From the NCBI RefSeq assembly GCF_006345805.1, contig NW_021823910.1:1-19939 (forward strand): a stretch of 19,939 nucleotides of DNA, given 5' to 3'. How positions within the stretch are numbered: position 1 is the stretch's first letter; the number at the start of each line of letters is the position of its first letter. The notes under the pieces were generated by a model, which was not told where the DNA came from, did no database searches, and worked only from the letters and a program-made list of their open reading frames with translations. The translations under genes were made by a program, and so were the position numbers. Origin of the DNA: Octopus sinensis. Taxonomy: Eukaryota. Shown piece after piece: positions 1 through 19,939 of this stretch.

Positions 1-405
1 AATGTGATTGCAGATATAGATGAAGATTGAGCTTCAAACATGAAATAAACGTTATATGTGAGATGAAATAATATATTTTTAGTTTTCAATCAATCAAATG
101 GAATTATTTGAAGTTCAATGGGACATTAAGGCAAAATCAAAATATTTTTTGGATAGGATATTTTGAGTTTCTTAAAAATTTTGAGTTTGTTCGAGGGACA
201 GTTACATATTTAAAATATGTTTTAATGTCCGTAGCAGTCATAATGTTTTGTTGTATTAAAAATATTATTTTAATTTATTTATTTAAAAGCATCTTTTAGT
301 ATATCATTAAATTGTACTCTAATTAACTTTATATATAATTTGAATTTTATGCCTGCGACGATTAAGAAAATAAAATTTCTGTTCATCTTTACTTGATCTC
401 AGAAA

Positions 406-780
406 TTTTTTTTTTTTTTTTTTTTTTTTATATGTAATTAACAATAGTTATTAACTAACTAAATTCCCGGCATCGTAAATGGAAACACAGTTTCCACGTA
501 CTATGGCCAAGGAAATCCTTTCGAAAAGCCACTTGGACTCGCGTGGGTCTCCCCGTTTATGGGAGATCATGCGGCCAAGCTTTTTTAGAAAGGAAAGAGA
601 CTTTTCGCCGATGACGCCGGAAGTCTCGACGGCGATGGGAGTGAACAGATACCGTTCAGAGAGCTCCTTGTACTTTCCAATCTTCATCTTCTCGGTTTTG
701 CGAGAGACTGAGCCAGGCTCGACAGCTGAAGAAGGAAGGTTGAGCTCCGAGAAAGTGTCTGAACACGGAATATCTGACCA
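406..780 (-). mobile_element. 5'-truncated CRE-clade (restriction-like endonuclease) non-LTR retrotransposon 3' end with poly(A) tail
   Basis: The minus strand reads WSDIPCSDTF...RKTEKMKIGKYKELSERYLFTPIAVETSGVIG...WLFERISLAIVRGN, matching the recalled C-terminal motifs of CRE-type RLE elements (W..TC.DT, K..KY, P.A.ET.G..G, QRIS.A..RGN). A short 3'UTR follows, then a 24-T run on + (406-429), i.e. poly(A) on -. Confidence 0.85.
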
Positions 781-909
781 AAAGGAAAGTGATCAAGTCT
801 ACGAAGAACATTTTGATGTTTCAATTAGATTATTTGACTCTCAATCATCGTAAATACCACTGCTGCAAGATGTAACGAGATGTTGATATCTAGCTCAGGC
901 CGCCCACAC

Positions 910-1960
910 TTTTTTTATAGAAAGATTAAGACAGAAAGAGAACATGTTACCAAGGAACTAACTAATCTAAACGAAGTCATATGTTTCTTCTGCTCCATCT
1001 TCCTCTTCTCATTTTTGTTGTATGGACGATGAAGAAAGCTTGGAATGATTCATTCATTTGAAATTTATCACAGAAATTCATTTAGATTTCATCCTGTCTA
1101 AAGACTGGTATAAAACAGGTTTGTTTATAAACTCATAATCCCCGCAACATGTTTTATCAAGTCACTCCCAGAGGTATTTGGGGATGGAACACTCGCAAGA
1201 GCTTTACATTTCGTTAAAAAGATATGAATTAGACTGGGAACCAACATTTTGGTGGTTTTCACGACGCCACGTTGTCTGAAAGCAATTTTCCTAATAACTT
1301 TGATAGCCTTACATTTGTTGGTGTGGTGTATCTGAATCGTATGTGCTTTTTCCTATGGAAAGGACAAGGAATCATGCTGGGCTTTGAGTACTACTGGAAT
1401 ATTTGAGTCACATTATTACATTATGACTAATCGGTCTGTTCAGTTTCAGAACAGTAGTTGATAGACTGTTCGTGGAGTAAAAGTAACAGCGGGTGTTTTG
1501 ATGAACTCGATGCCAACTCGTATTCTTTCGTAAAGTTGTTCTGCTGGTTTCTACTTTACTTTGGACAAATTCTAAGTCGTCCCAGAACGAGTCCCTTGAC
1601 TGTGAGGGAAGCAAGAGCCTGATATCCGCTATAGCCGCTTTAGTTGGCAGGATACGGAGCGGTGGGATTTCACACTTCGCAGGAACATGCTCTTCTCGGC
1701 ACATTTACTCGCATTCCGAAAAAAGCCATCCCATAGGAATTGAAAACTACTTCTGTCCTCTGACTGCTAAATAGGCAGCGAGGAGTGTATGCCCTAGCCT
1801 CAGCTCCGAATTCGGGGTGAGGATCACAAACGGTTTCGAGGCCCCAGTTTACGCTTTCTTCTAACTTAGCACTCAACTCCCTCCACGCAGACATGAAGGT
1901 CAATTTACGCAACACTTTCAATAGCATAAGGAGAGATTATATCCTTGAAGCTTGGAACGA
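910..1960 (-). pseudogene. Decayed ORF of unknown identity (possibly virus-derived)
   Basis: Overlapping minus-strand ORFs 1670-1927 and 1408-1704, plus a further open stretch about 1125-1350 (KAIKVIRKIAFRQRGVVKTTKMLVPSLIHIFLTKC...), could join by frameshifts. GC is higher than the flanks, and the region ends at CTATAAAAAAA (A7; 910-920). No family motif was recognised with confidence. Confidence 0.3.
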
Positions 1961-2370
1961 CTGTGCTTTTAAGGTGTCAAAGTTTTTATTAAAAATTAAC
2001 GATAAATTTACCCGAAAAATTTATTAGTATAAACCTAAAACAAATAACAATATTCAAACGTATACGTTAACTGAATAAATTGAATTGGTTGGTTTTGTTT
2101 ATACAAATTAGTAAAAAAAGCCTCTAATAATTAATTATCATAATTTTAATCCAGAATGAATACTGTATTATATGTCTATGCCTTACAGTGGGAGCCTGGT
2201 TATGCTGAAGTTTACTTAATATGTTATAATCAATAAGAATAAAGATTACATTAAAGCGGGATCATCAACATGGACTATTCACGGCCTATGGTCCATTATT
2301 TTTAATCATTTTTTACAAAATTAGAAAGTTTCACAATATAAAAAATAATTTTAAATCTCTAACATATTAA

Positions 2371-2557
2371 GCGAATTCGGCCTTCTCGGCTGACGAACCG
2401 GGACGACAAGCCGTTGAATTCAAGGCTCCAGCACAGTCGGCACAGGTGACGTCCCAACAGAGCTGCTTCCCGGATTCAAAAGTGAAAAGTGTACAGCCGT
2501 CTGGACGTTTGGCATCTTCAAGGACAAGGTCCGTCGGTTCCAGAATTGAAGGGAAAG
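2371..2557 (-). mobile_element. CRE-clade retrotransposon endonuclease fragment
   Basis: Manual minus-strand translation gives FPSILEPTDLVLEDAKRPDGCTLFTFESGKQLCWDVTCAD...GSSAEKAE, with the LEP..L...D.KRPDG and WDVTC motifs of the RLE domain. It is not in the ORF track. Confidence 0.85.
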
Positions 2558-3113
2558 TTGTTTAAGAGATGACTAAGAGATGACCATTTTTTAATTTACT
2601 AATGCTATTAATGAGCAAAAACTGTTGGTAAAGATACATCATTAATATTATGGTGCATGACCTTTCGCAACAATTACTGCCTTTAATCTTCATTGTTTTT
2701 GTTAATTTAAAGCATTGTTCTTTGGAAATTTTATTCCATTCCTCCCGACAAGATATTTTTAAATTGGCTAGGACAATTTAATAAATTAATTAACTAGAAA
2801 TAAGGGGAAAAAGAAAAGAATGATAAATATTTTGGGGTCAGGCAGATTCGTGAACCCTAGCCACTTTACAAAAGACTCATATAAGTTAACGTTTGCAACA
2901 GGGAAGCTTGTTGCTCTTCTCATTGCAAGACGAAAGTTAAACCTTCGCCATAAAAAGCGCTCAAGTAGCAACAAGGAGCATGACTGTGGTAAGCTGGTCT
3001 CCGGGTATTCTGAACATTTGAATAGCCTTGTTAAAGAGAGATTTAATATTCAGAACGACTGGTTCTCCCAAGTTGAAAGGACAGTGCATGAAGTCTTGAA
3101 GAAAATCAAACGG

Positions 3114-3131
3114 ACAGGACAACAAGGTATG
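3114..3131 (+). repeat. Left copy of exact 18-bp direct repeat ACAGGACAACAAGGTATG (partner at 5238-5255)
   Basis: Identical 18-mers at 3114-3131 and 5238-5255 bracket the viral N pseudogene; candidate target-site duplication. Confidence 0.8.
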
Positions 3132-3234
3132 CTTTTGCAAGTTCAATCAATCAATTAAGTTTATTGTAATTAACAGAGAAAGAGAAAAGATACTCAAATC
3201 ATACAGTACGTATAAAGTCACTGTGAAAACACGA

Positions 3235-4978
3235 ATGAGAAGTTTCGCAGATTACATGAAAGATTCAATTGGCGAGAATGACTACGAACAGATAGAAAAG
3301 GCACACGGCCTTAAAGATGGAGATGAACCGAAACCTCGCACTATCCCCCTGGGGGAGTTTTTAAAGCCAAAAGATGAGGATCGGGAAAACCCAAATTATC
3401 AGAAAGTTTATATGAGCGGCGGACCAATGCTCCTAAACATGAATGTCAAGATGAAGGTTGGGACTTTCGCAAGAAAGTACAAGCCTTTTACAATTGAGTT
3501 GAAGTATAAGTACACGAGAAATGATCGGGCGATAATTAATACCCTTGGTAGAATGACGGAGTTTAACCAGAACTTGGTGACTTCTAGTCTCGCCATTTTC
3601 CTAATGAATTACACATTCGATGCGCCTGCCCACTTTGGAGATGTCACGATTACTGAGGAGTACCAGGATATAACTGGTTACTCTCTAGTTGGATATGGCT
3701 TCAAGATAAAGACTGCCGAAATGGCAATGAACTTTGGGGAATCAGGAGCTGAAAGAGGGAGGGCGACTATTGATGAATGGAGAGTAGCTTTGATGAGGGC
3801 TCTCTCACCAGTGAGGTTCGCACATGCCGCTGAGAGAAATCCGGATGCGATCGAACATCTAATACAGAGGTATCATTCAGTAATGAGGAATCTTGATCCA
3901 ACATACCAGCCAGAAAGATCATTTGTTCTTAAAATGTACCAAAAGTATTTGCCTGACATGGGACTTGATAAACTCTGCTGCCTTCTGGATAAAATGTTAT
4001 ACACTTGTCCAGAAGACCCAAATGTCCGCATTGCGTTTTTGTACCATTCCTTTTTATAACCCAGGAAATGCTGTTTTATCGAGGGTGGTCTTATTGTGTG
4101 CAGCCTTTCCAAGAGAACTCGAAAGGGCTGTCATGTTTGAATCACTATTCGCCCTGCACATGTCAACGAAGTCAGTCGATTTATAGGCCACTGCTTCGAA
4201 GTTCTTGATCCTGACCATCTCTGTATATATCAGAAAGGATTAGGTCTTGTTAAAGCTTCAGCCTTCAGTTCCATGTCTCTGCCTGGTTACTTCATGTATA
4301 GCAGTGCTATCGCAGCAATGATCAAACACCCGAAGTTTATGTTTTCATGGTCCATTACTCCGAATCCTCAGGCGATGGTTAACGGTTTTCTGTTTGCCAT
4401 TATGCACGAAACGTACAGAACTACAAGAGAAACTCCAGCGCTCACTGCGCAAGAATATGCTATCGAGAAAGCAATAAAGTATGATCTTTCGAAAAATGTG
4501 CCGTCTGAGGACCCAAGAAAAAGATTGACAGACGCAGAGTACGAGATTTACTGTGAGATAATCCAGACAGAGGAATACAAAAAGGTGGAGCGAGATATAG
4601 CAAAAGTGATAAATCCTTACACCTCTCTTGTTGTAAGATTGAGAAGAAGAATGCTATACCACCCTTATTTGACCCCCAGGAGTATGATCACATTAAATCC
4701 CGAGTTGGAAACCAAAGAAAAAGAGAAGGCTCATTACTTGAGTTTTCACAAATTATGAGCCAATTTCACACCCTGACATAACATTCATGGGTGGTGTTCC
4801 AAGATACTCCTTGGCGGACGAGAAAGAAAGGAGAAGATAAAAGGAGGATAATATGGATAGACTAAATGAGACCAAGCGCACCGCAGGAGAAAGAGAAAAT
4901 TTGAGGAGCCTCCACTTCGGCTCAGATGACGAGCCCAGTGATGATGAGAATGATGGCAGTAGCAGCGAGGAAAATTAA
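3235..4978 (+). pseudogene. Endogenous viral element: rhabdovirus-like (Mononegavirales) nucleoprotein N, disrupted
   Basis: ORFs 3223-4059 and 4273-4758 share one frame. Blocks align collinearly with vesiculovirus N as recalled: DEWRVALMRALSPVRF ~ DKWLPLYLLGLYRV; KYLPDMGLDKLCCLLDKMLY ~ VWGNDSNYTKIVAAVDMFFH; NEVSRFIGHCFEVLDPDHLCIYQKGLGLVKASAFSSMSLP (frame read from 4141) ~ DEMVQMMLPGQEIDKADSYMPYLIDFGLSSKSPYSSVKNP. D-to-Y spacing is 80 codons here versus 78 in VSV. Lesions: TAA 4057-4059 and TGA 4138-4140 (or a compensating frameshift pair through the 3893-4186 frame), a shift near 4742, and TAA 4838-4840 before an acidic tail ending at TAA 4976-4978. Confidence 0.85.
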
Positions 4979-5237
4979 TTCTTTTAGTTAGTTTCTTTCT
5001 TTTGCAAGTTCTGAAGGAAAAAAATTTATATAATAAAAAAGTATCATTCCGAAATTTTGTTGAAATTCAATGAATAAAGATAAATGAGAAAATTTCAAAT
5101 AAGCGATATAAACAGATTGAAAGAATAAACTCGCAAATATTACAAAATGATGAAATTTATTAATTAAAAGAAACTACATCGCAAAAATATTCCTTCTAAT
5201 CCAATTAAATAAAAAAAAAGATTGACCAAATAATGTA

Positions 5238-5255
5238 ACAGGACAACAAGGTATG
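5238..5255 (+). repeat. Right copy of exact 18-bp direct repeat ACAGGACAACAAGGTATG
   Basis: Identical to 3114-3131. Confidence 0.8.
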
Positions 5256-5336
5256 TCAAAAGAGTGCTCACACGTGCCACAATTTATTATGTTTTATATT
5301 AATAATTGGTTAAAAAAATTATAAAATTAAAAAATA

Positions 5337-5557
5337 AAATATTCAGAGCTCAAGGACAGGTTCATAGTGCAACCGATTATTGTGGAGTCATCTGGAGTCT
5401 TCGGTCCGGAATCATCTCTTTCATTAGGAAACTTGGATCCCTGATCTCGGTTCAGACGAAAGATAGAAGGGAGACCGAATGGCTGTTTCAACGCCTTTCA
5501 ACAACCGTTGTCAGGGGTAATAGCCACGCTATCCTTTCTGCTCTTAAGCAACCTTAA
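5337..5557 (+). mobile_element. CRE-clade retrotransposon 3' coding fragment
   Basis: Reads KYSELKDRFIVQPIIVESSGVFGPES, then a frameshift, then FIRKLGSLISVQTKDRRETEWLFQRLSTTVVRGNSHAIL*. Same motif set as 451-687, but a diverged family member. Confidence 0.85.
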
Positions 5558-5642
5558 TCTTAATAATAAAATGGTATGGTGTGTGTCTGTCTGTCTGTCT
5601 GTCTGTTGTCTGTCTGTGTGTGCACACCAACTTCAAATTGGC

Positions 5643-8305
5643 AATACGATGTCTCGACACATGATGAGGTCCTTAAAACCTTCCCCCCAAAAAAATAAAA
5701 AAAAATTTTCTGCATTTTGGTTAAAATGAACAACTACAATGTCCTCGACTTACATGATGAAGTCCTTAAAACCTTCCCCCCAAAAAAAATTAAAAAAAAT
5801 TTTCTGCATTTGGTTAAAATGAACAACTACAATGTCCTCGACTTACATGATGAAGTCCTTAAAACCTTCCCCCCAAAAAAATTAAAAAAAAATTTTCTGC
5901 ATTTTGGTTAAAATGAACAACTACAATGTCCTCGACTTACATGATGAAGTCCTTATAAAACCTTCCCCCCCAAAAAAAATTAAAAAAAAATTTCTGCATT
6001 TTTTGGTAAATGAACAACTACAATGTCCTCGACTTACATGATGAAGTCCTTAAAACCTTCCCCCCAAAAAAATTAAAAAAAAATTTCTGTGCATTTGGTT
6101 AAAATGAACAACTACAATGTCCTCGACTTACATGATGAAGTCCTTAAAACCTTCCCCCCCAAAAAAAATTAAAAAAAAATTTTCTGCATTTTGGTTAAAA
6201 TGAACAACTACAATGTCCTCGACTTACATGATGAAGTCCTTAAAACCTTCCCCCCAAAAAAAATTAAAAAAAATTTTCTGCATTTTGGTTAAAATGAACA
6301 ACTACAATGTCCTCGACTTACATGATGAAGTCCTTAAAACCTTCCCCCCAAAAAAAATTAAAAAAAATTTTCTGCATTTTGGTTAAAATGAACAACTACA
6401 ATGTCCTCGACTTACATGATGAAGTCCTTAAAACCTTCCCTCCCAAAAAAAATTAAAAAAAATTTTCTGCATTTTGGTTAAAATGAACAACTACAATGTC
6501 CTCGACTTACATGATGAAGTCCTTACCTTAAAACCTCCCCCCCAAAAAAAAAAATTTCTAATTTTTTAAAAAAAAAAATTCGTTCTACATTTGGGTCTTA
6601 AAATTCCCCCCAAAATGAAACAAAAAAAAATAAATTGTCCTCTGACTGCTCGACTACATGATGAAGTCCTTAAAACCTTCCCCCCAAAAAAAATTAAAAA
6701 AAAATTTTCTGCATTTTGGGTTAAATTAAAATGAACCTACAATGTCCTCGACTTACATGATGATGAAGTCCTTAAAACCTTCCCCCCCAAAAAAAATTAA
6801 AAAAAAATTTTCTGCATTTTGGTTAAAATGAACAACTACAATGTCCTCGACTTACATGATGAAGTCCTTAAAACCTTCCCCCCAAAAAAATTAAAAAAAA
6901 ATTTCTGCATTTTGGTTAAAATGAACAACTACAATGTCCTCGACTTACATGATGAAGTCCTTAAAACCTTCCCCCCCAAAAAAATTAAAAAAAAATTTTC
7001 TGCATTTTGGTTAAAATGAACAACTACAATGTCCTCGACTTACATGATGAAGTCCTTAAAACTTCCCCCCCAAAAAAATTAAAAAAAAATTTTCTGATTT
7101 TGGTTAAAATGAACAACTACAATGTCCTCGACTTACATGATGAAGTCCTTAAAACCTTCCCCCCCAAAAAAAATTAAAAAAAAATTTTCTGCATTTTGGT
7201 TAAAATGAACAACTACAATGTCCTCGACTTACATGATGAAGTCCTTAAAACCTTCCCCCCAAAAAAAATTAAAAAAAAATTTTCTGCATTTTGGTTAAAA
7301 TGAACAACTACAATGTCCTCGACTTACATGATGAAGTCCTTAAAACCTTCCCCCCAAAAAAAATTAAAAAAAAATTTCTGCATTTTGGTTAAAATGAACA
7401 ACTACAATGTCCTCGACTTACATGATGAAGTCCTTAAAACCTTCCCTCCCAAAAAAAATTAAAAAAAAATTTTCTGCATTTTGGTTAAAATGAACAACTA
7501 CAATGTCCTCGACTTACATGATGAAGTCCTTAAAACCTTCCCCCCCAAAAAAATTAAAAAAAATTTTCTGCATTTTGGTTAAAATGAACAACTACAATGT
7601 CCTCGACTTACATGATGAAGTCCTTAAAACTTCCCCCCCAAAAAAAATTAAAAAAAAAATTTTCTGCATTTTGGTTAAAATGACAACTACAATGTCCTCG
7701 ACTTACATGATGAAGTCCTTAAAACCTTCCCCCCAAAAAAAATTAAAAAAAAATTTCTGCATTTTGGTTAAAATGAACAACTACAATGTCCTCGACTTAC
7801 ATGATGAAGTCCTTAAAACCTTCCCCCCCAAAAAAATTAAAAAATTAAAAAAAAATTTTCTGCATTTTGGTTAAAATGAACAACTACAATGTCCTCGACT
7901 TACATGATGAAGTCCTTAAAACCTTCCCCCCCAAAAAAAAATTAAAAAAAATTTTCTGCATTTGGTTAAAATGAACAACTACAATGTCCTCGACTTACAT
8001 GATGAAGTCCTTAAAACCTTCCCCCCCAAAAAAAATTAAAAAAAAATTTTCTGCATTTTGGTTAAAATGAACAACTACAATGTCCTCGACTTACATGATG
8101 AAGTCCTTAAAACCTTCCCCCCCAAAAAAATTAAAAAAAATTTTCTGCATTTTGGTTAAAATGAACAACTACAATGTCCTCGACTTACATGATGAAGTCC
8201 TTAAAACCTTCCCCCCCAAAAATCAAAAAATTATTTTCTGCATTTTGATTAAAATGAACAACGCGAATGTCCTCGACCTTCATGATGAGGTCCATTAAAA
8301 CCTTC
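5643..8305 (+). repeat. Tandem array of ~94-bp unit, ~28 copies, inside Helitron
   Basis: Unit ATGAACAACTACAATGTCCTCGACTTACATGATGAAGTCCTTAAAACCTTC(C)n(A)nTT(A)nTTTTCTGCATTTTGGTTAAA. Period is 93-96 bp, with variation mostly in homopolymer runs and one garbled unit at about 6525-6660. Confidence 0.97.
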
Positions 8306-8516
8306 AAGGCAAAAATCTCACGTATTAAGAATATCCTTGATGATGAAACGACAGCGGAATATTAACAATGATGAACTCCCAATTATTCGCGATAAAGAAA
8401 TTCAATTCATCCTATGTTTTTCTCTTTAAAATTAAATGCATATATCATTATCGACCATGAATCAAAATTAAAGCTATTATCATATTTGACTTTGACAGAA
8501 TTTGCAATCACAGATT

Positions 8517-8721
8517 GCACGACTTTGAATAGAGTGTGCAATTAACAGATTTTGAAAAACCACTTTGATAGTTGAAACCACATTAGCACAATCATTAACA
8601 CAATTTACCACCAATTGACGCACGACCTTGAATAGAGTGTGCAATTAACAGATTTTGAAAAACACTTTGATAGTTGAAACCACATTAGCACAACCATTAA
8701 CACAATTTACCACCAATTGAC
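8517..8721. repeat. Tandem duplication of a ~103-bp unit (2 copies)
   Basis: GCACGAC(T/C)TTGAATAGAGTGTGCAATTAACAG...CCACCAATTGAC starts at 8517 and again at 8620, with only a few differences. Confidence 0.9.
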
Positions 8722-8758
8722 AGCGCAATCAGAAGAATTTGCGTAAAATATTAACTAT

Positions 8759-10351
8759 TGTCGCGCGCAATGGATGAAACGCGTGCCTAAAGCGAAACGC
8801 TGTGAACCTTGAGAAAACCACAAAAAACTCGAAAATAAAATAACAATCCTTTGATGAAAACAGGAATAAAACCGAGAAATCAATTTTTATTATTATCGTT
8901 TGAAAGATTAACAATTTATTTAAATAATGGTTAGCCATTTTAAAATTACCAAAAAATTAAAAATATTTTAACCTGAAAATTTACCTGTCTAAATTTTTTA
9001 ACTTGTGATTTAAATACTATTTTTTCATTTCCATCTTGATCTTTTATTTTAACTCTATTATTTGAAATTAAATCTTCAACAGTAAGATTTGTTGATGATA
9101 AAAAGATTCTAATTTTCGCTTCTTCGTCCTTTGATTTGTATCAAAATCTTTTTTCAGCAAAACATTATTTCCAACTGCAATTTCTTTCAATGTTTTTGAA
9201 AAATTTCGTTCCATTCTTTCAAGATATTTGTCATTTATGATAGTTTGATTTTCATGTTCTTCAATTAATTCATCATCATTATAATAAGAAATGTTATATC
9301 CTCTTGTTCGGAAAAAAGCCATAAATGGTGACATATTTATAGAAGAATGAATTGAAATATTGTACTGATATACAATTTTTTCTAACACATCCACCCATTT
9401 TTTCTGTTTGTCTGTGAGTTCTTTTTGAATCCATCTGCAAATGGTTTGATTGCAACGCTCCACTTGTCCCTGTGATTCTGGATGTCTTGGACGTCCCCTT
9501 TTATGAATTATTTTAAATTCTTCACATAATGACGTTATTTCTGAATTAACAAATTCTGTTCCGTTGTCAGACTGCAGAATTTTTGGTGGACCATAGGAAA
9601 GAAATATAGTTTTCAATGATTCCGAAACTGTAACTGCTTCTTTATTTTCTATTTTTTTAGCAAAGCAAAATTTTGAATAAATATCTATGACATTCATAAG
9701 ATATTTATAGGAATCATTTATATCTGCATAAAACGAAAGATCGACTAAATCAACTTGATAGCTAAAAATAAGCTATTGAATGAACCGTTCTCGAGGTTCT
9801 TTGGCTACTATGTTGACTAGTGGATATTTTGTCTTTAAGGGCTGACTTCGCTGACATTTGTGGCATAATGATATTACATCCCTAATTATGTTTCGATTGA
9901 TTATGTAAAAATTATTTTTGCAATACTCTTCCATTTTATTAAATCCATAGTGATAAATTGAATGAATCCTTTCACAATGCAGTTTCATGGATTCGAAATC
10001 ATTTGAGGCAATTACCAATATTTTGTTTCCATCAGATTGTTTATAATATAGCACACCTATCATTAGATTTAATAGTACCTCCAGAATTTACGAAATTTCT
10101 ACATTTTTTGAGAAAAACGAAATCTTTTTAGTCTTGAAAAATCTTCTGGTATTGTATTATTTATTAAAAAATCAAGAATATTCTTATACTCCTGATCATC
10201 CTTTACAATGTTGGCAAATCTCATTTCGATAATATTATCTCAAAGTGCGCAATCATCTTTATATTGACTTGATAATTGTCAAGAGCTTAATGAAGGTTAA
10301 ATTCAAGGTCACGGCGTCACTTTAGGCACGCGTTTATTTTGCGCGTGAAAA
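8759..10351 (-). mobile_element. Ginger-like DNA transposon (Gypsy-type integrase with terminal inverted repeats)
   Basis: A perfect 16-bp inverted core AAACGCGTGCCTAAAG (8777-8792) / CTTTAGGCACGCGTTT (10320-10335) sits within ~50-bp imperfect IRs. The left end begins TGT at 8759. The IRs enclose an H2C2 plus rve integrase gene, with no gag, RT or LTRs. Exact termini and TSD are uncertain. Confidence 0.7.
8960..10224 (-). pseudogene. Integrase/transposase (H2C2 zinc finger + DDE rve core), intron-containing, frameshifted
   Basis: ATG at 10224 (MRFANIVKDDQEYKNILDFL...). Zinc finger HSIYHYG...CHKC; catalytic motifs YQVDLVD, ILQSDNGTEF and HPESQGQVER. Predicted GT-AG introns at 10057-10078 and 9762-9785. 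A 1-nt shift in a T-run near 10115 and further shifts after about 9100. Confidence 0.88.
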
Positions 10352-10443
10352 CTGTCGCGCTGTCGCATAATAATTTTATAACTATTACTTGAGTTTTTCG
10401 TAAAGATAGAATTGATTTCGGTATGCCTCTTTTCTAAACTTTT

Positions 10444-10463
<20 letters not shown>

Positions 10464-10474
<11 letters not shown>

Positions 10475-13400
10475 CCCCCGGCCCCTTCAATTGAAGGAAG
10501 CCGGTGGCTAACAAGAACGTTAGGGCCAATGTCGGACGCTCCCAAAGATCCCCGATCGTGATCCGGTGTTCCGAGGAAGTAGAAGGCGGGCCTGGACAGG
10601 AGAAAAGGTCGTTGAGGGAATAGGAAGGGGTTATTTCACCAAGACCGATTTTTATGCGATAATCGTGTAGGCCAGTATGGTGGCCACAGCGGAGACGAGC
10701 CAAGTTCACTCGGGCTTCTCTTGAGAGGGAGGATTCGATCTTATTAATTGGCGGCGGAAGGCGTCCCAGAAGCTTGTTTATTCCAAGACATCTGATTGCC
10801 CTCGTAGCCACCAGGTCGTGAATCCCCTTCTGGTTAATGTCCGGAGGGGATCGTATAAGCTTGCGGACTTTGTCCGCGAGGGTCGGAACTATTCTCCTGT
10901 TGTTAGTGGAGTGCCAGAGGAAGTAGCCAGGGTGATTTAGGGTTCGGCATTTGTCAAGAAATTGCAGCCCGAGCATTTCAAAATGGTCACTGATTGGAAG
11001 GATTTTCGATTCCCAATGTAGGTGGTCGGTAGGTGTCGTTTTTAGACAGCCGGTAATAATTCGTAATGCTGAGTTTTGAGTTCTCTGAAGTTTTTCAAGG
11101 TTTGTATTAGATAAGCAGGAACCCCAAGCAGGGATGGCGTAGTTCATAGTTGTTCTAATAAACTGCTTGTATACAGTTGTTAGACTTTCCTTATCCTGCC
11201 CAAATGAAGTCCCCGCAATAGCTCGGAGCACATTGAGTTTTTTCTGGGATTTTCCACAGATATATGAAACATGTTTCGAGAAGGACAAACAGCAATCAAA
11301 TATCAGACCCAAGATTTTGGGGGATTTTTCAACTGGGAGTGGAGTGTTGTCTAGGAATAGTTTAGGCTCTAAGTTGAACTGACGGCGGTCAGTTGTGAAT
11401 AGCGTAACAGATGATTTGGAAGGAGAAGGTTGAAGAAGATTGCATTTCAGCCAGGACGAAAGAGTGTTCATGTGTTCCTGCAGAAATCCAGAAGCGGTGA
11501 TTATGTTTTGGTGGCGGGAGGCAAAAATTAAGTCATCAGCGTAGGAGAGAAGTAGAGTATTATTGTTCGTCGGGATATTTGACAGATGTAAGTTAAATAA
11601 GGCAGGTGAAAGGACCGAGCCTTGGGGAACTCCGTTAGGCAAGTATTTGTAGCGTGAGTAAGAAGACATGATTGTGGTGCGACCAAGACGCCCAGAGAGA
11701 AAAGAGAGTAGCCATGACTTTATTTGGTGGGGGAATTCCGTATCGGTTATTTTCCTACACAGAACGTGTCTTGACGTTCTGTCAAATGCCTTTTCAATGT
11801 CGATGGATGCAATAATTGTTCTTTGAGGTGGCTTATGATTGTTAAACCCATCCGCAATGAATTGTGTCAGTTTGAAAGATGGGTGGAAGTGGAATGCAAA
11901 GAACGAAAGCCATGTTGAGATTCAGCAAATGGGAGGAAAGGTTTTATGATGCTCAATACAACTCGCTCTGTTATTTTTGAAACCACTGAGATCAAAGAGA
12001 TAGGTCGAAAAGAGGAGGGGTCAGAGGTATCACGATTTGGCTTTGGGATAGGGATGATGGTAGATTTCTTCCAAAGCATAGGAACCAGACCATGGTTGAT
12101 CGAGTATTCGATTAAATTGGTCAGAGCCAGAAAGCCATTAGGACCCAGATTTTTTAGGTGGTGGATGGCAAGGCCATCAGGACCTCTGGCGTTAGAATTC
12201 CGCGAGTTAACAACAAGTTGCCTGGTAAATGATTCTGGGATGTTAATATAGTCAGTAGAATTGTCATTTGACTTATAATGTGATTTTCTTACGAAACGGA
12301 GATCCTTTGGGGTAGGAAGGTGACTGATTTTTGCATAATGGCGAATTAAGATGTTGGCTTGATCCTGGAAGATAGGACAGATTTTTTGGTCGAGATACCG
12401 GTGGCATGTGAGAGGGGACATGTTTGCCTCGTGTGAATTTTCTTGAGGGTTCTCCAGAAAGCACGGGATCCAGTATTTGGGGTTATTGAAGTGATAAAAT
12501 CATTCCATTCGTCAGTTTTATGTTTCTTGATTAATTCGTCAATTTGTTTGTTGATTTCTGCTAGAGATTCTCCATTTCCATTGATAGAAGTCGTCGATTT
12601 GATCCTCCTTCGTTTTTTGAATAGTTCAATGATAGGTGGGGGGAAATGGAGGCCGTGATTTCGGATGAAGCCGCGGGGAATAAATTTTTTGTCCGCAGAA
12701 AGAAGTGTACTAGTAAAGAAAGCAACGGCAGCGTCAAATGATTGAATGGAGGAGCAAGAAAAATTACTGAATATACGTTCAGTTTCACTCCTGAACGAGT
12801 CCCATTTCCCACGTTTGTAGTTAATGTAGGTCTTCGTAATTCTCTTCTTTACAGGGTGATGGTTTATTTTGATTAGAATAGGATTGTGGTCCGTTGGTAG
12901 GTCGTACAGAACTGTCCATTTGGCGTCGAGGGCGATGTTTGGGGAACATAAGGTAATGTCAGGAGAAGTGTTTGAATCTCCAGGTCGCATTGCACAGCGG
13001 GTGTGTAGAAGAGGGTTGTTTAGAGTGATCAATTCTTCCGCATCCGTTGTGATTTGCTGGCCACGTTTGTCAGTTTTGTTTGTGGATAACCAGAGAGGAT
13101 GGTGGGCGTTGAAGTCGCCACATAGAATACAGTTTTCAATTGAAAAAAGAGGCAGTAAGTTCGGTGTATAATTGGGAGCACATGACGAAATCGGGGGGAT
13201 ATATGTGTTAACAACAGAGTAACATATCTTGTTAATGTTAATTTGAATAGATGAAATTTCGGTAAATCGATCATTAGTTAAGAGAGATTCAATGTTGGCA
13301 GTTGAGTCTGCAAAGGGAATGGCCTCGTGAATGATGAGTAATGAGACCACCGCCAGGCTTTCCAGACTGGCGGTCACGACGAATGGTGGAATATCCCTTA

Positions 13401-13669
13401 AAACGGGGGGTTTGGGATTTTGGAGTAAGTTTGGTCTCTTGAATAAGAGCTATATCAATAGAGTTCGTGTGTAGAAAGTAGCGTAGGTCATTGCATTTCT
13501 TGGAAATCCCGTTGATGTTCAATTGAAGGATGGTTAGTGTTCTAATAGGCTCAGGTCCAGGGTTTTGTTCCACATCTCCACACCGAATCAACAATAGAGT
13601 CAGGGAACGTAAGCTTGGCGCTCGTCCCGTAGCCACTACCAACCAAACCGTTGACAGGTTGGTTGGCAA
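10464..13669 (-). pseudogene. APE-RT polyprotein of the LINE, split by ~3 frameshifts
   Basis: ORF-track pieces 13289-13669, 12346-13377, 11867-12421 and 10464-11669 are consecutive domains of one protein. 11670-11866 reads TIIASIDIEKAFDRTSRHVLCRKI... by hand. Confidence 0.92.
13553..13597 (-). other. 2A-like (StopGo) peptide LLLIRCGDVEQNPG|P
   Basis: Exact D(V/I)ExNPGP consensus, preceded by a leucine-rich helix and placed just before the APE domain. Confidence 0.9.
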
Positions 13670-13679
13670 GGGGAAAAAT

Positions 13680-13740
13680 TGGTTCTGTTTGTTGCTGATG
13701 TGAAATCAGCATCCAATCGTCTCCACGAGAAGGTGAACCA
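13680..13740 (-). ncRNA. Candidate HDV-like self-cleaving ribozyme at LINE 5' end (P1 5' strand missing)
   Basis: Minus strand: TGGTTC(P2) ACC(P3) TTCTCGT(L3) GGA(P3') GACGATT(P1') GG(P1.1) A TGCTGAT-TTCAC-ATCAGCA(P4) A C AAACA(J4/2) GAACCA(P2'). Module order and the L3 UUCnCGU loop fit the HDV fold. One P3 mismatch and a long J4/2. Confidence 0.6.
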
Positions 13741-13999
13741 CTAAACTTTTTTATTATTCAAAAAAATTTTTTAAATAGATAACCGAAGGAGGAAAAACGA
13801 AGCTGAAGAAAAAACGGTCAGCTTAATAAGGTAATAATTAAATCTTTTTTGTGTGTCGCTTTCTTGCCTGCCGTATCTCCCCCTGCCCCATTTCCGCCAG
13901 TAAAAAACAAAAAAATAAAAAAAGAAAAAAAAGGAAATTACAAAGGAAAAATGAAAAAATTAAATATAAAAAAAATAGACCACAAAAATGAAAAAAAAA

Positions 14000-14198
14000 G
14001 TTTGCAATGACAATAAACAAGGCCCAGGGACAGTCATTAAAGGTAGTTGGGTTATTTTTAGAGAGTGAGTGCTTTTCACATGGAGCTGTATGTGGGATGC
14101 TCGAGGGTAGGCAGAAGAGAAAATTTATTCATATATGCCAAGGAAGGACGGACGACAAACATCGTTTATCAACAGGCGATAGAATAGGGTTACATTAA
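14000..14198 (+). pseudogene. Helitron PIF1 helicase C-terminal remnant
   Basis: FAMTINKAQGQSLKVVG...FSHG, then a 2-nt deletion relative to the 18560-18760 copy. Confidence 0.9.
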
Positions 14199-14503
14199 AC
14201 CAGGTAGTTTTATACATCTACATAAACTTATAGTTGTTTGATGAAACAGGCCCTCCGCAGGAGCTAGGTCGCGGTGAGCGAAGCGAGCTGCCGAGCTAGT
14301 TAACTTATATTTTCTTTCACTTTTTTTTTAATTTTTTACAAATTATCATTGGTTAACTAAAAATTAAGATAATTTTAATTAAAACACAATTCTACCTAGT
14401 AGCTTATAAACAGTGTAAATACCAGAGGGGATATCTCAATGATGATCCAGATATCTGAAATAAAGACTGCGATAACAATATTTATTTCTGTTTCATAGAG
14501 AAT

Positions 14504-15040
14504 CCGAAGCTAACTTATCTCATGCGCTCATCGCCCTGCTTTCTCGAACAAAATCACTTGTCTCGTCTCGACAACATGGTCTCCAAATCTCTTGAGCTTC
14601 TCGTAAATATCAAATTCAAACCTTCAGACATGCGACGGGTTAATTTACCTATTCGTTACGGGGGCATCGGCATTCGTTCTTGTGTTGATTTATCCCTCCC
14701 ATGTTACCTTTCCTCGTTGTCTGCTTTTGCTAGTTCCTTCAACTCTGTTCTCTTCCCCTCCCCTGAACAGCCCGAGTTGTTGGAATATACGGCGGGTGTC
14801 AACATGTGGATTTCTCATGGGCTTAAAATCCCGGACGTCCCCTCAGTTCAAAAGAAATTGGATGATATACATTGTTCCAATGTACTCGAAGATATCCACC
14901 TACGTGCTGACCAGTTTCAGTTGGCAAGCATTAATTGTGCCTGTCAATCCCACTCGGCCGATTGGCTTGACGCTTTGCCGATTTCCTCTGCTGGAATGTT
15001 GCTGGACGACGAATCTGTCCGCATCGGAATCTGTTTACGA
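14504..15040 (+). mobile_element. CRE-clade retrotransposon internal fragment (post-RT region)
   Basis: PKLTYLMRSSPCF...LPIRYGGIGIRS...PCYLSS...SADWLDALPISSAGMLLDDESVRIGICLR matches the recalled CRE motifs LP.R.GG.G.R and W.L.A.P.S..G..L.D...RI...LR. Confidence 0.85.
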
Positions 15041-15087
15041 ATTTACTATGAAACTATATTTAAAAAATAACTTCTATTGATTTAAAA

Positions 15088-15228
15088 CATTAAACAGGCC
15101 CAAACATTCTCTATAGGGTTTAAATCTGGGCTTTGTGTTGGCCATAATAGCAATTCGATATTATTTACTTGAAAAAAGCTCTTTGCTATTGTCGAAGTAT
15201 GTTTCGGATGATTGTCTTGTTGGTAAGA
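15088..15228 (-). mobile_element. Tc1 (DD34E) transposase fragment
   Basis: Manual translation YQQDNHPKHTSTIAKSFFQVNNIELLLWPTQSPDLNPIENVW. D (15214-15216) and E (15109-15111) are separated by exactly 34 codons. Confidence 0.92.
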
Positions 15229-15315
15229 CAGCAACAGAAACAGAAACATTTTTGGTTTTTATAGGAGCTCTTTTTTGTCCTTTTGTGCTAACTTTAGGTG
15301 CCATTATTAACAAAA

Positions 15316-15371
15316 TTTGCAAGTTCAATTCAATTTAATTAAGTTTATTGCAATTAACAGAGAAAGAGAAA
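15316..15371. repeat. ~55-bp dispersed repeat shared with 3134-3187
   Basis: TTTGCAAGTTCAATTCAATTTAATTAAGTTTATTGCAATTAACAGAGAAAGAGAAA versus TTTGCAAGTTCAATCAATCAATTAAGTTTATTGTAATTAACAGAGAAAGAGAAA. Confidence 0.85.
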
Positions 15372-17440
15372 GTGACAGGAATTGAGAACGGTGATAGGAC
15401 GAGACTGATGCCAAGGCAACTGAACTCTTCTGAACTTGCGTTCAATTCATCTGTCGTAAGCCAGAGTTAATAAAGTAGGTTCATTAATTTTTGACGAGTG
15501 CAGAGAGTTTCCGATCGATAAACAGGTCGGTCACCTGAGTTCTTTTCCGGAAAGACCGGATAGATTTCTCAATGACCTGTCGTATCTCCATTAGCATACA
15601 TTGTAGTAGGCTTTAAAGAAACTAAGGTCTAGGAACGTCTGACTCCAGTTTTGCATGCAAAAACGCTCATAAAACATCAAAATTGATATATATAACAATA
15701 TTTTTAAATTATTTTCTTATTTACATTGTAAGTCTGACATCTAAGTTACATCGTACATGATTCCTTAGTTTGAGATAGTAAAAAGGTTTAGAAGAGGTTG
15801 AACAAGTTAATATATTAGACCTTCAAGGGAGGTAGTTGTCCTGGAAAAATCAGGTCGATTCTTTGCACACAAGTGGAGATCTCGAGTTTATTTTTGGTGA
15901 AAATAAAAAACGACTTTTTTAGATTTAAATAAGAACGCTATTATTTTAGAAGTGATTTATTATGTTTCTTGCCACTAAGGTAAATTTTGTTGACGTATTT
16001 GATCAAATTGAGTAAGATACTTGCGGTTTGATATATTACAATAGGGGACTCAAATAGATCAGAAGTTGACCCTGAATGCCATCGCACGTGGTGCACCCAC
16101 TAGAAACAATTAACACCCATTAAATTTAATTGATTTAAAACATAATAATTTATAACTAAATTAACTAAAATTTGCTCACGGGTCACCAGGATCAACATGA
16201 CGGCCTTCTTCCTGGAGAAGTGAGCCTCAGGAATTATCATGGGTCTGGCAGAGAATCTCCGGTACCATCCTCCGCCAGAACAACTAAGCAATTCTTTCGA
16301 TACACGTTTGATTTTTTTTCGTTTTGCAACCTCATTCACTTTATTGATGATAATTAATTTTCTATTAAAAACTCACCATAGAGATTATAAATCAAAACCA
16401 GAAATTTACAAAAATTGCGTTTATAGTCAGCTGTATTGACTTACTCGACCTCATCTAGCTGCTTCGTCCCTACAAACTTAGGAATCAAGAGCCATCCTTC
16501 GATGTCTCTACTTATTAAATAAAGAAAATTAGTTCGAATTTTGTTATATTTGAGGTAACAATAATAAGACATTGTGCTTTTCATTATATATAAATAAGCT
16601 ATTACCTCAGCAAGTATGCTTAATCACTATTCAGAAGTAGAAATTCAGTAATCATTTGTATTAGCTTAATAATTCTTCAAATGAGACTAAAAATTCAATT
16701 CAACAAATGAGACCGAATCTGTGATCATGTCCTTAAGTCTACACTGTTTGAGTAAATTCAAAAAGTGTAGATGAAATCGTCGATTAGTGTCTTTGAAGTC
16801 AACATTTTACAATATATCCGTCAAATATTCCAAAAAGTCTTAGGAAAACAAAATTTTTCTCTTTGAGATAAAGTCTCTATGAATGTCAAAAAACTGAAAA
16901 ATACACCGATTTTAAAAGCATTATTAAATTTTTTAAATGACTTAGTCAACAAAACAACATCGGAGGTCACGTCTCCGTTGACTTTCTTTCAGATTCGATA
17001 ATTTGTATAAAATCCAAAAACCTTGAATCAAGCCACACGCCATTCGAAGTTAGAGGTCGATTTTTCCTTTTTTAAGAAGAATTTTTTTCATCCCAAAACT
17101 AATTTTTGTTATCCAATCATCACTTGGTTATCGATCGGTCAAAGCGCTATGTAGTAATGTCTCGCTTGAAGGATATTGTATTTGAAAACATGTCTTAAAA
17201 TACATTTATGAATTGGTGTCTTTTTGAGATAATAGAATTAGAAAAATATACCTCAATTTGACTTTCCTATTAAAAAAAATGAATTCAAACTGTAAAAAAT
17301 AGAATTTTATTTTTTTATAAATGAATTAATCCATCGTTAATAACGACCTTCATCGTTAATAACGAAAATAATCTTAATAATAAAATGGTATGTTGTGTGT
17401 CTGTCTGTCTGTCTGTGTGTGCACACCAACTTCAATTGGC

Positions 17441-18045
17441 AATACGATGTCCTCGACTTACATGATGAGGTCCTTAAAACCTTCCCCCCAAAAAAATTAA
17501 AAAAAAAAATTTTCTGCATTTTGGTTAAAATGAACAACTACGATGTCCTCGACTTACATGATGAGGTCCTTAAAACCTTCCCCCCAAAAAAAATTAAAAA
17601 AAAATTTTCTGCATTTTGGTTAAAATGAACAACTACGATGTCCTCGACTTACATGATGAGGTCCTTAAAAACTTCCCCCCCAAAAAAATTAAAAAAAAAT
17701 TTTCTGCATTTTGGTTAAAATGAACAACTACGATGTCCTCGACTTACATGATGAGGTCCTTAAAAACTTCCCCCCCAAAAAAATTAAAAAAAAATTTTCT
17801 GCATTTTGGTTAAAATGAACAACTACGATGTCCTCGACTTACATGATGAGGTCCTTAAAACCTTCCCCCCAAAAAAAATTGAAAATTTTTTTTGCATTTT
17901 GGTTAAAATGAACAACTACGATGTCCTCGACTTACATGATGAGGTCCTTAAAACCTTTCCGCCAAAAAATCAAAAATTATTTTCTGCATTTGATTAAAAT
18001 GAACAACGTTAATGTCCTCGACATTCATGATGAGGTTCATTAAAA
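17441..18045 (+). repeat. Tandem array of the same ~95-bp unit, ~7 copies
   Basis: Same unit as 5643-8305 but carrying the TACGATGTC / GATGAGGTC variants. Confidence 0.97.
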
Positions 18046-18284
18046 ATCTCACGTATTAAGAATATCCTTGATGAAAACGACAGCGAGAATATTAACAATG
18101 ATGAACTCCCAATTATTCGCGACTGGCTGTTAAAAAAATTAGACAGGTTGTTGCCGTGGCGGCAGAGATTTTTTTTGTTTATACTTTTTTACAAATTTTT
18201 AAAGTTTTTTTTGTTTTTTCATTTCTTTTGTTTTTAAATTATTTATTTTTATTTGTTTTTTTTATTTTTTTTGTTATTTTCTAC

Positions 18285-18760
18285 AAATTCAACCGGATTG
18301 AATTTTTAAACTCCTTAGATCCCTCTGGAATGCCGAATCATCTTTTAAAGTTAAAGATAGGCGTTCCAGTGGTTTTATTACGAAATCTTGCGCCACCTAA
18401 ATTATGCAACGGAACGAGGTTAGTTATCAAAAATTTGATGGCTAACGTAATAGAGGCGACGATATTAACAGGTAAGTATAGAGGTGAGGATGTTTATATT
18501 CCACGAATTCCGATAATTTCTGATGAATTACCATTTAGATTTAAAAGGCTGCAATTCCTTTGAGGATGAGTTTTGCAATGACAATAAACAAGGCCCAGGG
18601 ACAGTCATTAAAGGTAGTTGGGTTATTTTTAGAGAGTGAGTGCTTTTCACATGGACAGCTGTATGTGGGATGCTCGAGGGTAGGCAGAAGAGAAAATTTA
18701 TTCATATATGCCAAGGAAGGACGGACGACAAACATCGTTTATCAACAGGCGATAGAATAG
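18285..18760 (+). pseudogene. Helitron PIF1 helicase C-terminal fragment
   Basis: [41 protein letters not shown]...IPRIP...FKRLQF, a 1-nt shift near 18556, then RMSFAMTINKAQGQSL...FSHGQLYVGCSRV...NIVY. Confidence 0.95.
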
Positions 18761-19124
18761 GGTTACATTAAACCAGGTAGTTTTATACATCTACATAAAC
18801 TTATAGTTGTTTGATGAAACAGGCCCTTCGCAGGAGCTAGGTCGCGGTGAGCGAAGCGAGCTGCCGAGCTAGTTTATTGTAAAAAGGGTTTAGCGTCATT
18901 TTAATTAAAAGATGATCTCTTCCAAAAGATGTTATCAGGATAGTTACAATCCTTAGGTTACGTGAAAAATAACACTGAATACTAAAATCTTGTAAATGTA
19001 CTACTCCAAAAATCCGTACAAACTACATATATATCCGAAAAAATACAAACTTATAAAAAAGCGAATCAATTTATGATAATTGATGATCGGTATTTTCAAT
19101 TTCTAATTCAGTCTTTATCTAAAG

Positions 19125-19200
19125 CAGGTGTTCTCAACCGGGGGCGAATCGTCTCCCTAGGGGCGAAAATTTTGTACAGGGGGACGATAATTAGGTAAAA
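19125..19200 (+). mobile_element. hAT-superfamily transposon end (Buster/Charlie-like TIR); other end not in window
   Basis: CAGGTGTTCTCAACCGGGG resembles hAT TIRs. It is preceded by ATCTAAAG, which fits an NNNTANNN target, and followed by GGGGCGA-type subterminal motifs that recur at about 19721-19735. Confidence 0.6.
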
Positions 19201-19289
19201 GTGGGGCGATTTATTTATTAAATCACCAAAACCACGCTAAAAACCGAACAAACGTCACGTAATCCCGATGCACTCAACCAGGGACCTCA

Positions 19290-19716
19290 TCCTCGCTCGG
19301 TGATCTTTCCACGAGCCCACACAAGATCGCACCGGGCGGCAGGCCGTTTTTGGCGGAGCATTCGCTGACGGGCCCAGGTTCAGCTTGATGATGTCTTCCA
19401 GAGAAGCTGGACCGGGGCGTTGGCTATCATGCGACCAACGATCGGTTAATCTGAGGGCCCTTTGTTGGGCCTCCTCGATTCGCCTCCTGTTGGACTACGA
19501 TAACCGCGGACCCCATGATCCGCAAGCGTAGGCAATACAAGGTTCGAAGTACTGGCGGTAGATATTCGCCAGTACCGGGTGCGACTCGTTTTTCCATATA
19601 ACAGATAGAGTGCGGAGGATGTTCAATTTTTTTCGCATTTGCGAAGGAGGTTGTCTGCATGTGGGGAAAAACAAAGGTGCATGTCGAGAGTTAGCCCTAG
19701 GACCGTCTGACTCCTG
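19290..19716 (-). mobile_element. LINE reverse-transcriptase C-terminal fragment inserted in the hAT element
   Basis: Manual translation VLGLTLDMHLCFSPHADNLLRKC, a shift, then KKLNILRTL...IYRQYFEPCIAYACGSWGPRLS*SNRRRIEEAQQRALRL. Collinear with ILGLIFDCCLSFSKH...KKLNVLRAI...VYKQFIRTTMNYAIPAWG...QNSALRI of the 10464-11669 ORF. Confidence 0.85.
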
Positions 19717-19939
19717 TAAAAGGGGGGCGATAATATATTTAATAAAATATTCGAATTTAAATATAATACAAGTATTTATACATGTTAATTTTAATGTTTC
19801 AGATTTATTAATATTTCTTCTATAGTGTTTATCCTTAAATTTTATATTGAAAGTAGCACGATGTTTTTACATTCATGTTGATATGTAAGATGTCTTCTCG
19901 CTCAAATAAGAAACTTCGTCATTATCAAAACGAATATTT

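Follow-up and report, generated by a model that had tools for sequence, protein, structure and literature searches.

A probable 5'-truncated remnant of an HDV-like ribozyme at the start of a 2A-encoding LINE from Octopus sinensis, with predicted intact counterparts in distant relatives

The L1Tc retrotransposon of Trypanosoma cruzi, together with its ingi relatives, is the closest described system to the elements considered here. The first nucleotides of this LINE form an HDV-like ribozyme, L1TcRz or Pr77, which cleaves 5' of position +1 and so is carried along with the element (PMC3185411, PMC5814959), and an in-frame N-terminal 2A lies ahead of the endonuclease and reverse transcriptase (PMC5814959). 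A 5' ribozyme on an AP-endonuclease LINE, followed by an in-frame 2A, is also the arrangement that we describe below, and because L1Tc combines the two, this layout has a published precedent. We saw no sequence similarity between L1Tc and our 2A-encoding LINEs (2A-LINEs), and P1.1 of L1Tc has 1 to 2 bp. L1Tc also has an RNase H, a poly(A) tail, and proven promoter and cleavage activities, whereas our elements end in (TAAA)n and their ribozymes are predicted from sequence. Their hosts are apparently invertebrates or other non-trypanosomatids rather than trypanosomes.

The 5' HDV-like double pseudoknot of R2 frees the element RNA from its co-transcript and has been proposed to function in cap-independent translation (PMC6765202, PMC3774820). 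The 2A-LINEs resemble R2 in having such a double pseudoknot, but R2 inserts site specifically into 28S rDNA, encodes a restriction-like endonuclease, lacks a 2A, carries larger peripheral domains, and in some species takes P1 from the 28S sequence. HDV-like ribozymes are an established 5'-end feature of R2, L1Tc/ingi, baggins, RTE, and further LINEs and SINEs (PMC6765202). Those of baggins, RTE, and other metazoan LINEs or SINEs, from Ruminski et al. 2011 as that paper summarizes it, agree with ours in fold, in sitting at the 5' terminus of LINEs that lack a promoter, and in the processing role presumed for them. Our full-text literature search, whose coverage did not extend to the primary Ruminski et al. 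2011 survey, returned no paper tying 2A-encoding LINEs outside trypanosomes to ribozymes.

The window, by which we mean the whole 19,939-nt stretch of DNA analyzed, is a eukaryotic region rich in transposons. Integrase zinc-finger and core-domain open reading frames (ORFs) lie at 9068-10063 on the minus strand, directly 3' of the LINE, and an ORF with a Pif1 helicase 2B domain, possibly a Helitron fragment, lies at 18156-18563 on the plus strand. Two satellite arrays (5645-8305 and 17443-18045) have a 94- to 95-bp unit, 93 to 94% matches between copies, and a strong excess of C over G. The LINE body occupies 10448-13740 on the minus strand (about 3.3 kb) and is enclosed by an exact 14-nt target-site duplication, ATAAAAAAGTTTAG, which reads from 13754 to 13741 at one end and from 10447 to 10434 at the other; no exact 14-mer would be expected twice by chance. 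Since the duplication ends there, position 13740 is the 5' end of the LINE. The coding features run from the N-terminal 2A through the AP endonuclease to the reverse transcriptase, as follows.

13741-13754, minus strand: 5' copy of the target-site duplication, ATAAAAAAGTTTAG, an exact 14-mer present twice.
13710-13712, minus strand: the element's first AUG, located where the P4 hairpin begins its stem base; its frame in this copy differs from that of the 2A.
13636-13678, minus strand: a U-run, 13674-13678, and after it a conserved hairpin, 13636-13669, both within the leader-coding region.
13553-13579, minus strand: 2A ribosome-skipping motif GDVEQNPGP (LLLIRCGDVEQNPGP), with its Asp codon at 13576.
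12346-13377, minus strand: ORF with the AP endonuclease domain, in the LINE body.
11867-12421 and 10464-11669, minus strand: ORFs with the reverse transcriptase domain, in the LINE body.
10434-10474, minus strand: 3' copy of the target-site duplication (10434-10447) and the (TAAA)8 tail (10443-10474).

Frameshifts divide the coding region into ORFs of 126, 343, 184, and 401 amino acids and thus mark an old, dead copy. The AUG at 13710-13712 is the only one in any frame of the window leader (13577-13740, minus strand), and the residues homologous to the relatives' "FS.CQP" sit in the third frame. The AUG, these residues, and the 2A are therefore in different frames, which requires at least two frameshifts between start and 2A.

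The genomic and antigenomic HDV ribozymes and the CPEB3 ribozyme share the order P1-P2-P3-L3-P3'-P1'-P1.1-P4-J4/2(C)-P2', a 7-nt L3, a G at position 1 (G1), and purines after the catalytic C. In HDV-like ribozymes P1 has 6 to 7 bp and starts with the nucleotide at the cleavage site, usually G1, and a 3-bp P3 carries an L3 of about 7 nt. The HDV and CPEB3 ribozymes reside in viral RNA or in a mammalian intron, not in a retrotransposon, and J4/2 in our elements reads C-A-A-A/G. The sequence-only reading had placed HDV-like modules at the very 5' end of the octopus LINE. Read as minus-strand RNA from 13740 to 13680, the 61 bases are U GGUUC, A CC, UUCUCGU, GG A, GACGAUU, GG, A UGCUGAU UUCAC AUCAGCA A, C AAA CA, GAACC A, and their order is P2, P3, L3, P3', the P1 3' strand, GG, P4, C13691-AAA, and P2'.

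13735-13740, minus strand: P2 5' strand, UGGUUC, forming 6 perfect base pairs with 13680-13685.
13722-13734, minus strand: P3 and L3 (A-CC, UUCUCGU, GG-A), with pairs C13733-G13723 and C13732-G13724 and an A13734·A13722 mismatch; the 7-nt L3 is UUCUCGU, 13731-13725.
13715-13721, minus strand: orphan P1 3' strand, GACGAUU; its partner is absent and is predicted to be GAUCGUC.
13713-13714, minus strand: P1.1 strand, GG, which can pair with U13730 and C13729 in L3 (C-G and U·G).
13693-13711, minus strand: P4 hairpin, UGCUGAU / UUCAC / AUCAGCA, with 13711-13705 pairing with 13699-13693 in 7 perfect base pairs around the loop 13704-13700.
13686-13692, minus strand: J4/2, A-C-AAA-CA, with C13691 as candidate catalytic C, followed by AAA.
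13680-13685, minus strand: P2 3' strand, GAACCA, pairing with 13735-13740.

Each element of the earlier description thus held base by base: the HDV module order, the perfect 7-bp P4 and 6-bp P2, the placement directly inside ATAAAAAAGTTTAG (13740 is the first base inside it), and the C at 13691. P2, P1.1, P4, and a J4/2 C followed by purines are all present in this copy, and the P1 helix is represented by its 3' strand only. As had been claimed, its 5' strand is missing: the target-site duplication abuts P2, with no complement of GACGAUU between them. The best upstream candidate partner, UCGUU, would form 5 bp from about 60 nt upstream and was rejected, being outside the duplication. At a similar distance of about 60 nt from the LINE, likewise upstream and outside the duplication, GACCGUUUUUUC at 13800-13815 (minus strand) resembles a leader motif of the relatives, ACCGUUUUUUCGG; either chance in AT-rich sequence or a leftover from another copy may account for it.

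We then looked for the fold in related elements. A protein search with the N-terminal ORF of the window LINE returned only a LINE family without a 2A. The nearest reverse transcriptase proteins are about 40% identical to that of the window LINE, and the contigs that encode them, L001 and L002, likewise open with a 2A. We collected loci with an N-terminal 2A on an endonuclease-reverse transcriptase ORF from JGI metagenome contigs (queried with a 2A-plus-endonuclease alignment), from a profile search with contig look-up, and from GTDB genome contigs. The GTDB loci (L044 to L059) are 2A-LINE fragments in contigs binned as bacterial or archaeal metagenome-assembled genomes (MAGs), for example of Thiotrichales, Thiodiazotropha, Sedimenticola, and Nitrosopumilus, and presumably represent eukaryotic host DNA contaminating symbiont or environmental bins.

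Nine of these relatives have the full HDV order, including a 6-bp P1 5' strand and a 2- to 4-nt J1/2 directly upstream of P2. Three of the folds read as follows, 5' to 3'.

L011, 156-226: GUCUCC CAA AGUCGAC GCC UACGUGC GGU GGAGAU GU P4 CAAAG GUCGACU.
L013, 3-100: GAUUGC AAA AACACG GCC UACUCGA GGU GCAAUU GU P4 CAAAU CGUGUU.
L044, 88-154: GGUCCA AAA GAGUACA GCC UACACGU GGU UGGACU GU UGCUGC-UUCAAC-GCAGCA CAAAU UGUACUC.

The others lie at L005 4-112, L042 1900-1975, L043 ~2030-2103, L047 ~974-1040, L007 637-748, and L021 29-124. The intact folds stand 113 to 192 nt upstream of the 2A (L005, L007, L011, L013, L021, L042, L043, and L044), and the corresponding distance in the window is 104 nt. The window site therefore matches the relatives in location, which is the first bases of the element, some 100 to 190 nt upstream of an N-terminal 2A that is followed by AP endonuclease and reverse transcriptase. 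In the relatives, the ORF begins inside or just after the ribozyme.

The P1 strand GGUUCC is common to L005, L007, L021, and L043, and the sequence directly upstream of G1 is unrelated among them. Because the flanks diverge exactly at G1, this base looks like the first of the element. Microsatellites precede the L044 and L047 ribozymes. Some members showed local peculiarities. In L007 (655-684) and L021 (47-76), an L3 of about 30 nt with an internal hairpin replaces the usual 7 nt, an unusual elaboration for an HDV-like core, with P1, P1.1, P2, P3, and P4 intact. At the 5' end of L011 (139-172), a 17-nt tandem duplication (GTCTCCCAAAGTCGACG twice) encompasses P1, J1/2, and the P2 5' strand.

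The nine folds vary in sequence and keep their pairing. MAFFT misaligned the helices when given the natural sequences (alignments A3, A4, A6, and A9). The core alignment, A11, was built by hand, with P4 and long L3 loops trimmed; in the seed alignments single linker bases were dropped as well. In A11, 98.5% of cells are paired and 19 of the 22 pairs, distributed over all five helices, show compensatory change; covariation scored 1.035, compared with 0.25 in shuffled and 0.08 to 0.21 in slid controls. These statistics are inflated, because the members were picked for fitting the fold. All six P2 positions covary, and P1.1 appears as AC/GU, UC/GA, and GC/GC. G1, a C-G pair in P3, the GU of P3', and the C-A-A of J4/2 are invariant.

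A more independent view came from covariance model R2, which was built from P2 to P2' of L044, L011, L013, and L005 as a gapless MAFFT alignment with P4 trimmed, and from which both P1 and the window were left out. Outside its seeds it matched L047 (42 bits, E = 2e-10), L043 (29.9 bits, E = 1.4e-6), and L002 (17.8 bits, E = 0.01); the minus strand of L049 (15.7 bits, E = 0.049) was the sole apparently spurious match with E below 0.05. The model knows neither P1 nor P1.1, yet P1 pairs at 5 of 6 positions in L047 and at all 6 in L043, and P1.1 pairs at 2 of 2 in both. Of the evidence for the double pseudoknot, these two helices are the least circular part. The sequence-only reading had asked for longer copies with the P1 5' strand and covariation. 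Both were found, in nine distant relatives that share the 2A-endonuclease-reverse transcriptase layout at about 40% protein identity rather than in copies of the same family.

Against this background the octopus copy departs from its relatives in four ways. It shares with them the order and spacing of the modules, U1, C3, C5, and G6 of L3, the P1.1 complementarity, and C-AAA, and the base (UGCUG/CAGCA) and UUCAC loop of its P4 resemble those of L044, L007, and L047. It differs in lacking the P1 5' strand and J1/2, in having one extra base in P1' and one in J4/2, and in P3, where two C-G pairs and the A13734·A13722 mismatch stand against 3 bp in the relatives, 8 of 9 of which have G·U at the mismatched position. 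Because all nine relatives carry P1 and J1/2 before P2, a 5' truncation of about 8 to 10 nt with loss of activity is the simplest reading, in agreement with the slight truncation and probable inactivity that had been suggested. With P1 and J1/2 missing, A·A in P3, and the ORF frameshifted, this copy is an inactive relic.

One could instead take the copy to be complete, its family having given up P1 and cleavage and kept P2, P3, and P4 as an internal promoter, an IRES-like start, or a site to which the protein of the LINE binds. Several points favor this: the first 77 nt of L1Tc are promoter and ribozyme at once (PMC5814959), the 5' pseudoknot of R2 binds the R2 protein, and HDV-like folds have been proposed as IRESs (PMC6765202). 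That the first AUG of the window element lies within P4 also fits such a role. However, the P1 3' strand is still there, correctly placed, of suitable length, and with a terminal U, although it has no partner, and P1 is present in 9 of 9 relatives. Small 5' truncations are routine in LINE insertion, and this copy is decayed in other respects. We consider the loss of P1 by the family improbable, and truncation of this copy remains the preferred reading.

The other question was whether two hairpins and a closing helix might have fallen into HDV order by chance, with no ribozyme ancestry. For the bare structure the numbers are unremarkable. The minimum-free-energy z-score of the motif is -1.3. 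A scripted descriptor without P1 found the 13680-13740 site as its single match in the window, but it also finds 0.63 sites per dinucleotide-shuffled window and at least one in 48% of shuffles. Lenient descriptors (L3 up to 45 nt, free G·U) matched every locus dozens of times, in both orientations, and were dropped as nondiscriminating. No HDV-type match came from an Rfam cmscan, either at the gathering score or, for 13300-14000, at E ≤ 10. The Rfam result for the window is uninformative, because the intact relatives are missed too: no Rfam model detects the 2A-LINE ribozymes, and nothing was found at E ≤ 1 in the nine loci with intact ribozymes.

Our own models ranked the site first but scored it low. 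The best match in the whole window, on both strands, of covariance model R2 and of model R3 (nine seeds, built without the window) was 13739-13681, at 9.4 and 9.2 bits, respectively, with E = 1.1 and 0.87 under a rough calibration; these scores fall below the 15.7 bits of the apparently spurious match among the loci, and nonseed relatives score 18 to 42 bits. A two-seed model, R1, was too specific, recovering only its seeds with default filters; once the filters were disabled, it placed the window site fourth, with 8.4 bits.

Position changes the picture. The site lies where the relatives have their ribozyme, on the sense strand, at the first bases of the element and ahead of the 2A by about 100 nt. 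In a sense-strand leader of about 130 nt, the chance expectation derived from the shuffled-window descriptor rate is about 0.002, and R3 applied to the stretch from the target-site duplication to the 2A alone gives E = 0.008. The site is moreover the top window match of two models built without it, and it shares with the relatives features that are outside the descriptor, namely the four L3 bases, C-AAA, and the P4 base and UUCA(A)C loop seen in L044 and L047. The bare structure is not beyond chance; given its position, it is. We accordingly give a chance resemblance a small probability. A different topology, in which GGUUC (13739-13735) would be P1 of a full-length copy because the opening (U)GGUUCA resembles the GGUUCCA that opens four relatives, is hardly credible: no P2 or P3 arrangement fits, R2 and R3 align GGUUC to P2, and its partner GAACC lies after P4 and C-AAA, the P2' position, and not between P3' and P4.

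Taking these points together, we estimate a probability of roughly 80%, judged from sequence comparison, that 13680-13740 (minus strand) is the 5'-truncated and diverged remnant of an HDV-like ribozyme belonging to a clade of 2A-encoding AP-endonuclease LINEs.

In the intact elements, the ribozyme would make up the first ~70 to 110 nt of LINEs that have one ORF, with a 2A at its start, and the RNA would fold into a nested double pseudoknot of P1/P1.1/P4 and P2/P3. The J4/2 C of the invariant C-A-A would then catalyze cleavage immediately 5' of the invariant G1, in the manner of HDV-like self-scission, which yields 5'-OH and 2',3'-cyclic phosphate ends. By analogy with R2 and L1Tc, co-transcriptional cleavage would free the LINE RNA from a read-through or host co-transcript and set its exact 5' end, and the ribozyme, retained on the RNA, would thereby be passed on to every new insertion. 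Translation of this uncapped RNA may start inside or just after the ribozyme, the 2A removing a short leader peptide. We infer from these parallels that family members self-cleave; GAUCGUC is the P1 strand predicted for the family of the window element. The window copy itself would have lost P1 and J1/2 (about 8 to 10 nt) at insertion; with the substrate strand gone, it would be a fossil incapable of cleavage.

Downstream of the ribozyme, inside the leader-coding region, we observed a second arrangement. A run of 5 to 6 U residues, a 3- to 6-nt spacer, and a 9- to 12-bp hairpin occur in the window and in L007 (839-), L013 (172-), L022 (86-), L044 (194-), L047 (1082-), L002 (272-), L040 (420-), and L001 (246-). 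The U-run starts 64 to 76 nt before the Asp codon of the 2A in most relatives and about 100 nt before it in the window. RNAalifold on 11 sequences gave 13 pairs, 5 of them with compensatory change, and in L002, L040, and L001 a hairpin of unrelated sequence occupies the equivalent place. The layout resembles a slippery site with its stimulator. A -1 frameshift here is not required, L007 and L022 being in frame from the AUG through the 2A; L013 has GUG at the position of the L022 AUG. It is conceivable, if unlikely, that the ribozyme, a start codon in or next to it, the U5-6 run, the 9- to 12-bp hairpin at a fixed 64 to 76 nt before the 2A, and the 2A form an old conserved cassette common to a wide 2A-LINE clade and mirrored in L1Tc, in which the U-run and hairpin would be an undescribed cis-acting RNA signal. 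Such a signal could serve in ribosome pausing, in control of frameshifting, or as a site of cis-binding by the LINE protein, and it would act in concert with translation of the 5'-OH RNA without a cap.

The octopus copy is a fossil, and the family-level pattern is a modest extension of known systems. The relatives provide compact candidates of 67 to 71 nt for biochemistry and a seed for a model missing from Rfam. When a LINE begins with an HDV-like ribozyme, this explains how an element that lacks a promoter obtains a precise 5' end and an RNA that is uncapped yet translatable. Our analysis indicates that a broad, mostly unannotated clade of 2A-LINEs, with members in contigs from soil metagenomes and in contaminant contigs of marine-symbiont MAGs, carries such ribozymes with clear covariation, and that the pairing of ribozyme and 2A, documented so far for trypanosome L1Tc, extends to other hosts.
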